A stretch of 64,000 bases of DNA from an uncultured Candidatus Saccharibacteria bacterium. GTDB lineage: Bacteria > Patescibacteriota > Minisyncoccia > Phycocordibacterales > SW-6-46-9. The DNA lies in assembly GCA_964534365.1 (NCBI GenBank), contig CAZHOI010000001.1, forward strand, positions 188,171 through 252,170, in the 5' to 3' direction. Below, in pieces: positions 1-64,000 of the stretch (positions are counted from its first letter, which is position 1; every line of letters begins with the position of its first letter). A program made the position numbers and the translations under genes. The notes beneath the pieces were generated by a model. It ran no database searches. It had not been told where the DNA came from and saw nothing but the letters and a program-made list of their open reading frames with translations.

Positions 1-763
1 CTTTTAAGATATGTTGTAATTCTGAACCCATCCAATCAATTCCGGGTACTCCTAAATTCTCTCCCCCATGAACAATGGTCACCTGGGAATGTTTGGTAAC
101 ATTAGGATAGCGACTAGATAGCGGACCGTTAATCATATCTGCTAATTCGGCAGCAACCTCAACCCCCGTTGCACCGCCGCCCACGATAATGAAATGTAGT
201 AGTTTTTTCAGTTCATCAAATTCAGTGGCAAGCTCGGCGTCTTCAAACGATTGAAGGATCCGATTTTTAATTTGTTTGACATCATCCAGGGTTTTAACCG
301 GCAGCGCGAATTCTGCTGCTCCATTCACGCCAAAATAAAATGTTTTGGATCCCAGCGAAGATACAATGTAATCATATTGTCGCACTACATCTTCCTCAAC
401 CGCGTTTGAACTGACGACATCCAGCAATTTCATTTTCACCTCGCCAGCGGTGGCATCAATTGATTGAACGGTGGCCTGAATGTAGTTATCGTAAACTGTA
501 GTGGGCAGCGATCGAACCGGCTGCACCACGTCATCAGGTAATAAATTACCAGTTGCAATTTCATGCGCCATCGTCACTAACCAAAAATAATCAGTTTTGG
601 AGATCATTTCGACATGAAATTTGATATCTTTAGGTAGCTTGCGACGCAGTTTACGCAATTCTAGCGCCGCGTGCATTGCCCCAAATCCAGAACCTAAAAT
701 AGCAATTTTGACCACCTTTTCTTCAGATCTATTATTAAAAGTTAGAGTTTTTATTTCTGACAT
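1..763 (-). CDS. ndh: Type II NADH dehydrogenase (NDH-2) / FAD-dependent pyridine nucleotide-disulfide oxidoreductase; C-terminus cut by window edge
   Basis: Minus-strand translation from ATG at 763 gives MSEIKTLTF...IAILGSGFGAM (GxGxxG FAD fold) and later IIVGGGATGVEVAAELAD (second Rossmann motif); ORF runs off the window start. Confidence 0.8.
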   Translation of the reverse strand, partial: MSEIKTLTFNNRSEEKVVKIAILGSGFGAMHAALELRKLRRKLPKDIKFHVEMISKTDYFWLVTMAHEIATGNLLPDDVVQPVRSLPTTVYDNYIQATVQSIDATAGEVKMKLLDVVSSNAVEEDVVRQYDYIVSSLGSKTFYFGVNGAAEFALPVKTLDDVKQIKNRILQSFEDAELATEFDELKKLLHFIIVGGGATGVEVAAELADMINGPLSSRYPNVTKHSQVTIVHGGENLGVPGIDWMGSELQHILK

Positions 764-853
764 TATTAATTCCAAGTCTAGCAGACAATCATCACGGTGA
801 ATACGTTTTGCCAACTTGAATATATTTTGTTGGCAAGTATGATGATGTAGTTC

Positions 854-891
854 GCTGCCTTAGCTCAGTTGGTAGAGCGCATCCATGGTAA
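854..891 (+). pseudogene. 5' half of a disrupted host tRNA-Thr(GGT) gene (acceptor 5' strand, D-arm, anticodon 5' stem, anticodon loop ATGGTAA)
   Basis: GCTGCCTTAGCTCAGTTGGTAGAGCGCATCCATGGTAA has a canonical tRNA 5' half; it pairs perfectly with the 3' half at 7178-7222. Confidence 0.7.
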
Positions 892-1003
892 TAAGTAGAT
901 AGTACTTAAAAACTAAGGATACGGCTTAAACCAAAGCTATTAGTAAGGTTGCAAGAGAGACATCGGCCTACTCTTGTGTAAAACAGGTCGGCGGATATCA
1001 TTC

Positions 1004-1076
1004 GCTGCTTTAGCTCAGTTGGTAGAGCGCGTCCATGGTAAGGACGAGGTCAACAGTTCAATTCTGTTAAGCAGCT
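1004..1076 (+). tRNA. tRNA-Thr (anticodon GGT), intact element-borne copy
   Basis: Cloverleaf: acceptor GCTGCTT/AAGCAGC, D-arm GCTC-AGTTGGTA-GAGC, anticodon stem CGTCC/GGACG, loop ATGGTAA, T-arm AACAG-TTCAATT-CTGTT; no CCA encoded. Confidence 0.85.
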
Positions 1077-1114
1077 CAACTAAAAATCACAGGCTTGTAG
1101 GTAAACAACAAGCA

Positions 1115-2005
1115 ATGACAAACATACAAACACTGGCACGCCAGTTCTACGATTACTCTACGTTTATACGTGGGTACTCACCAATAACAATAAAGCGTTA
1201 TCGGCAAGTGATTAACTTTTATTGCAAGCACTTTGACATTATAAATATCGAAGACGTAACAGAGAAAAACGTTAAGCAACTATTCGTGTTCGGTAGGTCT
1301 GAACGTAGTTGGTCAGCTAATAGCTACATTATCTATCAAAAGTCACTACTAGTGTTTTTTAGATGGTGTGTAACTAATGGTTACATGGCAACTAACTTTG
1401 CTGAACAAATCGAACTACCAAAATTAAGTAAACGGTTACCACCCAAGCTCACAAAACAGTCTGCTCAACAATTGCTACTTGTTATACAAAATTATCCTTA
1501 TGACTATCCATATCTGCGATATCGTAATCATGCAATCTTCGCTACCTTTCTATTTGCTGGGCTACGTAAGAGCGAGTTATTAAATCTTAAACTTAGTGAC
1601 GTAGACTTAGAAAATATGACGATTATGGTACGCCAAGGCAAGGGCTCTAAAGACCGTATCATTCCAATAAATTACACATTAATGCAGATACTTGAAGAAT
1701 ACTTGGTACATCGTAAGAGATTACGCAAAACATGTCCTGAATTCTTCACTTCGCTTAATAGAAATTTAGGTTTAACTGCTAGTGGACTTAAGTGGGTTGT
1801 TAAAACAGTTAGAAAGGCTACTAAAATACAGTTTACAATCCATAAGTTGCGACATACGTTTGCAACATTAATGTTAGAGGGCGGTTGCGACATCTACTCC
1901 TTGTCCAAAATGATGGGTCATAGCGACATAAAAACAACAACTATATATCTAGCGGCAAGTGCTGAGCACTTGAGGTCGCAGGTTACAAAGCACCCACTAT
2001 CATAA
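1115..2005 (+). CDS. Tyrosine recombinase/integrase (phage integrase family)
   Basis: C-terminal catalytic motifs GLRKSEL (Arg), HKLRHTFAT (H-x-x-R) and GHSDIKTTTIYL (His/Tyr); the ATG at 1115 is downstream of the tRNA, and the ORF-track start at 974 overlaps the tRNA. Confidence 0.85.
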   Translation: MTNIQTLARQFYDYSTFIRGYSPITIKRYRQVINFYCKHFDIINIEDVTEKNVKQLFVFGRSERSWSANSYIIYQKSLLVFFRWCVTNGYMATNFAEQIELPKLSKRLPPKLTKQSAQQLLLVIQNYPYDYPYLRYRNHAIFATFLFAGLRKSELLNLKLSDVDLENMTIMVRQGKGSKDRIIPINYTLMQILEEYLVHRKRLRKTCPEFFTSLNRNLGLTASGLKWVVKTVRKATKIQFTIHKLRHTFATLMLEGGCDIYSLSKMMGHSDIKTTTIYLAASAEHLRSQVTKHPLS

Positions 2006-2049
2006 AAAAGTCACTTATAATAAGATATAATTTCTTAAAGATACTTATT

Positions 2050-3153
2050 ATGAGTAAGATAACTCAGATAAATAAAGAAAACTTCAAGATAGCACGTAAA
2101 AATGCTGGTTTTTCTACTGTCGAAGCATCAAAAAAAGTTACGACATCAAAAAAAAATCTGGTTGAAGAATGGGAAAAAGGTGGCTCTACCCCAACTTGGA
2201 AGCAAGCCGAGACATTGTCGCGTATTTATAACGTTCCATTAGTATTAATGATGTCTAATAAAAGTTTATCTGTACAAAGAGAAATTCCAGACTTCAGAAG
2301 TAATATTAAAGAAATGAGTCTGCCTTTAAAGAGATATATCAACGATTTACTAAAGACTCAAAAGTGGTTAGAGAATAAAATCCAACAAGCAGACGGTTTA
2401 CAAAATTCAATTCAAGGTATTGCTTCAGCAACAGACTCTGTAGATGAATTAAGTAAAATTATTGCTGATAAACTGCAACTAGAGCTCGAATATTTTTACA
2501 GTATTGGCAGTGCGAAGAATAAATTACTTTATTTGATTGAGCGACTCGAAGATAAAGATGTATTTGTCGGCAAAACTTTTGCTCATTATGATATTCCTGT
2601 TAAAGAAATGAGAGGTATGTTTATTTCCAATAAGTATGCACCTATGATTATATTGAATAGAAAAGATGCATACACTGCGCAGTTGTTTACACTCGTCCAT
2701 GAAATCACGCATCTTTTCCGAAATACAGAAGGTGTTTCAAATATAGAACTTGCTAGGAAAGAAACTTTAAAAGAAGAGCGCTTATGTAACGAAGTTGCCG
2801 CCAAGATACTAATGCCAGAAAGTTTTTTGCCGAAAAGTAAGGTTGACTTAAATCAGTTAAAACAGTTAGCAAATAAATTGACCGTCAGTCCAATAGCAAT
2901 GTTTTATAGACTAAAAAACTCAAATAGAATTGCAGGTGAAGTAGATAAGGTGTTGGAAAAAGTAAAGCTTGAGACAAAGCAAAACCTAGAAGCAAAAGAA
3001 GCCAAGGGTTCTACAGGCGGTAACTACTATAACAATACTAAAGACTCTAATGGCACATTGCTAAACAGGTTCGTATCCTCGCTTTACTTTAATCAAGAGA
3101 TTAATTTCGTCGAAGCCTCGAATATTTTAAGACTAGCTGTAAATAAAGTATGA
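2050..3153 (+). CDS. Fusion protein: N-terminal XRE-type HTH DNA-binding domain plus C-terminal ImmA/IrrE (M78, COG2856) zinc metallopeptidase domain
   Basis: N-terminus KENFKIARKNAGFSTVEASKKV is HTH_XRE-like; HEXXH motif in FTLVHEITHLF; sits next to the integrase as ImmR/ImmA do in ICEBs1. Confidence 0.8.
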   Translation: MSKITQINKENFKIARKNAGFSTVEASKKVTTSKKNLVEEWEKGGSTPTWKQAETLSRIYNVPLVLMMSNKSLSVQREIPDFRSNIKEMSLPLKRYINDLLKTQKWLENKIQQADGLQNSIQGIASATDSVDELSKIIADKLQLELEYFYSIGSAKNKLLYLIERLEDKDVFVGKTFAHYDIPVKEMRGMFISNKYAPMIILNRKDAYTAQLFTLVHEITHLFRNTEGVSNIELARKETLKEERLCNEVAAKILMPESFLPKSKVDLNQLKQLANKLTVSPIAMFYRLKNSNRIAGEVDKVLEKVKLETKQNLEAKEAKGSTGGNYYNNTKDSNGTLLNRFVSSLYFNQEINFVEASNILRLAVNKV

Positions 3154-3647
3154 ATACCGAACAAAAAGGTTTTAAGTACGTCATAGACACTAATTACTTA
3201 ATAGGTTTTTCAATATGGCTACCAGTGACTTATAATGAAAATTTTTGGAATAATCTTGAAATTTTGGTAGAGAGTGGAAAAGTACTAATTTTAGACGTAG
3301 TAGCTAATGAGGTTACACGTAAAGGTGACCTAAAAACATGGTGCAAGAAGTTAAAACAAAAAAATCTTTTAACTTCAATTGAAAACACCGACAGAAATAG
3401 AGCTATTGAAATAAACAATCTTTACCCAATGATTGATGAAACCTCAGGAAATTCAGAGGTTGATACATACATAGTTGCTTTTTCTGAAAGGACTTCTCAC
3501 ACATTACTGAGTAGAGAGGCTCCAAGGAAATCAAGTAACGTTCCGTTCAAAATTCCAGATGTATGTAATAAATTAAATATCAACACAATACGGTGGCCTG
3601 AAGATTTTTATAGTATCTTCCCCGAGTTATTTAGTACGTGCAATTAG
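3150..3647 (+). CDS. DUF4411-family PIN-like predicted nuclease
   Basis: YVIDTNYLIGF...NFWNNLE...VLILDVVANEV...DLKTWCKK matches the DUF4411 pattern (IDTN...FW...V.eE...W); ATGA start/stop overlap with the upstream ImmA-fusion gene. Confidence 0.7.
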   Translation: MNTEQKGFKYVIDTNYLIGFSIWLPVTYNENFWNNLEILVESGKVLILDVVANEVTRKGDLKTWCKKLKQKNLLTSIENTDRNRAIEINNLYPMIDETSGNSEVDTYIVAFSERTSHTLLSREAPRKSSNVPFKIPDVCNKLNINTIRWPEDFYSIFPELFSTCN

Positions 3648-4150
3648 ATGCAAGCTTTAGCAATTTCACCATTTTGATAAACAAACAAATTTACTCGATT
3701 CCCACTTGGAATAGCTGACCTGGCACTATCTTTTAAAACTTGGCAATAACTATCAATGGCAACTTGGTTAGCTTGAGACATGACATAAGCTTCCACAATT
3801 ACACCATCATCGCCTTTCTTTACAATCACATTAGACCAACGACCTTCTGCCCAGCCGTCTAAATCTGCTTGTAGCTCATCGATATCAGCTTGAGTTATAG
3901 CAATAGTAGCAGGTGCAGTATTACTTACATTAGGCGGCAAATTAGTAGCTGATTGTGTGAGACTATCATCGCGAGAGTCGTTATTTGAAGCTAAGGTTAT
4001 TGATATAACAATCACTACAAAAATGAACCAAAGAATTGTTTTGATTGGATGTCTAGCAATATACGAGCGCTGACTTGAACCACAATTGGGACACTTAGTC
4101 GCTTTCTTGTTAATCTGCTCCTTACATTCTCTACATTCCTTAGTATCCAT
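3644..4150 (-). CDS. Zinc-ribbon membrane protein (N-terminal CxxC...CxxC, one TM helix, extracytoplasmic domain)
   Basis: MDTKECRECKEQINKKATKCPNCG followed by hydrophobic ILWFIFVVIVISITLA; convergent with the DUF4411 gene and sharing overlapping stop codons; the longer alternative start is at 4207. Confidence 0.5.
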   Translation of the reverse strand: MDTKECRECKEQINKKATKCPNCGSSQRSYIARHPIKTILWFIFVVIVISITLASNNDSRDDSLTQSATNLPPNVSNTAPATIAITQADIDELQADLDGWAEGRWSNVIVKKGDDGVIVEAYVMSQANQVAIDSYCQVLKDSARSAIPSGNRVNLFVYQNGEIAKACI

Positions 4151-4574
4151 AATTAAATTGTTAGTTAGTAACTGGTGTAAGGATTGTAGAAAGCACAAAA
4201 CCCGCAACCAGGTGAGCCGAAGCTCATACGACAGTTTCCCATCGCAACATTAGACACGCCCTGATTACGGGGTTTCTGTGTCTAATGATTTGCAACCATG
4301 CCGACTCTATCGAGGAGGGTTAGGTTGGTAGGTCTATTTTACACCAAAATTTGTCCACTATCCTTGGAACACACAAAAACTAGTTAGCAGGACATTAGCA
4401 GGATAAAGTCAATCTAGAGGACTATTTAAAAACACAAAACAGTAGAAGTAACAGAGAAAGTTTTTAATTTTATGTACCTATTCTTATATGGCAAAAATAA
4501 TAAATAATAGTAAAAAAACGGTAGGAAAACCATAAATACAGTTTTTAACTAAACTAACATGGTACATTTTACAT

Positions 4575-5240
4575 ATGAGTAAGAAACAGCCTTTGAGTAT
4601 TTACTTTGAGAAGCTAGTAGTGAAAAACCAATTTTTAGATGATTTGAAAGAGCTGAACAAATTTCATCAATCAAAACTCAGCCAATTTCAGTCAAATGAG
4701 TTACGGTCAATGTTTGCAGATATTGGTCGAGGTAGAGAATATTGGAGTAAAGTATTTATGATATGTTCTAAGTACGGATTAAATGTTAATCAATTCAAAA
4801 TCATAATATCTAAACTAGCCACTGAAAGTAATTATGATTACAAAGACGATTTAGCGCACATAAGCAACATTAAACTATTAGACTTACAATCTATAAAGAA
4901 AATAATAAAGAAAAAGTTCAATTACAGTAATGAAGCGACATATATTGAAAACGACTATCGGGCGTTTATCGGCCTAAGTAATAATACCACTAAAGCAGAG
5001 CTAATAGATTACATTGAAAAGAATTATCATTCTAAGATTAAACCTTTAATCAGTAATAAAAAAGTAAGCTTTAAAAATCTACAATTAGAAAGAAACAGTG
5101 AGTTAAAGAATTTTGTTTGGAAAAACCAAGATATGCCTCATAAGGAATTGGCTAAAAAAGTCAGTAAAAAGTTCAATAAGATTTGTACTCCTGGATATAT
5201 TTCAAAAATGCTTTCAAGATTAAGAAAACAACGTGATTGA
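4575..5240 (+). CDS. Hypothetical Lys-rich protein with C-terminal HTH-like segment
   Basis: 221-aa ORF; C-terminus HKELAKKVSKKFNKICTPGYISKMLSRLRK resembles an HTH; its stop overlaps the ATG of the downstream recombinase (ATGA). Confidence 0.55.
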   Translation: MSKKQPLSIYFEKLVVKNQFLDDLKELNKFHQSKLSQFQSNELRSMFADIGRGREYWSKVFMICSKYGLNVNQFKIIISKLATESNYDYKDDLAHISNIKLLDLQSIKKIIKKKFNYSNEATYIENDYRAFIGLSNNTTKAELIDYIEKNYHSKIKPLISNKKVSFKNLQLERNSELKNFVWKNQDMPHKELAKKVSKKFNKICTPGYISKMLSRLRKQRD

Positions 5241-6247
5241 AATATGACAAAATAAACTCCAAAAATTGTCAGTATTTCACACAATTTATTTCATATAGTT
5301 GTAGCTACCAACTTATGAAAGACAAAGACCTATATAAATTATTCGATGAATATATAAAAGAATGTACCTATGTAGCTCGCATGCGACCAGCTACCTTAAC
5401 AGGATATAAACAGGTGTTTGATACATTTATGAAGATTATGCCTGAGGTAAAAAAGGTAGATGATTTAATACCTGAGCTAATTACAGAATTCTTTACGCGC
5501 ATGCAGACAAGGACTAGACATTTAAACAACGGTCAAACCCGTTCTGGAATGAAACAATCCTCTGTTGTTACTTATAGAAGCAAGCTACATTCGTTTTTCA
5601 AATGGTTAAACACTAAAAATATCTTAGAAACCAATCCTTTTGACATGTTACCTAAGCCTGAATGGCCAGTGCATGAAGACCAAAGAGCCTTAGATACAAA
5701 AGAAGTTAATCAAATATTGGGTGCGATTTTAAATAATGACAACGACTTTATAATTTGTAGAGATACAGCACTTTTCTATACTTTACTTTACACAGGTATT
5801 AGAAAAAACGAACTAATAAACTTGAGTCTCTCTGATATTGATTTATTAAACCTGAGTTTAAGGGTTAAAGCTGAAACTTCTAAATCCAAAAGAGAACGCA
5901 TAATACCGATTAATAAGGTTTTAGCTCATAAATTAACTACGTATCTAGCAATGCGCAACAAGTTTAGTATTAAATCTGAGAAACTCTGGGTCTCTCATCA
6001 ATCAAAACAAAAACTAACTTCACATGGTCTAAAACATATAGTGGCAAAGTATGTTCATCTATCAGGCGTTAAGTTTCACCTACATCGTTTTCGACATACG
6101 TTTGCGTGTCAGCTGCATTTGGCAGGTGCATCAATTACTGAGATACAGCGTTTATTGGGCCATAAGAAAGTAACAATGACTATGTTGTATCTAAGGTCGA
6201 TAGATACAAAAGATGCTACTTGTCATATTAACAAGCTAACTTATTAG
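5237..6247 (+). CDS. Tyrosine recombinase/integrase, second copy within the element
   Basis: GIRKNEL (Arg), HRFRHTFAC (H-x-x-R), GHKKVTMTMLYL (His/Tyr); alternative start ATG at 5315. Confidence 0.8.
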   Translation: MKYDKINSKNCQYFTQFISYSCSYQLMKDKDLYKLFDEYIKECTYVARMRPATLTGYKQVFDTFMKIMPEVKKVDDLIPELITEFFTRMQTRTRHLNNGQTRSGMKQSSVVTYRSKLHSFFKWLNTKNILETNPFDMLPKPEWPVHEDQRALDTKEVNQILGAILNNDNDFIICRDTALFYTLLYTGIRKNELINLSLSDIDLLNLSLRVKAETSKSKRERIIPINKVLAHKLTTYLAMRNKFSIKSEKLWVSHQSKQKLTSHGLKHIVAKYVHLSGVKFHLHRFRHTFACQLHLAGASITEIQRLLGHKKVTMTMLYLRSIDTKDATCHINKLTY

Positions 6248-6307
6248 CAGTAAAAAGCGTGCTCGCGTTCACTTTTCTACATAAGTCAATTAGTATATAG
6301 CCATAAT

Positions 6308-6988
6308 ATGGTTATGAGTGATATTAAAAAATTACTAATTGAAACAGTTAAAGAGAATGGAATTGATATAGCATCTGATACATTAAAAGTTGTTAGTACT
6401 GTTGCTAACATTTATGGCAAAGTAAAGCGAACTCGAATTAAGATGTTCCTTAATTGCATTATAAGCTTTGTGAATGAGTTAACAGCCGAAGATAAAGAGC
6501 TTTTCATAGAATATGTAAACAGTGATGAAGGTCGGCAATTACTAACTGACTTTATAGATAGCGCATTACGCGTCTCAAATACAATACCGATGAGCGCTTT
6601 AGCATTACTTTTTGCTGACTATAACAGTATGGAATATGGCTTAAATGCCAAATACCATGGAATACGTGTACTTCCGAAGATGAATAATAAGGACGCTATT
6701 TTGTACTCTAAACTTATATCCGGAAGTTCAATATATGAAAATGCTCTAACAGAAATTGATAGTGATGAAACAGTCCCTTATGACACATATATCACATCTC
6801 TTCCCGTAAACGTACAAACTAAGAAATTGTTTATAGATATCAAAAAATTACAAAGCGAAGGCATTATATTAGATGACCCATTCAACGCTAGGATGGCAGG
6901 TGAAGAACTAACAATTGTTTACGGTCTTTCCGATAAAATGTATAGATTAGGGCGGGTGATAAGTATAGCAATTGAGATTAGTAATTAA
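6308..6988 (+). CDS. Hypothetical protein, element cargo
   Basis: 226-aa ORF with coding-like composition and no recognisable motifs. Confidence 0.5.
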   Translation: MVMSDIKKLLIETVKENGIDIASDTLKVVSTVANIYGKVKRTRIKMFLNCIISFVNELTAEDKELFIEYVNSDEGRQLLTDFIDSALRVSNTIPMSALALLFADYNSMEYGLNAKYHGIRVLPKMNNKDAILYSKLISGSSIYENALTEIDSDETVPYDTYITSLPVNVQTKKLFIDIKKLQSEGIILDDPFNARMAGEELTIVYGLSDKMYRLGRVISIAIEISN

Positions 6989-7177
6989 TTATTGATGGCA
7001 ACTTCTGTTATAATGATAGTACTGGGTTACAGCATTAATCAGTAAAAAACTAATAGCCTGTGATTGAGGACATTGGTTGTTAAATAGGTAGTTACATCTG
7101 CTTAGTTAAAACAGCTGATTTGCTCACAAAACCCTTATTTATAGCTCCCTTTTGTCGGAAAGGCCTATGTCCACTTA

Positions 7178-7222
7178 ATGGTAAGGATGAGGTCGACAGT
7201 TCAATTCTGTCAGGCAGCTCCA
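7178..7222 (+). pseudogene. 3' half of the disrupted host tRNA-Thr(GGT), from the anticodon loop through CCA
   Basis: ATGGTAA-GGATG-AGGTC-GACAG-TTCAATT-CTGTC-AGGCAGC-T-CCA; GGATG pairs CATCC and AGGCAGC pairs GCTGCCT of the 854-891 half; the ORF 7120-7317 over this region is spurious. Confidence 0.7.
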
Positions 7223-7276
7223 CTAAATTACACCACAAATATTTAAACCCGTTGGGTGACTGTCACCCTTGTCTCA

Positions 7277-9514
7277 TTAATCGAAAAAATCGTCGTCGGA
7301 AATATCAGATTCGCTAGCTTCAGTTGATAGATCACTGCCGTCATCAGTGCGGATATAGACCACTGATGGTCCGCAGCTGGTTGCTTCAGTACCAACAGCA
7401 GTTTGAGTTACAACAGCACTGTAATTGGAATCAATACAACCAAAGAAATCTGGATTAGGTAGTGGTAATTGCACTAGGAATTCGCTGTTAGCTGCATTAC
7501 ATGTTGCCTGAACTCCTGTATTAGTACTGACAAAATCACGCAATTCTTGCACCGCATCACTGGCACAAAAATTGTTGAAACTACCCTCATTATCGCGATA
7601 AACCGATGCATCACTGCCTAACAAACGCAGACGATCCATAATTACCACCTCTTCACCAGGACCTAATTGTTGCAAAATGGAAATAATTTCATCTGATGGA
7701 ACCACGTTTGGTGGAGCAGTTATGGCTGATCCTGTGTAATCGTAATCAAACGAAATATTGATATTGCTGGCTCCAGATTGGTGAATTAATTGTGCGTCAA
7801 CCTCTTGAATCAGTCGTGTATTTCGGTCGATTTGCGCCTGTCCTTCAACTGATAACAAACCACTATAATCAAACATATCATTAAAGAAAGCGGTGTTTTG
7901 CGGGATGCGCGAGTTAAAACTATCAACATCAAAACTAAAATCAAACATATCCACTGCACCACTGGCACCATCTATGGTATTTTTATATTCAAATTGTAAA
8001 ACATCACTGTTATAAAGGTCGGTTAAAGAACTGGATACAGCGTTTACCACATCAGATAAATTAGTAGGGGGATTTCCTGACAATAGCGACAGCACTGACG
8101 ACACGTCACCGTCGCCCTTGATTTCGAACCATTCATTGGGGACCTGATCCAGTGGACTTACGTTTGGTAGTTCCCTGAATTTGGCAAATGACCGGCTGCC
8201 ATCATAGGCAAAGTCCAGCGTAATCTCGCCTAAACTAGCACTAAACCCATTTTTATTTGATTGAGTGTTTACCAAACCCCTTACATTGATTGGCAATGTA
8301 GTAGAATTGGCAACCGCTGCAACGGCCGGCGGGGTGTCGGCAGTAGGATTATTAATATTAAGCGGCAATTCACCTGAGGCAGCATATGAAACATATTGCA
8401 CCGTATCAAATGCACTTATGATTTGGTCCGGGGAATAATCAGGGGTAGTACCAATTAATCGCGGTAGAAAAGTTGCGGCGGCAGCGGCGAGGGCAACCAG
8501 AAGCAATATAGCAATCACCAGAATAGTTATTTTTTTATTTTTTGATTTATCGGTCGATTGTGATTGAAGTTTAGCTTTAGGATTGGCATTTAAAGACTGA
8601 CGGGGCAATCTAGCAGATTGTTTCATCGTATTACCTTTAACCGATGGTCGGTAAACTAAACCTGAGTTTTCGGTTTGAGTCGGTTTATTTTGCTCAGGTT
8701 GAATACGCATTTGGTCATTTGATTCACGACTATCAGACAAAGCTCGCTTCTTATCCGCAGAGGCCGCAGAGACCAATTTATTTGGTGATTGACCAGGCTC
8801 TTCCCCTTTGCCTAACGAACTATTGTCATCAGTCGATTTATTTAACTGCCAATCAGCTGCGCGGCGATATTTGATATTACTGGCTGATTTAGGTTCAGCA
8901 GTATTAGGTGATCCTAATACATCAATAGGAGTTGCGGCAGCAGAACGCTGGACAGGACTCGTATTAAATTGCTCTGGCTGTTTTCCCTGCTCTGTTGCGG
9001 GGGCTTGATTGGTTCGATTAGTTTGGGACTTATTATCTCTGTTTTGATTTAATCCTTCTACCCTAGTTACTGAATCAGTATTATTGCCAGTATCATTTAG
9101 AGTAATATTATCCCCTTGATTAATAGTAGATTGTTGTAGCTTTTGCCTGAGTTGTTGCAGATTTTCAGCTGCATTGGATCCAGTACTTGATTGGACCCCG
9201 GACTGTGTCGCATTACTTTTATCATTGCTATCGGGACCACTAGTGTCGGCGGTCGAGTCATCAGCAGATTTTTTATTCCCTGTAGCCGAATTATCTGAAT
9301 TATCACCAACTTCAGCTGAACCAGTTCTGGATTGATCAGAGGCCAGATTATCTGAGGTGTCATTTTCGCTAGCAACGGTATCAACCACTCCAAACGCTTC
9401 ATTAATATCATCACCGGTCCAACCGGCTTGCAGCAGGGTCATTTTTATCGAATTTTTATCCACTCCGCGGTTTTTTTGATATTCAACGTAGCGCAATAAT
9501 TCTTCGGTAACCAT
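7277..9514 (-). CDS. Membrane-anchored protein: small cytoplasmic N-domain, low-complexity S/T/N/Q linker, one TM helix, large extracytoplasmic domain
   Basis: 745-aa ORF; TM segment ITILVIAILLLVALAAAAATFLP; acidic C-terminus. Confidence 0.6.
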   Translation of the reverse strand: MVTEELLRYVEYQKNRGVDKNSIKMTLLQAGWTGDDINEAFGVVDTVASENDTSDNLASDQSRTGSAEVGDNSDNSATGNKKSADDSTADTSGPDSNDKSNATQSGVQSSTGSNAAENLQQLRQKLQQSTINQGDNITLNDTGNNTDSVTRVEGLNQNRDNKSQTNRTNQAPATEQGKQPEQFNTSPVQRSAAATPIDVLGSPNTAEPKSASNIKYRRAADWQLNKSTDDNSSLGKGEEPGQSPNKLVSAASADKKRALSDSRESNDQMRIQPEQNKPTQTENSGLVYRPSVKGNTMKQSARLPRQSLNANPKAKLQSQSTDKSKNKKITILVIAILLLVALAAAAATFLPRLIGTTPDYSPDQIISAFDTVQYVSYAASGELPLNINNPTADTPPAVAAVANSTTLPINVRGLVNTQSNKNGFSASLGEITLDFAYDGSRSFAKFRELPNVSPLDQVPNEWFEIKGDGDVSSVLSLLSGNPPTNLSDVVNAVSSSLTDLYNSDVLQFEYKNTIDGASGAVDMFDFSFDVDSFNSRIPQNTAFFNDMFDYSGLLSVEGQAQIDRNTRLIQEVDAQLIHQSGASNINISFDYDYTGSAITAPPNVVPSDEIISILQQLGPGEEVVIMDRLRLLGSDASVYRDNEGSFNNFCASDAVQELRDFVSTNTGVQATCNAANSEFLVQLPLPNPDFFGCIDSNYSAVVTQTAVGTEATSCGPSVVYIRTDDGSDLSTEASESDISDDDFFD

Positions 9515-9634
9515 AGACTTATTGTAACAGCTTTAAATTAACATCTATTAGAATGTCAACATTTTATTACCGTGTCCAAACTATGGATTTTAATTCAGAA
9601 CATTTTATAATCTGATTGGACCAACCACAGACTC

Positions 9635-9943
9635 ATGTACTACCAAGGATCAGTAGAAGCTGTAATTGCAGCGTATCAAAAAGCCTTTCCACATGTCGAG
9701 CCCAAATTTATTGATCTAGACGAAATTGACCTAACCAAACCAGTCGATCCATCATATGTGCTATGGATGTGTCAGAAAATTAAACATGAAAAGCCAAATT
9801 CTTATGAAAGTGCTGTCAAAATGGGACGTTGGATTGGTTGGATCTTTCGAGAAGTAGAACTTCGCGGCTTATGGCCAAACAGTTACAGCCGAGATCTCTC
9901 AAGAGCTGACAAACAAGCAGGTCGAGATCTACCTCATCAATAA
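9635..9943 (+). CDS. Hypothetical protein
   Basis: 102-aa ORF followed by a hairpin terminator. Confidence 0.45.
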   Translation: MYYQGSVEAVIAAYQKAFPHVEPKFIDLDEIDLTKPVDPSYVLWMCQKIKHEKPNSYESAVKMGRWIGWIFREVELRGLWPNSYSRDLSRADKQAGRDLPHQ

Positions 9944-9955
9944 CCGTACTCCCTA

Positions 9956-9989
9956 GGCACGCTTTAATCAGCGTGCCGATTTCTTTATA
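9956..9989 (+). terminator. Putative rho-independent terminator
   Basis: GGCACGC-TTTAATCA-GCGTGCC followed by a T-rich tract. Confidence 0.45.
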
Positions 9990-9999
9990 ATCCTATTAT

Positions 10000-10536
10000 A
10001 TGAAAGCACTATTTATAAGGCATGGCGAAAGTGAATTTAATAAAAAAGGTTTCATGACTGGAATTACTGATGTAGGTTTAACCAAAAAAGGTTTTCAACA
10101 AGCAAAGCAGGTAGCAGAAAAACTACACGATAGTAATTTTGATCAAATTATTTGCTCGCCGTTATTACGAGCTCGACAAACCGCCAAACCTCTGGCAGAG
10201 ATAAGCCGCCTTAAACCGATCTTGTGGGAAGAGCTTTATGAAGTTAATTACGGTCAATGCCAAGGCGCACCAAAAGAATATGATCTCAGCAGTTTAGAAA
10301 TGATCGCGCAGAAATTGTGCCCCGGATCAGAAACTTTAGCGGAATTAGAATCGAGGGCCGGTATTGTTGTTGCAAAATTAAAAAGCTTAAAGTCCGATAA
10401 AGTTGTAATAGTTGGTCACCGCACATTTACCTCGATTATATTTGCGGTGCATAAAGGATTAGATCGATCTGAATTTGCTGAATTCAGAAAAGGATGGGAG
10501 TTTAAGAATGGGGAAATTAAGGTTTTAATAGTATAA
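10000..10536 (+). CDS. Histidine phosphatase family protein (phosphoglycerate mutase-like)
   Basis: N-terminal RHGES motif; LLRARQT. Confidence 0.8.
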   Translation: MKALFIRHGESEFNKKGFMTGITDVGLTKKGFQQAKQVAEKLHDSNFDQIICSPLLRARQTAKPLAEISRLKPILWEELYEVNYGQCQGAPKEYDLSSLEMIAQKLCPGSETLAELESRAGIVVAKLKSLKSDKVVIVGHRTFTSIIFAVHKGLDRSEFAEFRKGWEFKNGEIKVLIV

Positions 10537-10540
10537 AAAA

Positions 10541-11086
10541 CTACCGCACATCGTCACGGATTTTTTCGAACTCTTCATCCGTAATCAGAGTTTTTATATC
10601 TGTCATTCGATCTACAAATAATATCCCATCTAAATGATCTAATTCGTGCTGAAATACCCGCGCCCCAACCCCTGATAAACTTGCCTCGACCTGTTGACCA
10701 GATTCATTTATATAACTGACCTCGATTGTATTGGGACGCCTAACTTGACCCCAAAATCCTGGGGCCGACAAGCACCCTTCCCAATCGACCGATGTGTCGT
10801 CCGAGCGCCATCTCATTAACGGATTTAGGCAAATGACTGGTCCTGTAATTGGTCCCAGGGTCTTTTCCTGCCAGTCATTGCGATAGATGTCTGCTAAAAA
10901 TATACGCCAGGCAAGATTAATTTGCGGCGCAGCCAAGCCAATACCATGTTCAGGGATCGAGGATTTGAGGCTGGCAATTAACTCTTGTATCTCTGGGCTG
11001 GATATGTACTCAAGCGGTACAGCAGCTGATTTTTGGCGCAAAGTCGGATGTCCAAATTGGATAATTTTTCGCTGATGATTGGTCAT
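10541..11086 (-). CDS. def: Peptide deformylase
   Basis: Three signature motifs: GIGLAAPQ, EGCLS, QHELDH; start chosen at MTNHQ to avoid overlapping the upstream gene. Confidence 0.85.
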   Translation of the reverse strand: MTNHQRKIIQFGHPTLRQKSAAVPLEYISSPEIQELIASLKSSIPEHGIGLAAPQINLAWRIFLADIYRNDWQEKTLGPITGPVICLNPLMRWRSDDTSVDWEGCLSAPGFWGQVRRPNTIEVSYINESGQQVEASLSGVGARVFQHELDHLDGILFVDRMTDIKTLITDEEFEKIRDDVR

Positions 11087-11087
11087 A

Positions 11088-11615
11088 TTAGCTAGACTTG
11101 GAGGTAGTGGTTGAGGCAATGGTCGAAATAACGATTATGGCCCCAAACATGGTTAGAGCCATAGTAGGAATAGTGACCAGCCCAAATACATTCACCCACA
11201 ATGTATCGCAGCTAGCCGATTGACCAACGCTGCTACAAGTTAATCCCGAGGTTGGCAATCGTTGTTCGATTACGTGATATAGGGAAATTGCAAAACCAAC
11301 AATTGCCAAGGTTTTTGCATAAATTAATGATTTAGGATCTTTGATTGCAATTCCTAAATAAGCAATTAATACAATCGGATACATAAATATTCGCTGATAC
11401 CAGCACAACTGACATGGTTCATATCCAATAATTTCGGAATACCATAGCGATCCAATAGTGGCCGCTAATGAAACTGCCAGAATTAAATAAACTGGAATTA
11501 AATTATTCTCAGAAACTTTATTTTTATACCATCGATTCAAATCAGGAATTAAAGTAAAACCAATAATTGCTAGCCATACCGCAATGGCACCAATACCAAA
11601 AAACAGATCTGTCAT
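11088..11615 (-). CDS. Disulfide bond formation protein B family (BdbC/DsbB-like) membrane thiol oxidoreductase
   Basis: PCQLCWYQRIFMYP closely resembles the Bacillus BdbC PCELCWYQRILMYP motif; four TM segments; second Cys pair CSSVGQSASC. Confidence 0.75.
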   Translation of the reverse strand: MTDLFFGIGAIAVWLAIIGFTLIPDLNRWYKNKVSENNLIPVYLILAVSLAATIGSLWYSEIIGYEPCQLCWYQRIFMYPIVLIAYLGIAIKDPKSLIYAKTLAIVGFAISLYHVIEQRLPTSGLTCSSVGQSASCDTLWVNVFGLVTIPTMALTMFGAIIVISTIASTTTSKSS

Positions 11616-11660
11616 ATTGTTACTATAACTAATTTCGAAGGTTATTTAAATGGCTAAAAC

Positions 11661-11993
11661 CTAATATTCGTCGACGTCTTCGGGTTCGTAATCAATTGCA
11701 TCATCCTCGTCATCATCATCAAATGCCCCTAGGTCCAGGTCGTCTTCATCATCAATATCATCCTCGTCAGCGACAAAATCATCGGATAATTCTTCGTCTA
11801 ATTCCACATCTGCGTCATCAACTTCATCATCAAATGCGTCCTCTAGGTTATTGCTATCACTTTCACTAGTTGCAAATAATTTAGCAGCAAATAACATTGA
11901 CAAATGAATTTGATTGAACAATCTTAAGGCAGTAAAAAAACGATCGTAATTAGTTGTGGTTGAAATGGTATTGACCATAATATTTGACATTAT
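11661..11993 (-). CDS. Hypothetical protein with extreme acidic (D/E) C-terminal tail
   Basis: ORF only; low-complexity composition, may not be expressed. Confidence 0.35.
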   Translation of the reverse strand: MMSNIMVNTISTTTNYDRFFTALRLFNQIHLSMLFAAKLFATSESDSNNLEDAFDDEVDDADVELDEELSDDFVADEDDIDDEDDLDLGAFDDDDEDDAIDYEPEDVDEY

Positions 11994-12043
11994 ATGTTGA
12001 TTACGATTTGTAATATACACTGTTTTGACAAAGGCACAAGCAC

Positions 12044-12829
12044 TTATAATTGTATTAGTCCGGCAACAACTGCCAGAACTCCAAACCCGAATACAAAAAC
12101 ACTAAAATTGGCATCTTTGGCAATTCGCAGTAGCCAACCAATAGTTAAATATCCGACTATGGCAGCAGTAGCTAGAGCCACCACCCCACCGGGCGAGGTG
12201 ATAATTTGTAATCCCTCACCTTGCCACAGTAATAAGGCCGAGCCGATAATCATGATTGGCAGTCCGATTATAAAACTATTCTCAAGGCTAGCAGTTGTTG
12301 AAAACCCACGCCACAATGAAACCGCCGTAGTCGATCCTGATCGTGAGATGCCGGGAATAACTGCTAATCCCTGAGTAATTCCCAGCCATAGACCATCCAT
12401 TTTGCTGACATCGAATCTAGTCCTTATGTCCTGACCAGACCGCTTTAGCAACCAGGCAGTAAACAGCAAAGCGACACCCATAATTATAGTCAGGATTGAA
12501 CCGGCTGAATCACCGGCGGTTATTTGTTTTAACCCTAAATAAATGGGTCCACCTACTACTAGCGACATTGCCGTAGTCACAATTATAAACTGTCGATAAT
12601 TAGTTTTAGATCTGCTAGATTTCATCAGATTCAGTAGCTCATCTTTGAAATACCCGGCAATTGCCAAAGCTGTTCCCAGATGTAACAACAGTGCGGTGTC
12701 AATAATAGTTTGAGGCGATAAGCCCAGTAGTTGCACCCCAATAATCGCCACCATCGCCTCTGAAGAAACCGGCAGCCATTCGGCAATTCCTTGAATTAAA
12801 CCTAATAAAAAACCCTGCCAAACATTCAT
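12044..12829 (-). CDS. uppP: Undecaprenyl-diphosphatase (BacA/UppP)
   Basis: GLIQGIAEWLPVSSEAM and PGISRSGSTT motifs; polytopic membrane protein. Confidence 0.85.
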   Translation of the reverse strand: MNVWQGFLLGLIQGIAEWLPVSSEAMVAIIGVQLLGLSPQTIIDTALLLHLGTALAIAGYFKDELLNLMKSSRSKTNYRQFIIVTTAMSLVVGGPIYLGLKQITAGDSAGSILTIIMGVALLFTAWLLKRSGQDIRTRFDVSKMDGLWLGITQGLAVIPGISRSGSTTAVSLWRGFSTTASLENSFIIGLPIMIIGSALLLWQGEGLQIITSPGGVVALATAAIVGYLTIGWLLRIAKDANFSVFVFGFGVLAVVAGLIQL

Positions 12830-12882
12830 TGCAGGGATAATTATAACAGTTAATGTAGTGTCAAAGGATTGATTATTACCAA

Positions 12883-13119
12883 TTAATCGCGACTAACAAA
12901 TTTATTGAATTTGCTGTCTTCCTCGATGATTAAAGCTAATTTATTTTCTTCAAATAATTCAAAGAAATGCTCCCAATTAATTTCATGGAGCTCGTCTTCG
13001 CTGTCGCCAACATCAAATCGAAGGATGCTGGTATCCTTTTGTCCGTCATTAACTACTGCCGGCGAAGTATCATGGTTTTGTGCCCATTCTTTTATTTTTT
13101 TGTGATCAGTTATTTTCAT
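12883..13119 (-). CDS. Small hypothetical acidic protein
   Basis: 78-aa ORF, 2 bp downstream of the DUF2945 gene. Confidence 0.45.
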   Translation of the reverse strand: MKITDHKKIKEWAQNHDTSPAVVNDGQKDTSILRFDVGDSEDELHEINWEHFFELFEENKLALIIEEDSKFNKFVSRD

Positions 13120-13120
13120 A

Positions 13121-13339
13121 TTATTTTTTATTAACTTCTGAGTGAGATTTTAGCACCCGGTCGCCATCGTCTTGCTTGATTAGATATGCAGGATTATCAC
13201 TGTCGGCTTGACGGGTAACTTCGGTGCCTTTGATGGTTTTAGTCACTTCATCGGTATAAGACTCCTCTATCTGGCCAGAGGCGCTAGCGTTACCCCACGA
13301 CCATTCTACAGTGGTGCCCTGGTTATAAGTTTTCGACAT
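13121..13339 (-). CDS. DUF2945 family small protein (hypervirulence-associated TUDOR-like domain)
   Basis: GTTVEWSWGNASASGQI...NPAYLIKQDDGDRVLK matches the DUF2945 pattern (G..V.W.wG.G...G.I ... P.Y ... G..v.K). Confidence 0.6.
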   Translation of the reverse strand: MSKTYNQGTTVEWSWGNASASGQIEESYTDEVTKTIKGTEVTRQADSDNPAYLIKQDDGDRVLKSHSEVNKK

Positions 13340-13478
13340 AGTTATTTAGATTAAGATAATACTTTCAATATAACTTAAAAACTTAATTTGTACAAATTGT
13401 TATAAATGTAATATAATAGACCATGTAGCTTAATGCAATTTGATACATATGCTATATTATCAACTGTAACAACTATTC

Positions 13479-13721
13479 ATGAAAAATAACGTGAAAAAAG
13501 ATTTAAAATCAACCACTGATGTTAGGGCTAACTTCCAAGATGTAATTGACAATGTGCATTACACCAAGACCCCGCTGATTATTACTAAGCGAAATAAACC
13601 TTGGGCAATCATTTATTCCCTACCAGAAGACGGATCCCTAGATACGATTGAAAAAGTAATGGCCAATAATAAAAAATTTGCTGACAATCAGTTTAATCGA
13701 TCTAGCAAAAATAAAAAGTAA
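13479..13721 (+). CDS. Phd/YefM-family antitoxin-like small protein, orphan (no adjacent toxin)
   Basis: VRANFQDVIDNVHYTKTPLIITKRNKPWAIIYSL matches the Phd/YefM N-terminal pattern; immediately upstream of dps. Confidence 0.6.
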   Translation: MKNNVKKDLKSTTDVRANFQDVIDNVHYTKTPLIITKRNKPWAIIYSLPEDGSLDTIEKVMANNKKFADNQFNRSSKNKK

Positions 13722-13735
13722 TGGAATAAAAAGTA

Positions 13736-14308
13736 ATGGCTCGCTTCCCTAATCATACCGGCATGAATGAAAATGCCGAGGTAGTAGAGCAAATTTTGCA
13801 AACTCAGCTGGCGACGTGTTTTGACCTGTATTCGCAAATTAAACAAGCTCATTGGAATCTGAAGGGTCCAGGATTTATTGGCATTCATCAAATGTTTGAT
13901 AATTTTGCTGAAGAAATTATTAATTTAGTTGACACGATTGCCGAACGAATTGCGGCACTGGGGGGTTATCCCTTGGGTTATTTATCCGCTGCCTCGGCAA
14001 ATTCAGAATTAGACAATCCGGTTGATGACCTGGTTCAAGACCTGGATTGGGTTGCTTTTATTCTGGACCAGCACCATCAGTATTCGACCAAATTATATAA
14101 TGATATTAAATCAGTTGGTCCTCTGGATCCTGCCAGCGAAGACCTATTAATTGAGATTGTGCGATCAATTGATAAAAATATTTACTTTTTATCAGGGCAT
14201 TTAGAAGATGACACCTCAGCCGAGGCATATGAAACTGGGTCTGATGTTGACCAGAACAAAGATGAAGAGACCGAAGTAGTTGATGATGGCGAGGACGCAA
14301 CTATCTAG
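13736..14308 (+). CDS. dps: DNA starvation/stationary-phase protection protein Dps (ferritin-like) with acidic C-terminal tail
   Basis: QIKQAHWNLKGPGFIGIHQMFDNFAEE is the ferroxidase-site region. Confidence 0.85.
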   Translation: MARFPNHTGMNENAEVVEQILQTQLATCFDLYSQIKQAHWNLKGPGFIGIHQMFDNFAEEIINLVDTIAERIAALGGYPLGYLSAASANSELDNPVDDLVQDLDWVAFILDQHHQYSTKLYNDIKSVGPLDPASEDLLIEIVRSIDKNIYFLSGHLEDDTSAEAYETGSDVDQNKDEETEVVDDGEDATI

Positions 14309-14312
14309 TAAC

Positions 14313-14798
14313 TTATAACTGATTATCGTTAGTGAACAAGTTAAGGTATTGTCCATAACCTCTTTCAGCCATTTTATTCGTGGGAATAAACTCGAGGGCG
14401 GCTGAATTTAAACAATAGCGCTGGCCAGTTGGGCTAGCAGTTGATGATTCAGATTCAGTAGTGGGACCATCAGGAAATACGTGACCCAAATGTGAATCGG
14501 CCTGCGACGAGCGCACCTCAATTCTCGCTTGCCACAGACTATTATCCTCTACTTCGATAATATTTACCCCGTCAATTGGTTTAGTAAACGATGGCCAACC
14601 GGTTCCTGATTCATATTTATCAATTGATGAAAATAGTACCTCGCCAGACACAATGTCCACATAAATTCCCTCTTGTTTATTATTCCAATACTGATTAACA
14701 TAGGGCGGCTCAGTTCCGTTTTTTTGAGTAACAAAATATTGCATTTTGGTTAGCTCTTTTTTTAATTGTTCTTTGTCGGGTTTAGAATATTTTTTCAT
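14313..14798 (-). CDS. msrB: Peptide-methionine (R)-S-oxide reductase MsrB
   Basis: [17 protein letters not shown] and RYCLNSAAL motifs. Confidence 0.9.
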
Positions 14799-14821
14799 AC
14801 TTTATAGATTGAGATCCCCAA

Positions 14822-16000
14822 TTAACCTTCCGCTCCTACTTCTGAACTTAGATCGCTAACTGCTGCGCCATTTAAAAACAATTGTACTCGATCAACCGCT
14901 TCAAACTGTAAAGCTGTTTCTTCGATCTGAATCTGCGCACGGGGCTCATCGCAAACTCCGGCAATCCCTGACAATTTACCCAGCAAATAAATTTGGGCTT
15001 CGCCATCAATTATAGTAGCTCGATCGAATGAAAGCGTGTCATTAGTATTGGGAATAAAGTGATTCAATTCACCAAGTTTATTATTATCAATTGCAAACAA
15101 CTGCCTTATCGATTCATTTAATGGCTGGGTGGTTGGTAAAATATTTCGCTCGATCAGCTCGACATTGTCACACCCTCGATCAGGTTCAGAATCAGCTGGT
15201 GATAGTAAGGCCAATTTAACCTGGGCCACGGGTTCAAGTTTAGTCACAGTTGGCAGTTCGCGATATGGCTCGATCGATTGGATCAAGTTGATGGCTCGTT
15301 CTTTGTCTGGGCTTGGCAACAAATTGTCATAGGTAATTTTCATGGCAGTACTGTCATCAAGGTTAATAACTGTTATTAACGTAGAATCAGTATTGGCTTT
15401 TAAATAGTTAAACCCATCTCTTCCCAATATGGAAATACTATCAACTTCGCCCTCTGCGTCAGGTGTCAGATTTTGGGCGGTTGCTGCCTCTTCCAATAAA
15501 TTGATTTCTATTCGTAATGATTTATTAGATGATTGATCAGTTATTGTAACTCCATTCTCTGATTGCGTTACGTTAGTTTTAGGAGGTTGAAGGAATGAAA
15601 AACCATATCCGACTAGAAAAACTTCAGAATAGAAACGTTCCCACGAGTCAATATTTAAATTATTTGAAAATTGATTTCTCTTAGCCAAACAGGATTTAGA
15701 AATAGTATCGCCGCCAGATTTAACCACCGCCTCGCCGTCAATTACCCAGAATAAATCTTGGCCGTTATCGGACTCAAATCGCAAGCTATTATTGGTTGAA
15801 ACTTGCTTGAGATCCATCACGACCCCTCCTGGTACAGTTACCGAGGCTTGATTACCTGTAACCACGACCTCCACCTCGACACCGTCACCGCAATCGTATT
15901 TAGCAACAACTGGATCAGGTTTTGGCAATAGCGCCAGAACCGCCATTATTACCACGACTAAAATGCCAATTCCAATTGCTAACAATTTGTAATTTTTCAT
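14822..16000 (-). CDS. Secreted/lipoprotein-like protein with MliC-like N-domain and GerMN-like C-domain (tentative)
   Basis: N-terminal TM/signal; YDCGDG...C pattern resembles MliC; the C-terminus resembles germination/sporulation GerMN domains. Confidence 0.5.
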   Translation of the reverse strand: MKNYKLLAIGIGILVVVIMAVLALLPKPDPVVAKYDCGDGVEVEVVVTGNQASVTVPGGVVMDLKQVSTNNSLRFESDNGQDLFWVIDGEAVVKSGGDTISKSCLAKRNQFSNNLNIDSWERFYSEVFLVGYGFSFLQPPKTNVTQSENGVTITDQSSNKSLRIEINLLEEAATAQNLTPDAEGEVDSISILGRDGFNYLKANTDSTLITVINLDDSTAMKITYDNLLPSPDKERAINLIQSIEPYRELPTVTKLEPVAQVKLALLSPADSEPDRGCDNVELIERNILPTTQPLNESIRQLFAIDNNKLGELNHFIPNTNDTLSFDRATIIDGEAQIYLLGKLSGIAGVCDEPRAQIQIEETALQFEAVDRVQLFLNGAAVSDLSSEVGAEG

Positions 16001-16040
16001 GAGGTAAATACTAACTCAACTTGGTGATAGGTACCAGATT

Positions 16041-16502
16041 TTAGTCGATTGATCTTTTAGGAAGATATGTTGAAGCCATAATCAGAAATATCAGTGTTGT
16101 CGTTAGCGCTGACAGTAAACAGAATTGGCACCAATACTCAATCACAATTGCCTGCAAATAAATCAGATAAATACTGACCACCATTCCTATCGTGACTACA
16201 AACATGATCAGGTGGCGCAAGAAATTTAGTTGTTTATAGGCAAACCAAACCAATAATCCCAGCATTAATAGATAATAAATCAGGCCGTATGCAGCTAGGG
16301 GGATATTAAATAAACTGGCATAAGAGCTGGATAATACATAATTACAACCCCCGGTTAAAGAGCAGCTTACCGCAGTTGTAGAAATCCAATATTTGTAGGT
16401 TAAATAACCAGAATCTATTATCCCTATAATTGACAAAACAATTAGTAATCCTGTTTTATCCCCCCGTAACCATGACATTATCTGCTGATTATAGCAGTTC
16501 AA
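16041..16502 (-). CDS. Vitamin K epoxide reductase (VKOR) family membrane thiol oxidoreductase
   Basis: Loop Cys pair CSLTGGC plus CxxC (CQFCLLSAL) inside a TM helix; 4-5 TM segments. Confidence 0.7.
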   Translation of the reverse strand: MNCYNQQIMSWLRGDKTGLLIVLSIIGIIDSGYLTYKYWISTTAVSCSLTGGCNYVLSSSYASLFNIPLAAYGLIYYLLMLGLLVWFAYKQLNFLRHLIMFVVTIGMVVSIYLIYLQAIVIEYWCQFCLLSALTTTLIFLIMASTYLPKRSID

Positions 16503-16528
16503 TTATTAAAACCAACTAGTCAAGACTA

Positions 16529-16864
16529 TTATTCTTTAGAATAATTATCATTATTTTTTAAAGTTTCTCGTTTCCTTCTAGACCAATCATAACCTGAATC
16601 ACCACCCCACAATAACCAAGACACATATCCATTTGACGGATTTTCATCATCGCCAAAATTATCAGCTTCTTTGTCAACTTCATGTCGCGAGAAATACGCA
16701 TACATGTCTTTTAATTCTTCCAGGGTAAGTTCAGTTTGATTAGCAATTTTTTCGGCCATAGCCATACCCTTGTCTGTTGCTGCATCAGAGTTTTTATTTT
16801 CACGTAAATCCAAACCCTTTTGGGCATTCTGTGCCATGTCTTTTGTTGGTGTTAAATCAGTCAT
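16529..16864 (-). CDS. Hypothetical protein
   Basis: 111-aa ORF; WLLWGGDSGYDW motif. Confidence 0.45.
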   Translation of the reverse strand: MTDLTPTKDMAQNAQKGLDLRENKNSDAATDKGMAMAEKIANQTELTLEELKDMYAYFSRHEVDKEADNFGDDENPSNGYVSWLLWGGDSGYDWSRRKRETLKNNDNYSKE

Positions 16865-16888
16865 AATTTAATTTTACAGATTAATAAG

Positions 16889-17677
16889 TTAACTTTCCAA
16901 TAAGCCTATCATGTTGGCTTCGTCTCCAATATTTGACTTGTAAATCTTTATTTGTTCTACAAACGAATAATTCATAATTGTCTGGTTTACAGAATTTTGA
17001 ATCTGATCAATTTTATATGCTGGGGTGCCTAAAACCATACTGCCGGCCAAGACTAAATTTGATGCCGACCAGCCAATCGCCAGTTGGGCCAGGTCCATAC
17101 CTAGATCCTGCGACCGACATCTCCAAAAATCGTCATCATTGATTTGGTAGGGCTCGATTCTGAACTCATCTCGTACTGCGTGTCCGCCATAGTAATCCTC
17201 TAAGGTCAATTCTGGTTGGACGGTTGATCTAAGGTGGCCGGGCTCGAACCCAAAATCATTAATAGCAATTGATCCGTTAGTAATTCTGGCACCACCAAAA
17301 CCAGTACCAATTGCCAAATAACCAAAATGATTGATTCCCTGCCGAGACATCATATTAATTTGAGCCAGCGATCCTGCTTCAACATCATTTAGCAACAATT
17401 CTAAATTTAGACCTGGCCTTTGTAATTCATCTTTTAGATCTATCCCCTGCCAACTAGCATCTAAATTGGGGACAAAAATAATTTGACCATTTCGTACCCC
17501 GCCGGCAATCGCGCCTCTAATCACATTTATTTTAGCTTTGTCTGCATATCTTTTTAATTTGGAAATAAAATCTTCTACTTTTGCAGTTGGGAATTTTTCA
17601 ATACCAACTAATTGATTATCATTTGATCTAGCGATTCGCGTATTAGTCCCCCCAATATCAAAAACAATTTTATTCAT
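16889..17677 (-). CDS. ROK/BadF-type sugar kinase family protein (glucokinase-like)
   Basis: N-terminal FDIGGTNTRIA phosphate-1 motif and LAIGTGFGGARI; start taken at MNKIVF. Confidence 0.7.
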   Translation of the reverse strand: MNKIVFDIGGTNTRIARSNDNQLVGIEKFPTAKVEDFISKLKRYADKAKINVIRGAIAGGVRNGQIIFVPNLDASWQGIDLKDELQRPGLNLELLLNDVEAGSLAQINMMSRQGINHFGYLAIGTGFGGARITNGSIAINDFGFEPGHLRSTVQPELTLEDYYGGHAVRDEFRIEPYQINDDDFWRCRSQDLGMDLAQLAIGWSASNLVLAGSMVLGTPAYKIDQIQNSVNQTIMNYSFVEQIKIYKSNIGDEANMIGLLES

Positions 17678-17701
17678 TAAATTCATTATCACATAAATCG
17701 C

Positions 17702-18573
17702 TTAAGTAGAAAGAAACTCTTCAACTATTTTTTTATCCTCTAGTATTTGTTCGAATTTTTTTTGATCTACAGTACTACCTTCAAACGCTAAACCTAAATT
17801 TTTGAAAGCCATTTTGAGGACGTGCCTTACCCCAGCTGGAGTAAGGTCAAATTCTTTAGCCAACATTGTAGTCGATTTTAATTTCTCAGGATCAAATGAT
17901 TGATACCTAGATCTTAATAAATTTGCAGTTCTCTCGGTTAAATCTCTATCCGACTTGTCGCTAAATTCAATTAGAAATTTATCTATAGACTCTAGCTTCA
18001 AAACTGCATCTACTTCGAGATAAATTTTTTGTTCGCTGGTAACACCATGGGTGTGTCTATAGAATTCATGAACGGTTCTGCCATTATTTTCATCTAATAT
18101 TTCATATAGACATTCAACCCACTACTAAAGTCTCGGGAAGGTATATTAACAGATTTATCATATTTTTGAATCGCTCGACTTATGGTTGCCTGAATCCACC
18201 CATACGCATAAGAATTGAGGGTATTGTCTCGTGATAGATCAAATTTTTCTATAGCTCGATTCAGTCCTATTATGCCAAAGGAGATTAAATCTGAAACAGT
18301 TAGGTTGGTAATGTCATTAATATAATTTAGAGCCACCTTATTTATAATTTTTAAATTATATTGAATTAATAAAGTCTTGGCTTCTTCATTTCCCCTTTTA
18401 TATTGGGTTATTAAAAATCCCTCTTCCTCTTTATCAAGGATTGGATGGTCTAAAGGATTATCTAAATTATCTACCGCCGCCTTTAATCGCCTGAACTTTT
18501 CATCGGATTTTTCCTGCTGATTACCGTTTTCTAGAACAGCCGCTTCGGGAGTAGTATCATCAAACGACCACAT
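17702..18573 (-). pseudogene. RNA polymerase sigma-70 family factor interrupted by a -1 frameshift near 18094-18124
   Basis: Upstream frame encodes regions 1.2-2.4 (DLISFGIIGLNRAIEKFD, YAYGWIQATISRAIQ) and stops at 18094; another frame continues GRTVHEFYRHTHGVTSEQKIYLEV (region 3) into region 4 (LTERTANLLRSRY...TMLAKEFDLTPAGVRHVLKMAFKNL); the two frames overlap over 18094-18124. Confidence 0.65.
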
Positions 18574-18602
18574 TGTATTTATTGTACCAAATAAAGTTTT
18601 AT

Positions 18603-18614
18603 TTTTTGCGCGGT
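18603..18614. repeat. 12-nt direct repeat of the tRNA-Asp 3' end (GCGCGGTCGACC); possible att scar
   Basis: Identical to 18816-18827 inside tRNA-Asp and 190 bp away. Confidence 0.4.
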
Positions 18615-18814
18615 CGACCCTTCTTCGCCAAGGCTACGAACGGGCACAGCCGGAATCTCATATAAACATATTTTTTATCCCCAAACCCCTACTTTGAAAA
18701 CCCGAGGGGCAACGCTTTGCTGCTTTCCTACTTGGGGATAAAAAGTTCGAATCCAGTCTCTAATACAAATCAAACAAAAATACCGAGCGTAAAGCTCAGT
18801 ATTTTTATTCGAAG

Positions 18815-18889
18815 CGCGGTCGACCGGATTCGAACCGGCGATCTTCTGCGTGACAGGCAGACGTGTTAACCTAGCTACACCACGACCGC
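18815..18889 (-). tRNA. tRNA-Asp (anticodon GTC)
   Basis: Minus strand GCGGTCG-TG-GTAG...TCTGC-CTGTCAC-GCAGA...CGCCG-GTTCGAATCC-GGTCGACCGC-G; anticodon loop CTGTCAC. Confidence 0.9.
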
Positions 18890-18942
18890 ATATTTACGTG
18901 GAACTAGATTGTATCTTAGCGAGAAACTAGTTTGCACGCAAC

Positions 18943-18977
18943 AAAAAAACTTCCTTATTTCACAGGAAGTTTTTTTT
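18943..18977. terminator. Bidirectional rho-independent terminator
   Basis: AAAAAAACTTCCT-TATTTCAC-AGGAAGTTTTTTTT, a hairpin flanked by an A-run and a T-run, between the minus gene 18985-19554 and tRNA-Asp. Confidence 0.6.
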
Positions 18978-18984
18978 GATTCGC

Positions 18985-19554
18985 CTAGGCTGGCAGTTCA
19001 ATATCAACCGATTCAACTAACAAATAAAACCTGGCAGTATTATCTAGTTCTAAATTATCACTTTCATAACTAGACAGGTCGCGCCTGGAATCATCCAAGG
19101 TTATTATTTCACCCGATAGCGACAGGGTTTGTCCAACGTTAATGTCAGTTTGTGATTCAGGTAGATCTAGTTCTTGTTCTAGTAAGGCCCGTAAATTAAT
19201 TGTCCCATCAGATACTACAAATCCGCGGTCACTATATAGGTCTACCACCTCGACATCTGATAAGTTGACACTAACCCCTTCGATATCTTCACTCGTTGCC
19301 AGACTAGTTAGCTGCGACAGACTGTAGACAGTATTGACCTCGTTGGCTCCGGTAGGATCCTCGCCATCGGCCAGCATAGAGGTTTCGGTTACAGTATCTA
19401 GATTAATATCCCGGCTAATATCTAAATCTTGATCAGCTAGGTCGTACCAACCTAGTAGTAGTCCGATTAGCAGTAATAACAGTAGCAATCCCAGTAACCA
19501 CCATGGCCAAGTTTTCTTTTGACCCACTAATCTTGTTTCGTTTTTATTTTCCAT
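18985..19554 (-). CDS. Hypothetical membrane-anchored acidic protein
   Basis: N-terminal TM WPWWLLGLLLLLLLIGLLLGW. Confidence 0.5.
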   Translation of the reverse strand: MENKNETRLVGQKKTWPWWLLGLLLLLLLIGLLLGWYDLADQDLDISRDINLDTVTETSMLADGEDPTGANEVNTVYSLSQLTSLATSEDIEGVSVNLSDVEVVDLYSDRGFVVSDGTINLRALLEQELDLPESQTDINVGQTLSLSGEIITLDDSRRDLSSYESDNLELDNTARFYLLVESVDIELPA

Positions 19555-19556
19555 AT

Positions 19557-20906
19557 TTATTTATCATTATCATTAGTTTCTAATTTTCGATCCTCATTAG
19601 ATAAATCTGGACCAGACGTATCAACAGAAGTAAGTAATAGTTCTAATACCCCCGCTGATCGAGCCTTGTCAATAGATTCTCGTGTGATGATCTGACCGGT
19701 ATCTAATAGCACATCGTCGTTTTTATCCAATACTACCCTATTTGTTGGACGTCCCAGCGCGCGTTGAATACGTTTTTCCTGAACTTTGTCTTCGGCTTGA
19801 TTAAACAATTGTGAAGCCTTGGACTTTAAAGTATTCCATGCTGATCCGGCTGCCTGTTTGGCATTGTCGCCAGATCGACTGATTTTTTGGTCCATAACTT
19901 TGCGAGAAGACAGATTTACGGCATTTAATAAATCGGCAGATTTATCGGCTTTCTTGGCCTTGGTTACAACGCTGTCGTCAACATATTGTCCTTGGGCAAC
20001 TACGATATAACCCTCATCACTGTAAACCGTATGATTAGCCCGACGCCCTTTAGCTTCGTCAACTGTTTTGGCTGCAGTTGCTTCAATTGCATCTTGGCGT
20101 TGCTGTTGATACTTTGCTTTGGCATCATCAGATAATTCAGCGTATTTTGTGCTGGCCTCGTCGTATTTAACTTTGGCTTCAGCTGATAATTCGCTGTATT
20201 TTTCTTTAGAAATTTCTCGATAATCTTCCAGCTTGTCTGAAGTCTCACTTTTTAATAATTCGGCTCGCACCTTGGCTTCATCATATTTTTTCTTGGCTTC
20301 GGTCGACATGGCATCATACTTTTCTTTGGAAACTTCTTTAAAATCTTCATATTTAGCATGAGCTTTTTCTAAATATGGGTCTACTGCGCCTTTAACACCG
20401 CCAGTTTGTTTGTGAATTACATCAGCAAATTCATTTGGCACAAAAGCAACATCTTCGCCTAGACGCAATGATTGGGGGGTTGGTAGATATGATTTGCCAG
20501 TATAAGCATCAGAGAATATACCGCCTGAAACCTCGTATCCTTCGATATGTCCATTCATCTCACTAAAATATACGTCACTGATCTTGCCCAGATCGCGTCC
20601 GTCTTCGGTTAGTAATTTGGTACCAACTACCACATTATCAGCTGCCAAACGATTATTGATAACCTCGACATCAGAGGCGGTTTTTACCAATTCTGGTGAT
20701 TCGATCACAATGGCATCGGGTCCAATTGTGCTAACCTCGGCAATGGCAACTACTTTCGAGCTAGCCAATAAACCACCCTCATCAAGTAACAATCCAAGCA
20801 CTCGCCCATCGACGCCCGAGAAAATAATGTCCTCGACTTTTCCTAGTTCTTTTCCTTCAGCAAAGTCTACTACTTTGCGTCCGACTAAATCTTTTCCTTT
20901 ATACAT
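19557..20906 (-). CDS. PRC-barrel domain protein with long K/E-rich coiled-coil region
   Basis: Two PRC-barrel-like segments (GRKVVDFAEGKELGKVEDIIF; GTKLLTEDGRDLGKISDVYF). Confidence 0.6.
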   Translation of the reverse strand: MYKGKDLVGRKVVDFAEGKELGKVEDIIFSGVDGRVLGLLLDEGGLLASSKVVAIAEVSTIGPDAIVIESPELVKTASDVEVINNRLAADNVVVGTKLLTEDGRDLGKISDVYFSEMNGHIEGYEVSGGIFSDAYTGKSYLPTPQSLRLGEDVAFVPNEFADVIHKQTGGVKGAVDPYLEKAHAKYEDFKEVSKEKYDAMSTEAKKKYDEAKVRAELLKSETSDKLEDYREISKEKYSELSAEAKVKYDEASTKYAELSDDAKAKYQQQRQDAIEATAAKTVDEAKGRRANHTVYSDEGYIVVAQGQYVDDSVVTKAKKADKSADLLNAVNLSSRKVMDQKISRSGDNAKQAAGSAWNTLKSKASQLFNQAEDKVQEKRIQRALGRPTNRVVLDKNDDVLLDTGQIITRESIDKARSAGVLELLLTSVDTSGPDLSNEDRKLETNDNDK

Positions 20907-21219
20907 CTTTAATTTTATTATGGTTAATAACTTTATTATAGCAAACTGTACTAAATGTACAACTACCTAATTACTTTTAGTTTTTAAGACAAAAGCTTGA
21001 CTGTATAGAACAATGCCAAATAAAACTAGAAATTAACAAAGGTGAAAACACATCAAACCCTGCTAACAAATTGTCATGAATTGATTAAGTATATAAAGTC
21101 TTCTAAATATGCCTGTCATGATATCGTTAATTTAACGTGGGCAACCTTACTAAAAGAATTTGCTTGGAAAATTGCTAAAAGTAGAAATTACTAACTTAAT
21201 TATATAGAATAATGATTAA

Positions 21220-21293
21220 CTCGAGGTAGCTCAGTTGGTTAGAGCGGGCGTCTCATACGCGCCAGGTCGTGAGTTCGAATCTCACCCTCGAGA
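21220..21293 (+). tRNA. tRNA-Met (anticodon CAT), elongator-type
   Basis: Acceptor CTCGAGG/CCTCGAG (1-72 paired), D-arm GCTC-AGTTGGTTA-GAGC, anticodon stem GGCGT/GCGCC, loop CTCATAC, T-arm GTGAG-TTCGAAT-CTCAC. Confidence 0.85.
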
Positions 21294-21330
21294 CTATTTA
21301 CGCTCAGAAATTTTTGAAAATTTATTCGCT

Positions 21331-21361
21331 ATGGCATAGATTTTTAACAAAATCTATTAGC
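21331..21361. repeat. Palindromic motif ATGGCATAGATTTTTAACAAAATCTATTAGC, copy 1 of 2
   Basis: Near-identical copy at 57194-57225; inverted repeat ATAGATTTT/AAAATCTAT. Confidence 0.5.
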
Positions 21362-21428
21362 CTGCTAGACTGTTTTAATACCAATAAGCGAAATGCGTAG
21401 ATTGGGTAAATCCTCCCCTCGAGCAGGC

Positions 21429-21989
21429 TTAATTCAGATTGAGGCTCGTAACGTAAATTACTTCTGTTACTCCAACCAATGTTGTCCGTTCTTCACTAGT
21501 GATTTGAATTGTGCTGATTGACGCTATGTAGCCATCAAAAATAATAGTGTCACCGGCATCAATTTCAATTATATCTTCAGCCACTCCCAAATCTAGCACA
21601 TCTCCCAAATAAGCTATTTGACCTTGACTAGAACCTTCTAGGAAAATTTGAAAAAACCGATCGCTATAGACCGCTCCTACATATGCTGATTGATTTTCAA
21701 TATCATTTCTTCGATCAAAGTTTGTAGATCTGGCATTAATACCATCTATCACACTATCAGTAGTGGCTACCGTAACCCCGTCATCAATTAACACCTCGGG
21801 CGAATCATCAATGATAACCACGTCAGTGTCATCATTGGCCAGGCTCCATACCAATGCAAATAATAAAACTATTGCTAGTATGGTTATAAAAATCCAGGCG
21901 TATTTAGGATTTTCATCATGTAGAGCCGCGCGATTAACATGATGGTCTGTAACATCAACATTGCTTTCTGGGTTATTAAGATTTTTCAT
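21429..21989 (-). CDS. Hypothetical single-pass membrane protein
   Basis: TM helix WIFITILAIVLLFALVWSLA. Confidence 0.5.
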   Translation of the reverse strand: MKNLNNPESNVDVTDHHVNRAALHDENPKYAWIFITILAIVLLFALVWSLANDDTDVVIIDDSPEVLIDDGVTVATTDSVIDGINARSTNFDRRNDIENQSAYVGAVYSDRFFQIFLEGSSQGQIAYLGDVLDLGVAEDIIEIDAGDTIIFDGYIASISTIQITSEERTTLVGVTEVIYVTSLNLN

Positions 21990-22032
21990 ACCTTAATTAT
22001 AGCACTGCTGATATATTCAAATATAACAATTA

Positions 22033-22716
22033 CTATAGCTTGACCACCTCACCCTCGCCGATTACCCAAACTGAATCTGGCTGAAATTTATTAAATCGCA
22101 ATGAACCGTTAAAAGAACCAAAGGCCGGTAAAATTAAGCCCTTGCCCATTTGCACAAAGGCCGGTAATTTGCCCTCGCCCGGTAGCTTGTACCCTGGGTG
22201 TTCATGTCCCGAAATAAAACAATCAGTTTTGGCATCATTGCGATCGTGCACAAATTCGGCCCCCAATATTTCTAAACATGGCATAATTTCCAAATTCATT
22301 TTGTTTAATTCCGTTCGGGCCCAGCGGTCATGATTACCTTCTACCAAAATAAAGTTTTGTGAATTATTTTCAAAAAAATCTGCCAGAAGTTCAAAATCTG
22401 AGGTCGCACGCGAGTGGATTAAGTCACCCACTATTACCACTGTTTTAACATCATGCTGATCCAATAACATCTGTAGTCGCGCGAGATCTTGCTGGCCAAT
22501 TTCTGGTGCATATTGTCCCAAACGGCGCCAATGACTGTCTTTACCAAAATGAACATCAGCAAGAATAAGTGTCTTTTCACCAGGATTATAGACGACACGA
22601 TCAGGCAGCAATACCAATTCCAAATTACCAATTTCGAGGTGAGGGTTCAGATGATGAGGTGACATATACTGAATTAGATTATAAGATTTTAAAAGCCAAA
22701 CCGCAGTTTTTACCAC
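22033..22716 (-). CDS. pdeM: Ligase-associated DNA damage response endonuclease PdeM (metallophosphoesterase)
   Basis: Calcineurin-like motifs LADVHFG, GDLIH, GNHD; last gene of the exonuclease-ligase-helicase operon. Confidence 0.75.
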   Translation of the reverse strand: MVKTAVWLLKSYNLIQYMSPHHLNPHLEIGNLELVLLPDRVVYNPGEKTLILADVHFGKDSHWRRLGQYAPEIGQQDLARLQMLLDQHDVKTVVIVGDLIHSRATSDFELLADFFENNSQNFILVEGNHDRWARTELNKMNLEIMPCLEILGAEFVHDRNDAKTDCFISGHEHPGYKLPGEGKLPAFVQMGKGLILPAFGSFNGSLRFNKFQPDSVWVIGEGEVVKL

Positions 22717-22720
22717 TGAC

Positions 22721-25129
22721 CTAATCAGTTTTTGTTTCTAGTTGTAGTTGGTATTTTTTAATTCGCTCTTTAAAAGACTCGCTGGTTAATCGAGCCTTTA
22801 ATCGCTCGGCGACAACTGGAAAAGCAAATGGTGTTAGGCGATTGGGATTAGTAATGATAGGATCCAGTCTACCTAACCGATCAAGTTCATTTTTTACTTG
22901 ATCAATTTGTAAATCGTATGTTAGCACTTCAATCCTCGCTTGCTGGATTAGAGGATGGTTTGGTTCGAACTGCACCAGTGCTTCATAAAGGGTGTCGCTG
23001 GAGCCCGCTAAATGCGAATATCGTTTGGCTTGCCAAGGAAAACCGGGAAATAATAGCCCCCCAATCCTGGCAATGGTAGCAAAACGACGCTTGGCCAGTT
23101 CCGAGAAATTTTGTGAATCTACCAAATCGGTCATCACATTCTGAATTGTTAATAATTCATTCAGTTCAGCGGGTAAGTTGACGAGTTCAGCTGACTTGGA
23201 TAGTAATTCGAAACCATAATCATTTGCAGTAAAAGAAATTGTATCAGTGCGATTTTTTAACCAACGATGGGCAATCAAAGTCGCAATTTGTTCGTTGATT
23301 ACCTGTCCGGCAAACGGATAGATAACTATATGATGACCTTCGCGAGTTTTAAAATGCTCGATTAAAAGCTGGTTTTGGTTTGGCACCCTAGATCGCTGAT
23401 TTTGAATATTTATTAAATAACCGGCCTTATCATTCTGATTAGATACCACCCTACGTAATTCATCTGCAAGATGATCAGCAATTGGTAGCCGCGAGCCAGT
23501 CCAACGGGGTATAAACCCATCACCGCTACGCGTGCGCTTAACCGTAATATCAGTATTATGCATTCTCTGCACTTGGTAGAATTTACCTCCTAATTGAAAT
23601 TTATCCCCCGGTTTTAATTTGGCCGCAAAAGCATCATCAATTGTTCCAATTCGTCGCCGGCGGTTAATAATTTGGTAAGGTTGACCACCCTCGATAGTGC
23701 CGATGTTGAATCGATGACGCATAGCATGTCGTTTCGAAGCAATCTCAAGTTTTGTACCTGATTGAACCACATGCTGAAACTGCTCGTAACGACCCAGGGT
23801 TTTACCACCTTGGGTTACAATTGCTAAAACTTGCTGCCAAAAACTTTTGTCTAGATCATGGTAATAATAGCAGTTCTGCAACTCTTTCTTTAGAACTGAT
23901 TTATCCACTGCACTGCCGCAGACTCGGGTCGAAACATATTGCGCGGCGACGTCTAGCGCATTCTCTGGCAGCTGTGCTACTGGATCCAGCCTACCTTTCT
24001 GCAGTAAATTTTTTATTGCCTGAATCTCGAGTATTTCAAGGGTAAAGGTTGGCACCACAAACACTTCTGGGGCAACACCAGGTCGATGGTTCGAACGTCC
24101 AGCCCGCTGACGAAGTCGAGTAATTGATTTAGGCGACGACACTTGAACCACTAACTCTACTGACTGAAAATCCAATCCCAAATCCAAACTAGCGGTTGCT
24201 ATTACCACTCGAGCCGTACCGTTTTTAAGCTTTTCTTCGACTGATCGGCGATGATCGATTTCTAGTGAGCCATGATGTATTAAAACATCTGCTGGAGTTA
24301 ATATTTGCTTCTTATCTAATTTAACTTTTTCTTGGAGCGCTTCAAACCAGAATTCTGCCCCCGCTCGGGTATTAACAAAAATTATACTGGATGTAGCCTG
24401 GCTGACTAATTTATAAACCCGAGGCACCATTTTTAACCCAATGTGCCCCCGCCACGAATACGCCGCAGGGGTGTCTGGTTGCAATAGCGTAATTTTTTCC
24501 TTGATCCGGGATTTTTTTGGTGGCTGAATTAATTTGTAATGAGTATCGGTGTTAAATAAAGCTTTTGCTGCTAGATCTGGGTCTGAAATTGTAGCTGATA
24601 TGCCACAAATATCTTTTAAATTAAAACTTGTTGTCAAGGCACTGATACCTAGCGAGGTCTGTACCCCACGTTTGTTAGCTAACAGACTATGCCATTCATC
24701 AACCACTACTGATTCAATCTGATTCAATAGTTTATAGGCGGTTTTCTGTGATAGTAATAAATGTAGCGATTCCGGTGTCGTTACTAATACCCGCGGCGGT
24801 TTTTGGAACATCAATTTTTTGTCCGAGGCACTGGTATCGCCGGTCCGATACATTACCTTGTCAGCTAGGTCGAGTGTTCCAATGATATTTTCCAACGATT
24901 TAGCAGTGTCAAATGCCAGCGCCTTGAGTGGTGTAATCCACAATAAAGTCGTATTGGTTTTGATTGCCTGTTCTAATAATGGCAAAAACGCCGCCAAAGT
25001 CTTGCCCTCGCCGGTAGGGGCAGCAATCAAATTATAGCGATTTTTTCCTAAAGCCTGGTAAGACCGACGCTGCAAAGCAGTTGGTTCCCAGCGTTTTCTA
25101 TCGAAAAAATTTTTAAAAAAATCCGGCAT
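22721..25129 (-). CDS. Ligase-associated DNA damage response DEXH-box helicase (Lhr-core-like)
   Basis: Walker A APTGEGKT, DEWH box, helicase C motifs (QRAGRS); ~800 aa with a large C-terminal extension. Confidence 0.85.
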   Translation of the reverse strand: MPDFFKNFFDRKRWEPTALQRRSYQALGKNRYNLIAAPTGEGKTLAAFLPLLEQAIKTNTTLLWITPLKALAFDTAKSLENIIGTLDLADKVMYRTGDTSASDKKLMFQKPPRVLVTTPESLHLLLSQKTAYKLLNQIESVVVDEWHSLLANKRGVQTSLGISALTTSFNLKDICGISATISDPDLAAKALFNTDTHYKLIQPPKKSRIKEKITLLQPDTPAAYSWRGHIGLKMVPRVYKLVSQATSSIIFVNTRAGAEFWFEALQEKVKLDKKQILTPADVLIHHGSLEIDHRRSVEEKLKNGTARVVIATASLDLGLDFQSVELVVQVSSPKSITRLRQRAGRSNHRPGVAPEVFVVPTFTLEILEIQAIKNLLQKGRLDPVAQLPENALDVAAQYVSTRVCGSAVDKSVLKKELQNCYYYHDLDKSFWQQVLAIVTQGGKTLGRYEQFQHVVQSGTKLEIASKRHAMRHRFNIGTIEGGQPYQIINRRRRIGTIDDAFAAKLKPGDKFQLGGKFYQVQRMHNTDITVKRTRSGDGFIPRWTGSRLPIADHLADELRRVVSNQNDKAGYLINIQNQRSRVPNQNQLLIEHFKTREGHHIVIYPFAGQVINEQIATLIAHRWLKNRTDTISFTANDYGFELLSKSAELVNLPAELNELLTIQNVMTDLVDSQNFSELAKRRFATIARIGGLLFPGFPWQAKRYSHLAGSSDTLYEALVQFEPNHPLIQQARIEVLTYDLQIDQVKNELDRLGRLDPIITNPNRLTPFAFPVVAERLKARLTSESFKERIKKYQLQLETKTD

Positions 25130-25131
25130 AA

Positions 25132-26775
25132 TTATTTTGATCGCAAAAGGCTATTTGCTGCTTCTAGCGTATCTGCCTCGGACACTGGTTTGTCCTGTCG
25201 CCAGCGCAAAATTCGCGGAAACCGAACCGCCAACCCAGATTTGTGCCTGGCTGAGGGGGCAATACCCTCGAAGGCAATTTCAAAAACTTGACCAACTTTT
25301 ACCGTTCGCACTGGACCGAAACGCTCGAAAGTATTTTTCTTGATCCAGTTATCGACTTTGGCAATTTCTTTATCAGTCAAGCCAGAATACGCCTTTGCCA
25401 GCGGTACTAATTGGGCTTGACCTGGTTGAGGAAAGCCATCAATCGTATCCGGAATCGGTCCCGTCGACGTGTCCCATACCCCTAAAGTGTAGTCAGTATA
25501 GAGGGTGGCACGACGACCACTGCCACGCTGGGCATACATCAACACCATATCAAGTGTATAAGGGTCGACTTTCCACTTCCACCACTTGCCTTTTTTGCGT
25601 CCCACAAAATATTCTGACCCGCGATGTTTAATCATAACTCCTTCAGCATCCATGTCGCGGGCGGTATCTTTGATCTTCGATAATTGATCCCAAGAATTAA
25701 AAGATATTTCCTGGGAAAGGATGAGATTATTATGATTGACAATAGAGACAGCTTCTTCCAATAATTTTCTGCGCTTAGTCAGACTTTGATTGCGAACGTC
25801 ATTGCTATCATATTCAAAAATATCATAGGCAATAATGCCCACTGGATTCTTCTTCATCATTGCGCCTGAAACATTTTTGCGGCCCAATCGATTTTGCAAT
25901 GAGTTAAACGGCTGGATTTTACCGTTCTCGATGACGATTAATTCACCATCAATGGCGGTTCCGTCAGGAAGACCCGTGGCAATTTCGGCAAGATCAGGAA
26001 ATTGATCGGTAATCAAATCCTCACCCCGGGACCAAATATGAACCTCGCCAGATCGTTTAATAATCTGAGATCTAATACCATCCCATTTCCACTCGGCTTG
26101 CCATTCATCCGGATGACCCAATTCAGCAAAATCACGATCCAGTTGATATGCCAATGCAAACGGATAAGGTCTGGCGGTATTAGCCTGATCGCTGAATAAA
26201 ATTTCTTCCAGTGATTCAAATTCAGCAGGCGTCCATTTACCACCTAATCTAAACTGGACCTCATCTTCGGGTAATTCGTACGTTTGAGCAATTGACCGAT
26301 ACACTAATTTTTTTGACGCCCCCACTCGAAAAGCTCCGGTTATTAGTTTGTTAAATACAAAACGCTCCAGCCTAGGTAGTGATGCCCATACTTTTAATAC
26401 ATAGGCCTTCTTTTCTACAACTGATTTGTTTTTTAGATCAATTAATTCAACCGCCCATTTGCCAAGTCGTCTGTTGCGGTATTTTTTATTGGGCTCCGGT
26501 AGTATCAGCGTAATCGTTTCGGCCAGATCTGCAATCTGATTATAGCTCTCGGCAAATAACCAGTCAGGCACCGCAGCTAACTCGGCCGACCATTCTTTTA
26601 ACAGAGTACGATTTACTGGTTGCGGTAGGCGCTCGCCTGATAAAAACCAAGCCGCCCATAATTTATCATGATCCGAGACCTTTTTATTTTGGAAATAATT
26701 GTTTAAAGCCACTACTTTTTTAAGCGTTTTTGTAGTTCGATCCAGATTCTCGAATAATTTTGCCAAGTCTCTCAT
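25132..26775 (-). CDS. ATP-dependent DNA ligase (ligase-associated DNA-damage-response type)
   Basis: Adenylation motif I KWDGIR; OB-fold C-terminus; 3 bp from the helicase gene. Confidence 0.85.
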   Translation of the reverse strand: MRDLAKLFENLDRTTKTLKKVVALNNYFQNKKVSDHDKLWAAWFLSGERLPQPVNRTLLKEWSAELAAVPDWLFAESYNQIADLAETITLILPEPNKKYRNRRLGKWAVELIDLKNKSVVEKKAYVLKVWASLPRLERFVFNKLITGAFRVGASKKLVYRSIAQTYELPEDEVQFRLGGKWTPAEFESLEEILFSDQANTARPYPFALAYQLDRDFAELGHPDEWQAEWKWDGIRSQIIKRSGEVHIWSRGEDLITDQFPDLAEIATGLPDGTAIDGELIVIENGKIQPFNSLQNRLGRKNVSGAMMKKNPVGIIAYDIFEYDSNDVRNQSLTKRRKLLEEAVSIVNHNNLILSQEISFNSWDQLSKIKDTARDMDAEGVMIKHRGSEYFVGRKKGKWWKWKVDPYTLDMVLMYAQRGSGRRATLYTDYTLGVWDTSTGPIPDTIDGFPQPGQAQLVPLAKAYSGLTDKEIAKVDNWIKKNTFERFGPVRTVKVGQVFEIAFEGIAPSARHKSGLAVRFPRILRWRQDKPVSEADTLEAANSLLRSK

Positions 26776-26790
26776 AAACTATAATTCAAG

Positions 26791-27810
26791 TTAATCTTCG
26801 TCATCGCTACGGTGAAAATGCCCCCTAAATTCAGATGTTTCTAATCCCCACTCCTCGGTTAGAAATTTCGCCATCTGAGATGTATATCCATGATTGGTAA
26901 TAACCCGCTTGGCGCCAGTCTCTTTAACTGCTCGCAGAATTCCATCCCAATCAGCATGGTCAGACATCACAAACCCCCGATCAGCTCCTTTGCGGCGGCG
27001 GGTGCCCCTGGCCTGCATCCAACCTGACGCAAATCCCACTGAATAAGGGGCAAATTTTTTTACCCAAGAAGCACCAAAAGATGACGGCACGGCAATGATC
27101 ATCGCGTCTCGATATTCTGATTTGTCCACCTCACGAGAGGCTTTAGGAACATCTGGTAAATCAAATCCGGCAGCGCGTATTCTTTTATTAGACTCATAAA
27201 CAGCACCGTGACAAAACATCTTAACCCCGCGCTGGGCCAAACCGTAAATTAATCGCTGTGCCTTGCCTAACGCATAAGCACCCAATAGCGAACAAATGCC
27301 TTCTTTGACATTTTGTTGATACCAGTTGGCAATTTGATCCATCACATCGTCATTGGGTTGCCAACGATAGACCGGCAGTCCAAAAGTGGTTTCGGTAACA
27401 AATACATCGCAATCAACCGGTTCGAACGGATGGGACAAGCCGTCATCCTGGTATTTCCAGTCACCAGTATCAACCCACACCTGACCTTGATATTCAATTC
27501 TAATTTGCGCCGAACCAGGAACATGACCGGCCGGATGAAATGAAAATGAAACGCCATTAAAACCAAACTCTTGATAATATGGGACTTCGTGAAATTTTTG
27601 AGAGCTATCCTTTCTGGCAACCCGATACTCCAGGATGGGACGCGATTCTGGCGTCATCCAATATTGCTTCATCCCCCACCTGGCGTGATCGGCATGAGCG
27701 TGCGTAATTACCGCGCGATCAACCGGAGATTTAGGATCCAACCATACATCTGCTGGTGGGCAATATAATCCTTGCTTGGTTTGAATGATTAAGTCTGATT
27801 TGATAGCCAT
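26791..27810 (-). CDS. Ligase-associated DNA damage response exonuclease (metallo-beta-lactamase/beta-CASP fold)
   Basis: HxHxDH motif ITHAHADHA; first gene of the four-gene operon. Confidence 0.8.
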   Translation of the reverse strand: MAIKSDLIIQTKQGLYCPPADVWLDPKSPVDRAVITHAHADHARWGMKQYWMTPESRPILEYRVARKDSSQKFHEVPYYQEFGFNGVSFSFHPAGHVPGSAQIRIEYQGQVWVDTGDWKYQDDGLSHPFEPVDCDVFVTETTFGLPVYRWQPNDDVMDQIANWYQQNVKEGICSLLGAYALGKAQRLIYGLAQRGVKMFCHGAVYESNKRIRAAGFDLPDVPKASREVDKSEYRDAMIIAVPSSFGASWVKKFAPYSVGFASGWMQARGTRRRKGADRGFVMSDHADWDGILRAVKETGAKRVITNHGYTSQMAKFLTEEWGLETSEFRGHFHRSDDED

Positions 27811-28733
27811 TCCCTTAACTGATTAATTGATAAAGATTCTACTAGTGTTTGATTACAAACTCTTTCTAACTCCACCAGATCAGAAGCGGTGACATCAACT
27901 CTGCTTGCTTGATCATCGTGTTGCAAATAATACATTATCGCTCCTTCGTCGGACACATGCCCCATTCCTAGCGCGTGACCAAATTCATGAACCAGCAAGG
28001 CCAATAAATCAGATTCTGTTTCGTATTGATAAATTTCAATCCCGTATTGATTGTAAATCCCCTGTTTGAAAGTATCTCCTCGCCTGGCAAATTGCTGGTT
28101 AAAAATGGCGACCTCGTCATTAAATTCCTCGACCTGATTGTTAGTTTCTGACGCTAATCGATTTAACCTCTTGGCCAAAGAATTCAAGTTTTTACGATCT
28201 GATTCTAATTGCGCGAAATCATTGGCTAATTTATCTGATCTGGCCTCTAGATCACTGACCGATCCGCCTTCTCCGGCATTATAATTTTCTACCGCTTGAT
28301 TATAGTTAGATTGGTTCTGTTGGTAGCGATCACGCTTGGCAACATAAGATTTCTGCGCTTGGCGGTAATTTTGCTCTAGCTCTTCAACTGAATCAAACTT
28401 GTTTTCTAGAGTTTCGCGACTAGTATCTAGGTTTGATTCTGACGAAAGGCGCTGGATTGTTTGCTGCTGTCGATCATCAAAAATAAATTCAATCATGAAC
28501 GGTGATTCTGGATCATAATCGATTATGGTTTTACCAATTTCTTTATTCCAGACCTCGGCCGCCTGTTGCGCTACTGATATTGCAGTTTCACGATTTAAGT
28601 TAAATTCATCCGGAATTGATCCAAGGCTATATTCTATTCCAGTTTGGCACCCCGGCACCACGGTTTGATAGATAAAAAAACCACTGAATGCAATTATCAA
28701 CAATAAAACTATATTACTAATAAACTTGAACAC
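27789..28733 (-). CDS. Matrixin-like zinc metalloprotease (metzincin) with N-terminal membrane anchor and coiled-coil segment
   Basis: HEFGHALGMGH fits the HExxHxxGxxH motif; N-terminal TM. Confidence 0.7.
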   Translation of the reverse strand: MFKFISNIVLLLIIAFSGFFIYQTVVPGCQTGIEYSLGSIPDEFNLNRETAISVAQQAAEVWNKEIGKTIIDYDPESPFMIEFIFDDRQQQTIQRLSSESNLDTSRETLENKFDSVEELEQNYRQAQKSYVAKRDRYQQNQSNYNQAVENYNAGEGGSVSDLEARSDKLANDFAQLESDRKNLNSLAKRLNRLASETNNQVEEFNDEVAIFNQQFARRGDTFKQGIYNQYGIEIYQYETESDLLALLVHEFGHALGMGHVSDEGAIMYYLQHDDQASRVDVTASDLVELERVCNQTLVESLSINQLREWLSNQT

Positions 28734-28859
28734 TATCCTTTAGTATAGCCCCTAACCCCAACAACATAAACTACGATTTGTGGTTTATTGTATCTACTAG
28801 CCTTTTTTGTTACATTAATCCTACACTGCGGGCCGCTATAGCGAGCCTCGCGAAAATAT

Positions 28860-28930
28860 CGCGGGATGGAGAAGAGGTATCTCGGGAGGCTCATAACCTC
28901 CAGACGTAGGTTCGATTCCTGCTCCCGCAA
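28860..28930 (+). tRNA. Initiator tRNA-fMet (anticodon CAT)
   Basis: C1xA72 mismatch (CGCGGGA vs TCCCGCA), T8 G9, D-arm GAGA-AGAGGTA-TCTC, anticodon stem GGAGG/CCTCC, loop CTCATAA, T-arm GTAGG-TTCGATT-CCTGC; the overlapping ORF 28733-28930 is spurious. Confidence 0.8.
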
Positions 28931-28943
28931 TGCCGTAAAACAA

Positions 28944-28967
28944 AAGACTGCCTTGGCAGTTTTTTTG
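28944..28967 (+). terminator. Rho-independent terminator after tRNA-fMet
   Basis: AAGACTGC-CTTG-GCAGT followed by seven T. Confidence 0.5.
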
Positions 28968-29024
28968 CCACGGCATCACGTGGCGAATACAATGAGCTTT
29001 ACGTGAACGCGTTATAATTAAGTC

Positions 29025-29282
29025 ATGTTTTATGTATATTTGTTAGAAAATATTGAGGATAAAACTTGGTACACCGGTTTTAGTTCTAATTTAAAACAAA
29101 GAATTAAGGATCATTATAGTGGTAAGGGTGGACGGCATACTAGACTAAAACCAAATTGGAAGTTGATTTATTATGAAGCTTATCTAGATAGAACAGACGC
29201 GTTAGGCAGGGAAAAATTTCTAAAAAGTGGGTCGGGTAAAAGTTTCTTGAAAAAGCAATTGAGAAATTATTTAAATTCTTAA
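29025..29282 (+). CDS. Stand-alone GIY-YIG nuclease domain protein
   Basis: MFYVYLLEN...WYTGFSSNLKQRIKDH is a GIY-YIG core. Confidence 0.7.
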   Translation: MFYVYLLENIEDKTWYTGFSSNLKQRIKDHYSGKGGRHTRLKPNWKLIYYEAYLDRTDALGREKFLKSGSGKSFLKKQLRNYLNS

Positions 29283-29398
29283 ATACAAAGCAACTAATAA
29301 AGTGAGTAATCGGCGGCAAATTTTGCCCTAATTGCAACTTAGTAGACTTTAATCAATTGTAGTTACACATTTTGTACAACATGTCTTATGATTAAGAC

Positions 29399-30064
29399 AT
29401 GAAAGCACTAATTTTTAACGCAACTTTAAAAAATTCAACTAGCGACCAACCATCTAACACCGGCGCCTTAATTGATAAGGTAGTAGCTGAATATAAGGAT
29501 CTCCATGTGACCACCGAAGTAATTCGTCTGGCCGACTATCACCTAGCACTAGGTACCAGCACCGAAACCGGTGACCCAAATGATCAGTGGCCCGAGCTAA
29601 TCCAAAAAATAAAACAGGCTGACATTTTCTTGATAGCCACCCCCGTTTGGATGGGGCATGTGTCTTCGCTTGTACAGCAAACAATCGAGCGCCTTGACGC
29701 AATCTTTCACGAGGATGAACATACCGATCCAAAAACCGGTCAATACTGGACTTATAATAAAATCGGGGGTGCGGTCGCTACCGGCAACGAAGATGGTGCC
29801 AAGCAGAGCTGTTTCTTTATAATTTCAAGATTGATTAATTTAGGCTTTACCGTGCCACCAAATGGGTACACGTATTGGGTGGGACCAGCTGGACCAGGCC
29901 CTAGCTATATCAAAGCCGGCGGACAAAATCATTTATACACCAATAAAACCTATCGCCAAATGGTACACAATTCGCATAAACTTGCTACGGCACTAAAACA
30001 AAATCCAATTGACACTAACCTGAATGAAATTTATAAACAAGCTAAATCTGATAGCGATCAATAA
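29399..30064 (+). CDS. Flavodoxin-like NAD(P)H-dependent oxidoreductase (FMN reductase-like)
   Basis: Flavodoxin-fold N-terminus MKALIFNATLKNS and overall composition; tentative. Confidence 0.6.
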   Translation: MKALIFNATLKNSTSDQPSNTGALIDKVVAEYKDLHVTTEVIRLADYHLALGTSTETGDPNDQWPELIQKIKQADIFLIATPVWMGHVSSLVQQTIERLDAIFHEDEHTDPKTGQYWTYNKIGGAVATGNEDGAKQSCFFIISRLINLGFTVPPNGYTYWVGPAGPGPSYIKAGGQNHLYTNKTYRQMVHNSHKLATALKQNPIDTNLNEIYKQAKSDSDQ

Positions 30065-30147
30065 TTATCAGGTATAGGATTTATGCAACCCTACCTGCAT
30101 CGCCTACTATTCATTATATTTTTTTGTAAATCCAGTTGCTAGCCAAT

Positions 30148-30627
30148 TTAATAATGGACACAATAAATATTTGGAATAGAAGAGTTAAATAATGGCAAAT
30201 GATTAAATTCTTTAAGCTCACTCTTGAAGGTTATTACGAACTCGCCATTTTGGCATTCTGTATTTGACGGTAGCGACCCTCCGGCGATTGATGGGTTAGG
30301 AGAATACGAATAGCAATAATCATCTGTTCCCAGCGGATCATCGGGCAAGCGTGAAATATACGAATCCAGGGTGTTTTGAAGAGTTATCCAATTTGAATCA
30401 TTATTACATGATGTGGCGTAGGCATTATCTAATTCGTCCTCCAGCGGGAGTGATCCATTGTCTAAACGATACTTGTAAACTGCCTTGACCAATTCATCAG
30501 CTTCGAGATGGCGCACGGTGTCACGGGCCTCGCTTTTTGATCGCGCCATGTTTCCAATTACAATAGATAAAATGATCCCAATTACGGCTACTACAATCAA
30601 AATTTCGATTAAACTAAAACCTTTCAT
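30148..30627 (-). CDS. Type IV pilin/pseudopilin (prepilin-type N-terminal cleavage/methylation domain)
   Basis: MKGFSLIEILIVVAVIGIILSIV class III signal. Confidence 0.75.
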   Translation of the reverse strand: MKGFSLIEILIVVAVIGIILSIVIGNMARSKSEARDTVRHLEADELVKAVYKYRLDNGSLPLEDELDNAYATSCNNDSNWITLQNTLDSYISRLPDDPLGTDDYCYSYSPNPSIAGGSLPSNTECQNGEFVITFKSELKEFNHLPLFNSSIPNIYCVHY

Positions 30628-30680
30628 CTAACTAAAATTGTATCATTAACCGACCTCCCCGCTCTGCCAGATTACTCATA

Positions 30681-31349
30681 TTAATTCATCATTCTTTCCA
30701 GGTGACTTTCATAGAAATATTCGAAGCCTAGGACCATTAATCCCAATACAAGGGCGAATCCAAACAATAAGCCGAAAACTATGCCAAATAATCGTTTAGG
30801 AGTAGTTTTGAATTGATCACCATCTTTTACGGTGCCATAGTTTGAAGTGGTGGCATTACTATAATTAACAAATTCTGTTCGTATTACATTATCATTCTTG
30901 ATATCTAAAATTATCTGTAACAAATCCTCGGCTACTGACCTCTTGAACGGACCCACATTAATTAATTTTTGTTTTGCATCTTTTAAGACAATAACGTTGA
31001 CGCTCGCCCGATTAAAAATAGATTGATTAAAGTCTTCGTCTAATTCCACTGAAACAATATTGTGCTGATCTAATACCAAACCGCGATCATCAAATACATG
31101 CAACTTTCCTAACGGCAGCACCACTCTACCTGCTTTGATTTTAAATGACTCTACTCGAACACCTTCTCCAGTTATAGCTTTAATAATTACTACAGCGGCA
31201 AATAATCCGAATATTATGAATGATAGTCCGATATTTGAGTCTAAAGCTAGATTATTGGTTAGTTCATACCATAAGAAAGCAGAGCTAATTACCAGCGATA
31301 TTAAAAACCATATTTTAGAAGATCTCTTGGTCTTTTTAATCTCACTCAT
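30681..31349 (-). CDS. Hypothetical membrane protein
   Basis: Two TM segments; start set at MSEIKK, just downstream of the rmuC stop. Confidence 0.5.
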   Translation of the reverse strand: MSEIKKTKRSSKIWFLISLVISSAFLWYELTNNLALDSNIGLSFIIFGLFAAVVIIKAITGEGVRVESFKIKAGRVVLPLGKLHVFDDRGLVLDQHNIVSVELDEDFNQSIFNRASVNVIVLKDAKQKLINVGPFKRSVAEDLLQIILDIKNDNVIRTEFVNYSNATTSNYGTVKDGDQFKTTPKRLFGIVFGLLFGFALVLGLMVLGFEYFYESHLERMMN

Positions 31350-31353
31350 ATAA

Positions 31354-32448
31354 TTAATCTTTGATTGGTTTTTCAACCTCCATACTATCAATATCAGCCG
31401 ATTCGCCGGTGATTTTAAGCACGTTGCGGTCAATGTGAACTAATTTTTTGCGTGAGGCATTATAATGATTTACCGCTGTACCCAAAGTATTGCCTAATTT
31501 TAGGTGATATTCATCATAGCGAGACAAATTTTCCTTGAGCTTCATGACGTTTTTTTGGATTTTTTCGGTTTGACGTTCAATCTTGAACGCATTAAAACCA
31601 TGCAAAACAGTTTGCAAATAGGCATACAGCGTCATTGGCGATACAATAATCACCTTTTTTTGATTTGCATATTCGATCAAAGACTTGGAATTAACCCCAG
31701 TTCCGGTTTCGTTAATCAGCAAATCATAATATATTCCCTCGGCTGGAATATACATTAGCGCAAAACCAAGGGTCCCTTCCCCGGTGCGAATATATTTGGC
31801 AGTTTCATCAATTCGTTTTTTTAAATCATTTTTAAAATCACGCTCAAGCACGGTAACATCTTCGTTATTTTTCTGAGCGGTGAGTAAGCGGCGATAATTG
31901 TCCAGCGAGAATTTAGCATCAATACAAATAATCCCGTCCTTGGCTTTAATGACAGCGTCCACCGCTTCACCACTATCAAAGCCATATTGAAGTTCATATA
32001 ACTCTCCAGGAACCCCTAACATATTTTCCAAAATCAATGCCAGCCCAGCCTCCCCCAGTGATCCGCGTTGTTTTTGGTTGGTCAGAGTGCGTTCTAATGA
32101 TTGCAAGGTTTCAGTAAATTTTATCACTTGATCAGTCGAGGCTTTGTTTTCAGCCTGCCCTCGCGACACCTGTTGTAAATCCTTGGAAATTCGATCCAAT
32201 AATTCCTGAGAGTTCTGCAGCTGTCCCGCCACTGAACGCTGCATTGCTTTGGAATTATCTTGTACCAAATTTGTATTCTCTTCCATTCGTTTGGATAACG
32301 TTTGGTTTAGGTCTTGCAGCTGATTTTGCATCAACAGCAACTCAGCTGATCGGTTTTTATCATCAGGATTTCGTAATTTAACCAGCAAATAAACTACATA
32401 ACCCAATACCGCAAATAACAATAGTAATAACCCATATAATACCTCCAT
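31354..32448 (-). CDS. rmuC: DNA recombination protein RmuC
   Basis: N-terminal TM, long coiled coil, C-terminal FALMYIPAEGIYYDLL...VIIVSPMTLYAYLQTV RmuC-like region. Confidence 0.75.
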   Translation of the reverse strand: MEVLYGLLLLLFAVLGYVVYLLVKLRNPDDKNRSAELLLMQNQLQDLNQTLSKRMEENTNLVQDNSKAMQRSVAGQLQNSQELLDRISKDLQQVSRGQAENKASTDQVIKFTETLQSLERTLTNQKQRGSLGEAGLALILENMLGVPGELYELQYGFDSGEAVDAVIKAKDGIICIDAKFSLDNYRRLLTAQKNNEDVTVLERDFKNDLKKRIDETAKYIRTGEGTLGFALMYIPAEGIYYDLLINETGTGVNSKSLIEYANQKKVIIVSPMTLYAYLQTVLHGFNAFKIERQTEKIQKNVMKLKENLSRYDEYHLKLGNTLGTAVNHYNASRKKLVHIDRNVLKITGESADIDSMEVEKPIKD

Positions 32449-32450
32449 AG

Positions 32451-35198
32451 CTAGATTGTATCAGTTTTGATTAGGGTAAGAGATTTAGCGGGTGCTACCG
32501 CAGGTGAGCGCCGACGAGCGATCAGTTTGGCCAGCTCGACCAGACCCAAATCAATGCAGGCAATGGCAGCAATCGCCAACCACAAACTAATTGGTAGTGC
32601 AGAAAGTGATAGAAAATCTCTAAGTCCAGGAATTAACATCGAGGCAAGAAATGCTCCAAAGCTTAGCATCACTGCGATGTTTAGTACTTTGTTAGACAGA
32701 ATATTGATTTTCCAGATCGGTCGGTTAAAATCTTTCAGCGCAAATGAAAACACCATTACGTCAATTGTTAATACGGCAAATATCAAGGTTCGCAACTGCT
32801 CGAACGGAATGTTTAATATTCCGAATTGACCCAGCAAGTAAACGCACAGACTAACGGTCCCAAACGCAAAGCTGGATAAAAATAACAATGTTTTAGTTTG
32901 TTGATTCAGAATCCCACGCGAGCCAATTTGATTTGGTGATCGCTTCATAACCCCTTGATCAGCTGGTTCAAATGCATAGGCAAAAGTTAGCAAGCCACCT
33001 TGAATAATATTTATCCACAGAATCTGTTTGGGCAGAATTGGCACTTCAACTGCCAACGCCAATGCAGACATAACAATTAAAATTTCGCCAAATCCAGCTG
33101 AAATACGATGCACCGCCACTCGTCGAATATTATCTAATAATCGTCTACCTTCTTTGATAGCCGCCACGATGGTGGCAAAACTATTTTTTAACAAAATGAG
33201 ATCCGCTGCTGATTTGGCGACATCGGTACCTGAATGAACCGCAATTCCCACGTCAGCCGAAGCCAATGCCGGTGCATCATTAATTCCGTCCCCGGTCATT
33301 GCTACCACATGACCATTCGATTGCAGTACCCCGGCCAGACGTTGTTTTTGAGTCGGGCGCATTCGGGCATAAACTGATACTTGCTGAAAGGTTTTGTAAA
33401 TTTCTTCATCTGATAAGTCCGCCAAATCTTTGCCTTCTACCACTTGATCATCCGTTAATACTTTGGCTTGTTTGGCAATTGCCAGTGCCGTGTTGGCATT
33501 GTCTCCCGTTGCCACCACTACTCTTGCCCCAGCCTCTTGAGCTTGTCTAATTGCCTGCGGCACATCCCCCCTAACCGGATCGGTGTAACCAATTAACCCA
33601 ACAAATTCCAGCTCACTGCCCAGTTCTTGCAAAATATTTATATCGCTTAGTTTTTTGAAATTATCAGCGTGAATTGGAATTCGGGCAACACCGGTCAAGC
33701 GATGACCTCTGCTTGAGAGTTCCTTTTGAATCGAATATAGACGAGCGCGATCAGCCTGGGACATTTTTGTTGGCGTCGCATCCCCGTCATAATAAAAATG
33801 CGCTGATGACACCATGTATTCCGGAGCGCCCGACAAAATCGCATAATGCCCATGATCCCCTTGTACCAATACGGCCGCATAACGGCGCTCGGAAGCAAAC
33901 GGTAAAAAATCTTCTTCGACATCATCATTATTAAGCGCCGAGCGGTCTAGTCCTAGACGCAACCCGGCCTTGACCAAAGCTTTTTCGACAGGTCTACCAT
34001 TAGGTATAGGCTCTCCATCATCTGCAGTAGTAACGTAGCCATCTGAACATAATAGTGCCGAACGCAGCAGTACTTCTTGATGATGATCTAAATTATTTAC
34101 TTCGTCAGTCTGGGGTGCCTTATCAGCAAACGCAGGGATCAGCGACACTAGTGTCATCTCGCCTTGGGTCAAGGTACCTGTTTTATCCGTAATAATAACG
34201 TCAGTTGCGCCCAGCGTTTCGGCTGCAAGCAAGCTTTTAACCAGACCGTCTTGGTTTAATACATGACGCATCCCCACTGCTAAAATAGCGGTAATAGCGC
34301 TTGGCAATCCCTCAGGCACTGCCGACACCGCAATAGCGATCGAGATTAATAATACCTCTGATAAAGGTAAATCTCGCAGTAGTCCAATCACTAAAATCAG
34401 TGCCGATAGCACGATCACAATACCCGACACAATATAAGCCAGGCGTTGCAATTGCTTTTGCAATGGAGTTAATTCAGGCTCGACGTTGCTGGCTTCAGCC
34501 AATTGCCCGAATTCGGTGCTTGATCCGGTGGCTGAAACGATGCCAACCACTGACCCTGATGCCAATAATGTCCCGGCATAAAGCATCGAGGTGCGTTCAG
34601 CCAGGGCAGCGCCGTATTTGACAGGTTGATTGTTTTTTATAATCGGTTCCCATTCCCCAGTTAATACTGCCTCATCAGCCTCGGCATCATCACTTTTAAT
34701 GATTCTGATATCAGCTGGAATGGCTTCACCACTCGAGATATAAACTAGATCACCTGGCACCAAATCTGTGGCAGCAATTAACTGATCGACCCCAGCACGC
34801 TTGACCCGCGAATGTTTAGCCTGTTTTTTTTGGAGGCTGACGAAAATATCTTTTGCTTTGCCTTCTTGATAAAGGGCGATGCCAATATTAATCACAATAG
34901 CCAATGCAACCACAGTTGCGTCCACATATTCACCCAGATAAATTGTTAAAAAGAAAGCAAATACTAAAATTAATACCAATGGGTTAACTAGCTGCTGCCA
35001 AATCCTTTGCAACAGATTTTTGCCTTTTCTGGCTGCTAGGGCATTAGGTCCAAATTGCTGCTGACGGCTTGCGACCTCGGCCGTATCAAGACCGTGTTTA
35101 ACATCAGTGCTCAGCGCTGGGGCCAGCGCAGATAATGGCAAAGAGTGAATTTTACCTCGGTTGTTGTTTATTCTTTCTGGCAGATTACCAGCCATCAA
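32451..35198 (-). CDS. Cation-transporting P-type ATPase (P2-type, Ca2+/Mg2+-ATPase-like)
   Basis: Motifs TGE, DKTGTLTQ and TGDGINDAPAL; ~10 TM segments; 915 aa. Confidence 0.9.
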   Translation of the reverse strand: MMAGNLPERINNNRGKIHSLPLSALAPALSTDVKHGLDTAEVASRQQQFGPNALAARKGKNLLQRIWQQLVNPLVLILVFAFFLTIYLGEYVDATVVALAIVINIGIALYQEGKAKDIFVSLQKKQAKHSRVKRAGVDQLIAATDLVPGDLVYISSGEAIPADIRIIKSDDAEADEAVLTGEWEPIIKNNQPVKYGAALAERTSMLYAGTLLASGSVVGIVSATGSSTEFGQLAEASNVEPELTPLQKQLQRLAYIVSGIVIVLSALILVIGLLRDLPLSEVLLISIAIAVSAVPEGLPSAITAILAVGMRHVLNQDGLVKSLLAAETLGATDVIITDKTGTLTQGEMTLVSLIPAFADKAPQTDEVNNLDHHQEVLLRSALLCSDGYVTTADDGEPIPNGRPVEKALVKAGLRLGLDRSALNNDDVEEDFLPFASERRYAAVLVQGDHGHYAILSGAPEYMVSSAHFYYDGDATPTKMSQADRARLYSIQKELSSRGHRLTGVARIPIHADNFKKLSDINILQELGSELEFVGLIGYTDPVRGDVPQAIRQAQEAGARVVVATGDNANTALAIAKQAKVLTDDQVVEGKDLADLSDEEIYKTFQQVSVYARMRPTQKQRLAGVLQSNGHVVAMTGDGINDAPALASADVGIAVHSGTDVAKSAADLILLKNSFATIVAAIKEGRRLLDNIRRVAVHRISAGFGEILIVMSALALAVEVPILPKQILWINIIQGGLLTFAYAFEPADQGVMKRSPNQIGSRGILNQQTKTLLFLSSFAFGTVSLCVYLLGQFGILNIPFEQLRTLIFAVLTIDVMVFSFALKDFNRPIWKINILSNKVLNIAVMLSFGAFLASMLIPGLRDFLSLSALPISLWLAIAAIACIDLGLVELAKLIARRRSPAVAPAKSLTLIKTDTI

Positions 35199-36106
35199 GT
35201 CGTCGGTTTAAAATTATTATTTTCACTAGATTGCGTATCTGTTTTGCCAGGGGTGTCTTCGCCAATAACAGGGCTGTCATCGCCATTAATTTGAGCAATA
35301 GTATTTTCCAATTTTTGCTTGTTTTTCTCTAGTTCACGGTTTTCTTGACGTAATCGCAAACTTTGCCAGTTACGCATCTGTGAAAAACCAAATACCGAAA
35401 ATACTAATGCTGATACCAAGGTAATGGTGATCAAATTGACAATAAATGAAATCAGAGAGCCGGTAAAAACATCAGCCGATAGCAAAACCGCCCCCACCCC
35501 AATATTTGCCAATGGTGGCACCAACGATACGGCGATTGCCACCCCAGGCAGCAAAGCCGACTGTGATTGCTTTACCCAGGCATAGGATGCGATTAACGCT
35601 GATAACCCAGCTACAAAAAACGACGTAATATTTGGTGATGACACTAAAACTACCGTCTGATTTATTGATTCTCCGTTTAATAGATATTGAAACATGAAAA
35701 CCACTACTGTACTGGTCAGAACTACCGCCGCGAATGAAACCCCAATAGCTTTGATTGCCCTCAGGGTTGCTTGTTTCGAGGCGGTTACCACAGCCAGTCC
35801 CAATGACAAAATGGGAAATAATGCTGGAGCAACTAACATGGCAGCGATAACAATAGCCAAATTATCATTAATCAGTCCCAGTGCCGCAATTAATCCAGAA
35901 ATAATTAGATAAAAATAATAATCACCATCGGTACGACTTTCTTTAACCAGCGTGTCTACCGCTTGACGTTGTTCGACTAAATTGGCAAAGAATAATATAT
36001 CGTCATCTTTAACCGAAGGATTACTAACCCGCGGATCATTTAATCCTGAGTCAGCAATCGAGCCTGTTTGGACACTAGTTTTGTTCATATTGTTAAAGTA
36101 TACCAA
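35195..36106 (-). CDS. Polytopic membrane protein (DUF389-like, tentative)
   Basis: 303 aa with multiple TM helices; 4-bp overlap with the ATPase gene. Confidence 0.55.
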   Translation of the reverse strand: MVYFNNMNKTSVQTGSIADSGLNDPRVSNPSVKDDDILFFANLVEQRQAVDTLVKESRTDGDYYFYLIISGLIAALGLINDNLAIVIAAMLVAPALFPILSLGLAVVTASKQATLRAIKAIGVSFAAVVLTSTVVVFMFQYLLNGESINQTVVLVSSPNITSFFVAGLSALIASYAWVKQSQSALLPGVAIAVSLVPPLANIGVGAVLLSADVFTGSLISFIVNLITITLVSALVFSVFGFSQMRNWQSLRLRQENRELEKNKQKLENTIAQINGDDSPVIGEDTPGKTDTQSSENNNFKPTT

Positions 36107-36152
36107 GCTATTGGCGGTCTACATTAGGCTATAAACAGCTGTATACGCTATA

Positions 36153-36629
36153 ATGACTTTACTATTTATGAACAACCTACAAGATCGCATTACCAGTGAC
36201 CTTAAAATCGCTATGAAAAATCGTGACGCCCTGCGACTAGAGACATTGCGTTCGATTAAAACTGCCTTTACCAATGAATTAGTTCAAAAAGCCCGCACCC
36301 CCCAAGATAATTTGTCAGATGAGGAGGCTACTGCCGTAATCAAAAGATTGCATAAACAACGCCAGGATGCCGGCCAGCAATTCAGTCAAGCGGGTAGAGA
36401 TGATTTGGCGACCAAAGAAAAACAAGAAGCTGAAATACTGGCCGAGTATCTGCCAAAACAATTAGACGATCAGGCACTGACAGACTTGGTTGATCAGGTA
36501 ATTACCGATTTAGGTGATGATTTTGATCAATCCAAAATTGGCATAGTTATTGGACAAGTTATGAAGCGATCTAGTGGTCGCGCTGATGGCAAGCGGGTAC
36601 AAAAAATGGTCGCTAGCAAATTACGCTAA
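36153..36629 (+). CDS. GatB/YqeY domain protein
   Basis: ITSDLKIAMKNRDALRLETLRSIKTAF is a YqeY signature. Confidence 0.8.
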   Translation: MTLLFMNNLQDRITSDLKIAMKNRDALRLETLRSIKTAFTNELVQKARTPQDNLSDEEATAVIKRLHKQRQDAGQQFSQAGRDDLATKEKQEAEILAEYLPKQLDDQALTDLVDQVITDLGDDFDQSKIGIVIGQVMKRSSGRADGKRVQKMVASKLR

Positions 36630-36639
36630 ATTTAATTAT

Positions 36640-36813
36640 TTAGCAGTCTTCTGATCTAGAATCACAAAATAATATCTCGCCGTCAGAACTGGACTGACTA
36701 TCTATTGGCTCTTGATTTTGCTGCAGGGTTAACATCAGCAATACTAATGATCCGCCCAATATCATTATTGTGGCTCCCAAAAATTTGATAGCGGTTGAAT
36801 TTAGTAATTTCAT
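36640..36813 (-). CDS. Possible 57-aa small membrane protein, not in the ORF track
   Basis: MKLLNSTAIKFLGATIMILGGSLVLLMLTL... is hydrophobic; short, uncertain. Confidence 0.25.
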   Translation of the reverse strand: MKLLNSTAIKFLGATIMILGGSLVLLMLTLQQNQEPIDSQSSSDGEILFCDSRSEDC

Positions 36814-36820
36814 TTATTAA

Positions 36821-37102
36821 TTATTCTAGCAGACGAGCTAATCGCAATAAAAATTCTCGCTTGTCTGCAGTAGTCAAAAATACTGCTGCCAGATTTGCGT
36901 TTGAGGTCAACATTTCATTATTGTTTTCTAGATGGCTATTCAATTGTATGGGCTCTTCACCTCCAACCACTCCTTGTGGTTCGGTAAACACACAGGTTTG
37001 ATAAGGGTTATTAAATTGATAGTTTGCCTGACACTGCCAGGCAGCTAGAGCATTGGAACCCAGCAATCCAAATAGAATACTAGCAATTAACAAATACTTC
37101 AT
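36821..37102 (-). CDS. Small secreted Cys-containing hypothetical protein
   Basis: Signal peptide MKYLLIASILFGLLGSNALA. Confidence 0.45.
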   Translation of the reverse strand: MKYLLIASILFGLLGSNALAAWQCQANYQFNNPYQTCVFTEPQGVVGGEEPIQLNSHLENNNEMLTSNANLAAVFLTTADKREFLLRLARLLE

Positions 37103-37189
37103 ATTACTAATTATGAACTTAATTATTGTGGAGTCAAATTACACATCATATCGTGCATTAACTGTTCATCATTATATTTGTGCAAATCG

Positions 37190-38833
37190 CTATTCTTTGA
37201 TCAAAATTAGGGATTGATAAGGCTGCAAACAATCTAGATCATCCGGGATCAATTTAGTAGTAAAATCAGGATTTATAATCTGATATTTACTTAAATTGAT
37301 TCCCAAATTTTCTAATGATCGCTCGCTATTGGAGATGTTGCCCAATAGTAATACCTCATTGTGATTATCAGAATCAGTAAATCTCGAACCCAAGACTGCT
37401 ACTTCGCCTGTATCGATAAACTGATGCTCGCCGCCGAATATAGATTGATAAGTGCTGCGCATCCGACCCAAAAATTTTAACCAATTATAGGCCGAATCTC
37501 GATCAGCTTCGATCAGGTCTACTGTTCTTATCGGTTCGGATGGTTTGGGCAAATTGATTTTTTCAGGTAGTTTTTCAGCCCCGTATTCGCTAAATCCGTA
37601 AAATGGCTGCTGCTTGACCCAACCCATTGTTGTTCTGACTGACGCCCTTTCATCCAGATCAATATTATCAGCCAGACCAATTTCATCGCCATAAAATATC
37701 ACCGGTGAGCCGGGCAAGAAAAACAACACACTATAAATTGACTTCATTTTTGCCTCGTCATAGTCAAACAATGGCCCTAGACGTCGACTAATTCCCCGTC
37801 CGTAACTACGGGCTTTTTCTTCGGGATCAAAATGATCTAGCACTTCATCTTGTTCGTCATCAGATAATTTGCTGGTATTAAATTCGTCGTGATTACGGAT
37901 AAAATTAAACCAAACATTTTTGTCAGTAAATGGCATGTCTTGTAATGCATTAATAAACTGCTGCGTATTTTCGCGAACATATGCCAGTAGTAAATGTTGG
38001 TTGACGTAAAAGTTTAAATTACCGAAAATGCCGTATCCGTCGTGTTTTTCCAAATCCTTAAAATATTTTTTGAAAGCATCCAAATCTAGATCAGTCTCGC
38101 CGAAAAATAAAAATTGGCGATCATAGGTAGATTCCAGATCACGGTGAAGATCGGCAAAAAACTGGTGCCCGTCTTCGAAATTATCTTGCGCTGCCCCAAC
38201 CCGGTCGTAAAACATGTAATTAACCGCATCAATTCTAAATCCATCAGTTCCAAGCGAAGCCCAAAAATCAAAAATGTTTTTTATTTCATTATGAACGTCT
38301 GGATTACGCAAATTCAAATCTGGTTGGAAAGAATAGAAACTATGGTGATAATATCGGCCGGATCGCTCGTCAAATTGCCACGGACCGTGCTCGTCACCGG
38401 GAAAAGCCGCTCGCGAATCAGACTGGTAATCTGGCTGGTCACGCCAAATATAGTAATTGGAAAACTTGGATTTATCATTCATGCGCCCAGCCTGGAACCA
38501 ATGGTGGATATTAGAAGTATGATGAATCACCATATCGATGAACACTTTTATATCACGACTGTGTGCTTGCTCGATTAATTCAATATAGTCACTAAGGTCT
38601 CCTAGACGTGAGTCAACCGAAAAATAGTCAACAATATCATAACCATTATCGCGCCACTGCGACGGATAAAAGGGTAGCAACCAAATTGCCTTGACCCCCA
38701 TTGATTTCAAATAGTCTAGTTCCGAAATCACTCCCCCTATATCACCATACCCGTCAGCGTTCGAGTCCTTGAAATATTTGACATCAATTTGATAAACAAA
38801 TTCATTTTGCCACCTGTCGCGATTATTTGGCAT
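37190..38833 (-). CDS. GH13 alpha-amylase family glycoside hydrolase
   Basis: GH13 regions: GVKAIWLLPFYPS...DNGYDIVDY, GFRIDAVNY (catalytic Asp), GETD (Glu), FIRNHDE. Confidence 0.8.
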   Translation of the reverse strand: MPNNRDRWQNEFVYQIDVKYFKDSNADGYGDIGGVISELDYLKSMGVKAIWLLPFYPSQWRDNGYDIVDYFSVDSRLGDLSDYIELIEQAHSRDIKVFIDMVIHHTSNIHHWFQAGRMNDKSKFSNYYIWRDQPDYQSDSRAAFPGDEHGPWQFDERSGRYYHHSFYSFQPDLNLRNPDVHNEIKNIFDFWASLGTDGFRIDAVNYMFYDRVGAAQDNFEDGHQFFADLHRDLESTYDRQFLFFGETDLDLDAFKKYFKDLEKHDGYGIFGNLNFYVNQHLLLAYVRENTQQFINALQDMPFTDKNVWFNFIRNHDEFNTSKLSDDEQDEVLDHFDPEEKARSYGRGISRRLGPLFDYDEAKMKSIYSVLFFLPGSPVIFYGDEIGLADNIDLDERASVRTTMGWVKQQPFYGFSEYGAEKLPEKINLPKPSEPIRTVDLIEADRDSAYNWLKFLGRMRSTYQSIFGGEHQFIDTGEVAVLGSRFTDSDNHNEVLLLGNISNSERSLENLGINLSKYQIINPDFTTKLIPDDLDCLQPYQSLILIKE

Positions 38834-38835
38834 AA

Positions 38836-39042
38836 TTAACTTTTAGGATGCCATTGATCATTGTCCCCTTTTTCATATTTATTTTTTACCGCTGACCAGG
38901 CAGTCGCGTGCGCCCTGGATTCATCATCATATTGTTGTGCGGCGGAATTAAAGGCTTCTTTATAAATATCCTGCGCATGCGGAACATTTGACAGTGCATT
39001 TTGCACGTCATCGGGTAAGTCGTTTGTTGAGTTATAAGGCAT
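38836..39042 (-). CDS. ChaB-family small protein
   Basis: LPDDVQNALSNVPHAQDIYKEAFNSA...AWSAVKNKYEK matches ChaB. Confidence 0.6.
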   Translation of the reverse strand: MPYNSTNDLPDDVQNALSNVPHAQDIYKEAFNSAAQQYDDESRAHATAWSAVKNKYEKGDNDQWHPKS

Positions 39043-39909
39043 TAATCAAATTGTACAGAAATTTCAAACTGTATGCTAGCTAAATCTCTGATTTATGTTG
39101 TAATTATAAATTAATTACTTAAAATAGTACTAGCCTCGAGAAGTCCTCGAGCACGTACCTCACCCTCTCTCGCTCTGTCACCCATGAATACTAGCCTGAT
39201 CGCAGATTTGATCTGTAGACGCTCTAGACGTCAAACCCTACCCAGTAGGTTTGATCCAGATAAAATTCATGTCTTTGAAATTCTACCGATTGAACACAGT
39301 ATTCGGAGTTCTAGCTCTGGCACCAGATTTATCAGGTTCCGACTATGGATTCCCCATAGCAAATCTGTAGACAAAAGAGTCAAAATTCAACATTGCGACA
39401 ACGGCATTACCCCCGTCAACTTCTTTTTCACTCTAAATGGTACTGTTAGAGGAATGAACAGAATACAATTAATCGTTCCGTCTTTTGGCAGGACTTTCGT
39501 TGTGGCCATAAATAATGAGGTTATAGCCGAGCTACTTCACAATGGCTGAGGGCAGAGGGTGCAGCGCACATCAGCGTTGTACCCTCTTTTTATTAAAAAA
39601 ATTGGCCCGACGCTCCTACTACATGACGCAGTAAGATTGCCGGGCCCAGACAGTCTGTTTAGATCAGTGGTGGTAACCTTCCCCTAGATATAAAAAGAGT
39701 GACCTGAACAGACTGCCCCGTGGTGGTACCTGTTCGACCGTTGAGGGTCGAGGATTAGTATATATTAAAATGCTTAACTTCATTTGTCAAGTAACCATTG
39801 ATCTTTAATTCAATCCTTCACTAAGTGGATAAACTTGAAAAAATTCCATTATTTGTCCTATATTATATACAGACTCATTCGCTGGCCTTCCACCTAAACC
39901 CCTCCTGCC

Positions 39910-40377
39910 ATGTGCACGCTCACCGGAAAAGTTGGTTCATTCGGCCAAATACCTGTGGCCTCTCGTGACCAAGGATTGATTCTTGATTCACTTTCTTTTA
40001 AATCGTTTGGTTTTATCGCCCGATTATTAAAACAATTGGGTTATCATCTTTTGGACGATCGTGAAAACCCACTATACGCCGACCGCAAGCACGGCTGGCT
40101 ATATATTTATGGAGACAAAGAACCCTTGATTGGCATTACTTGTGACACCTTAAAGCTTAGTAATACAAGTAGCGTTGACGTGGTTGTTCTACAGTATCCA
40201 TCAATGGCACGTAAGCCTCATTTAGTTTACGTCAAAAGCCAGTCCGTTGTATTGCAACCTTTCTCGATACCTGGACACGAAATTAGCCTGGTTGAAAAAG
40301 GTCGTAAAGTAGCATCCTATCCTCACCGAACACTATACTTGCCCAGTGATTTGCAGAGGGTGGAGTATCATGACTAA
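39910..40377 (+). CDS. Hypothetical protein
   Basis: 155-aa ORF followed by a strong terminator. Confidence 0.45.
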   Translation: MCTLTGKVGSFGQIPVASRDQGLILDSLSFKSFGFIARLLKQLGYHLLDDRENPLYADRKHGWLYIYGDKEPLIGITCDTLKLSNTSSVDVVVLQYPSMARKPHLVYVKSQSVVLQPFSIPGHEISLVEKGRKVASYPHRTLYLPSDLQRVEYHD

Positions 40378-40393
40378 ATAGGTAACCCACCAC

Positions 40394-40437
40394 ACTCCGC
40401 CTTGACAATTAATATTCAAGGCGGAGTTCTTTTTTTC
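40394..40437 (+). terminator. Rho-independent terminator
   Basis: ACTCCGCCTTG-loop-CAAGGCGGAGT followed by TCTTTTTTT. Confidence 0.7.
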
Positions 40438-40493
40438 ATAAAAATAACCCCTGGCAGCAATCAAACTGCAACAGGGGTCTTAATTTGAGACCA

Positions 40494-40889
40494 TTACGCC
40501 TCTTCCATATATACCACAAATTTTTTTCCAATTGTTTGTGGTCCGATCAAAGGCAGCTCTTTTGGATTCACAAACCAGAGTCTTGATTTTTTGAACCAAG
40601 AAATCCAAAGACGTTGCCACCAACTCATGTTTCTAGTGAGTTGATGATAATACTTTTTACGGTACCAAAAATAGATACCCTGTGCTGCCTTGAAATAATC
40701 ACCTAGATTATTTGGCCTAGGTCTGACTCTTCCAAGCATTACTTCTGTGTTATCAAGTTCAGCTACAATTACATGCCCAGTTAAGTTAGATGATTTCGTA
40801 TGTAGTAAACTGATATATTTTGAAGCAGTATCAATTTTAACAGTTATTGTATGTTTTACTTTTTGTGAAGCCTTAGAGGAGATTAGCAT
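40494..40889 (-). CDS. Hypothetical basic protein
   Basis: 131-aa ORF; hairpin CCCCTGGCAG...CTGCAACAGGGG lies downstream on the minus strand. Confidence 0.4.
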   Translation of the reverse strand: MLISSKASQKVKHTITVKIDTASKYISLLHTKSSNLTGHVIVAELDNTEVMLGRVRPRPNNLGDYFKAAQGIYFWYRKKYYHQLTRNMSWWQRLWISWFKKSRLWFVNPKELPLIGPQTIGKKFVVYMEEA

Positions 40890-40999
40890 GCCTTTATTGG
40901 CTAGTGAGAAGGAACGACTAGATGCAAGCTTAACTAAAAATACACCCCTTTTGCAAGTGATTGTTATCAGCCGTGGTTTTAAAAACTAGATTCTATTGA

Positions 41000-41713
41000 T
41001 TAAACAATTGGGCGTATCTTGATATAGCGATTTTTCCACGATCGCAGGAATTGATCGGTGTCCAGGGTTCGATTACCAGACAGCTCGGCCGGGTCACTAT
41101 AGGTAATGGTATTATCATCATTAACCGCCGAAATCACCACCAAATGTGGAATCGGATTAGCGGGGTCAAACGTATAATGGACCGATGCCATAACTGGTCC
41201 GTTTTCCAGCTCGACCGCTAGATCATTCAGAGCTTGTTGTTTGTCAGCTGACAACCAAACTGTTTCGCCATCTAGACCATGTTCATTAGCCAGCGCTATT
41301 AATCCTGCATGCGACCATCCAACCGCGTCATTAAATGCCCCGGCTGCTAGACCACGCTGCAGCAAATCATCTGGTGTAACGGGATCAGTAAAGTAATCAA
41401 TCAACATTGCCAAACTAGCCACCCCACAGCTAACCCCGCGCCACTCTGCTGCGGTGATATCACTAAATTGCGAATAAAATGGTACGGAAGAAATTTCAAT
41501 ACCCTTATCTATGGCGGCGTTTAAAGTTTGATCAAATGACAATTCGTCAACAAAAGGTTGCGCCTCGGCATTCGGTTGCAATAATGCAGCAGCTTGATAA
41601 TTAGTAGCCAAATATAAACCAGCCACATTTGTCAGGGCAATTGAACCTAGCAAAAATCCGGATACCGCACCTCGTTTTTTTAATTTTCGAACCCCCAAAT
41701 TGGTGTTTCGCAT
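41000..41713 (-). CDS. Secreted papain-like (C39-like) cysteine peptidase domain protein
   Basis: N-terminal signal/TM; GVSCGVASLAMLIDYF contains the catalytic-Cys context of the Peptidase_C39-like family. Confidence 0.6.
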   Translation of the reverse strand: MRNTNLGVRKLKKRGAVSGFLLGSIALTNVAGLYLATNYQAAALLQPNAEAQPFVDELSFDQTLNAAIDKGIEISSVPFYSQFSDITAAEWRGVSCGVASLAMLIDYFTDPVTPDDLLQRGLAAGAFNDAVGWSHAGLIALANEHGLDGETVWLSADKQQALNDLAVELENGPVMASVHYTFDPANPIPHLVVISAVNDDNTITYSDPAELSGNRTLDTDQFLRSWKNRYIKIRPIV

Positions 41714-41773
41714 TTAGTTTACACTACCACAAATTGGGGTATTGACGTCTAGTATATATTATTATTTAATATA

Positions 41774-42712
41774 TTAATCTTGTACTACTACTTTGGTTCC
41801 CAACACTGCCCAATCGTATAGTTTCTTGGCATCTTCGGGTCGTAAATTTACACAGCCATGTGATTCACGTGATCCAAATTCATTATGCCAATAGGCCCCG
41901 TGTATTACTGCTCCATCATAGGTAAAATACAAATCCCATGGCACCCCTGGTAAGTCATATTCATCGGTTAATCCTGAACCTGGAATTGGACCCTGCATGT
42001 AGCGTGTAGGCATTTTTTTAAACACTTCAAATTCACCAACCCTGGTTGGCGATAGTTCTTCACCAGTCGATACTACTACTTTCATAAACTCGGCATCGCC
42101 TTGATAAGCGGTCAGGGTCTGATCTGATCGATCAATCACAATCTTTTTATCGGTTTGTTTGGCTCCATCTTCCCATTCAGTTACCGGCTTTTCTTCTATA
42201 AATTGTCGTACATACGGGGCTGCCACCCATTGCTCGGACTCGACTCTTTCTGGGTAATATAGTTTTTGATTGTCAAAGGATACCCGATACCAATCCATAC
42301 CATCCTCTGATTTAGCTGTTTCTACCACCCTTAATACCATGCCGGTTCGATACCGATCAACAATAGCAAAATCCGATCCGGGTCCAGAACGAACATTCAA
42401 ACAATCGTTCTGGAAGTTATAATCACAACCATCAATCACCTCGATATAAACTCCTTCATCTTCAGGGGTTTCTGGTATCGAGGCGGTAGTGTCAAACCTA
42501 TCATCACGAGAATTGATTGTATTAAACCGCGCATTATTTTCTGTTTCATTAGATAAAGCTTGGTTAACCTGGACTTCACTGCTATTAGCTAGTTGAGAAG
42601 TTGCAGACGTATTAGCAACCGTGTTTGTTTCATTACTAAATACACCAAATCCAACAACTGCTATAGCTGCCACTACTAATAATCCGGGTCCAAAAAATTT
42701 ATTCATGTTCAT
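41774..42712 (-). CDS. L,D-transpeptidase (YkuD) with SH3b-like domain
   Basis: Catalytic motif SHGCVNLR; signal peptide. Confidence 0.8.
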   Translation of the reverse strand: MNMNKFFGPGLLVVAAIAVVGFGVFSNETNTVANTSATSQLANSSEVQVNQALSNETENNARFNTINSRDDRFDTTASIPETPEDEGVYIEVIDGCDYNFQNDCLNVRSGPGSDFAIVDRYRTGMVLRVVETAKSEDGMDWYRVSFDNQKLYYPERVESEQWVAAPYVRQFIEEKPVTEWEDGAKQTDKKIVIDRSDQTLTAYQGDAEFMKVVVSTGEELSPTRVGEFEVFKKMPTRYMQGPIPGSGLTDEYDLPGVPWDLYFTYDGAVIHGAYWHNEFGSRESHGCVNLRPEDAKKLYDWAVLGTKVVVQD

Positions 42713-42759
42713 TACCTTAATATAACAAAAATGTACCTATTGTACAAACTGGCAAAATG

Positions 42760-43110
42760 CTATCGATTTTGGTGCCATTTGGTCAACAATAACTTGGCAG
42801 CTAGCTGCGCCCGAACTGCCATAATCTGATTTTCACTATTTTGCAGCTGCAGCAGTTTTTGCAACAAATCTTGACCGGCCTGGCCTCCTTGAATAGGAAT
42901 CATCCGTGGATCATTGTCTTCAATTCGAATAACCTCCTTTTCACCATCATCCTGCAATCCCTCGGCCCCATCACCAATACCACAATCAGTATCAGCACAA
43001 TAAACTGGTTGCCCGTTAACATATCCATCTGGTTGAGGGGTTTGCGCACTAGCAGTAAATCCAAACGATAGGATAGTAAAAGCTAGTAACAATGTAGTAA
43101 TCATTTTCAT
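42760..43110 (-). CDS. Small secreted hypothetical protein
   Basis: Signal peptide MKMITTLLLAFTILSFGFTASA. Confidence 0.45.
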   Translation of the reverse strand: MKMITTLLLAFTILSFGFTASAQTPQPDGYVNGQPVYCADTDCGIGDGAEGLQDDGEKEVIRIEDNDPRMIPIQGGQAGQDLLQKLLQLQNSENQIMAVRAQLAAKLLLTKWHQNR

Positions 43111-43235
43111 AATCTATATTGTAGCTGACAAATTGTCATTTGACTATTGCTTGATTGAGAGGAATCTATCATTATAATTGCAATCTGACCCCTCAATAAC
43201 GAGGGCGCTCGCTCGTTCTACCACCCCCCAACTCC

Positions 43236-43742
43236 ATGCGTTTGCGCATCCCCGATCCTCAAGTAGCCCTAGATTCAATTCCAACCAAATCAATTCTCCC
43301 TCACTTTCCCGGCTGTAGCAGAATTGAAAGTCGCGGCGGTTTACGATTTAGCTTAGATCAACATGCCGTAGCTGCTTTGCAAGGACTAGACCAGCGACCC
43401 GTGACCAAGCCTATTGTTTGGCTGACGTTTTTTCAAATCAACCTTCAGGGTGAACAAGCTCTGATGGTTATTGGGAAAGTCAGCTACCTTCAAAATGGCC
43501 AGCAAAAAGAACAAGTTGCCCTGCCAACCAAACCCACTCGGTTGACCATGGGTGACTTGCGTCAAAAGCTGGGACCAAAGCATACTGCGGCGATTAGTGG
43601 GTTGCTGTCACGAGACACTAGCTACCAAATATCGCTAGGAGGAAACGGTCAGCTAAACCAGAGGCGAATCAGTGTGATCATAGATCCGCCTAGCTACGAG
43701 CAGAAGCAAATAGAGCTTGACTACAAGCTCGGCTCTAGCTAA
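43236..43742 (+). CDS. Hypothetical protein in a GC-enriched atypical segment
   Basis: 168-aa ORF with GC-rich codon usage unlike its neighbours; a terminator follows. Confidence 0.4.
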   Translation: MRLRIPDPQVALDSIPTKSILPHFPGCSRIESRGGLRFSLDQHAVAALQGLDQRPVTKPIVWLTFFQINLQGEQALMVIGKVSYLQNGQQKEQVALPTKPTRLTMGDLRQKLGPKHTAAISGLLSRDTSYQISLGGNGQLNQRRISVIIDPPSYEQKQIELDYKLGSS

Positions 43743-43766
43743 CTCATATGGCCAGTTTGATGATTG

Positions 43767-43810
43767 GGCCCGCCTGGTTTCCTAACCCGGAACTAGGCGG
43801 CTTTTATTTT
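43767..43810 (+). terminator. Rho-independent terminator
   Basis: GCCCGCCTGG...CTAGGCGGGC followed by TTTTATTTT. Confidence 0.6.
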
Positions 43811-43859
43811 ACAAGCTTATTTTATATAGTATTAATTAGATCACCAGCCAATCTGCAAG

Positions 43860-44081
43860 ATGCAGTCTCTCAGACTTGATCCGGGACAAGAACTTCCATT
43901 CGACAGAGGAATTTTGATGGGACAACCTGACGGTCGGATTTCGTTAACAACTGTGTACGGCGCCACCGTTGCCAACCGCCCGGCTGATAGCCTGGTTCTG
44001 GACCTGACTGAAACCGGTTCTTTTACCCTTGTTGGCTTGCCAGGTTATGAGCAGCCATACAACCTGGGCAATTTGTCCTAA
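43860..44081 (+). CDS. Hypothetical small protein, GC-enriched
   Basis: 73-aa ORF between two terminators. Confidence 0.35.
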   Translation: MQSLRLDPGQELPFDRGILMGQPDGRISLTTVYGATVANRPADSLVLDLTETGSFTLVGLPGYEQPYNLGNLS

Positions 44082-44082
44082 A

Positions 44083-44112
44083 AAAACCCCTCATCAAGTG
44101 AGGGGTTAATCT
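44083..44112. terminator. Bidirectional terminator
   Basis: AAAAAAACCCCTCA-TCAAG-TGAGGGGTT followed by a T-rich tract; sits between convergent genes. Confidence 0.55.
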
Positions 44113-44134
44113 TTATTATTAGACTGACTAACGA

Positions 44135-45037
44135 CTATTCACCGTCTTCGATTTCTAGATCAATAACTTCAAAACCTTCATTTAATTCAGCTTCGCCCGC
44201 GCGCCCATCAGATAATAGGAACTCTACTTCGTAGCCATCACCTTCACGCTCGACCTCAATGACTTCGGCGTCATCTTCATTTTCTTCATCCTCTAAATAA
44301 TCTAGTACTGCGTCCTTGGCGGCTTCATATTCTTCATCAGTTACTTCGGCATCATCTTCGACTTCATCTTCTTCGTCATCTGATTCCTCGACCTCAACAA
44401 TTTCAAAATCATTGTTTAACTCAACCTCGACTTCATCGCCATTTTCGCGACGAACTTCTGCTTCGTACCCGTTATCGTCACGCTCGACACCTAATACTTC
44501 TACATCTTCATCGCGGTAATATTCTACTACCGCTGATTCGACCATTTCAATCTCTTCGTCAGTCAATTTATCACTATCATCCTGATCATCGTAATCGTCG
44601 TTCTCTTCATCGTCCTCTTCATCGTCATTTTGCAATTCATCGCGCTGATCACGTAGATCATCGCGCATCGTATCTGGTGAAGTCAGCATCATTAACAATA
44701 ATTCCAAGAAAGTTTGTTTCTGTTCAACGGATAGCTGTGAGTTCTGAATAATTCGGAATAGCGACACAAATTGTCCCGGCGCAATTTTATTCATTCCCCG
44801 CCTTTTATCTTTCACTTTTTTACCAGTCCATTTCTTATTTTTTAAATTTTCATCATCGTTACCTTCTTCTATCATTTCATCATGGTCCTGAGAAACATCA
44901 GTTTGGACATCAGCACTACGATTGGGTCCGCGGTTATAGCCCTCACGATGCGTGGCTTGAACCGGCAGTGAACCCGTTAACAAAAAGACTGCTAATACCA
45001 GTAATGATAATAATTTATTTATTTTAATTTTTTTCAT
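44135..45037 (-). CDS. Secreted acidic protein with PepSY-like repeats
   Basis: Signal peptide; repeated ...DDNGYEAEVRRENGDEVEVEL... and ...EGDGYEVEFLLSDGRAGEAEL... PepSY-like units. Confidence 0.65.
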   Translation of the reverse strand: MKKIKINKLLSLLVLAVFLLTGSLPVQATHREGYNRGPNRSADVQTDVSQDHDEMIEEGNDDENLKNKKWTGKKVKDKRRGMNKIAPGQFVSLFRIIQNSQLSVEQKQTFLELLLMMLTSPDTMRDDLRDQRDELQNDDEEDDEENDDYDDQDDSDKLTDEEIEMVESAVVEYYRDEDVEVLGVERDDNGYEAEVRRENGDEVEVELNNDFEIVEVEESDDEEDEVEDDAEVTDEEYEAAKDAVLDYLEDEENEDDAEVIEVEREGDGYEVEFLLSDGRAGEAELNEGFEVIDLEIEDGE

Positions 45038-45393
45038 TATATAAATATTATACACGTATAAATACAAAAACCCCTGGGTTTCCTAGCAAAGTCAGCAGGC
45101 AGCACAATCGGCTTGCGACTAACTTGGCTAGAATACCAAAGGAGTTTGTGGAAGTGCATTGCTGCACCGTGCTTTAACCGGGTCCTCTCCCTGGTCTTTC
45201 AACCATAACCCAATCAAACTTAGCAACCGTCCCACGGGTTGAACACGGTCAAGGTTTCCGGGGGGTTAAACCTTGACTCCAGCTATAATTTATAGTTATT
45301 TAACTGGTTTTGCAACCATATTAGTAACTTTAAAAACCATTTGAAAGTGGTTTTTAAAGGCTTATTTTGCTTTTATAACTCTAGTAAGAGCTA

Positions 45394-45852
45394 TTATTCA
45401 GCCGGAATTACCAATTTCTGACCCGGATAAATCTCATCAGGATCTTTCAGCATTGGCCGATTAGCCTCGAATATTTGTGGGTATTTGCTGGCATCACCAT
45501 ATACTTCGGCAGCAATACCGGACAAGGTATCGCCTGATTGAACCTCGTAATAGCGAACTCGATCATCTGCAACTTCATTATCATTATCATCAACTACTTG
45601 GATCAGATCGTTTACTCGCTCGACGCCTTCAATATTTCCGATTGTTGCCACAATTCGCTTGCGCTCCAGCATACTGTCAACTTGGCCCTGGACCGTTACC
45701 GTATCATCGCCATCGAATACTGCTTTTATGTCATTGGTTCGCAAATTAAAGTTCTGCAAATGCTGGTAAACTGCATTGGCCTTTTCCTCGGCCGAGGCCT
45801 CGCGTCCGAATAATTTCTTGCCCGCGCCCTTTATGAAATCTAGTAGTGCCAT
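45394..45852 (-). CDS. BON + LysM domain protein (Kbp/YgaU-like)
   Basis: C-terminal LysM (YYEVQSGDTLSGIAAEVYGDASKYPQIFEANRPML) and central BON-like segment. Confidence 0.75.
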   Translation of the reverse strand: MALLDFIKGAGKKLFGREASAEEKANAVYQHLQNFNLRTNDIKAVFDGDDTVTVQGQVDSMLERKRIVATIGNIEGVERVNDLIQVVDDNDNEVADDRVRYYEVQSGDTLSGIAAEVYGDASKYPQIFEANRPMLKDPDEIYPGQKLVIPAE

Positions 45853-45923
45853 AGTTTATATTATTACTTAGTATCACTATATTATATCAAATTGTACGTT
45901 TTGAACAATAGCTTAACCCCAAT

Positions 45924-45948
45924 GGTGCCAGGGACAGTTGCGTTTATC
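45924..45948 (+). repeat. Solo REP-like element GGTGCCAGGGACAGTTGCGTTTATC
   Basis: Same family as the repeats flanking the RAYT gene at 47.0-47.8 kb. Confidence 0.55.
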
Positions 45949-46012
45949 GGTACCGCCGTTTGGATCAGTAAAAAACCTGCTAGATAAGAATATTTTACTT
46001 AATTTTAAGATT

Positions 46013-46996
46013 CTACAGTTGCAGTAGCAGTACCCGCAGTAGGGTCACCTTGGTCGAAACTTCCAGATTACTTTGCAGCACCACTCGGATCAAACTGACT
46101 ACTGACGAATTTGTATCGACGTCATTTTCCGAGGTGACTTCTGCTTCATCGCTAAACTCTTCGTCTGACCTTTGATCAGAATCCTCGGTATCATCATCTT
46201 CCATATTATCCCCTTGATCTTGATTGTTGGCGTTAAAAGCACTTAACGAGGCCCCGCCACCTGAATTAGTCAAAGCTGCAGTAGCCGACACTTCGGCCGA
46301 CAGACCGCTTTCGTTATCGGCGTCGTCTTCAGTTACCAAAACATAGTAATAAATAGTGCCATCAGTTATTGCGGTGTCTTCGAAACTAGTGCCAGTAACA
46401 TTGGTGGCAATTTCGACGTATCCCGACCCACTTGTATTCGAGCGCAACACATCATAGTCTTCGGCGTCACTGGATGAACTAGCGGCCCAAGATAAATCAA
46501 TACTGTTTGAGTCAGCACTAGCTGATAAATTGGTTACGGCATCTGGTGCAATTGAATCTACTACTACGTCAGTCGTCAAAGTTGGACCCAAGGCTACGTT
46601 GGCTTCATCACTATCGCTGTATGACAAATCAATCACCGAAGCAAAATCATTAGCCGCTACGTCAATCCCACTTGAATCAGCGTCAACCACAGTCATGACT
46701 AGTTGAAACTCATCCCCCACTCCAGCATTATCATTGATTAAAACGAATGATTCCGAAGCCGAGCCGCCGTAAGCCGTTGTGTCACCTGATACTGCGGTTG
46801 TTGACGAATCATTATTAACCACTACGTCTACGGTAATATTGTCCCCAACATTTATAATTCCATTCGAATCCGCGTCATTAGTTAGCGTAATTGAGCTACT
46901 GACAATAGTTGCGCTGTCGAGAGCCGCATATGTAAAGCCGGGCAATGACATTATTCCAAATGCTATTAATGTTGATATGGTGGTAATTTTTTTCAT
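46013..46996 (-). CDS. Secreted acidic repeat protein (Ig-like/FN3-like folds, tentative)
   Basis: Signal peptide MKKITTISTLIAFGIMSLPGFTYA; S/T/D-rich. Confidence 0.5.
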   Translation of the reverse strand: MKKITTISTLIAFGIMSLPGFTYAALDSATIVSSSITLTNDADSNGIINVGDNITVDVVVNNDSSTTAVSGDTTAYGGSASESFVLINDNAGVGDEFQLVMTVVDADSSGIDVAANDFASVIDLSYSDSDEANVALGPTLTTDVVVDSIAPDAVTNLSASADSNSIDLSWAASSSSDAEDYDVLRSNTSGSGYVEIATNVTGTSFEDTAITDGTIYYYVLVTEDDADNESGLSAEVSATAALTNSGGGASLSAFNANNQDQGDNMEDDDTEDSDQRSDEEFSDEAEVTSENDVDTNSSVVSLIRVVLQSNLEVSTKVTLLRVLLLQL

Positions 46997-47048
46997 TTGT
47001 TTATTAGTTATACAAAACCATTATACCGCACTTCTAAATCCTTTATGA

Positions 47049-47113
47049 AAGGGTGCCAAAAAGGGTGCCATGCCAAAAAGGGTGCCAAAAGGGTGCCAGG
47101 GACATTTGCGTTA
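47049..47113 (+). repeat. REP-like repeat cluster, left flank of RAYT (tandem AGGGTGCCAAAA units, then GGTGCCAGGGACATTTGCGTT)
   Basis: Inverted relative to the copies at 47784-47840. Confidence 0.6.
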
Positions 47114-47749
47114 ATCTTGTTTTGTTGTCTTGTTAAATTCTTCGTGCCAATTCAACTCAGCAAATGGCTTTGATTTATTTACGCTGTGGCAAACAGCGTC
47201 GCGCTCGGATTCAGTTAAAGGTTTGTTAAGATCATTTAAATATGTGTCTGGTATGTCGATTGGTGGATTTGTTAAATATTTGTTTTTAATTCTGCTTTTC
47301 CCATTACTGCGCAGCCAGGCACTGCCCCAGCGCCAGTCTTCAGCCTTTTCACAGAGACCAGCTCGCAGAGCATTACGCTCGACATACCGCAGTGTTGTAT
47401 AGAAATAATTATCATCGCCAATTAAAAATGATTTGTACCTGCCTTGATATAAATGCCCGTAACCGACTTGATCATGCATAGATTTATACTGTTTTACATG
47501 AGTATTAGTCAGTCGGTTCATAAATTTAGATAAATCACCATTTATTCGAGGTGACAATATCAAATGCCAATGATTGGGCATAATGCAATACCCCAGTAAC
47601 CTCATATCTATCAATTCAACTGTTTCAAATAGTAAATCGTTAAAACATTTATAATCATCATAACTATTGAATATTTGTCTTCTCCCATTACTACGATTAA
47701 GTACGTGATAATAATAGTTTGCTAAATCTATTCGAGGCTGGCGTGGCAT
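47111..47749 (-). CDS. REP-associated tyrosine transposase (RAYT; IS200/IS605-like Y1 HUH transposase, COG1943)
   Basis: MPRQPRIDL...YHV.NR.N....IF...DDY..F..LL...NHWHLIL (HuH)...GHLYQGRYKS (catalytic Tyr region). Confidence 0.8.
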   Translation of the reverse strand: MPRQPRIDLANYYYHVLNRSNGRRQIFNSYDDYKCFNDLLFETVELIDMRLLGYCIMPNHWHLILSPRINGDLSKFMNRLTNTHVKQYKSMHDQVGYGHLYQGRYKSFLIGDDNYFYTTLRYVERNALRAGLCEKAEDWRWGSAWLRSNGKSRIKNKYLTNPPIDIPDTYLNDLNKPLTESERDAVCHSVNKSKPFAELNWHEEFNKTTKQD

Positions 47750-47783
47750 ATCATAATTATACCACCATATTAAACAACTAAGT

Positions 47784-47840
47784 CAAACGTCCCTGGCACC
47801 TATTATGGCACCTATTACAAACGTCCCTGGCACCTATTAC
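47784..47840 (-). repeat. REP-like repeats, right flank of RAYT (two copies of AAACGTCCCTGGCACCTATTA)
   Basis: Reverse complement GGTGCCAGGGACGTTTG matches the left-flank repeat. Confidence 0.6.
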
Positions 47841-47908
47841 GGTAGCTTTTGCAAACAAAAAACTCCCCATAAGGAGAGTTGATTGTTTAGATTAGAAGTT
47901 AAGACAAC

Positions 47909-50002
47909 TTATTCTGCGTCGTCTGCGTCGTAATCTACGTCTTCATCTAGAACAATGTAGTCAAAGACTCCATCGTCAGAATCAGTACCTCGACTTGAGT
48001 TTGGAGTACCGTCGCCAGTTTCGCCTTCATTTTCAGAAGTGTACTGAATTGCTTCAATTCGCACGTCAGCATCGCCTTCATCATCGGCACCAGAGAATCG
48101 GAACTCTAGTTCGAACTCTTCGCTGTTACCAGCGTCAACTACGTAGAACTCTTCACCATCAATAGTAACGGTGTCAAGATCTGAGTCGTTTTCTACTTCA
48201 GCTGAAGTAAGAGTGGCTCCAGTAGCAAGAGTAATTTCGTACAAGAACCCGTCATCTGAGGTTTGAGGGCCACCATCAACGTAAGTTCCTGTTTGACTTA
48301 CAGTTAGGCTGGTTGGGATTAGAACATCCTCACCGTCTTCTGAAGCCATAACTTCAATAGTGAATTCTTCACGTGCGTCACCTTCGTTTGAGTCTTCTAG
48401 AGAAGCGTCAATTGCAAAGATAGATAGGGTGTGTTCTTCACCGTTTACAGTACCGGTATCAATATCGGCACCGTCAGGACCATCAGCGTCTAGATTAGTT
48501 AGATCGAATGAAACCATTTGACCATTTTCATAGTCTTCAGCAGCTTCGAATTCTACCCGTACTGACATTTGTACTTCTTCGTCTTCTAGATCGTATTCGT
48601 CATCGAATTCAAATCGTGCAGTGTACTCACGATCATCACCAGAAACAGTTGGGGTTGCTGAGACTAATTCATAGTCGTCATAAGTTTCCCCATCGATGTC
48701 AATTTCTAGATCAGAAACAACTTCGTCAAAAGTTACGTCAGCAGCATCTGCATCAAATAGAGTCACTACTACATCAATACCTTCTAGTTCGAACATGCCA
48801 TCTTCAGCTTCAACATCAGCAACAGTAACCATGTACCATTCTGATTCGTCGTCAGCATCAACAGCAATGGTTGATTCGTCTGGATTTTCTGAAGCTTCAG
48901 ACAAGTCAAGTTCAGCATCATCGCCTTCTTCAACTACTTCAAAGTCAGCAGTGTCAGAACCTGATGAGTATTGTTGAATTCCTTCTGAGTCTTCGCCGCG
49001 GACAGCACGATCTTCAACAGATAGTCTCCATTGTGCATCACCGTCTTCGGCACCATCAACATTGTTGTTGGCGGTAATCCAAATTTCGATTTCTACGTCT
49101 TCATCTTCACGAACCACGTAGTCTAGACCTGATACACGGAATTCACCGTCATCTTCATCTAGGTATTCGTCTTCGTCAGATAGATCAAAATCTTCTAATT
49201 CGTCACCGTCAACTGCTAAAGTCAAAGTGTCGAATACTTCCCATGGCTCATCTTCGGCGTCAGTGCTTGAAGTTGGGCCAACGTATTCTAGTGTGAAGTC
49301 GATTCGGTTAACTTCTACGTCACCGTCTTCGACATCGAATTCAAGAGTGGCAACATGTACCATCTCGCCTTCTTCTGCATCGTCTTCTTCATCTAGTTCA
49401 ACGTCGCCGATTTCAGCTTCGCCGCCTGATAGACGATCATCGTCATCATCCATGTCATCGTCATCATCCATGTCGTCATCGTCGTCTCCGCCGTTGTCAA
49501 CAGGAGGTTGAGGAGCAGGCATAGTCATGTCAGCACACATTTCGCGTACCGCATCACGTGAACCAGCGCCAAAATATCCAGTTCCAGATACAAGACCTAG
49601 AGGGGTAAGGATAGTAGCTGCATTAGCTTCTTGGAAGCGAGTTACTGCATTAGCAGTCAATGAACCATAGTACATTGTTTCCATGCCAGGTGATCCAGCG
49701 CCAGTTGCGGCAACTTGGAATCCAGCATCGTTTAGGAACTCTTGTAAATTCATTACATCAGCTCCTTGTGAACCTCGTGAAAGGTCACGTAGGTAGTCAA
49801 CGTCACAACCGCGATTCGATGAAGAAACAGTAGTTGTGGTAGTTGTTCCACCTAGTAGAGACATGAACAAGGCAACTTCTGTGTCTGATAGACCAGCAGC
49901 GCGTAGTTCAGCCTCTGAAATACTTTGAGCGTCAACCAAGCCAGGACTAAAGAATAGAACCATAGCTAGGGTTAACAACCCAGTAAATACTTTATTAAGC
50001 AT
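47909..50002 (-). CDS. Secreted protein with N-terminal peptidoglycan-binding-like domain and a very long D/E-rich acidic region
   Basis: Signal peptide; GADVMNLQEFLNDAGF...YYGSLTANAVTRFQEANA resembles PG_binding_1; ~500 aa of acidic low complexity. Confidence 0.65.
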   Translation of the reverse strand: MLNKVFTGLLTLAMVLFFSPGLVDAQSISEAELRAAGLSDTEVALFMSLLGGTTTTTTVSSSNRGCDVDYLRDLSRGSQGADVMNLQEFLNDAGFQVAATGAGSPGMETMYYGSLTANAVTRFQEANAATILTPLGLVSGTGYFGAGSRDAVREMCADMTMPAPQPPVDNGGDDDDDMDDDDDMDDDDDRLSGGEAEIGDVELDEEDDAEEGEMVHVATLEFDVEDGDVEVNRIDFTLEYVGPTSSTDAEDEPWEVFDTLTLAVDGDELEDFDLSDEDEYLDEDDGEFRVSGLDYVVREDEDVEIEIWITANNNVDGAEDGDAQWRLSVEDRAVRGEDSEGIQQYSSGSDTADFEVVEEGDDAELDLSEASENPDESTIAVDADDESEWYMVTVADVEAEDGMFELEGIDVVVTLFDADAADVTFDEVVSDLEIDIDGETYDDYELVSATPTVSGDDREYTARFEFDDEYDLEDEEVQMSVRVEFEAAEDYENGQMVSFDLTNLDADGPDGADIDTGTVNGEEHTLSIFAIDASLEDSNEGDAREEFTIEVMASEDGEDVLIPTSLTVSQTGTYVDGGPQTSDDGFLYEITLATGATLTSAEVENDSDLDTVTIDGEEFYVVDAGNSEEFELEFRFSGADDEGDADVRIEAIQYTSENEGETGDGTPNSSRGTDSDDGVFDYIVLDEDVDYDADDAE

Positions 50003-50180
50003 TATTAATTGTTTTGTGTCTGACTATTAGCCAGAGCACATATTTATTGGTAATAGTAATTAGTTAACAGCATTAAAGGCACAAGCCCTTCTGAAACTAA
50101 TTACTGTTTAATCTTTTAATAAGATTTGGTAATTTGTCAGCACTTTCAGCCAACCTGTTTTTTTTGAAGTCAAGCTTCAA

Positions 50181-50489
50181 ACGCAGTGGCTGGCACCTTT
50201 GGTGCCTGTCACTTTAGTGAAGAAGCCTGTCTTTTTCCAGCCGCGCGAGGCTAGAAAGATACGGGTCGTTAAGGTAACACCGACCATAGGTCAATGTCAC
50301 CGCACTCCCCCAATCTTAATAGGTTGGCGATTCGTCGGCCAAAATCTAGTTAAAGATTAAAGCCATGGAATGACAAACCGCCAAACCAAATAGTTTTTGA
50401 CGTTTTTTCGGTATTTTGTTAACTAGCCCTGCTCGCTAAAGTGGCAGGCACCCTAGGATTTATGAATAAATCCAGATGAGCCAGCCACT
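50181..50489. repeat. Long-range imperfect inverted repeat (~37-nt arms) enclosing ~215 bp; MITE-like element or structured ncRNA
   Basis: 50181-50217 GCAGTGGCTGGCACCTTTGGTGCCTGTCACTTTAGTG is complementary to 50432-50450 plus 50478-50489; a minus-strand terminator-like hairpin and T-run lie at 50152-50178. Confidence 0.5.
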
Positions 50490-51031
50490 GCGCTCGCTAT
50501 ATAGCCAATTAAACCTTTGTCAAAGAGCTAACTGGTTTGGCGGCAGATTAATATCTGTAGCACCAACCAATTAAGGATTGGATCAATCTGATCCGGTTAG
50601 GGAGACCAATAGTTGATATTAGTCCCCCTATGCGATTCAGTTGTTTTCTTTAGTTATTTATCTTTAGTTATTTATTGGGCCTATTTTGCTGGGCCGATAC
50701 TAGTGGTGACGAGAATAGATAGATTTGATTACGTTGACAAAATTAATAATTCGTTATTTTAACTATATGATATTTTGTACAATTTGGCAAAGTTCAGGAC
50801 TTGATTAGATTAAATGCTTGATCCAATAATAGTCAGCCGAACTACCAATACCTATAGATTACCTTATCAACAGCCAAACATTAGTTAGCTGGTCTAACCC
50901 TGGGGATAATTGAGTTATTAATTCAAGGCTGATATCAAATAATAACTCAGTAATTAGGAAAAACTAGGAAATCAGGGCATTTTAGCAATATCAATAATCA
51001 AATATAGAGTTTTCTTAAAGGGATATTATTA

Positions 51032-51979
51032 TTATTGATTAAGCTCTTGATTAAGGGTTATTCCCTCCCCCAAAGTATAGCTGCTCCAGCGCCTTTTGCC
51101 ATGTTTTTCCAGTAGTCCGTCCTCGACCATACTTTTTAATTCTCGCTGCATGGTTTTCTGTGAACAGCCCTCGATTACTTCCTGGACATCATTTATAGTG
51201 ATTTCTTCATTATCACTAAACAAACCCAAGATTCCACGGCGTCTTTTGGAATGATTACTGCCGTGTCGTCGACGGGAACGTCCACTATTAGATTTAGGTC
51301 GATTCATATGATTGTCAGCACCGGCAACAGCTTTAGGGTCATTTATTTGACTCCCTACACTAGAAAATTTATGAATTTGATCGGTATTATTGCTAGTCGT
51401 TTGATCAGAATCAGGGATATTGCTTTCAAACCCTAGTTGCTTGGCAATTTGATCGGGGTGCTGGCGATTAGTGTCTTTAAAGAAATTAGATTCGAAAGTA
51501 TGGCCAGGCTTATCAGACATACTAGCTAATGTCTTTTTGAGTGTGGTCATTTCTGATTCGATGACCCCATAATTCATTTCCGACATTAACCCGGCTCTTA
51601 CCCCGATTTGCAAAATCGCTATTAATTCAGGAAATTGTCGGACAATAATCTGATTAAGGATATTCAATTTAGCTTGATCTTGAATCTGAACCCGATATAG
51701 CTCGTCAATTAAGTTGAGTGATTTTTCCCTGACTTTTTGACGAAACGGCTCGTTAATATCCAGGTAATTTGTTAATACGTACAATGCTTGGGCAATTTTT
51801 TTAATTTTACTGACTACAAAGGCTTGTTTTTGAGTATCATCTTTATCAGACATTATTAATCCTGCATCACTAGGATTACTATCATTTTTATTACTATTAG
51901 CCGAATTGCTATGTCCCATGGCTGTACTATACGTTACTATCTGTAATTTATAAAAGACATAATAATTCCTCAAAGACAT
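51032..51979 (-). CDS. Hypothetical protein with C-terminal winged-helix-like DNA-binding segment
   Basis: C-terminal ...TMQRELKSMVEDGLLEKHGKRRWSSYTL; alternative start at 51919. Confidence 0.5.
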   Translation of the reverse strand: MSLRNYYVFYKLQIVTYSTAMGHSNSANSNKNDSNPSDAGLIMSDKDDTQKQAFVVSKIKKIAQALYVLTNYLDINEPFRQKVREKSLNLIDELYRVQIQDQAKLNILNQIIVRQFPELIAILQIGVRAGLMSEMNYGVIESEMTTLKKTLASMSDKPGHTFESNFFKDTNRQHPDQIAKQLGFESNIPDSDQTTSNNTDQIHKFSSVGSQINDPKAVAGADNHMNRPKSNSGRSRRRHGSNHSKRRRGILGLFSDNEEITINDVQEVIEGCSQKTMQRELKSMVEDGLLEKHGKRRWSSYTLGEGITLNQELNQ

Positions 51980-52073
51980 TTATAAGACAAGCTTGGTCTT
52001 TAGCCATATAAAATGAAGTTTTTAATTATTCCAACCCACTGCAATACTGATGGTATCATTGGAGTTAATTAAT

Positions 52074-54299
52074 ATGGCAAAATCAAAGCGTAAAAAGAAA
52101 AAAACCAAGAAAAAATCTGGATCTAGTTCTGCTACCAGACGATGGTTGTGGGTTATCGCGTTAATAGTCTTATTTGTATATTCTTTATTGATTTGGTCTG
52201 GGGGCGGTGGTTTAATCGGTGAGCCAATTTATCGGCTGCTTTATTATTTATTCGGCCAAGCATATTTTCTAGTACCACTATCACTGGCAGCTGGATCAGC
52301 ATCAATCATATATTCGCTCTCACACCAATTGGAGACTAGACGAATCATTGCCGGTTTATTATTTATAATTGCTTTATTGGTAGGAATTCAACTACTATTA
52401 GGGGCAGGATCAGGTGGTATTATCGGGGGGTATTTAGCAAACATTGGTATCACGTTGTTAGGTCCAATTGGAATAGCAATTATAACTATTGCTACTGCTG
52501 TCGGTAGTTTGATCGTGGTTTTATCACCTGATTATGACCCGCAAGATTTGGGCGAGCGCCTGCGCAAGGGTGTAAATATTGGATCGCTGTTTTCAAAAAC
52601 CCATTCTGCGGATGATGAATATCAGATTACCGGCGGCGAGCCAGATGATGACGGTGAAAATGTAATAATGGATTCTAGCACTGCCCAAACCCATTCCGTG
52701 GCCGAGGCAAAGCAGCCCACCGATCCAGCTCCAGCCAAGTTATCCATCAACAAAAACTCTAAATCAGATGATAATAATTCAGCTGAATTCGTCCTGCCTG
52801 GTAATGATCTGCTGCGTCGCCCATATACCCCGCCCCCGTTAAATTTATTGTCAGGTGATAAGGGCAAGGCCGGGGTTGGTGATATTAAAGCTAATGCCAA
52901 TGTTATTAAACGAACGTTTCAAAATTTTGGTATCAGAGTCGAGATGGACGAGGTTTCCATTGGACCAACTGTGACGCGATATGCTTTCAAGCCAGCCGAA
53001 GGAGTTCGATTGTCTAAAATATTATCATTACAGTCAAATCTAGAACTAGCCTTGGCGGCCCATCCGGTTCGAATCGAAGCCCCAATCCCTGGCAAAGCCT
53101 TGGTCGGTATCGAAGTTCCTAATTCAGCCAAAACCACCGTCGGCCTAGCTAGTTTGTTGCAATCCGGAGAATATCGCGAATCAGACAAACCGCTGGTTAT
53201 TGCCCTGGGTAAAGGTATTTCTGGATCAGCCTTCTTTACCGATATTGCCAAAGCCCCCCACATGTTAATTGCCGGCGCTACCGGGTCAGGTAAATCCGTT
53301 ACCCTTCACGTTTTAATCAACTCTTTATTGTTTAGAAATTCCCCCGAGGACTTGCGATTAATTATGGTTGATCCAAAAAGGGTCGAGTTGACCCTATACA
53401 ACGGTATCCCCCATCTGCTGAACCCGGTTATCACTAAACCGAAAAAAGCCGTCCAGGCGCTGAAATGGGCGGTTAAAGAGATGGAGAGGCGCTACGAAGT
53501 ATTACAAGAAGTTCGGGTGCAAAACATCGTTTCCTATCACCAGAATATTGTGGCTAAAGCTTATAAAAAGGCAGATGCTGACACTGATTCTGATGCCTTG
53601 CCAGAAAAAATGCCTTATATAGTGGTTATTTTGGACGAGGTTGGTGATTTAATGCAAGTTTACCCCAAAGAATTAGAGGCTGAAATCATTCGACTGGCGC
53701 AAATGTCCCGGGCTGTAGGTATTCATTTAGTACTGACAACACAACGACCCGATAAAAAGGTGATCACCGGTTTGATCAAAGCCAACGTCCCTACCAGGGT
53801 CGCATTGCAAGTCGCCTCCAATGTCGAATCGCGCATCATTTTAGATAGCAGCGGGGCCGAGGATTTATTAGGGGCGGGTGATATGTTGTTCCAGTCGGCC
53901 AAAATGTCCAAACCAGTGCGGGTGCAATCACCTTTTATTACCGAAGGCGAGATAAAATCAGTTATCAAATTTATTACTAAGCAATATGATGGCGAAGCGC
54001 CTGATGAAGTTGATATGTCCGAGGATAGTCAAACGACCGACTTGTTCTCGATCGATTTGGAATCAGCCGAATCAGAAGAAGAGGACGAGCTATATAGCGA
54101 AGCAGCCCTAACCGTTATCAAGGCCGGCAAAGCCTCGACTTCATATCTGCAGCGTCGACTACGCATTGGCTATTCGCGTGCTGCCCGGATTATGGATATG
54201 CTAGAAGAAAATGGTGTCATTAGTGCCCAAGATGGTTCCAAACCACGTGATGTATTAGTTGATGAAGACAGCTTTAACAATTCTGATAGTGATAACTAA
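52074..54299 (+). CDS. ftsK: DNA translocase FtsK/SpoIIIE
   Basis: N-terminal TM domain, Walker A GATGSGKSV, C-terminal gamma domain YLQRRLRIGYSRAARIMDMLEENGVIS; GGAG Shine-Dalgarno 9 nt upstream of the ATG at 52074. Confidence 0.9.
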   Translation: MAKSKRKKKKTKKKSGSSSATRRWLWVIALIVLFVYSLLIWSGGGGLIGEPIYRLLYYLFGQAYFLVPLSLAAGSASIIYSLSHQLETRRIIAGLLFIIALLVGIQLLLGAGSGGIIGGYLANIGITLLGPIGIAIITIATAVGSLIVVLSPDYDPQDLGERLRKGVNIGSLFSKTHSADDEYQITGGEPDDDGENVIMDSSTAQTHSVAEAKQPTDPAPAKLSINKNSKSDDNNSAEFVLPGNDLLRRPYTPPPLNLLSGDKGKAGVGDIKANANVIKRTFQNFGIRVEMDEVSIGPTVTRYAFKPAEGVRLSKILSLQSNLELALAAHPVRIEAPIPGKALVGIEVPNSAKTTVGLASLLQSGEYRESDKPLVIALGKGISGSAFFTDIAKAPHMLIAGATGSGKSVTLHVLINSLLFRNSPEDLRLIMVDPKRVELTLYNGIPHLLNPVITKPKKAVQALKWAVKEMERRYEVLQEVRVQNIVSYHQNIVAKAYKKADADTDSDALPEKMPYIVVILDEVGDLMQVYPKELEAEIIRLAQMSRAVGIHLVLTTQRPDKKVITGLIKANVPTRVALQVASNVESRIILDSSGAEDLLGAGDMLFQSAKMSKPVRVQSPFITEGEIKSVIKFITKQYDGEAPDEVDMSEDSQTTDLFSIDLESAESEEEDELYSEAALTVIKAGKASTSYLQRRLRIGYSRAARIMDMLEENGVISAQDGSKPRDVLVDEDSFNNSDSDN

Positions 54300-54307
54300 A
54301 ATCCTGC

Positions 54308-54808
54308 ATGACCCCGGCAATTAATCGATCCTTATCGCGATCACTTGACCGCCAGCGATTAGATCAATTTAGGCCTGGCCTCGCCAGGGTCATATTTGTA
54401 ATTTTAGCGCTAATAATTATTACTTTTGCTGGTTGGCAAATTTATAACGTATCAGTTGGACCAGAAATTGAATTGGGCAATCACCTTGAACTTTCGGGTT
54501 TTAACCAAACTGAAAATAATATCATTACCGTTTCTGGCGAAACTAAACGGGTAGCATTTTTCTATCTAGATGACATTGAACAGGCCATAAACGCTGATGG
54601 TAGCTTTGCGTATGATTTGTACATGCCTTATGGGACTAGTACAATAGAGGTCAGGATACAAGACCGCTACGGTCGAGAAAAAGCGCTTGATATACAAATT
54701 TATAATCCCAACCGAAACACTGACCTGAACAAGCGCGAATCAATTTCGGAAGATCTGCTGCAGCGGTCATCTACCCCAAACCCTGCCAGTCAAATTAATA
54801 ATGAATAA
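54308..54808 (+). CDS. Hypothetical membrane-anchored protein
   Basis: TM helix [16 protein letters not shown]. Confidence 0.5.
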
Positions 54809-54816
54809 ACTTACTT

Positions 54817-55878
54817 ATGCCCAAAAAAAGCAACAAAAAATCTAGTAATAAAAAAACTGACAGTAAAGACCTAGACAAAACCTTGGCCGATATTCGCAAA
54901 AAATTTGGCGAGGAGTCTATTATGAAACTGGGCGAAGCTCCCAAGGTTGACGTCGAGGCAGTTTCGACTGGGTCACTGGGATTGGACGCGGCCCTGGGTA
55001 TAGGCGGACTACCAAAAGGTCGCATTGTCGAAATTTATGGCCCTGAATCATCGGGAAAAACCACTTTAACCCTGCATGTAATTGCCGAAGCACAGAAAGC
55101 CGGTGGTTTATGTGCTTTTGTGGATGCTGAACACGCTATGGATCCTGATTATGCGGCTAAACTGGGAGTGCAAACTGATCAGCTGTTGTTATCACAGCCA
55201 GATTCCGGCGAGCAAGCGCTAGAAATGGTAGAGGCGCTAGTTCGTACTGGCGATTTTTCGGTCATTGTAATTGACTCGGTAGCGGCCTTAACTCCCCGGG
55301 ATGAAATTGAGGGTGAGATGGGGGCTCATCAGGTTGGTAAACAAGCCAGATTAATGTCACAAGCCTTGCGTAAATTGACCGGGGTCGTAAGTAAATCGAA
55401 TACAATGGTGATATTTATTAATCAGATCAGAATGAAAATTGGGGTAATGTTTGGCTCGCCAGAAACTACGACCGGCGGTAGGGCCTTGAAATTTTATTCA
55501 TCAGTTAGGCTGGATATCCGTCGTATTGCCCAAATCAAAAAGGGTGACGAAGTTGTTGGGTCACGCACCAGGGTCAAGGTAGTTAAAAACAAGGTCGCTC
55601 CTCCATTTAGGCAAACTGAATTTGATATTATCTATAATGAAGGCATATCGCGCGAGGGCGAGATTATTGCTCTGGCTGAAAAATATGATTTGATTCAAAA
55701 AGCCGGCGCCTACTACAAGGATTTGGAAGGCAATACCTTGGCCCAGGGTTATGACAACACCCGTCGTTATTTGAAGGATAATCCAAAATTTACCAATAAC
55801 TTAATGAAGGAAATAAAAAAATCAATCAAAGATTCGGAAACCACCGAAGCCAATAAAGAGGCAGATAAAGACAAATAA
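54817..55878 (+). CDS. recA: Recombinase RecA
   Basis: GPESSGKTT Walker A, full-length RecA similarity ([29 protein letters not shown]...). Confidence 0.95.
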
Positions 55879-55889
55879 GTATTAGCAGT

Positions 55890-56471
55890 ATGCTGGCCTA
55901 TAACGAAATCAAACCAAAAAACATAATTGTTTATAACGGTGAACCCCACCAAGTCCTGGAATCAGACATTGCCAAACGAACCAAACAAAAACCCGTTAAC
56001 CAAACAAAGCTAAAAAATTTAGCTACTGGATCAATCGTTCAAGTAGCTTTTCGACAATCGGATAAAGTCGAAGAAGCTGATATCACTAAACAAGAAATCG
56101 AATTTGCCTATCACAAACCGGGCAAGGACATTGACGAGTATTGGTTTATAGAGCCCGGCAATCCTAAAAATCGTTTTCAACTAGAGCCAAGACTGTTGGA
56201 TAATATTATGGATTTTATTGCCGAAGGCGAAGTCGTTGAGGCGCTATTATATGAAGCGCAAATAATTCAAATCGAGGCACCAATCAAAGTTTTTCGCACG
56301 GTCAAGTCTGCCCCACCTAATATTAAAGGCAATACCTCGGCGGGAGGAAACAAAGTGGTTGTATTGGATACTGGTTATCAATTAACCACTCCGTTATTTA
56401 TAGAAACTGGTGATACAATTGAAGTCAATACTCAAACTGGTGAATATGTAACGCGAATTAAAAAGGCGTAG
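55890..56471 (+). CDS. efp: Elongation factor P
   Basis: Length and KPKNIIVYNGEPHQVLES...KLKNLATGS pattern fit EF-P. Confidence 0.8.
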   Translation: MLAYNEIKPKNIIVYNGEPHQVLESDIAKRTKQKPVNQTKLKNLATGSIVQVAFRQSDKVEEADITKQEIEFAYHKPGKDIDEYWFIEPGNPKNRFQLEPRLLDNIMDFIAEGEVVEALLYEAQIIQIEAPIKVFRTVKSAPPNIKGNTSAGGNKVVVLDTGYQLTTPLFIETGDTIEVNTQTGEYVTRIKKA

Positions 56472-56473
56472 CT

Positions 56474-56902
56474 TTATCGCAATAGTGATTCGTCAACCTC
56501 GGTTATTTTTACACTGTCAACCACCGCCAGGTCGAGCAATTCAGCAACTGCGCCTACCATTGAAGCTATAAACGCTGCCACTGCAGCATATAATGCAATC
56601 TGAGACATCCGCAAGCTTTGTTCGGTACGTTGGTGGCTAAAATAAACCCCACGACCATAAAGTGATAGCATTCTGGTAGCTTCGATTGTAGTTTTGTTAT
56701 CATTATTTTTGACCCGGGGGAAATAATTTTTCAAAATATGTTCACGTAATAGCATTTCTGCCTCGTCATTATCTAAATCAAGGTCCAATCTCATCTGATC
56801 GATGCTAAATTTATTTTTTTCTTTGGCATATTTTAAACAGCGATAAAACATATCAGCTTCGAGGCTGACTAGTTTGATCGTTGGAAACAACCTAGTTAAC
56901 AC
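56474..56902 (-). CDS. Hypothetical protein with C-terminal hydrophobic segment
   Basis: 142-aa ORF. Confidence 0.45.
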   Translation of the reverse strand: MLTRLFPTIKLVSLEADMFYRCLKYAKEKNKFSIDQMRLDLDLDNDEAEMLLREHILKNYFPRVKNNDNKTTIEATRMLSLYGRGVYFSHQRTEQSLRMSQIALYAAVAAFIASMVGAVAELLDLAVVDSVKITEVDESLLR

Positions 56903-56947
56903 AATTTGATTATATCAAAAACCACCTGTGATTTTAGTGGCTGGTGA

Positions 56948-57154
56948 TTATTTGATCACGTATGGCATTAATGCCATGAATCGAGCGTGCTTTATTGCTT
57001 TGGTGAGCGAGCGTTGGTTATTTGCGTGTGTTCCGGTCACCTTGGCCGGCATTATTCGACCGGTCGCATTTACAAATTTTTTCAGTGTTGCGATATCTTT
57101 GTAATCAATGTGATTGATATTGTGTTTTTGGAAGTAGTCTTGTCCTTTTGCCAT
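56948..57154 (-). CDS. rpsR: 30S ribosomal protein S18
   Basis: [50 protein letters not shown]. Confidence 0.85.
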
Positions 57155-57193
57155 ATCTTTTTTCGTTAGATAATTTTAGAAAATTATCTGCCT

Positions 57194-57225
57194 CATGGCA
57201 TAGATTTTTTTACAAAATCTATTAG
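57194..57225. repeat. Palindromic motif ATGGCATAGATTTTTTTACAAAATCTATTAGC, copy 2 of 2
   Basis: Near-identical to 21331-21361; lies 40 bp upstream of the rpsR start. Confidence 0.5.
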
Positions 57226-57508
57226 CAGTCATAATCTAAAATTTTTACTTTAATTAATATTATTTTGATTTTTATTTAGATGAAGTACGCGGCTCAAAAA
57301 AAATTAATTTGGAAGCGTATGCGCAATACGATTAAAAATTAATTATTATGCAGCAACAAAGTAATTCGCTAAATAAATTTTTAATAATTATTTTAGTAAA
57401 TTTAGACAATGAAATTCGAGGAAGTAGAGAATATTTTGGAGACATATATATAATACGTTGAGGAAATTATTAAACGCTACTGACCAAGAATTTCGAAGTA
57501 TCAATTTT

Positions 57509-57955
57509 CTAAAATGGGATGTCGTCGGGATTGATAGTAGACTCTGGATAATCAATCTCTTTAGATTTAGAATTTGATTTATTATCCGATCCCCCATCAT
57601 TTGATTTGCTGGAACTAGATGATCCACCCGAGCCCTTTGGTCCAAACTGAACCCGATCTGCTACCACTTCGGTTCGATAACGTTTTTGACCGTCTTGCTC
57701 CCATGACCTAGTTTGAATACGTCCTTCGATCAGGGCCATGGATCCTTTCTTCAAGTACTGCGCAGTAGTTTCAGCCTGTCGCCCAAATACCACAATGTTA
57801 TGGTAATCGGTTTGTTCTTGACGTTGTCCTTGACCATCAGTATAGGTTCGATTGGTAGCAATGGAAAACGAAGCCACTTTTACTCCTGAGGGTAATGATT
57901 TTAATTCGGGGTCTCGTGTTAGATTGCCGATTAATAATGCTTTGTTTAGATACAT
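57509..57955 (-). CDS. ssb: Single-stranded DNA-binding protein
   Basis: OB-fold N-terminus, Gly/Ser-rich linker, C-terminal DDIPF tail. Confidence 0.9.
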   Translation of the reverse strand: MYLNKALLIGNLTRDPELKSLPSGVKVASFSIATNRTYTDGQGQRQEQTDYHNIVVFGRQAETTAQYLKKGSMALIEGRIQTRSWEQDGQKRYRTEVVADRVQFGPKGSGGSSSSSKSNDGGSDNKSNSKSKEIDYPESTINPDDIPF

Positions 57956-57972
57956 ATAATTATTGTATCAAA

Positions 57973-58455
57973 CTATTCTTCATTTTCTTCTGTTTTTTGC
58001 TCCGTTTTTGGTTCCGTATTATCCTCGCCTTCTGATTCTTCATCGTCTGATTCGTCTTCAAACTCTTCTTCATCAGGGTTATATTCGTCAGTCAAGGTTG
58101 TAACAAAATCCTCGCGAGTGGTTTTAATAATTAAAAACCTGATAATTGATTTGTTAGCCTTGATAGTTGATTCTAAGTCGCTAATTAATTCTGGATCTTG
58201 TTTGAATTTAATCCAATTGAAATAAGCATCTTTATAATCCCGGCGTTTACCTTCAGTTTTAACGGTGATCTCATAAGCCAGATTACGCAATCTGGGTTCA
58301 CCACTAGAAAGCACCGCGCCGGATCCCTGAGCGACCGTGTCGCCCAATGAAGTGAATAGTTTGTCCACTTTGTCTTCGGAAAGCTTGGGGTCGACCAGAG
58401 TTGCTAGTTCATAGACCACCAGCTTGGAATCCTGGTTTTGGTTATTTTCTGTCAT
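57973..58455 (-). CDS. rpsF: 30S ribosomal protein S6 with acidic C-terminal tail
   Basis: S6-like core (VVYELATLVDP...RLRNLAYEI...); conserved rpsF-ssb-rpsR order; start taken at MTENN (58455) because the ORF-track start lies inside the repeat. Confidence 0.8.
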   Translation of the reverse strand: MTENNQNQDSKLVVYELATLVDPKLSEDKVDKLFTSLGDTVAQGSGAVLSSGEPRLRNLAYEITVKTEGKRRDYKDAYFNWIKFKQDPELISDLESTIKANKSIIRFLIIKTTREDFVTTLTDEYNPDEEEFEDESDDEESEGEDNTEPKTEQKTEENEE

Positions 58456-58474
58456 AACTCGCCGATTGTAACAT

Positions 58475-58551
58475 GTCATCCGTCATCCGTCATCCGTCAT
58501 CCGTCATCCGTCATCTGTCATCCGTCATCTGTCATCTGTCATCTGTCATCT
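58475..58551. repeat. Heptanucleotide tandem repeat (GTCATCC/GTCATCT) x 11
   Basis: Eleven perfect 7-mer units read directly from the sequence, between the tatD stop and the rpsF start. Confidence 0.9.
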
Positions 58552-58553
58552 GT

Positions 58554-59369
58554 TTAAAGATTGAACACTCGTCTGGCGTTGGCCACCAACTGCATTTGAA
58601 AGCTTTGCAGTGATTTTTCACCTCTAATCATGAATAAAGCTTTGATGACTTCATCAACATATAGGGGCGAGTTTTGTTTACCTCTATGAGGTACAGGCGC
58701 AGCATAAGGGGCGTCAGTTTCTGCATGAATCATATCTGATGGAATATATTTAATAACTTGATCATAATCACGAGCAAACGTAATTGGACCATCAAATGAC
58801 AAGGTAAAATTAAGATCCAAAAAACGCTTGGCTATTTCCCGATTACCGACAAAAAAATGCACGTTACCTGGCCATTCCGGTAGCTCGTCCCTCCGTTGGG
58901 ATAAAATTTCAATCATATCCAGATACGCATTCATGGTACCTTTGGAAGGGCGACCATGTAGCATTAGTGGTAACTGAAACTCTGCGGCTAATTCAATTTG
59001 TTTCCTTAAGTTATTTACTTGGACATCGTAAACTCTATCACGTGGCGTTCGATAGTAATCCAGTCCACACTCCCCAATTGCTATAATCTTTTTTTTAGCC
59101 AAATGGTGCCTGAGGCCTCCTGAGTTAACACCGAGTATACTTCGATATATCGCAGTATCAAAGTCATTTAATTCAGTCGGGTGCTGACCGATAGTGGCCC
59201 ATATATTTTCATGCTTATTAGCCAACTCCACCGCAGCTCGCGAAGTTTCAATATTAGTCCCGACAACAATTGTTCCCCAATTTCGATTTTCTAATTCCTG
59301 AATCACCTCTACTCGAGAATTATCAAAGTCTGCAAACTGCAAATGACAATGGATGTCAATTACCTTCAT
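58554..59369 (-). CDS. tatD: TatD-family metal-dependent hydrolase/DNase
   Basis: MKVIDIHCHL N-terminal motif, GECGLDY, His/Asp metal ligands. Confidence 0.85.
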   Translation of the reverse strand: MKVIDIHCHLQFADFDNSRVEVIQELENRNWGTIVVGTNIETSRAAVELANKHENIWATIGQHPTELNDFDTAIYRSILGVNSGGLRHHLAKKKIIAIGECGLDYYRTPRDRVYDVQVNNLRKQIELAAEFQLPLMLHGRPSKGTMNAYLDMIEILSQRRDELPEWPGNVHFFVGNREIAKRFLDLNFTLSFDGPITFARDYDQVIKYIPSDMIHAETDAPYAAPVPHRGKQNSPLYVDEVIKALFMIRGEKSLQSFQMQLVANARRVFNL

Positions 59370-60886
59370 TTTCGGGGGAACAAATTATCAGGCTTTGCCC
59401 TTTCATCAATAGCGTGCATAATTTTTTGTGCTGTGTCGGGCAAAGCTGGTTGCAATAAAACCGCCAATTCGTGCAACCGTATCGCGCAATAGGCAACATC
59501 GGCCTTGGCCTTAACTTCATTAGTTTTAATTGTTTTAAAAGGTTCTTCGGTTGCAATATATTCGTCCAAGGCCCCTAGTTCTGACCACAACCAATCCATA
59601 GCTTCATTAAATTTAAAATTGTTGATTAAACCAAAATATTTAATAGCTTCATCACTAGCAATAATTTCAGCTTGATCTTGTACCCCATAATCGACTTCAT
59701 ACTGTTCTGCCATAGTAAGTACCCGAGAAACTAAATTACCTAAACCATTTACTAGTCCGGATTGATAAGCGGCAGCAAAACGATTAGCGGTTACGTCAGA
59801 ATCATCTATTGGGTGGACGTGCCGTAATAGATAATATCGCAAGGCATCAGTGCTATAATCAGAAATTAAATTAAATGGATCAATGACATTTCCAATTGAT
59901 TTAGACATTTTCTGACCCTCTGAATTAATAAAACCATGATAAAACACCCGATCGGTTGGCTGTAATTCAGCTGACATCAGCATCGCCTGCCACATTAGCG
60001 ATTGCATGCGCACCTGGTCCTTGCCAGCAAATTGCACGGTCTCTGCTTCATTCCAAAACTCTTCAAATAAATTGGTTGCCCCATCTTCTGTCTCGACGGG
60101 TTTATCCAGCATTTTTTCTCCCCGAGAATTATTCTGAGCCGCGCCCTCTGGGGCCTTGGCGTAGGTGGGCCACCCTAAAGTAGAAATATAATTTGTTAGA
60201 GCATCGAACCAAACATACATTACATGATCATCGTCACCTGGCACAGCAACCCCCCAATCCAGTTGGTCGCGATGTCGTGAAATTGAGAAATCTTCCAATC
60301 CACCGGACACAAAAGACCTGGCCCAGTCGCGTTGATGGTTAGGTATCACCGTTTTTTCATCACTTAAATAATCCAGCAAAGGCTGTTCGTAGCGCGAGAA
60401 TTTAAAGAAATAATTTTCGGTGGTTACTTCTTCAGGTTTCTTATTGTGATCAGGACATTGACCATCAACTAAATCACGATCAGTAAGAAAAAGTTCGCAA
60501 CCGACACAATACATACCCGTAAATTGTTTTTTATAAATATCCCCTGCCGCCTCGCAGCGACGCCACATTTCTGTTGCTGCTAATTCGTGTTCGGGATCGG
60601 TAGTGCGTATAAAAGTATCGTTCGAGATATCAAATTGCTGCAGTAGATTTTGAAATTCATTTGCGTATTGATCAACGTATTGTTTGGGATCTTGACCTTT
60701 CTCCCCCGCCGCTTGTTTAATTTTCTGACCATGCTCATCAGTGCCGGTATTAAAAAAAACATTATGGCCCTGTAATCGCAAAACCCTGGCGTAATAATCC
60801 GCCTGGACAAATTCAAGGGCATGCCCAATATGAGGACGTGCATTCACATATGGCAAAGTAGTGGTTAAATAATACGATTTTGTCAT
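59366..60886 (-). CDS. metG: Methionine--tRNA ligase
   Basis: HIGH-type motif PHIGHA, KMSKS motif, zinc-knuckle Cys cluster. Confidence 0.9.
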   Translation of the reverse strand: MTKSYYLTTTLPYVNARPHIGHALEFVQADYYARVLRLQGHNVFFNTGTDEHGQKIKQAAGEKGQDPKQYVDQYANEFQNLLQQFDISNDTFIRTTDPEHELAATEMWRRCEAAGDIYKKQFTGMYCVGCELFLTDRDLVDGQCPDHNKKPEEVTTENYFFKFSRYEQPLLDYLSDEKTVIPNHQRDWARSFVSGGLEDFSISRHRDQLDWGVAVPGDDDHVMYVWFDALTNYISTLGWPTYAKAPEGAAQNNSRGEKMLDKPVETEDGATNLFEEFWNEAETVQFAGKDQVRMQSLMWQAMLMSAELQPTDRVFYHGFINSEGQKMSKSIGNVIDPFNLISDYSTDALRYYLLRHVHPIDDSDVTANRFAAAYQSGLVNGLGNLVSRVLTMAEQYEVDYGVQDQAEIIASDEAIKYFGLINNFKFNEAMDWLWSELGALDEYIATEEPFKTIKTNEVKAKADVAYCAIRLHELAVLLQPALPDTAQKIMHAIDERAKPDNLFPRK

Positions 60887-60925
60887 TATTATAGGATATC
60901 GGATTAATCATTTATTCTCTAGCGA

Positions 60926-61996
60926 CTATTTATCGTCTAGTGATTTCAGACTCACCAGCTCAAATATGGATTTATGATCAGAACTTTTAAACGATTCTAG
61001 ATCAGACACAAATTCCATTAACCCCGCAGCCATCGGGACCGCCAAAATTAAGCCCAAAAATCCCGCCAACTGGGCACCAATTAGCAAAGATATAATTACG
61101 ATGATAGCTGGCACCCCAACTACTTTTTTAACCACAATTGGGTGAAATACGTGATTTTCAAGCTGCTGAATTACGAAATATAATAGTGCTACCAATAGTC
61201 CCAACTCAACTCCTCCATCTACAAAACCAACTAATATCGCTGGAATCGAGGCTAAAATAGGTCCAAAAAGTGGAATCAGTTCAAACATACCTGCTAAAAC
61301 CGCTAGCAAAAAGGCACCTTCAACCCCCAATATCCACAAGCCGATGAAGGAAAACACCCCAACAATTAATGACAATAATAGCTGTCCCTGTAACCAAGCT
61401 CCGATTTTCTTTCTGGTACGCCGCCACAAGTCGATGACATAATATTCATATGATCGTGGCGAAATTATGCGCAAGAAATTGGCAACCCCGTCTTCCTGAA
61501 CTGCTAGGTAAAACGAGATGACTACAATTAGAGCAAATGAAACTAATCCGCCAAATACGACATTAAATACCCCGACCGGAGAAGCTACGATATCAGTCGT
61601 AGCCACTCGAACCGAATCAAAAATCCCCTCTAAAGGCACCGTATTTTTAATCGAACCTAGGATCGGTGAAGAAACATCACTACCAGTTCCCAAAGATTCT
61701 ACATAGGAAGGAAATTGATTAGCCAGGGCCTGAAATTGCGCCACCACTGATGGGATAAAGAAATACACCGCCCCAAATAGAATTATCGCCGAAAGTAAAT
61801 AAACAATTACCACCGCATACACCCGGTCAATTTGATGGCGTTTGAACCAAGCAGTAATTGGTTCAATTGCGGACGCAACCACTATGGCAGTCAAAACAAT
61901 TAAAAACACATCACGCAATAGAAACAGTAAATAAGCGGCAAAAAACACCGCCACAACCTTTACGATCTGACTAAAAGGTATTTCTAATTTCACCAC
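60926..61996 (-). CDS. AI-2E family transporter (PerM/UPF0118)
   Basis: 8 TM helices, 356 aa, typical composition. Confidence 0.8.
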   Translation of the reverse strand: MVKLEIPFSQIVKVVAVFFAAYLLFLLRDVFLIVLTAIVVASAIEPITAWFKRHQIDRVYAVVIVYLLSAIILFGAVYFFIPSVVAQFQALANQFPSYVESLGTGSDVSSPILGSIKNTVPLEGIFDSVRVATTDIVASPVGVFNVVFGGLVSFALIVVISFYLAVQEDGVANFLRIISPRSYEYYVIDLWRRTRKKIGAWLQGQLLLSLIVGVFSFIGLWILGVEGAFLLAVLAGMFELIPLFGPILASIPAILVGFVDGGVELGLLVALLYFVIQQLENHVFHPIVVKKVVGVPAIIVIISLLIGAQLAGFLGLILAVPMAAGLMEFVSDLESFKSSDHKSIFELVSLKSLDDK

Positions 61997-62022
61997 TCTA
62001 TAATAGCACTTACTAGTGGTAC

Positions 62023-63909
62023 TTACTCGACCACTATTGCTTCGGATCGATTAAAATTGCTGTCGTTTCTTAATTCAGTTGTAATTGGACCAATCGCTTG
62101 GGTTTTGTCAGTTTGATTTTGTGAGTAGTAAAACATAATATCACCCAGCAGTACGGCGGCTAAACCTAATTGGCTACGCTCGGGCCTAAGCGCTACTTGA
62201 AACTGCGTCGCTTGTGCACCAGTTGATAAATTCCAAATTAGTTGATTACCTCGTACCTGAATGTTTTGTGGAGGGTTTAGGATAACTACGTTATTTGGGA
62301 TTCGGGCCACCATCTGATCCGCCACCGCCCCAGAAGCAGTCAGCGAGACATCTAAATTGATCGTATAAGTTGTTTCCTGATTTATTTTAGGTGGCAAGGG
62401 GCCGCGATTACTGAAATTAGACTGTCGATACGTGGCAAAAGCATCTAGTCCTGCTGATGGTTTAACCACATATTCATACGTACCACCAGCCAGTGAACGC
62501 CTAGTAGTTGCTTGTTCGGCAATGACTCCAGCCACGGCGTAATTAATATTTAGTATTTGACCAGCACCTGGCACGACCGAAAATTGTAATTCGACTGACT
62601 CGCCAGGACGTAATGATGCCAAAGCGCTATTGGTGCTTGAATTGAAAGTTACTTGATTAGAAACTTGATTGAAATTACCTCGATTAGGTTTGACAGAATT
62701 TACTTGCCCGATTAAATCAAATACAACCTCTAGACCGGTAATACTTGAATCAGTAGTGTTAGTAACCTCGAACTCTAATTCGGCTTCGTTATCAATTACC
62801 AACTCGGTCACGGTATTTCTTTCGATCAAAATTGGTGGTAACACAACACTGATATCACGTTTTAAATTAACAAGTGCCAAACCCTGGCTGTCTTTCACCG
62901 TAGTGGTAACCGTTATTAATCCCGAGGTAGTCCGATCCGCCTGGATGCTGCCACTGACTTGGACCGGCTGTTGTGGGGTAGGAGCTGGTATCGTTATAAT
63001 TTTGCTTTCATCATCTGTGGTTTGATTTTCCAGGTTAATCCCAAGCCCAGCCGCGCGATCAAATTCAATGATTAACTCATCTTCATCAAATTCGGCGGTT
63101 GTACTGATTACTAATGAAAACGGCAGCTCTTCTCCCACTGTTAGTTCTGACGGAAAATCATCTTGTAATGATATTTTAGTGCGTTCGATAGTGAATTCGC
63201 TATTAAACTCGAGAGCAAATAAATTAGCTGAATCTAAACCAGTATATTCAAGCTCGAAATCCAACTCGACTGGATCGCTTAGTTTACCCAATACTATCAA
63301 TGGTACCTCGAGACGTTTTATCTGCCCTGCTCCGATTAATCCAACTTCGGTCCTGGTTAAACGTTGGTTTTCAGGACTGGTGGCACCAGTTTGATATTTT
63401 GTCACTAACACTGCATTAGCCATCGGATTAGGATTCTGATTTTCAATGATAACCGTGCTTTGTAAGACTTCTCCAGTAACAACTTCAGCTGGGGGCGCTA
63501 CTCTAATCTGAACCAATTCTAGATCTATACCCCCGCGGTCATACCACCATACAAATCCAGCAACAGTTGAAGCTACTATCAACAGCCCAATAGTGATTAG
63601 CAAGGTTCTGCGATACCAATTAGTTCTTTGACCAGATTCTAGCGTCGCATCCAAGGGCTTACGGGCAGACTTGACCTTTACATCATCATCAATCCAATCT
63701 GACGGAGCATTTGATTGCCGGTTTTCGATTGATGCGTCTTCTAGGTTTTGATATTGATTAGTATTGGTGTTTGTTTCGTTTAGTTTCTGTGACAAATTTT
63801 CAAGCGGCTGCTTGTGTAGTGTGTCATTGATAATTTTATCTTTTTGTAACTGATGAGACTGCGAAGGTATATGCGAGCTAGACTTCTTAAATTTAGAGAA
63901 CAAATTCAT
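62023..63909 (-). CDS. Hypothetical membrane-anchored protein with large extracytoplasmic beta-rich domain
   Basis: TM LLITIGLLIVASTVAGFVWWY; 628 aa. Confidence 0.55.
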   Translation of the reverse strand: MNLFSKFKKSSSHIPSQSHQLQKDKIINDTLHKQPLENLSQKLNETNTNTNQYQNLEDASIENRQSNAPSDWIDDDVKVKSARKPLDATLESGQRTNWYRRTLLITIGLLIVASTVAGFVWWYDRGGIDLELVQIRVAPPAEVVTGEVLQSTVIIENQNPNPMANAVLVTKYQTGATSPENQRLTRTEVGLIGAGQIKRLEVPLIVLGKLSDPVELDFELEYTGLDSANLFALEFNSEFTIERTKISLQDDFPSELTVGEELPFSLVISTTAEFDEDELIIEFDRAAGLGINLENQTTDDESKIITIPAPTPQQPVQVSGSIQADRTTSGLITVTTTVKDSQGLALVNLKRDISVVLPPILIERNTVTELVIDNEAELEFEVTNTTDSSITGLEVVFDLIGQVNSVKPNRGNFNQVSNQVTFNSSTNSALASLRPGESVELQFSVVPGAGQILNINYAVAGVIAEQATTRRSLAGGTYEYVVKPSAGLDAFATYRQSNFSNRGPLPPKINQETTYTINLDVSLTASGAVADQMVARIPNNVVILNPPQNIQVRGNQLIWNLSTGAQATQFQVALRPERSQLGLAAVLLGDIMFYYSQNQTDKTQAIGPITTELRNDSNFNRSEAIVVE

Positions 63910-64000
63910 GTCTGCATTATAACACCAAGCTTATAGCTGAGAATTCTCTAGCGCTTGCCAGATGGATTTCTTTAACGTCGCCAAATCATAATTCGACTGT

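Follow-up and report, generated by a model that had tools for sequence, protein, structure and literature searches.

In the classical arrangement of islands integrated into tRNA genes, as set out in the Islander work (PMC4383910), attP holds a partial copy of the tRNA, so that one junction regenerates the gene and a single displaced fragment is left. For actinobacteriophages (Fionnbharth, LeBron, Gaia, and others), a different arrangement, "tRNA-dependent lysogeny", has been demonstrated, in which integration does not restore the gene and the loss is compensated by a tRNA carried on the element (Guerrero-Bustamante & Hatfull, mBio 2024, PMC10865867); the Lj965 prophage is cited alongside it in the same paper. 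Because tRNA-dependent lysogeny was described in 2024, the non-restoring principle is already known. Here we analyse a locus within a 64,000-nucleotide stretch of DNA (the window) from an ultra-small bacterium of the Patescibacteria, at which a tRNA-Thr(GGT) gene is split. An initial, sequence-only reading had called this an uncommon solution; the split gene with a supplied replacement stands, but the solution itself had already been described as tRNA-dependent lysogeny. Our analysis indicates that positions 892–7177 are very probably a 6,286-bp site-specific integrative island, belonging to a Patescibacteria-wide family, that inserted into the anticodon loop of tRNA-Thr(GGT) and supplies a complete tRNA.

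The insert is flanked by two halves of one host tRNA-Thr(GGT) gene, all on the plus strand. Specifically, the orphan 5′ half (854–884) comprises the acceptor 5′ strand, the D arm, and the anticodon-stem 5′ strand, and is followed by the attL copy of the 7-bp crossover core ATGGTAA, which is the anticodon loop (885–891); 854–891 reads GCTGCCTTAGCTCAGTTGGTAGAGCGCATCC followed by ATGGTAA. The attR copy of the core (7178–7184) precedes the orphan 3′ half (7185–7222), which comprises the anticodon-stem 3′ strand, variable loop, T arm, acceptor 3′ strand, and CCA; 7178–7222 reads ATGGTAA followed by GGATGAGGTCGACAGTTCAATTCTGTCAGGCAGCTCCA. Joined, the halves are called by ARAGORN as a canonical 76-nt tRNA-Thr(GGT) with four of four stems perfectly paired (MFE −28.9 kcal/mol), and neither junction alone gives any tRNA call. 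The proposal of the sequence-only reading that these segments are halves of one tRNA, each keeping the 7-nt loop, therefore holds, with coordinates exact and the loop copies evident in the sequence and in repeat analysis. A sigma-70-like promoter match (TTGAAT-16-TATGAT, 816–843, plus strand; 2 matches versus 0.7 expected) lies just 5′ of the 5′ half and might weakly be taken to read into the element; it has no consistent counterpart at the related loci examined.

The joined 73 nt (854–891 plus 7185–7219) are present, uninterrupted and identical at 73 of 73 positions, in two related metagenomic genomes (L044 and L006). In L044 both flanks are syntenic with the window (peptide deformylase, a homologue of the 745-aa protein, tRNA-Thr, and Ndh), and in L006 the identical intact tRNA adjoins an Ndh homologue. 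The comparison with related genomes that the sequence-only reading had suggested thus yields an empty site, at the syntenic position in L044. Because the joined sequence is intact and identical in two other contigs, the find is not due to chance. The insert has a GC content of about 0.30–0.34 (~33%) versus about 0.40–0.44 (~42%) in the flanks, and looks foreign. A mis-join placing foreign DNA inside a tRNA gene might be considered, since with metagenomic data assemblers may go wrong at repeats such as tRNA genes, but the structure is identical across at least six independent assemblies (with the same junctions in JGI assemblies 3300040787, 3300040788, 3300040789, and 3300040798 and in two Logan assemblies), and analogous junctions occur in unrelated genomes; we give an assembly chimera almost no credence.

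The replacement is a complete tRNA-Thr(GGT) located 112 bp inside the left end of the island, directly 5′ of the first recombinase gene (1004–1076/7, plus strand; ARAGORN; Rfam tRNA, 67.1 bits). Its 3′ end reads ...GCAGCT-CAA and it therefore has no encoded CCA. Running ARAGORN on the window, as had been suggested, locates this gene where the sequence-only reading placed it, Rfam agrees, and no other tRNA-Thr lies within the 64-kb window. Host and element tRNAs differ at six positions, all accounted for by compensated changes to three base pairs of the acceptor, anticodon, and T stems (host-specific pairs C6–G67, A28–U42, and G49–C65), which bears out the compensatory stem changes noted earlier. 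One correction is needed: the likeness between the two extends beyond the gene, by ~10 nt on the 5′ side and ~8 nt on the 3′ side (repeats D2 and D3). Since the differences comprise only compensated pairs, the replacement is a separate, internally co-adapted gene and not a junction hybrid. This bears directly on classical restoring integration, in which 1004–1076 would be an attL hybrid of host 5′ and element 3′ sequence and 854–891 an older leftover. A tRNA gene with an integrase gene right after it is what a restoring island usually shows, and repeat D2 (1035–1084 versus 7178–7227) is 90% identical; against this, each of the three 5′-side differences of 1004–1076 is compensated on its own 3′ side, 854–884 pairs perfectly only with 7185–7222, 854–891 plus 7185–7219 is exactly the gene of the empty site, and the 112 bp between fragment and tRNA is conserved element sequence. 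Restoring integration is already contradicted by these observations and is very unlikely. Separately, the ATGGTAA loop of the element tRNA is itself intact and lies 150 bp from attL, so that the recombinase would have to avoid a deletion between the two; we count this against the non-restoring island that we favour.

Tyrosine recombinases are known to work as pairs, as XerC/XerD at dif and TnpA/TnpB of Tn554. The sequence-only reading was right that the insert encodes a tyrosine recombinase, but there are two genes, not one. Int1 (1115–2005, plus strand; 296 aa; Pfam PF00589, 2.7e-31) and Int2 (5237–6247, plus strand; PF00589, 5.7e-31; 336 aa if translated from TTG, 310 aa in the JGI call, which starts at the ATG at 5315) are both Xer-like, share 28% identity, and have XerA and XerD as their nearest solved relatives. 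The catalytic R-K-HxxR-H-Y set is complete in Int1 (aligned to XerA), the catalytic residues of Int2 are likewise complete (aligned to XerD), and both enzymes look functional. Judged by length and Pfam domains, both appear to be without a lambda-type arm-binding domain. Assignment to the chromosomal XerC/XerD/XerA dimer-resolution enzymes was rejected: NCBIfam scores of Int1 fall below cut-off for XerA (185.5 bits; cut-off 220), XerC (173; 335), and XerD (168; 330), those of Int2 are below those of Int1, and both genes lie inside an insertion absent from L044.

Between the recombinase genes lie a helix-turn-helix plus ImmA/IrrE (M78) metallopeptidase regulator (2050–3153, plus strand; Pfam PF06114; PHROG transcriptional regulator; PADLOC RmrA-like) and, with a 4-nt overlap, a DUF4411 protein (3150–3647, plus strand; PF14367, 3.2e-18) that is probably its partner. 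On the minus strand, a LOOT RNA (4213–4326; Rfam RF03000, 64.6 bits versus a gathering score of 46.4) stands directly 5′ of the gene for a zinc-ribbon protein of unassigned function (3644–4207; weak Pfam zinc-ribbon matches; PHROG families of unknown function). Two plus-strand ORFs from the ORF list, of 221 aa (4575–5240, overlapping the start of Int2) and 226 aa (6308–6988), match no family in Pfam, PHROG, PADLOC, or NCBIfam. PHROG searches of the 6.3 kb returned only integrase, regulator/metalloprotease, and unknown-function families, with no capsid, tail, terminase, or lysis gene. The island works like the tRNA-dependent family but, having no phage structural or lysis genes, was rejected as a temperate phage; Pfam, PHROG, and NCBIfam searches found no relaxase, coupling-protein, or T4SS genes in it either, and it was rejected as an integrative conjugative or mobilisable element.

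The element attachment site has two arms, both on the plus strand, that can be aligned between elements of different hosts. In particular, the right arm (Y, 892–1003; conserved boxes stand out when the Y arms of seven elements are aligned) carries the core-adjacent half-site TAAGTAGAT at 892–900 and a conserved box AAACAGGTC at 981–989 (+96 from the core), and the left arm (X, 6989–7177; X-arm alignment) carries the box AAATAGGTA at 7082–7090 (−96) and the core-adjacent half-site GTCCACTTA at 7169–7177. Relative to the core, the box AAAYAGGYM recurs at −96, +8, and +95/96; its background frequency is 0.1 per kb per strand. These boxes may be binding sites for the recombinases or for accessory proteins. 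Inverted repeats flank the 7-nt overlap, matching at 7 of 9 positions in the window, 8 of 9 in the L009/L037 element, and 5 of 9 in L016, and the predicted attP core therefore fits the expected symmetry. The core site itself is asymmetric, with one half-site conserved and the other variable. In the window, half-site TAAGTAGAT and X-arm box AAATAGGTA are degenerate versus the family consensus, a point we count against the island reading.

Independent elements in other Patescibacteria share this layout: an orphan 5′ half, an arm of ~110 nt, a complete tRNA-Thr gene, Int1, defence-type cargo that varies, Int2, and an orphan 3′ half. Two further elements have both ends resolved (L016, 8,303 bp; L009+L037, 17,137 bp), and in both the orphan halves pair mutually and differ from the element tRNA; L012 and L022 provide left ends carrying the orphan 5′ half. 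Int1 orthologues in Patescibacteria contigs are 64–71% identical and conserved in position, Int2 orthologues are 41–49% identical and are found at the equivalent place in related elements, and, of 16 Int1 ORF calls that are too long, 11 open with tRNA-Thr(GGT) translated by read-through. Two related modules (L011 and L019) do not fit a simple replacement scheme and are counted against the island reading. TrwB/TraG-like and ArdC genes surround the same recombinase module at L011 and L019.

In some relatives the tRNA-Thr is interrupted by a group-I-like intron. Such introns, together with a break in the anticodon loop, the usual site of tRNA introns and split genes, are what one would cite for halves joined as RNA, either as a split gene of the Nanoarchaeum kind or across a very large intervening sequence like a tRNA group I intron. 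However, duplication of the whole 7-nt loop is a signature of recombination and not of a splice junction, the 6.3 kb holds two recombinase genes and cargo genes with no intron RNA detected there, complementarity beside the halves amounts to just 7 of 9 nt, and an intact tRNA of the same anticodon is supplied; joining as RNA is exceedingly improbable.

A more serious alternative, although still an unlikely one, accepts the proposed entry but holds that the island is now fixed and immobile, its tRNA being the only tRNA-Thr(GGT) of the cell and its recombinases being kept for cargo exchange, dimer resolution, or the like. Consistent with fixation, and counting against the mobile island that we favour, searches for an excised circle or a same-species empty site found none, with all contigs and every assembly of the organism carrying the island; Int1 is unusually conserved (65–71% identity) across divergent Patescibacteria; and the core-adjacent sites of the window are degenerate. 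Against it, the orphan halves show no decay (73/73 versus intact orthologues), neither recombinase ORF is disrupted and both keep their catalytic residues, and the same locus in related hosts has different cargo (L009 versus L016) or no element (L044), which indicates turnover. We infer that the island may still be able to excise; if it did so precisely, the host gene would be made whole again.

Sequence and comparison together establish that the host gene is split, that an empty site exists, that the replacement tRNA is co-adapted, and that both the two-recombinase architecture and the attP boxes at −96/+8/+96 are conserved. In the mechanism that we propose for the mobile island, circular attP would have the order X arm, GTCCACTTA, ATGGTAA, TAAGTAGAT, Y arm, and Int1 and/or Int2, as the presumed acting enzymes, would bring it together with the chromosomal tRNA-Thr(GGT) gene at the anticodon stem-loop, which is a 10-7-10 imperfect palindrome (GAGCGCATCC, ATGGTAA, GGATGAGGTC). 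Strand exchange would then take place across the 7-bp anticodon loop and would leave the host gene as two orphan halves with one loop copy each. Because only 7 bp are common to attP and the tRNA, neither junction would rebuild a functional tRNA, and the element tRNA-Thr(GGT), presumably expressed and needed, would decode ACC and ACU in place of the host one. Tentatively, and with more doubt than conviction, we further suggest that the island could come from a very large family of two-recombinase defence islands, Patescibacteria-wide and undescribed, in which the host tRNA-Thr(GGT) is obligatorily destroyed and substituted, the highly conserved Int1 reads the conserved half-site box repeated at −96, +8, and +96, the more variable Int2 reads the variable half-site, and some members shield their own tRNA by a group I intron inside the 7-bp crossover site. 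If so, such islands would be agents of tRNA-gene turnover. The literature searched contained no account of a non-phage, two-recombinase family in Patescibacteria, of its structured attachment site, or of replacement tRNAs bearing introns, as seen in some relatives.

Compared with classical tRNA/tmRNA islands and prophages of the kind collected in Islander (PMC4383910), the island likewise has a tyrosine recombinase, a tRNA-gene target, and an integrase gene beside the attachment site. Its insertion in a tRNA gene is site-specific, by a tyrosine integrase, and the target is uninterrupted in L044 and L006. Its accessory or defence cargo is also typical, and, like those classical islands whose crossover falls within the anticodon loop, it uses a 7-nt loop flanked by the symmetric anticodon stem. 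It differs in orphaning both halves and supplying a separate complete gene; with both junctions bearing orphan halves and an intact, internally co-adapted tRNA 112 bp inside, the locus was rejected as a restoring island of the Islander definition.

With XerC/XerD and Tn554 TnpA/TnpB, the island shares two distinct Xer-like recombinases and an asymmetric core site of one conserved and one variable half-site. It differs in that its recombinase genes sit in a mobile island, one towards each end, and not in the core genome, and in that both enzymes score below the NCBIfam cut-offs for XerC, XerD, and XerA; a heterotetramer of Int1 and Int2 would be conjectural.

The closest likeness is to tRNA-dependent lysogeny, in which a tyrosine integrase likewise recombines attP with an attB that lies within a host tRNA gene, by way of a common core too short to rebuild the tRNA (8–17 bp in the phages versus 7 bp here; PMC10865867). 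Specifically, attB of the island lies in a tRNA gene, the integrases are of the tyrosine family, ATGGTAA alone is common with no junction tRNA (ARAGORN), and the element has its own tRNA-Thr(GGT) of the same anticodon (1004–1076). In contrast to the phages, the island has no structural, lysis, or replication genes (PHROGs), resides in a Patescibacteria bacterium, encodes two Xer-like recombinases instead of one lambda-like Int, and carries its replacement tRNA inside the attachment region, adjoining Int1. A strategy so far described only for some actinobacterial phages is found here in a widespread family of two-recombinase islands.

The chromosomal (host) tRNA-Thr(GGT) gene is split by an insert of 6,286 bp (window 892-7177). 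Its 5′ half (854-891) reads GCTGCCT-TA-GCTC-AGTTGGTA-GAGC-G-CATCC-ATGGTAA, and its 3′ half (7178-7222) reads ATGGTAA-GGATG-AGGTC-GACAG-TTCAATT-CTGTC-AGGCAGC-T-CCA; both retain ATGGTAA, as the sequence-only reading had noted, so that a 7-bp core is duplicated at the insertion, exactly at the anticodon loop. ARAGORN called no tRNA in the left or the right junction region alone. Joining 854-891 to 7185-7222 yielded a canonical 76-nt tRNA-Thr(GGT) with all stems perfectly paired (minimum free energy, −28.9 kcal/mol), confirming the proposal that the fragments are halves of one gene. The ARAGORN scan of the window that had been suggested with that proposal returned, as its sole call in the element region, the intact tRNA-Thr(GGT) claimed for the element (1004-1077; Rfam score, 67.1 bits).

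Six positions distinguish the host tRNA from the element tRNA, and all lie within three compensated base pairs: acceptor pair 6:67 (host C-G, element T-A), anticodon-stem pair 28:42 (host A-T, element G-C), and T-stem pair 49:65 (host G-C, element A-T). The compensated stem changes described previously are thus real, and, because all six differences sit in compensated pairs, each gene is internally co-adapted; the intact gene therefore cannot have arisen at a junction as a host/element hybrid. Classical integration, in which the incoming DNA restores the tRNA gene, was rejected because the intact copy is co-adapted and there is no regeneration at either junction. A split or trans-spliced tRNA encoded by the two halves was likewise rejected, given that each half keeps the whole 7-nt loop, a mark of recombination rather than of splicing, and that an intact tRNA with the same anticodon is supplied. 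The likeness between the host and element tRNAs runs past the gene, with about 7/10 nt matching upstream (844-853 versus 994-1003) and CAACTAAA versus CCACTAAA downstream (1077-1084 versus 7220-7227). This likeness suggests that the replacement tRNA, together with its flanks, was at one time captured from a related chromosomal tRNA-Thr locus.

An uninterrupted tRNA in a related genome, the comparison proposed in the sequence-only reading, was found. When metagenome contigs were scanned for an exact match to the 73-nt joined sequence, one contig (L006) was found, in which the tRNA is uninterrupted and divergent from an adjoining homologue of the type-II NADH dehydrogenase (Ndh) gene flanking the window's left end; the contig stops 5 nt past the tRNA. 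A search with the Ndh protein, for which the closest homologue (62% identical) was looked up, led to a 19.9-kb contig (L044, NCBI GCA_964614195.1) with the gene order ferritin, BacA, DsbB, peptide deformylase, a 682-aa protein, tRNA-Thr(GGT), Ndh, and BrxC. The 682-aa protein is a homologue of the window's 745-aa protein, and the order matches that of the window, with nothing separating the tRNA halves. The L044 tRNA is identical to window 854-891 plus 7185-7219 at 73/73 positions, and this identical, uninterrupted tRNA at a syntenic site favours insertion. An exact 48-nt junction-spanning pattern had a single match in the genome collection and revealed no empty site: the match (L005), in an unrelated MAG, is an intact tRNA-Thr whose acceptor stem differs, showing that the join is tRNA-like.

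At about 0.30-0.34, the insert's GC content is below that of the flanks (about 0.40-0.44). At least six independent assemblies contain these junctions, and we therefore rejected an assembly chimera, in which the split would be an artefact. The island is present in every contig of the window's species that was found.

Two further features of the locus were observed. Just downstream of the intact tRNA-Thr of L044, at about 9620-9675 (minus strand), lies a degenerate second copy of the last 35 nt of the tRNA that carries 2 substitutions and, in the T loop, an insert of 20 nt; it resembles a scar left at this tRNA by a different, classical integration. A tRNA-Asp gene and two tRNA-Met genes lie near the tRNA-Thr locus both in the window (18814-18889, 21220-21294, and 28859-28931) and in distantly related hosts (L009, 5316-6024; L016, 7014-9009), and the neighbourhood appears to be a conserved tRNA-rich region.

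Reading from its left end, the element comprises a 112-bp Y arm (892-1003, + strand; delimited, as was the X arm, by arm alignment and box positions), the replacement tRNA-Thr(GGT) (1004-1076, +; ARAGORN and Rfam), the recombinase Int1 (1115-2005, +), a gene for a helix-turn-helix (HTH) plus ImmA/IrrE M78 peptidase protein (2050-3153, +), an overlapping gene for a DUF4411 protein (3150-3647, +), a zinc-ribbon gene (3644-4207, −), a LOOT RNA (4213-4326, −; Rfam RF03000, 64.6 bits), an ORF without assigned function (4575-5240, +), the recombinase Int2 (5237-6247, +), a second ORF without assigned function (6308-6988, +; both from the ORF list), and a 189-bp X arm (6989-7177, +). Neither phage structural genes nor conjugation genes were present in the 6,286-bp element. 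Int1 and Int2 are 28% identical and are simple Xer-like tyrosine recombinases, each with a complete R-K-HxxR-H-Y catalytic set; their closest solved structures are XerA and XerD, and their scores lie under the NCBIfam cut-offs for XerC, XerD, and XerA.

The first gene of the overlapping HTH-ImmA/IrrE (M78) and DUF4411 pair (2050-3647) matches the PADLOC RmrA and capP models, and the pair is likely to be a toxin-antitoxin or defence module carried as cargo. The LOOT RNA sits directly 5′ of the zinc-ribbon gene on the same strand, and a second LOOT RNA (89.8 bits) lies 5′ of a PG_binding_1 gene in a related element (L012, 15030-15153, +). LOOT RNA, which goes undiscussed in the main text of the paper where it was introduced, may act in cis as a leader or be a small RNA associated with such islands. 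Upstream of the orphan 5′ half, the window has a sigma-70-like match; an equivalent consistent match was absent in three related elements (L016, L009, and L022). Capture of the host tRNA promoter to drive the element tRNA and Int1 is speculation.

The arrangement recurs in a family of elements. Int1 homologues number in the thousands; the best 120 are all 64-71% identical, and those among them that are named are mainly from Patescibacteria, Parcubacteria, and Magasanikbacteria. The window's host is placed in the Patescibacteria through named homologues of Int1, Int2, and Ndh. We took genomic contexts for six Int1 homologues. A shared left end, comprising the orphan tRNA-Thr 5′ half including its loop, an arm of about 110-140 nt, a complete tRNA-Thr(GGT), and Int1, is present in five elements (L009, L012/13, L016, L022, and the window). 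Consistent with this order, 11/16 over-long ORF calls of Int1 homologues open with read-through translation of tRNA-Thr(GGT), as in HGK from CAT GGT AAG. Both ends were resolved in two more elements. In the 8,303-bp element of L016, the orphan halves GCCAACA...CATCC and GGATG...TGTTGGC pair perfectly and differ from the element tRNA at 15 positions; in the 17,137-bp element of L009 and L037, which form one NCBI contig, the host 3′ half differs from the element tRNA in two compensated T-stem pairs. In both, ARAGORN called a tRNA-Thr(GGT) from the joined halves, and an Int2 orthologue lies a short way in from the right end; Int2 orthologues share 41-49% identity among themselves and 25-33% with Int1. 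Cargo comprises a type I restriction-modification system carried by L022; a methyltransferase and a 762-aa protein in L016; Fic, a proteasome-like protein, and a giant RHS toxin in L009/L037; and a diversity-generating retroelement in L012.

Joining the right end to the left end gives an inferred attP core of GTCCACTTA-ATGGTAA-TAAGTAGAT, read through the joined ends as ...GGCCTATGTCCACTTA-ATGGTAA-TAAGTAGATAGTAC..., in which a 7-nt overlap lies between inverted repeats matching at 7/9 positions. The tRNA target, GAGCGCATCC-ATGGTAA-GGATGAGGTC, has the same geometry, with 10-nt arms that are inverted repeats at 8/10 positions; the anticodon stem-loop and its neighbours therefore make up a natural core site for a tyrosine recombinase. 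The Y arms align across seven elements and the X arms across five. A 9-nt box, AAAYAGGYM (the AAACAGGTC box; background, 0.1 per kb per strand), recurs in direct orientation at set distances, counted from the core's first base: at −96 in the X arm (7082-7090) and +96 in the Y arm (981-989) of the window, where the core-adjacent box is degenerate; at −96, +8, and +96 in L016 (sites, in coordinate order, 9859, 9947, and 18066); and at −96, +8, and +95 in L009/L037 (sites, likewise in coordinate order along each contig, 9568 and 9655 in L009 and 11042 in L037). The extended consensus is distinct for each box position across the three fully resolved elements, and the +8 box constitutes the core's right half-site, where the tRNA target reads GATGAGGTC and matches 6/9 box positions. 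Because the box geometry is fixed, the X arm and the Y arm belong together in a single attachment site. The boxes are good candidate binding sites for a recombinase or an accessory protein. One hypothesis, which fits the conservation levels, is that the highly conserved Int1 would read the conserved box and the more variable Int2 the variable left half-site.

The element tRNA also has an intact ATGGTAA loop, at a distance of 150 bp from attL, and deletion between these two copies would have to be avoided. In L009 (9726-9917) and L012 (about 9734-9916), the replacement tRNA-Thr(GGT) is broken between anticodon-loop positions 36 and 37 by homologous intervening sequences about 190 nt long (192 nt in L009). 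The last nucleotide is U in the 5′ exon and G in the intervening sequence, whose removal gives a canonical tRNA. Neither sequence was called by Rfam at gathering thresholds, with a group I intron match of 26.4 bits, sub-threshold, in L012 and none in L009, so the intron call rests on splice-site logic and the homology of the two sequences. The intervening sequence splits the 7-bp crossover site of the element's own tRNA, and the intron could shield that tRNA from the integrase.

Two large contigs carry Int2, X arm, core, Y arm, and Int1 contiguously (L011, 7935-10906; L019, 8623-10894), an arrangement like that of a tandem junction or of an attP that has not recombined, and TrwB/TraG-like and ArdC genes lie around them. 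L019 has a tRNA-Lys(CTT) 5′ half within the X arm and no element tRNA; L011 carries a tRNA-Thr(CGT) whose loop, in reverse complement, gives the L011 core, TTACGAA. Both are outside the simple replacement scheme.

As shown by the sequence and by comparison of the elements, neither junction regenerates the tRNA, a complete, co-adapted copy with the same anticodon lies inside, and the pattern recurs in independent elements. The best explanation of the whole is very probably a site-specific island that splits tRNA-Thr(GGT) and brings its own copy, and the empty site and the recurrence support this interpretation as first proposed. From established knowledge of tyrosine recombinases, Int1, Int2, or both would exchange strands across the 7-bp overlap, and precise excision would restore the host tRNA gene.

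Patescibacteria genomes are small, and most of their tRNA genes are assumed to be single-copy; on that assumption, the cell would rely on mobile DNA to decode ACC/ACU. The signature of Int1, tRNA-Thr, and orphan half could serve to delimit genomic islands in Patescibacteria MAGs, with cargo types including restriction-modification systems, toxins, and a diversity-generating retroelement. The compact, strongly patterned attachment site (7-bp overlap, boxes at ±96 bp) and the simple Xer-like enzymes make this a tractable recombination system.

Full-text literature searches found no description of this Patescibacteria island family, and a 2025 survey of Patescibacteria genomic islands nowhere mentions tRNA or integrases. 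In IMG/VR, Int1 matched distant recombinases only (25-45% identity), and the junction motif CATGGTAANNAACAGGTY gave only chance matches and phage tRNA-Thr genes; the islands are therefore absent from that viral collection. A tblastn search of phage and plasmid collections with Int1 gave nothing above 34% identity.

In the outline given for Islander (PMC4383910), classical tRNA-targeting islands regenerate the gene with a partial tRNA copy and leave one displaced fragment; the window element lacks the gene regeneration that, in that outline, defines such islands. Among described phenomena, tRNA-dependent lysogeny (Guerrero-Bustamante & Hatfull 2024, PMC10865867) comes closest: some actinobacteriophages have no more than 8-17 bp in common with a tRNA attB and do not restore the tRNA, and viable lysogens require the cognate tRNA that these phages bring; as a possible further case, the authors name Lactobacillus Lj965. 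The three sequence-level features of that system are present in the window element: an attB inside a host tRNA gene together with a tyrosine-family integrase of the element, a shared core (here 7 bp) too short to rebuild the tRNA, and a complete tRNA with the same anticodon. The solution had been called uncommon: non-restoring integration with a complete replacement stands, but the principle is already known from phages, and the element therefore represents no new category. Unlike the phages of tRNA-dependent lysogeny, the element is no phage, its host belongs to the Patescibacteria, a pair of Xer-like recombinases takes the place of a single lambda-like integrase, and its tRNA sits within the attachment region. 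Interest lies also in the size and regularity of the family and in its cleanly patterned attachment site. Experimental proof of the break-and-replace tRNA strategy so far comes only from actinobacteriophages, and the islands described here extend the strategy to non-viral elements and to the ultra-small, largely uncultured Patescibacteria.

Follow-up and report, generated by a model that had tools for sequence, protein, structure and literature searches.

The two overlapping genes at positions 2050-3647 of the window, as we call the whole 64,000-nt stretch of DNA analysed here, are likely to form a VapBC52-type toxin-antitoxin or abortive-infection cassette composed of a protease-gated antitoxin (ORF1) and a PIN toxin (ORF2). 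An earlier note on this DNA had proposed a single-chain HTH-protease sensor over a PIN nuclease, acting in toxin-antitoxin or abortive-infection fashion. By analogy this proposal is supported, since such an arrangement has been shown experimentally for the homologous Rv2515c/Rv2514c pair of Mycobacterium tuberculosis (PMC6504116, PMC13273310), with both chains of which the window proteins align. The mycobacterial system, VapBC52, consists of the antitoxin Rv2515c and the toxin Rv2514c (PDB 9VZY and 9VZZ) and was solved and characterised in 2026 (PMC13273310); the toxicity of Rv2514c and its rescue by Rv2515c are described in PMC6504116. VapB52 binds two VapC52 protomers in a 1:2 complex, its N-terminal HTH-like domain being the main toxin-binding domain and its 59-aa C-terminal helical domain occluding the toxin active site (PMC13273310). 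ssDNA activates the VapB52 peptidase, and HEXXH-dependent self-cleavage, for which the "FR" motif F75-R76 is the proposed site, removes its own N-terminal domain; the freed VapC52 cleaves tRNAs, and the system gives phage resistance (PMC13273310). VapB52 residues are cited here in the numbering of that paper; PDB chain numbering in the alignment is one higher. The corresponding features of the window pair are as follows.

2050-3153, + strand: ORF1, predicted VapB52-like antitoxin, 367 aa, ATG start (ORF call, Pfam, VapB52 alignment)
2074-2253, + strand: N-terminal XRE-type HTH domain of ORF1, aa 9-68, five helices (AF2 helices, Foldseek)
2290-2298, + strand: D81-F82-R83 linker motif of ORF1, aligned with the FR motif (F75-R76) of VapB52
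2527-2919, + strand: M78/ImmA-IrrE zinc-peptidase domain of ORF1 (Pfam PF06114, conserved Zn ligands)
2698-2712, + strand: HEITH of ORF1, aa 217-221 (sequence)
2776-2778, + strand: third Zn ligand of ORF1, E243 (alignment)
3150-3153, + strand: ATGA stop/start overlap of ORF1 and ORF2, an arrangement of the translational-coupling type (sequence)
3150-3647, + strand: ORF2, DUF4411 PIN-fold nuclease, predicted VapC52-like toxin, 165 aa, ATG start (Pfam PF14367, VapC52 match)
3186-3188, + strand: D13 of ORF2, invariant acidic residue
3309-3311, + strand: E54 of ORF2, invariant acidic residue
3462-3464, + strand: D105 of ORF2, invariant acidic residue
3516-3518, + strand: E123 of ORF2, invariant acidic residue

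ORF calls and the sequence itself bear out the gene pair described in the earlier note, namely a 367-aa HTH-M78 ORF with a stop codon overlapping the ATG of a 165-aa DUF4411 ORF: the ATG of ORF2 (3150-3152) and the TGA of ORF1 (3151-3153) run into each other as ATGA. Related loci were sampled from genomes (80) and from viral contigs (80), 160 relatives in all. Stop and start codons of antitoxin and toxin overlap in 54 of the 72 evaluable relatives, 39 of which have the identical 4-nt overlap, with ATGA in 34. No Shine-Dalgarno sequence was evident before ORF1 or ORF2.

In ORF1 an XRE-type HTH at the N-terminus is followed by an M78/IrrE zinc peptidase, which contains an IrrE-type helical/HTH subdomain, and the chain ends in a short helical tail that is conserved. 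The profile search that the earlier note had suggested supports both of its domain assignments, M78 in ORF1 and DUF4411 in ORF2. NCBIfam gave no specific family for either protein. Peptidase_M78 (PF06114) scores 42.7 bits on aa 185-289 of ORF1 (cut-off 22, E=5.7e-11), and the HEITH motif read there earlier as part of an M78/ImmA-IrrE domain does lie at aa 217-221. All 160 relatives have H217, E218 and H221, and 159/160 have E243; these four residues align to H216, E217, H220 and E245 of VapB52. The VapB52 chain 9vzy_A aligns with ORF1 over aa 12-344 (E=7.3e-14), and phrog_2439 matches ORF1 over its full length (1.1e-37). Among PADLOC models, 13 RmrA profiles match ORF1, at full length (the best with E=5.7e-16 over aa 2-292), as does capP (3.3e-12). 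The AF2 model of ORF1 (pLDDT 91.2) matches IrrE (3dti), PprI-ssDNA (8sln) and CapP (7t5t) in Foldseek searches, and the IrrE/CapP-like module, internal helical subdomain included, is conserved at full length.

The XRE-type HTH, also named in the earlier note, falls below the Pfam cut-off (HTH_3, 14 bits vs 23, E=0.051), yet it is backed by the full-length alignment to VapB52, by a match to the MBF1 HTH 2mez (E=0.0022), by the PADLOC model HTH_VI (5.8e-6) and by structural superposition. The AF2 helices of this domain span residues 9-19, 23-30, 37-43, 50-60 and 64-68, and in Foldseek the N-terminus of the AlphaFold model superposes on the DNA-binding domains of ImmR (7t8i; TMt 0.80, rmsd 1.6 A) and of P22 c2 (3jxb; TMt 0.80). 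In the linker that follows, 37 homologues all have D81 and R83, and so do 80/80 genome loci; in viral loci the D81 position is retained in 72/80 and the R83 position in 79/80. At the other end of ORF1 the VapB52 alignment stops at aa 344 of 367, leaving 23 residues, in which A356 and L360 are conserved.

ORF2 is matched by Pfam DUF4411 (PF14367) over aa 10-148 (66.5 bits, cut-off 23.5, E=3.2e-18) and by VapC52 (9vzy_D/9vzz_A, E=3.8e-7), and contains the string IDTNYLI...FW pointed out in the earlier note. No variation was seen at D13, N15, E54, S102, D105 and E123 across 44 sequences, and the KIPDVC motif of ORF2 is conserved. With the AF2 model (pLDDT 90.6) as a query, the top Foldseek matches are almost all VapC/FitB-type PIN proteins, at probability 1.0. 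No RmrT or other toxin model of PADLOC matches ORF2, the sole match, GajB, being at chance level (E=0.02); because of this, with RmrA-like matches only, PADLOC called no curated defence system. A tblastn search with ORF2 returned two weak unannotated matches in annotated phages and none in plasmids, and is uninformative at the divergence of ORF2.

By homology with VapBC52, the cassette would probably work in the following manner. ORF2 would be a Mg2+-dependent PIN endoribonuclease (DUF4411), likely to target tRNA loops, and ORF1 would combine antitoxin and sensor in one chain. The XRE-like N-domain and the C-terminal tail of ORF1 would hold the toxin, probably with one antitoxin per toxin dimer, while the central IrrE/CapP-like M78 zinc peptidase would stay idle until a signal arrives; in the characterised homologues this signal is ssDNA that arises during phage replication or from damage. 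Once active, the peptidase would cut its own chain at the D-F-R linker (aa 81-83), and loss of the toxin-binding N-domain would free the nuclease and stop translation and growth. In the window pair, as in its homologue, such a response may serve phage defence.

In the gating of its peptidase the window protein may depart from this model. VapB52 has a cysteine switch, in which C229 coordinates Zn as a fourth ligand and blocks the active site (PMC13273310). Ser230 of ORF1 aligns with this cysteine (TEGVSN vs TEGLCD); 145/160 relatives have Ser at this position, and none has Cys. Judged from the 160 relatives sampled, the cysteine switch is thus a feature of one characterised member and not general to the family. 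With Ser230 in place of the switch, ORF1 may be gated by another mechanism than VapB52 and CapP, and possibly by another trigger. It is possible, if rather unlikely, that the Ser-type protease is gated otherwise or by a trigger other than ssDNA and that the cassette is perhaps wired into the biology of its carrier. Such a trigger may be, for example, a phage protein, or a redox or zinc signal acting through Cys246, which is near-invariant (158/160 relatives).

The cassette is carried by an integrated element, the relevant features of which are listed below.

892-7184: integrative element of 6.3 kb that carries the module (split tRNA-Thr, repeats, GC)
1004-1077: complete tRNA-Thr(GGT) carried by the element, replacement copy
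1115-2005, + strand: tyrosine recombinase (integrase 1) of the carrier element, outside the module (Pfam Phage_integrase, 2.7e-31; phrog_1, 1.3e-52; NCBIfam Xer-like matches)
2006-2049, + strand: 44 nt separating int from ORF1, candidate promoter/operator of the module (two TATAAT hexamers, palindrome)

The element is inserted in the anticodon loop of the host tRNA-Thr(GGT), leaving the 5' half of this gene at 853-891 and its 3' half at 7178-7221; the core of 7 nt, ATGGTAA, occurs twice, at 885-891 and at 7178-7184. ARAGORN finds a valid tRNA-Thr in the sequence obtained by joining 800-891 to 7185-7300, and in a relative (L097) the same tRNA stands intact beside the orthologous Pyr_redox_2 gene. 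GC content is 29-38% inside the element versus 40-46% outside. The possibility that the tRNA fragments arose in two events was weighed and rejected; a single insertion is favoured because the 5' and 3' fragments pair by Watson-Crick compensations, because the joined fragments equal the intact tRNA of the relative at the orthologous site and because the junction, ACTTA/ATGGTAA/TAAGT, is symmetric. A search of viral contigs for the excised circular junction found none. Most likely, the cassette is cargo of this 6.3-kb element with an anti-phage and/or element-stabilising role. The carrier disrupts the tRNA-Thr of the host and brings a copy of its own; if the cassette is wired into this biology, which is rather unlikely, a tRNA-cutting toxin might spare the element's variant of this tRNA.

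As the earlier note had remarked, the module lies beside an integrase: the tyrosine recombinase at 1115-2005 ends 44 nt upstream of ORF1. The spacer between them is a candidate promoter/operator. It contains TATAAT at 2016-2021, in agreement with the hexamer placed at about 2021 by the earlier note, and again at 2026-2031, as well as an 11-nt AT-rich palindrome, CTTATAATAAG, at 2014-2024. A generic scan for sigma-70 -35/-10 boxes and terminators called no promoter in 2006-2049 and gave no excess over shuffles. Among 20 close relatives, 10 have an exact TATAAT no more than 45 nt from the start codon, compared with 2.7% of random windows. A palindrome search upstream of ORF1 in relatives revealed no common operator, except for a 15-nt match, AATAAGATATAATTT, shared by the window spacer with one relative (L019).

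This setting invites comparison with ImmR/ImmA-type switches. According to such a reading, ORF1 is a fused repressor-antirepressor that silences the int/excision genes and cleaves itself on DNA damage, leading to excision, with DUF4411 as an accessory. ORF1 is located 44 nt downstream of the integrase on the same strand within a tRNA-integrated element, its N-domain superposes on the DNA-binding domain of ImmR, its peptidase belongs to the ImmA/IrrE family, and the spacer offers an AT-rich palindrome and TATAAT boxes. However, the relatives point elsewhere. A DUF4411 ORF lies directly downstream of the ORF1 relative in 79/80 genome loci and 80/80 viral-contig loci (159/160), so that the pairing of the HTH-M78 antitoxin with DUF4411 is near-obligate. 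Recognisable tyrosine recombinases occur within about 6 kb in only 7/160 loci (1/80 genome, 6/80 viral; one of them within 1.5 kb), a count that is a lower bound because only the two integrases of the window served as queries and divergent integrases could be missed. DUF4411 is likewise directly downstream in 7/7 individually inspected homologues, whose genomic contexts are unrelated to each other. Nor were xis, a separate ImmR-like gene or another HTH protein found among the ORFs of the element, and in VapB52 the N-domain binds the toxin. The near-constant pairing with DUF4411 together with the rare linkage to integrases argues for an autonomous toxin-antitoxin or defence cassette rather than an ICEBs1-type int/xis switch, and we consider the latter decidedly improbable. 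The immunity/induction switch over int/xis that the earlier note had entertained thus finds little backing, as 153 of the 160 related loci have no recognisable tyrosine recombinase and the element has no separate ImmR-like gene.

The place of the module as cargo of a small mobile element with GC lower than its flanks might also suggest a plain post-segregational addiction module, which only stabilises the 6.3-kb element and in which the M78 domain merely makes the antitoxin labile, with no sensing of phage or DNA. TA pairs are classic stabilisers, and the cysteine switch tied to ssDNA gating in VapB52 and CapP is absent. Against this, the IrrE/CapP-like sensor module has been conserved at full length with its internal helical subdomain, the homologue gives phage resistance, and most relatives are found on viral contigs or in chromosomes that show no obvious mobile-element markers. 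Restriction of the cassette to addiction therefore appears improbable. Such a module would share its molecular mechanism with the VapBC52-type cassette and differ from it in biological role.

That members of the family do decay is shown by one relative (L007) with a DUF4411 truncated to 132 aa, and the window pair could in principle be an inactive relic, that is, decaying remnants without function. Yet neither ORF is truncated, both start where their homologues do, all catalytic and motif residues are intact, and identical copies are present in at least six metagenome assemblies, which makes a relic very hard to credit. The closest relatives of the module come from Patescibacteria/CPR MAGs, and the best locus among GTDB species representatives is 43% identical.

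Comparison with known systems places the pair closest to VapBC52. In both, the antitoxin gene is followed by the toxin gene (the window ORFs overlap), and ORF1 shares with VapB52 the XRE-like N-domain, the D-F-R linker, the IrrE/CapP-like M78 domain with HEXXH and Glu, and a conserved GG motif. ORF2 and VapC52 are both PIN proteins of the DUF4411 family and have their acidic residues in common. The two ORFs align to the two chains of one solved complex. Nevertheless, identity is low and the matches are at profile level only; ORF1 has Ser230 instead of the Zn-coordinating Cys229 and is shorter (367 vs 415 aa), with about 23 C-terminal residues vs the 59-aa domain of VapB52. Moreover, unlike VapBC52, the window pair is located on a tRNA-integrated element of an uncultured host that is probably Patescibacteria-like. 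The value of the find is mainly in annotation, as it extends the VapBC52 type to an uncultured lineage with module relatives in Patescibacteria/CPR; it is a correct but ordinary find that leaves the knowledge of VapBC52-type systems as a kind unchanged, and it raises for mechanism the question of how the Ser-type majority is activated.

The architecture itself is not new, since HTH-M78 proteins paired with DUF4411 were explicitly predicted in 2009 (PMC2701414) and again in 2017 (PMC5499597). Related pairings have been reported as well: the ImmA/Rosmer antitoxin node D25 of NetFlax pairs with PIN-like toxins (PMC10440598). The anti-phage system RosmerTA (RmrT/RmrA; Millman 2022) likewise has an antitoxin composed of HTH and M78/ImmA protease, and ORF1 matches many RmrA profiles; unlike in RosmerTA, however, ORF2 is a PIN-fold nuclease with no RmrT profile match. 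The RmrT-D5 toxin of Gordonia phage Kita, for its part, depolarises the membrane (PMC10440598).

With ICEBs1 ImmR/ImmA and prophage Xre/COG2856 switches the cassette has in common the M78 family, the ImmR-like XRE HTH fold and a position beside an integrase on an integrated element. In ICEBs1, repressor and protease are separate proteins acting on int/xis promoters, whereas in the window HTH and M78 form one chain, whose gene is coupled to that of a nuclease, and the family shows no recognisable linkage to integrases. The fold of M78 with a helical subdomain is also common to CapH/CapP, the CBASS regulators, and to Deinococcus IrrE(PprI)/DdrO (7t5t, 3dti, 8sln). There, the protease (CapP or IrrE/PprI), activated by ssDNA or stress, cleaves a separate repressor (CapH or DdrO), and transcription is induced. 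No CapH/DdrO-like small repressor with a regulated CBASS or DNA-repair operon was found in positions 1-9000 of the window; in contrast to these systems, the substrate of ORF1 would, by homology, be its own linker and the output would be release of the toxin. Finally, the bicistronic antitoxin-toxin operon and the PIN-fold toxin, with its best structural matches among VapC/FitB proteins, are shared with classical VapBC systems. The antitoxin of the latter is a small DNA-binding peptide of 8-13 kDa (RHH, AbrB or Phd) degraded by host proteases, whereas that of the window pair is a 367-aa enzyme.

The module consists of two overlapping genes preceded by a recombinase gene on the same strand:

1115-2005, + strand, tyrosine recombinase (integrase) gene, ending 44 nt upstream of ORF1
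2050-3153, + strand, ORF1, 367 aa
3150-3647, + strand, ORF2, 165 aa

A longer, TTG-initiated recombinase ORF from position 974 is not credible because it crosses a tRNA gene. Both ORFs have the extents described in an earlier note based on sequence alone, including the stop/start overlap, an ATGA at 3150-3153. The families proposed there were recovered by Pfam searches: ORF1, which carries the HEITH motif at aa 217-221, reaches Peptidase_M78 (42.7 bits; cut-off 22) and ORF2 reaches DUF4411 (66.5 bits; cut-off 23.5). Pfam scores the N-terminal HTH of ORF1 below its cut-off (HTH_3, E=0.051). AlphaFold models of both proteins are confident (ORF1, pLDDT 91.2 and pTM 0.89; ORF2, pLDDT 90.6 and pTM 0.86). 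The N-terminal part of the ORF1 model matches the DNA-binding domains of ImmR and P22 c2 (TM 0.80), confirming the HTH at the level of predicted structure, and its central part matches IrrE (3dti), PprI bound to ssDNA (8sln) and CapP (7t5t). Nearly all matches of the ORF2 model are VapC/FitB-type PIN proteins (probability 1.0).

To what extent does this pair depend on the neighboring integrase? A DUF4411 gene lies directly downstream in all seven ORF1 homologs checked on contigs (27-44% identical), those on named contigs coming from CPR and Bacteroidia, and their contexts are unrelated: trehalose genes, a Y1 transposase, a serine-recombinase island, AAA_13/ResIII genes and housekeeping genes. 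A pattern scan with one genome per species yielded at least 582 relatives of ORF1. Among the best 80 of these loci, 79 have a same-strand DUF4411 ORF directly downstream, the exception having only 533 nt of downstream DNA; the same arrangement is found in 80/80 viral-contig loci. Stop and start codons overlap in 54 of 72 evaluable pairs, 39 of which have the identical 4-nt overlap. A profile search with the DUF4411 alignment collected 2280 proteins at E<=1e-5. By contrast with this near-constant pairing, phmmer searches with the window's two integrases found a tyrosine recombinase flanking only 1/80 genome loci and 6/80 viral loci, counts that are lower bounds since divergent integrases could escape phmmer. 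Taken together, these results show that the ORF1-ORF2 pair is an autonomous, widely spread cassette, and that integrase adjacency belongs to this carrier element and not to the cassette family. Of the three alternatives raised in the earlier note, an ICEBs1-like immunity switch is the weakest, the others being a toxin-antitoxin and an abortive-infection module.

The carrier (892-7184) and its surroundings contain the following features:

853-891, 5′ half of tRNA-Thr, ending with ATGGTAA (anticodon loop)
1004-1077, complete, element-borne tRNA-Thr(GGT)
4213-4326, - strand, LOOT RNA (Rfam RF03000), 64.6 bits (gathering score 46.4)
7178-7221, 3′ half of tRNA-Thr, starting with ATGGTAA (anticodon loop)
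7277-9514, - strand, 745-aa ORF just outside the element

The 7-nt core ATGGTAA is duplicated at the ends of the tRNA halves. Each half supplies the strands that pair with the acceptor and anticodon stems of the other (GCTGCCT/AGGCAGC and CATCC/GGATG). The complete tRNA does not complement them in this way and has compensated pairs of its own (GCTGCTT/AAGCAGC and CGTCC/GGACG). When 800-891 is joined to 7185-7300, ARAGORN accepts the product as tRNA-Thr(GGT). In L097, a related locus on a metagenome contig, the 51-nt joined search pattern is found inside an intact tRNA-Thr gene, adjoining an NADH-dehydrogenase-type gene that is orthologous (54% identical) to the one upstream in the window. The inferred attP junction, ACTTA|ATGGTAA|TAAGT, is symmetric, and GC content is 29-38% inside the element versus 40-46% outside. 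The joined halves, the intact site in L097, the symmetric junction and the GC step thus show that a 6.3-kb element, on which the cassette rides, interrupts the host tRNA-Thr(GGT) within its anticodon loop and brings a replacement tRNA. No attP copy of the 3′ end restores the split tRNA; both halves remain as fragments.

Besides the cassette, the element encodes a pair of tyrosine recombinases, a membrane protein with a zinc ribbon, two proteins that match no family, and the LOOT RNA. The latter immediately precedes the zinc-ribbon/transmembrane ORF (3644-4207, - strand), and its 3′ end has a terminator-like hairpin (4213-4200, - strand). The two recombinases (1115-2005 and 5237-6247) are both Xer-like and differ from each other. 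Taken as the TTG-start ORF of 336 aa (gene calls on the contigs give 310 aa), the second shares 4 nt with the end of a 221-aa ORF (4575-5240) lacking any family match. Several JGI and SRA assemblies contain identical copies of the cassette pair, and contigs of sufficient length to reveal the surroundings show the same island around it. The 745-aa ORF outside the element has a long low-complexity N-terminal half rich in Ser, Asn, Gln and Asp, one predicted membrane-spanning stretch and no Pfam match in the precomputed contig annotation.

Upstream of ORF1, the TATAAT noticed earlier at about 2021 is present on the + strand at 2016-2021, with a second copy at 2026-2031, 18 nt before the ATG. A generic promoter scan called no promoter between 2006 and 2049 and did not exceed its shuffled controls. 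Among the 20 closest, CPR-type relatives (loci L017-L037), ten carry a perfect TATAAT no more than 45 nt from the start of the ORF1 homolog, compared to 2.7% of windows drawn at random from these loci. In seven relatives the distance from the end of TATAAT to the start codon is 6-9 nt, an arrangement suggestive of leaderless or near-leaderless transcripts. The string AATAAGATATAATTT is common to the window and the related locus L019. A promoter of the module's own is therefore a plausible candidate; alternatively, the cassette could be expressed by read-through from the integrase gene. More distant relatives and those on viral contigs lack the TATAAT pattern.

The architecture has a long record of prediction. 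Makarova et al. (2009; PMC2701414) reported COG2856-Xre fusion proteins, Rv2515c by name among them, whose operons also encode PIN or RelE toxins, and proposed a three-component TA system. Matelska et al. (2017; PMC5499597) reported fused DUF955 (COG2856, ImmA)-HTH genes with DUF4411.1 genes downstream, and Ernits et al. (2023; PMC10440598) tied an ImmA/Rosmer antitoxin node to PIN toxins. Consistent with this record, ORF1 matches many PADLOC profiles of the Rosmer antitoxin RmrA over its full length; ORF2 matches no RmrT profile in PADLOC.

HTH-M78 proteins paired with DUF4411 are now known structurally and functionally. A sequence search of the PDB found one entry with relatives of both proteins, 9VZY, whose chain A ('HTH cro/C1-type domain-containing protein') aligns with ORF1 aa 12-344 (E=7.3e-14) and chain D ('DUF4411 family protein') with ORF2 aa 10-144 (E=3.8e-7). 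9VZY was not among the fold matches (PDB fold library up to April 2026), so the link is one of sequence alone. Together with 9VZZ, it represents M. tuberculosis VapB52/VapC52 (Rv2515c/Rv2514c; Singh et al., NAR 2026, PMC13273310), a 1:2 antitoxin:toxin complex in which the XRE-like N-terminal domain of VapB52 is essential for toxin binding and its C-terminal domain covers the VapC52 active site. The center of VapB52 is an IrrE/CapP-like M78 peptidase in which H216, H220 and E245 bind zinc and C229, termed the 'cysteine switch', caps it. In response to ssDNA, VapB52 cleaves itself in an HEXXH-dependent manner and loses the N-terminal domain; the probable site is F75-R76, a conserved linker motif. 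VapC52 cuts tRNA anticodon or variable loops, including those of phage D29 tRNAs, and VapBC52 confers phage resistance in M. smegmatis (PMC13273310). Earlier work found Rv2514c toxic and rescued by Rv2515c (PMC6504116).

In the alignment with VapB52, D81-F82-R83 of ORF1 lies opposite the FR motif, H217, E218 and H221 opposite HEXXH, and E243 opposite the third zinc ligand. The C-terminal tail of ORF1 is shorter, the alignment stopping at aa 344 of 367, and the switch cysteine is absent, Ser230 taking its place (TEGVSN versus TEGLCD). D81, R83, H217, E218, H221, S230, E243 and C246 are invariant in 37 aligned homologs. The HEXXH residues are present in all 160 of the genome and viral-contig loci (80 of each), and E243 and R83 in 159/160 each. 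Position 230 (nt 2737-2739), the site of the zinc-capping cysteine in VapB52 and CapP, is Ser in 145/160 and Cys in 0/160. C246 (nt 2785-2787), three residues after the Glu zinc ligand, is kept in 158/160 and is also present in VapB52. In ORF2, D13, N15, E54, S102, D105, E123 and the IPxVC motif are invariant among 44 sequences. One Candidatus Nomurabacteria MAG (L007:6124-6522) has a DUF4411 gene shortened to 132 aa that has lost the KIPDVC region, beside a full-length antitoxin gene, and may encode a decaying toxin.

The mildly new point is the replacement of the VapB52 switch cysteine by a conserved serine in ORF1 and nearly all sampled relatives, which leaves activation of the family majority in question. 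The main inference of the earlier note, an HTH-protease sensor coupled to a PIN nuclease, is supported, and by homology the mechanism at this locus, with its molecular steps inferred, is most likely that of VapBC52.

Follow-up and report, generated by a model that had tools for sequence, protein, structure and literature searches.

A tRNA-Thr integrative element from a Saccharibacteria bacterium with paired Xer-like recombinases and a replacement tRNA

Our analysis describes an integrative element of 6,286 bp (positions 892-7177) in a 64-kb window, the whole stretch of DNA analysed, from an uncultured Candidatus Saccharibacteria bacterium. We show that the element entered the anticodon loop of a host tRNA-Thr(GGT) gene by site-specific recombination at the 7-nt core ATGGTAA; the host gene is split into two displaced halves, and a complete tRNA carried by the element replaces it. 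A gene for a Xer-like tyrosine recombinase lies towards each end, and the right-end enzyme, Int2, is the partner of the left-end enzyme, Int1, and not the sign of a second integration module. Taken together, the data make it likely that this is one tRNA-Thr element comprising partner recombinases, a replacement tRNA, an accessory protein (ORF221) and a cargo protein (ORF226). The size of 6.3 kb given by an earlier sequence-only reading of this DNA is borne out, and the GC content of the element (34.3%) is distinct from that of the window downstream of it (41.1%). The features of the locus are as follows.

854-891, plus strand: displaced 5' half of the host tRNA-Thr(GGT), tRNA positions 1-38
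892-1003, plus strand: left (P') arm, a 112-nt spacer from the core to the element tRNA
1004-1077, plus strand: complete element-borne tRNA-Thr(GGT) (ARAGORN; Rfam tRNA model, 67.1 bits)
1115-2005, plus strand: Int1, Xer-like tyrosine recombinase of the left end, 296 aa (PF00589, E 2.7e-31)
2050-3153, plus strand: cargo, RmrA-like protein with HTH and M78 peptidase parts; no counterpart in related elements
3150-3647, plus strand: cargo, DUF4411 protein; no counterpart in related elements
3644-4150, minus strand: cargo, zinc-ribbon protein (168 aa according to the gene callers) containing one transmembrane segment
4213-4326, minus strand: LOOT RNA (RF03000), immediately 5' of the zinc-ribbon gene
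4575-5240, plus strand: ORF221, basic helical protein of 221 aa with an HTH-like C-terminus (43 remote homologues in a full HMMER search)
5315-6247, plus strand: Int2, right-end Xer-like tyrosine recombinase, 310 aa (PF00589, E 5.7e-31)
6308-6988, plus strand: ORF226, acidic orphan of 226 aa, in the slot for cargo that follows Int2 and precedes the right arm
6989-7177, plus strand: right (P) arm of 189 nt, with homologues following Int2 in 12 other elements
7178-7222, plus strand: displaced 3' half of the host tRNA-Thr(GGT), positions 32-76 including CCA

The ends of the element are defined by the two halves of the host gene. The 5' half closes with one copy of the crossover core (885-891), forming attL, and the 3' half opens with the other (7178-7184), forming attR. 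The stems of these halves pair perfectly with each other and not with the element tRNA, and ARAGORN recognises the halves, once rejoined, as a tRNA-Thr(GGT). An uninterrupted copy of the gene on a related metagenome contig (L092) is identical to the 5' half at 38 of 38 positions and to the 3' half at 43 of 43; the gene upstream of it is syntenic with that of the window, and the insertion with both recombinase genes is absent from this intact site. All seven contigs of the population to which the window belongs have the element integrated at the same place, and no excised circle was seen. The predicted attP junction reads ...CCTATGTCCACTTA ATGGTAA TAAGTAGATAGTAC... and the predicted repaired attB ...GAGCGCATCC ATGGTAA GGATGAGGTCGAC...; a scan of IMG/VR did not find the attP junction.

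The tRNA at 1004-1077 is a replacement for the split host gene and not a hybrid with it, because it has compensated stems of its own: the acceptor stem pairs GCTGCTT with AAGCAGC and the anticodon stem CGTCC with GGACG, whereas the host gene has GCTGCCT/AGGCAGC and CATCC/GGATG. Its first part (1004-1041) forms a direct repeat with the host 5' half, which is itself followed by non-tRNA sequence. By carrying a whole tRNA instead of a 3' fragment, the element would not need stems that match the host 5' half.

Int1 and Int2 are simple Xer-type proteins of about 300 aa that lack an arm-binding domain, and the solved structures nearest to them are those of XerD and XerA. The sequence-only reading had reported two phage-integrase genes with complete catalytic motifs, and this part of its description stands, with residues R163, K190, H257, R260, H283 and Y292 invariant in an alignment that includes both proteins; the start it gave for Int2, at 5237, does not. 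Int2 most likely starts at ATG 5315, the codon from which the gene callers derive a 100% identical product of 310 aa. Homologues of Int2 are also about 310 aa long, cover 97-100% of the version from ATG 5315 and mostly have N-termini that align near it; on these N-termini and the gene calls we reject TTG 5237. The supposed ATGA overlap between the stop of ORF221 and the Int2 start is in fact TTGA (5237-5240), which is an overlap only if Int2 begins at TTG 5237. The likely arrangement is instead a gap of 74 nt, left by the start at ATG 5315, and the translational coupling proposed for the two genes is thus lost. Neither recombinase reaches the cut-offs of the NCBIfam XerC and XerD equivalogs TIGR02224 and TIGR02225 (335 and 330 bits), the respective scores being 173 and 168 bits for Int1 and 125 and 131 bits for Int2, or that of the integron integrase model (TIGR02249 / NF011946; cut-off 265, with 96 bits for Int1 and 45 bits for Int2). 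Plasmid and phage collections contained no relative of Int1 above ~34% identity, and the IMG/VR scan with Int1 returned weak matches only.

The arrangement of the two genes recurs in related elements. We sampled 80 genomic loci with a profile of the Int2 family, a sample confined by its design to loci with an Int2-type gene, and an Int1-type gene (38-69% identical to Int1) is present in 48 of them. Eight elements are visible from end to end, and every one has Int1 on the left and Int2 on the right. Five loci (L015, L017, L063, L066 and L080) have the layout of the window element, each with compensated host stems of its own, and a further eight CPR loci, in which Int1 is not in the available flank, show Int2 followed by the right arm, the core and the 3' tRNA half. 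The distance from Int2 to the crossover core is always ~190 nt in the CPR elements, across a conserved arm. The cargo ORFs all differ between elements and the arms are homologous. Pairwise identities of Int1 and Int2 co-vary over 49 loci (r = 0.41, a value reached by 0 of 2000 permutations), a correlation that could in part reflect host phylogeny. The pair is not strictly fixed: the Int1 and Int2-type genes are convergent in L033 and L073, and in L089 the recombinase linked to ORF221 is convergent with Int1, 26% identical to either recombinase and of a different clade. Three loci (L064, L058 and L098) retain the recombinase pair together with classical repair of the target by a 3' half.

The pair has a different setting in Bacteroidota, where it mostly flanks an unrecombined attP-like site in ICE-like DNA. 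The dominant layout there is Int2, ~380 nt and Int1, with a tRNA fragment in the gap that must be element-borne, since it is nearly identical across genera; partner tRNA halves were not found within 10 kb. One Mucilaginibacter ICE has at its end a large serine recombinase gene beside a Mg-chelatase-like (comM-type) gene. Given the unrecombined site in ICE-like DNA and this serine recombinase, the Int1/Int2 module may have another role in Bacteroidota. We also considered tandem arrays as a general cause of the Bacteroidota layout and find this unlikely, as the layout is dominant, the fragment in the gap is element-borne and partner halves are lacking.

The arms carry short conserved sequences that are candidate recombinase-binding sites. 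In the left arm, positions 981-989 are the sole exact occurrence of AAACAGGTC in the 64-kb window, and over 49 loci the arms show an enrichment of ~21-fold for ACAGG[TC]C; the motif count in the left arm of this element is low. An alignment of right arms shows the blocks TAAACAGGTCATC, ATTTTAGCC and GGAAAAGnCCTCTA ahead of the core, and the arm of the window reads TAAATAGGTAG ... CGGAAAGGCCTATG. The core-proximal half-site is TAAGTAGATA in the window and TAAACAGGTC in its relatives, and because of this difference the present copy of the element may be impaired.

The Lys-rich protein of 221 aa that had been noticed ahead of Int2 is confirmed as an ORF with 15.8% Lys and a pI of 9.8. Its C-terminal tail, previously described as HTH-like, is the conserved part of the family and has the look of a helix-turn-helix, but no Pfam HTH model matches it; indeed none of the 31 family members scanned (ORF221 and 30 relatives) has any Pfam match, and a profile search of the PDB gave nothing meaningful. 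A word-indexed homology search with ORF221 returned only the protein itself, and the family emerged later from the full HMMER search. A site-specific recombinase gene lies immediately downstream of the ORF221-family gene in six of the seven informative contexts; elsewhere 62-85 nt separate genes of the family from a tyrosine recombinase gene downstream, and for one relative the gene that follows encodes a large serine recombinase. We regard the ORF221 family as a new recombinase-associated family of basic, apparently helix-turn-helix proteins. The suggestion that ORF221 is a regulator or directionality factor paired with the second recombinase thus keeps the support of the pairing, while its argument from translational coupling is gone. 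The gene order is consistent with a DNA-binding accessory protein or regulator of the downstream recombinase, which could be a directionality factor or a regulator of expression. ORF221 resembles the wHTH directionality factors of the Xis / RdfS type (PMC11963761) in being basic, of HTH type and encoded beside a recombinase gene; it differs from them in length (221 aa against ~60-120 aa), being longer than is usual for a directionality factor, and no homology to Xis/RDF families could be detected.

The remaining genes differ from one element to the next. ORF226 is an orphan, as the sequence-only reading had it: a word-indexed search of 5.8 billion proteins retrieved only the protein itself, and it has no match in Pfam, PHROG, NCBIfam or PADLOC. 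Single-sequence AlphaFold2 models were poor both for it (pLDDT 46) and for ORF221 (53). Where the window has ORF226, L098 has a RelA/SpoT-like gene and L089 a DUF4238 gene, and this conserved gene order suggests that ORF226 is variable cargo placed between Int2 and the right arm. A distant relative of the zinc-ribbon protein is encoded upstream of an ORF221-like gene in L098; in the window the mechanical ORF for this gene extends to 4207. The LOOT RNA scores 64.6 bits against an Rfam gathering score of 46.4, over model positions 1-121, and a scan for promoters and terminators picked out 4494-4467 as a promoter-like site and 4213-4200 as a terminator-like hairpin. LOOT RNAs are also found inside four related elements, which gives this orphan RNA a mobile-element context.

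The sequence-only reading had proposed, as one alternative, two tandem or nested modules, an older insertion plus a newer one, and had held that a fixed recombinase pair in homologous elements would argue against nesting. The modules would then be an Int1 element, the older, and a newer ORF221-Int2-ORF226 element, each with att sites of its own. Int1 and Int2 are only 28% identical, the two halves of the element have a GC-richer intergenic stretch between them, and tandem arrays of such elements do exist (L072 and L008), all of which could be read in favour of two modules. The GC-richer stretch, however, is the LOOT RNA, and nowhere between the recombinase genes does the core recur beside part of a tRNA: local alignment of 3600-4620 with both element ends and a search for ATGGTA gave no internal att copy, the only occurrence being a chance 6-mer at 4559. 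One split tRNA bounds the layout with Int1 left and Int2 right in every one of the eight bounded elements, whatever the cargo, and the elements have homologous arms on the Int2 side, directly against the host 3' half. Since Int1 and Int2 are a conserved pair with these fixed ends, nesting is refuted on the terms that had been set for it, and we consider separate modules highly improbable. Two element types that use one tRNA from opposite sides were likewise rejected, as the complete tRNA is located left of Int2 and the two junctions have a core in common.

Two other explanations accept a single element and differ over what its recombinases do. In one, a single recombinase, most likely Int1, which is the better conserved and adjoins the tRNA, integrates and excises the element alone and Int2 has another task at this site or one close by, such as resolution of multimers of the circle, inversion or capture of foreign DNA. 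The greater divergence of Int2 (median pairwise identity 42%, against 57% for Int1), the convergent genes of L033 and L073, the second recombinase of a different clade in L089 the unrecombined Int2-site-Int1 module of Bacteroidota and the large serine recombinase at the end of one Mucilaginibacter ICE all fit such a division of labour. The constant position of CPR Int2 on a conserved arm next to the core does not, and a second recombination site is not visible in the window; Int1 and Int2, moreover, are both simple Xer-type enzymes lacking an arm-binding domain, and recombinases of the XerC/XerD type often act in pairs. We therefore judge it unlikely. The other explanation is that the element is a fixed, decaying relic, kept for a tRNA that the host needs, in which the recombinases and ORF221 are inactive. 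It would account for the same location in all seven contigs of the population, for the core-proximal half-site unlike that of relatives and for the low motif count of the left arm, but the ORFs are all intact and both catalytic sets complete, the GC content is still distinctly low, and the 100% identity of the host halves with the intact gene elsewhere indicates a recent insertion; we hold a relic to be quite improbable. One element with partner recombinases remains the reading that we favour.

The element can be compared with several known systems. In textbook integration of an island into a tRNA gene, one integrase acts and the target is repaired by a fragment carried on the island; P22- and P4-type integration are classical examples. 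The tRNA-integrating islands and prophages mapped by Islander (PMC4383910) share with the window element a tyrosine recombinase, a circular element, a crossover within the 7-nt anticodon loop, which has the symmetric anticodon stem on both sides, and a split target with a displaced fragment (here 7178-7222) at the island end. They differ in having a single integrase gene beside one att site, where the window element has two conserved recombinase genes, one at each end, and in regenerating the gene with the island fragment, where here both halves are displaced and a complete tRNA lies 112 nt inside. XerC/XerD at dif and IMEXs, elements that exploit Xer, offer a likeness in the pair of simple, ~300-aa Xer-like paralogues that would act at one site with a short central region, but XerC and XerD are encoded by chromosomal housekeeping genes, whereas Int1 and Int2 are element-borne, flank attP and target a tRNA anticodon loop. 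Fixed sets of recombinases are found in Tn554, with TnpA, TnpB and TnpC, and in RIT elements, named for a 'recombinase in trio'. Such mobile elements encode two or more tyrosine recombinases (PMC8138268), whose genes lie adjacent or overlapping at one place, while those of Int1 and Int2 stand at opposite ends, on either side of the att site once the element is circular; nor are the targets alike. RIT has three adjacent genes where the window element has two, 3.3 kb apart, and Tn554, with adjacent tnpA, tnpB (~630 aa) and tnpC, is a poor fit to proteins of 296 and 310 aa when judged by size and layout. The 'Cand' subgroup of Xer-related proteins from candidate phyla, class-specific simple recombinases that may replace Xer (Smyshlyaev et al. 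2021, PMC8138268), resembles the present family, as far as a comparison by description goes, in consisting of Xer-like recombinases from CPR bacteria; the Int1/Int2 family differs in being encoded by an inserted element and in occurring also in Bacteroidota. The open-access literature that we searched contained no description of a design with two recombinases that replaces its tRNA target.

These observations suggest a model for the element. Closed into a circle, it would read Int2, P arm, ATGGTAA, P' arm, tRNA and Int1, so that the recombinase genes flank attP. We propose that a single crossover site serves both Int1 and Int2, which, like XerC/XerD, probably form a heteromeric complex there, and that their binding sites would be the anticodon stem arms together with motifs of the (A/G)NAGGTC type.

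The window element belongs to a family with a conserved pair of simple Xer-type recombinases flanking attP, one subclass of which replaces its target tRNA, and the analysis further defines ORF221 and its relatives as what appears to be a new family of recombinase-associated proteins. If both recombinases are needed, they would constitute an element-encoded heteromeric integrase, with a bearing on site choice, on the order of strand exchange and on possible use as an integration tool. Software for finding islands could place the ends of such elements wrongly where it relies on a single integrase and a single displaced fragment, and some CPR Xer-like recombinases could be read as mobile-element proteins instead of housekeeping Xer. 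In a more tentative extension, which may well prove too broad, the family would span CPR/Patescibacteria, Bacteroidota and some MAGs labelled Proteobacteria, with an obligate heteromeric Xer-like pair on either side of attP, tRNA anticodon loops as targets, one tRNA-replacing subclass, ORF221-type proteins as a new accessory class and LOOT RNA as a recurrent component of the CPR elements. If this is true, tRNA replacement would free the subclass from compatibility with host stems, which could explain its spread across phyla.

The element is inserted in the anticodon loop of a tRNA-Thr(GGT) gene and brings a replacement tRNA with it. The features on which this assignment and the following discussion draw are:

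854-891, 5' half of the host tRNA, whose last bases are ATGGTAA
892-1003, left arm
1004-1077, complete tRNA-Thr(GGT), 38 nt upstream of Int1
1115-2005, Int1, left-end Xer-like tyrosine recombinase, 296 aa
4575-5240 (+), ORF221, 221 aa
5315-6247, Int2, right-end tyrosine recombinase, 310 aa
6308-6988 (+), ORF226, 226 aa
6989-7177, right arm
7178-7222, 3' half of the host tRNA, whose first bases are ATGGTAA

The host halves overlap in the 7-nt anticodon loop only and pair perfectly in the acceptor stem (GCTGCCT/AGGCAGC) and the anticodon stem (CATCC/GGATG), while the corresponding stems of the internal tRNA differ (GCTGCTT/AAGCAGC and CGTCC/GGACG); since these differences are compensatory, the two halves must once have formed a single gene, and the internal tRNA is no hybrid. 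ARAGORN identifies the rejoined halves as tRNA-Thr(GGT). The same gene lies uninterrupted in metagenome contig L092 (identity to the halves 38/38 and 43/43), downstream of a diverged counterpart of the gene that flanks the element on the left in the window, and this locus is an empty site. The rejoined halves and the uninterrupted gene thus establish insertion in the anticodon loop and an extent of 892-7177, or 6,286 bp, in line with the 6.3 kb first estimated. The element has a GC content of 34.3%, compared with 41.1% for the part of the window on its downstream side, and no internal att copy was found inside the element. The gene adjoining the right end (7277-9514 (-)) encodes a 745-aa product with no Pfam match; its N-terminal part is long, of low complexity and rich in Ser, Asn, Gln and Asp, and it has a single transmembrane segment.

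All three open reading frames of the sequence-only reading (4575-5240, one ending at 6247, and 6308-6988) are present, and both recombinases match the phage-integrase catalytic domain (E 2.7e-31 for 1115-2005 and 5.7e-31 for the second). They are 28% identical, and an alignment including both confirms full catalytic motifs, with R, K, HxxR, H and Y invariant. Int2 probably does not start at 5237: public assemblies call a gene with a 310-aa product from the ATG at 5315, approximately 120 homologues of roughly 310 aa align to this version at 97-100% coverage, and most of their N-termini fall near its start. The revised start leaves a gap of 74 nt after ORF221, so the proposed translational coupling is absent; the four bases of the supposed ATGA junction are in fact TTGA. 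In public gene calls Int1 begins only at window position 1385 and is cut to 206 aa (window 1115-2005; L001 6071-6691). The full 296-aa frame contains the SAM-like domain at its N-terminus and can be aligned with its relatives over the entire length.

Two integrases in one small element had suggested nested or tandem insertions, or a regulator paired with the second recombinase. Among 80 genomic loci fetched by a profile of Int2 homologues, and therefore ascertained through Int2, 48 carry a gene 38-69% identical to Int1 within 10 kb. The design of the window recurs in L015, L017, L063, L066 and L080, each with its own compensated host stems, in the common order of host 5' half, ~110-nt spacer, tRNA-Thr(GGT), Int1, cargo, Int2, ~190-nt arm and host 3' half; the cargo has nothing in common from element to element. 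The recombinase layout is kept in a classical tRNA-Lys(TTT) variant, in which a 3' fragment repairs the gene (complete in L064; right ends only in L058 and L098). Across 49 loci, the pairwise identities of Int1 correlate with those of Int2 (r = 0.41), with none of 2000 permutations as high. In eight further CPR loci the flank available shows Int2 but no Int1; in every one of them Int2 leads into a right arm, then the core, then a tRNA 3' half that has been displaced. Exceptions are L033 and L073, where Int1 and the second recombinase gene are convergent, and L089, where a convergent second recombinase comes from a different clade. Among the relatives, L072 forms a tandem array, and in L008 two tRNA-Thr 3' halves are stacked after Int2 (~3120-3260), apparently left behind by successive rounds of insertion and loss at a single site. 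For the window, nesting or tandem insertion is refuted by the conservation of the pair layout in relatives, and we consider it highly probable that this is a single element with a conserved pair.

The regulator proposal fared differently in its two parts. ORF221 is Lys-rich as described (15.8% Lys, pI 9.8). A word-indexed search returned no homologue; full HMMER searching turned up 43 remote homologues of ~240 aa (best E 1.9e-14), which have a conserved C-terminal region in common. Neither Pfam nor PDB yielded a relative. The pairing is real: a recombinase gene lies directly downstream in six of seven informative contexts, a tyrosine recombinase in five (window, L045, the P0123 contig, L089 and L098) and a large serine recombinase in L099, with L091 lacking one. 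In L099 (5001-7632) the family member lies directly ahead of a serine recombinase of 593 aa, within an element that bears a type I restriction-modification system, and thus the family is not tied to tyrosine recombinases. L098 mirrors the right end of the window's element: a gene for a zinc-ribbon relative is followed by an ORF221-like gene, Int2, a single RelA/SpoT-like cargo gene, the arm and a tRNA-Lys 3' half. The function, whether regulator or directionality factor, we infer only, and an accessory role in recombination has about an even chance of being correct. ORF226 is indeed an orphan with no homologues, and its structure model was unusable; its slot holds the RelA/SpoT-like gene in L098 and a DUF4238 gene in L089.

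Other cargo includes the LOOT RNA (RF03000), found in five of ten CPR elements scanned and nowhere outside these elements:

window 4213-4326 (-), LOOT RNA
L017 7331-7448, LOOT RNA
L063 9098-9220, LOOT RNA
L064 6896-7017, LOOT RNA
L080 9263-9375, LOOT RNA

Downstream of every copy, within ~40-70 nt, comes a gene for a small membrane protein in the same orientation. The copy in the window is preceded by a promoter-like site, and its 3' end carries a terminator-like hairpin. LOOT could serve either as an sRNA of the mobile element or as a leader for cargo that encodes surface proteins. At 2050-3647 in the window, a gene for an HTH + M78 peptidase protein (PADLOC RmrA models, E 5.7e-16) is overlapped by a DUF4411 protein gene, and together they resemble a toxin-antitoxin or defence-type module. 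The element-borne tRNA-Thr(GGT) of several relatives carries a group-I-intron-like insert after ATGGT in the anticodon loop (L063 ~2736-3030; L024 ~7356 onward; L073 ~12108 (-); L059 ~14892). Rfam gave no group I intron match in L063 at the gathering threshold; tRNA-Thr(GGU) introns at position 36/37 are listed for Patescibacteria (PMC13011429).

In Bacteroidota the usual layout is Int2, ~380 nt and Int1, inside ICE-like DNA with TraG/TrwB, ArdC, RepO and UvrD genes. The gap holds an unrecombined attP-like site, made up of the core and a tRNA or 3' half that the element brings along, of the Thr, Lys, Ile or Ala type (loci L009-L082; e.g. L086 10001-12230 and L093 10001-16918). One Mucilaginibacter ICE ends in a large serine recombinase adjoining a Mg-chelatase-like (comM-type) gene, which would explain the unrecombined site, and the module there may serve a role other than integration. 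Flavobacterial gaps hold near-identical 3' halves from a gene resembling tRNA-Ala(TGC), or tRNA-Ile(GAT) pieces (L010, L019, L025, L032, L048, L052, L056, L078; L016, L038, L043). Both tRNAs lie in the rRNA operon spacer of many bacteria, which would be an unusual target.

The closest solved relatives of Int1 and Int2 are XerD and XerA. Both proteins fall far short of the family cut-offs for XerC and XerD. Family scores rule out XerC/XerD and an integron integrase, and the layout rules out a RIT element; the 'Cand' Xer-related subgroup (PMC8138268) is a lead to possible kin. In its mode of working the element resembles a classical tRNA-integrating island (PMC4383910), but it has two recombinases rather than one, and its target is replaced rather than repaired. 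We found no description of this two-recombinase, tRNA-replacing design in the literature searched.

Tyrosine recombinases act on inverted binding sites that enclose an overlap of 6-8 bp, across which they exchange strands, and an anticodon stem-loop supplies this geometry. Here the crossover falls at the anticodon loop with a shared core of 7 nt, and the attP core lies between imperfect inverted repeat arms (CCACTTA ATGGTAA TAAGTAG). The right arm is homologous in 13 elements, the window included. The motif ACAGG[TC]C is ~21-fold enriched in the arms and appears to resemble tRNA positions 42-48, (G)AGGTC. By analogy with XerC and XerD at dif, Int1 and Int2, both of simple Xer type, could act together on attP, a heteromeric action that we regard as evenly balanced. 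A hypothetical hybrid of host 5' half and element 3' half would have two mispairs in the window, and carrying a whole tRNA would sidestep such mismatched stems.

Follow-up and report, generated by a model that had tools for sequence, protein, structure and literature searches.

A gene for a sigma-70 family factor is split between two overlapping reading frames on the minus strand of the window (the whole 64,000-nucleotide stretch of DNA analysed here), and a real, recent frameshift has probably inactivated it, which would make it the young pseudogene of a divergent, lineage-specific alternative sigma factor. Homology to one family continues past the frame change, and there is no intact copy at the locus. 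The sequence-only reading had already proposed one sigma-70 family gene cut by a -1 frameshift, and the stop-codon map, the alignments to RpoS and phrog_351, and a six-frame profile scan all agree on this. The two frames, the sigma domains that they encode, and the recurrence of the same sequence across samples were observed directly.

Frame structure and domain content

The upstream half is an ATG-initiated minus-strand ORF of 159 aa (18573-18094, including its TAG stop at 18096-18094) that covers sigma regions 1.2 and 2.1-2.4 and the first residues past region 2.4. It ends in KSVNIPSRDFSSGLNVYMKY and a stop, its tail reading VNIPSRDFSSGLNVY followed by an out-of-frame MKY and the stop. In a map of stop codons, this frame has no stop from 18573 to 18097 and 15 stops from 18096 on, and the downstream frame, at -1 on the same strand, is interrupted by 20 stops upstream of 18122 and stays open from 18121 to 17705. 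The downstream frame is closed upstream by TAG TAG at 18127-18122, reads WVECLYEILDENNGRTVHEFYRHTHGVTSEQKIYLEVDAVLKLESIDKF...EEFLST through its open zone, and meets its next stop, TAA, at 17704-17702. By shuffling, the chance of 139 stop-free downstream codons is P = 5e-6. The stop-free zones of the two sigma halves share 28 nt (18121-18094), across which the upstream frame reads GGG TTG AAT GTC TAT ATG AAA TAT TAG. Both frames are open over the stretch in which the frame changes (18097-18121, minus strand), where the downstream frame reads TGG GTT GAA TGT CTA TAT GAA ATA T. No single uninterrupted frame encodes both sigma2 and sigma4: the TAG at 18096-18094 ends sigma2, and sigma4 lies at -1. 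The map bears out the -1 direction and the half-gene coordinates given by the sequence-only reading, and both peptides that it quoted are present in different minus-strand frames (IPSRDFSSGLNVYMKY, which with its stop ends the 159-aa ORF, and GRTVHEFYRHTHGVTSEQKIYLEV in the -1 frame). The overlap, which it had extended to 18124, stops at 18121.

Because of the TAG at 18096-18094, the shift must sit 5' of that stop, within 18121-18097. The A-rich stretch GAAAATAATGG (18091-18081), where the shift had first been placed, is thus impossible as its site, as it lies 3' of the stop. LNVY (encoded through 18106) still aligns to the ELNVY of RpoS, so the shift, for which TCTATATGAAATAT (18110-18097) is the probable setting, most likely lies in TAT ATG AAA TAT (18108-18097), at or just 3' of TATAT (18108-18104). 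The assembled sequence at the shift site is TCTATATGAAATATTAG. Past LNVY, EILDENNGR carries on the RpoS alignment without a gap, and the alignment over the whole junction is likewise gap-free (ELNVYLRAARELTHKLDHEP vs GLNVYYEILDENNGRTVHEF). Two fusion models of the gene are equal, a 1-nt deletion scoring 144.8 bits and a TA insertion 145.8 bits.

The 159-aa ORF, annotated by JGI as an RNA polymerase sigma subunit, matches Pfam Sigma70_r2 (PF04542; 32 bits, cutoff 24, 1e-7) and the NCBIfam RpoS, RpoD and SigK models (about 1e-20 to 1e-11), the latter well short of their equivalog cutoffs. RpoS structures match it at 1e-16, aligned through LNVY. Its score on the RpoS equivalog is only 71-76 bits against cutoffs of 379-394, and the protein is thus no RpoS orthologue. 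The core-binding and -10 recognition residues of sigma2 are present, and the invariant columns A81, G100, G103, A107, W126, I127 and P145 are common to the query and 35 sigma factors.

Sigma4 was located in the downstream half by scanning all six frames of the whole window with a profile of the 35 sigma factors. Only 2 of 536 stop-to-stop segments match this profile, and these are the two adjacent halves, collinear and on the same strand: the upstream ORF matches positions 19-123 (E 5e-38) and the downstream frame positions 218-267 (E 1.2e-6). Taken alone, the downstream frame has weak library matches and Pfam Sigma70_r4 is not detected in it, and its matches to individual sigma factors, weak but consistent, fall in the C-terminal region 4 of many of them, correctly spaced from the end of the protein. 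When the halves are joined as ...LNVY + YEILD..., the fused model of about 289-290 codons passes TIGR02937 over residues 68-260 (50.3 bits, cutoff 42.9), which neither half does alone, and its residues 38-275 align in one stretch with phrog_351, "RNA polymerase sigma factor" (4e-26). AlphaFold2, given a 36-sequence alignment, predicts the fused model with pLDDT >90 in sigma2 (residues about 20-145) and about 90 in sigma4 (residues 208-262), joined by a poorly defined connector of ~60 residues (pLDDT 43-63). Foldseek with this structure returns sigma factors exclusively, over 245-300 aligned columns. The profile match, the TIGR02937 result for the fused model and the pLDDT together place regions 4.1-4.2 C-terminal to sigma2.

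In public annotation, the downstream half is represented by a 99-aa ORF (17702-18001, minus strand, TAA included) that starts at TTG 18001 according to both JGI and NCBI and contains sigma region 4 and a C-terminal helix. Region 4 occupies about 17795-17959 (minus strand), with LTERTANLLRSRY as region 4.1 and STTMLAKEFDLTPAGVRHVLKMAFKNL as the helix-turn-helix of region 4.2. Between this ORF and the sigma2 stop lies a stranded linker segment (18002-18093, minus strand), which with the overlap makes up a 40-codon extension of the downstream frame (WVECLYEILDENNGRTVHEFYRHTHGVTSEQKIYLEVDAV). The continuation peptide had been assigned to sigma region 3.0-3.1. Its collinearity in the alignments makes this plausible, but a region 3 identity of the stranded 40 codons has no statistical support: the 35-homologue profile gives them no score, the fused model scoring no better than the two halves joined without them, and they fall in the connector of pLDDT 43-63. 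They are probably former inter-domain or residual region 3 coding sequence. Relative to its homologues, the protein is some 35-40 residues short in region 3.2.

Fate of the two halves

From these observations I infer an ancestral single ORF, the type of mutation that split it, and a loss of function. The ancestor would have been one continuous gene of about 289-290 codons for an alternative sigma-70 family factor in an uncultured, Paceibacteria/Kaiserbacteria-like member of the Patescibacteria, laid out as region 1.2, sigma2, a ~60-residue linker with region 3.2 largely gone, sigma4 and a C-terminal helix. (The closest matches of the MetRS in the window, at about 52% identity, are in Paceibacteria and Kaiserbacteria MAGs, and MetRS places the organism in the Patescibacteria.) A -1 frameshift just past region 2.4 would then have arisen, through one base lost or a TA dinucleotide gained in TCTATATGAA. 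The leaderless-type promoter would now yield a 159-aa fragment with sigma2 only, and the sigma4 part would be stranded with no adjacent start codon, promoter or stop/start coupling. The complete sigma factor would no longer be made, and the pseudogene would have become fixed in the population.

The start signals of the two halves differ. An extended -10-like element, TGgTACAAT (18581-18589, minus strand), lies 7 nt upstream of ATG 18573 and, going by its sequence, is likely the promoter of a leaderless sigma mRNA. In the window, a TAnA[AT]T box sits ahead of the start codon in 17 of 61 ORFs, its end 4-11 nt away (mode 6), against a background of 3.8%, and an SD-like motif precedes the start in 1 of 61. 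Several gene pairs are also joined by short stop/start junctions, overlapping by 4 nt or lying a few bases apart. The sigma4 frame contains no ATG, GTG or TTG for 40 codons, the first being TTG 18001, which lies 92 nt past the sigma2 stop, is not directly coupled to it, and lacks both a -10 box and an SD-like motif. This start-free extension is the longest among the 81 window ORFs with 90 aa or more (the median being 5 codons; P about 0.01-0.03), and by shuffling, 40 codons with no stop have P = 0.03 and 40 codons with neither stop nor start P = 0.003. A stretch with neither signal is what is expected of a CDS that was unbroken until recently.

As a side observation, the -10-box rule also bears on the neighbouring ROK kinase gene, which probably starts at ATG 17677 (MNKIVFDIGGT), behind TGtGATAAT (17685-17693, minus strand); the starts used otherwise are GTG 17692 and ATG 17686 (ORF list, JGI).

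Alleles with frameshift or nonsense mutations, in rpoS and in other genes for alternative sigma factors, are familiar from natural and laboratory bacterial populations. The present case would resemble the rpoS null alleles in that a dispensable alternative sigma gene was lost by a small indel and the allele became fixed in the population, and RpoS is the best-scoring characterised relative of this sigma2 half. It differs in that the protein is not orthologous to RpoS, most of its region 3.2 is gone, and no orthologue or intact allele is on record. As a young pseudogene the locus matters little; the protein is unusual, but what befell it is ordinary. Such a pseudogene would mean that a reduced CPR genome is losing, or has only just lost, an alternative sigma factor specific to its lineage. 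For annotators, it means that the public 159-aa "sigma subunit" and the 99-aa ORF, a "hypothetical protein" in the JGI and NCBI records, are halves of one gene.

The downstream 139 codons are undecayed, and neither the sigma4 signature nor the invariant sigma2 residues have been lost, so either the shift is very recent or the pieces are still used. The frameshifted allele is the sole allele seen in all samples, and the break coincides with the sigma2/linker boundary, the point at which sigma factors that naturally consist of two polypeptides are divided. I consider it quite unlikely that the gene still works, either through separately initiated sigma2 (159 aa) and sigma4 (~99 aa) proteins or through a -1 shift at a non-canonical site, but the preserved codons, the position of the break at a domain boundary and the fixation of the allele are compatible with this. 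If the halves do work, they would represent a natural sigma fission at the sigma2/sigma4 boundary, or non-canonical recoding, under leaderless, SD-independent translation.

The main rival, a functional fission in which separate polypeptides for sigma2 (159 aa) and sigma4 (~99 aa, initiated at TTG 18001 or at a non-canonical codon) act together as one sigma factor on core RNA polymerase, is unlikely. The cut at the sigma2/linker boundary, which leaves both domains intact, speaks for it, as do the prediction of both ORFs by the JGI and NCBI gene callers and the fixation of the allele in all samples. There is also a precedent for a two-polypeptide sigma in SigO-RsoA of B. subtilis, where sigma2 and sigma4 are on separate polypeptides (PMC7826278). 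The two cases are alike in that sigma2- and sigma4-type functions fall to two polypeptides of neighbouring genes, but the genes of the SigO-RsoA type have their own starts and a conserved arrangement, whereas here the sigma4 frame is start-free for 40 codons and overlaps at -1. A start-free sigma4 frame that overlaps the sigma2 ORF at -1 is the signature of a frameshift and not of two genes, and membership in the SigO-RsoA type is unsupported. An open yet start-free frame points to a recently continuous CDS, and TTG 18001 has none of the start signals listed above. A stop/start relay does join the two ORFs (TAGATG 18096-18091, TAGATG 18012-18007, TTGA 18001-17998), but such a chain is ordinary and I rejected it as evidence: when +1-frame entries into all genes of the window were scored for reaching an in-frame start, 22% of these random entries succeeded likewise. 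Finally, in the collections searched, two such genes were found in no related genome.

Candidate precedents for a split were sought among short sigma2-only proteins in the distant matches and set aside. One short sigma2-only protein (P0010) was rejected as a split precedent (not on record). On an unrelated ENA contig (L085:796-2432), a 138-aa sigma2-only ORF (P0025) immediately precedes a complete sigma gene of 406 aa and overlaps it by 1 nt, a different situation that reflects either a partial duplication or an assembly oddity.

Programmed recoding, in which some ribosomes shift by -1 (or RNA polymerase slips) in the 28-nt overlap to make a 289-290-aa sigma factor beside the 159-aa product, is very unlikely. 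Programmed -1 frameshifting is known from E. coli dnaX and from the transposases of IS elements, and the sigma gene is like these in that its frames overlap, the second lies at -1, and the fusion is collinear. Any single -1 event in 18121-18097 gives a collinear, full-length sigma factor, and the downstream frame is perfectly preserved. On my own reading of the codons, a tRNA-Lys bound to AAA (18102-18100) could slip back by one base and pair with GAA, with a G-U at the first position. Unlike the known systems, however, the upstream frame offers no X_XXY_YYZ slippery heptamer within the overlap, no significant stimulatory structure (the downstream fold of 136 nt, 18125-17990, has z = -1.15, and 25 of 200 shuffles fold as well), and no internal SD or SD-like stimulator, in a genome that hardly uses SD. 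Slippage needs an A/T run of about 7 or more, and the longest homopolymer in 18121-18094 is AAA. An Rfam scan of the locus gave no frameshift or regulatory RNA at E <= 0.1, and the collections searched yielded no orthologue that would show a conserved arrangement.

A sigma gene can also be present as two coding parts in another way, as in B. subtilis and Clostridioides, where sigK is split by the large excisable skin element and rejoined by site-specific recombination. The present gene shares with sigK only the two coding parts; here they overlap, nothing has been inserted between them, and the frame is all that separates them.

Reproducibility of the sequence and searches for orthologues

The 159-aa product was found on 8 contigs. 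Over up to 2.4 kb, the window is matched at 100% identity by the four loci retrieved, which come from four JGI metagenome samples (3300040787, 3300040789, 3300040798 and 3300040799) and lie on contigs of 187,584, 5,297, 2,279 and 1,827 bases, and the products of both ORFs are on record in NCBI and Logan assemblies. Elsewhere in the window, the genes for a P-type ATPase (915 aa), an Lhr helicase (802 aa), FtsK (749 aa) and MetRS are uninterrupted and have complete domain architectures. Identical DNA in separate assemblies, together with the NCBI and Logan products, makes an assembly error unlikely.

A sequencing or assembly artefact, in which the overlap of the true genome would be longer by one base (or shorter by two) and one intact ORF would run through it, is therefore highly improbable: single-base indels are the commonest assembly error and 100% identical contigs could share a systematic one, but the same sequence recurs in four separately assembled JGI samples on contigs of very different size, both products are also in NCBI and Logan assemblies, the site is no homopolymer, the window genes of 915, 802, 749 and 697 aa run uninterrupted through full-length Pfam architectures, and an intact allele is absent among 5.8 billion protein clusters. 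The sequence-only reading had offered three causes for the split, and of these a real mutation that left a pseudogene is favoured, an assembly indel is disfavoured, and programmed frameshifting lacks its usual signals.

Neither an intact allele nor an orthologue of the sigma gene, whether intact or split, was found by a word-indexed search of the 5.8 billion protein clusters, by a full HMMER search of 1.84 billion representatives, or by a scan of GTDB species genomes with the adjacent ROK kinase. In metagenome contigs, a scan for a validated exact pattern with a variable gap at the shift site and a protein scan likewise returned neither. The best apparent matches (P0007-P0009) were rejected as orthologues, being chimeric or duplicated sequences.

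Surroundings of the locus

The sigma gene has a GC content of 0.33-0.36 against 0.40, and other patches of the window are equally low. A mobile-element origin of the gene was considered and gained no clear support: its phage matches are generic sigma factors, and the tRNA-Asp repeat encloses only 206 nt, with the gene outside. The tRNA-Asp gene (18814-18889, minus strand) has its 3' end and trailer (18803-18825) repeated 206 nt downstream (18597-18619), in front of the sigma promoter. The two copies are 23 nt long, are 83% identical and share an exact 12-nt core, GGTCGACCGCGC, for which 0.05 matches are expected by chance, and between them, at 18745-18758, the tRNA T-arm recurs in inverted orientation. 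From its sequence, the repeat looks like an att-type scar of integration or excision, with the sigma gene just outside the segment that it bounds. Two genes downstream of the sigma gene, a 111-aa ORF (16529-16864, minus strand) matches phrog_2859, a phage family of unknown function (3.7e-17), and this is the only phage-like signal near the sigma locus.

Several other features of the window were recorded. A LOOT RNA (Rfam RF03000; 4213-4326, minus strand) scores 64.6 bits against a gathering score of 46.4 and sits in a 367-nt gap between the ORFs at 3644-4207 and 4575-5240. A GTCATCC tandem repeat of 10.9 copies (58475-58550; 95% matches) abuts and overlaps the start codon of the minus-strand ORF 57973-58479. 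Its heptanucleotide unit is not a multiple of 3, so the tract is a candidate for slipped-strand (phase-variable) change. Although the window is otherwise 88% coding, 50003-51031 is 1 kb without an ORF over 53 aa. In Rfam, this interval has only a palindromic hairpin (50576-50651) that matches a miRNA model on both strands below the gathering score, and a 14-nt tandem repeat lies at 50639-50675. Finally, at 22721-26775 (minus strand), an ATP-dependent DNA ligase (547 aa) is followed after 2 nt by the Lhr-type helicase (802 aa; DEAD, Helicase_C, WH_Lhr, DEAD_assoc), and the two look like a DNA repair gene pair.
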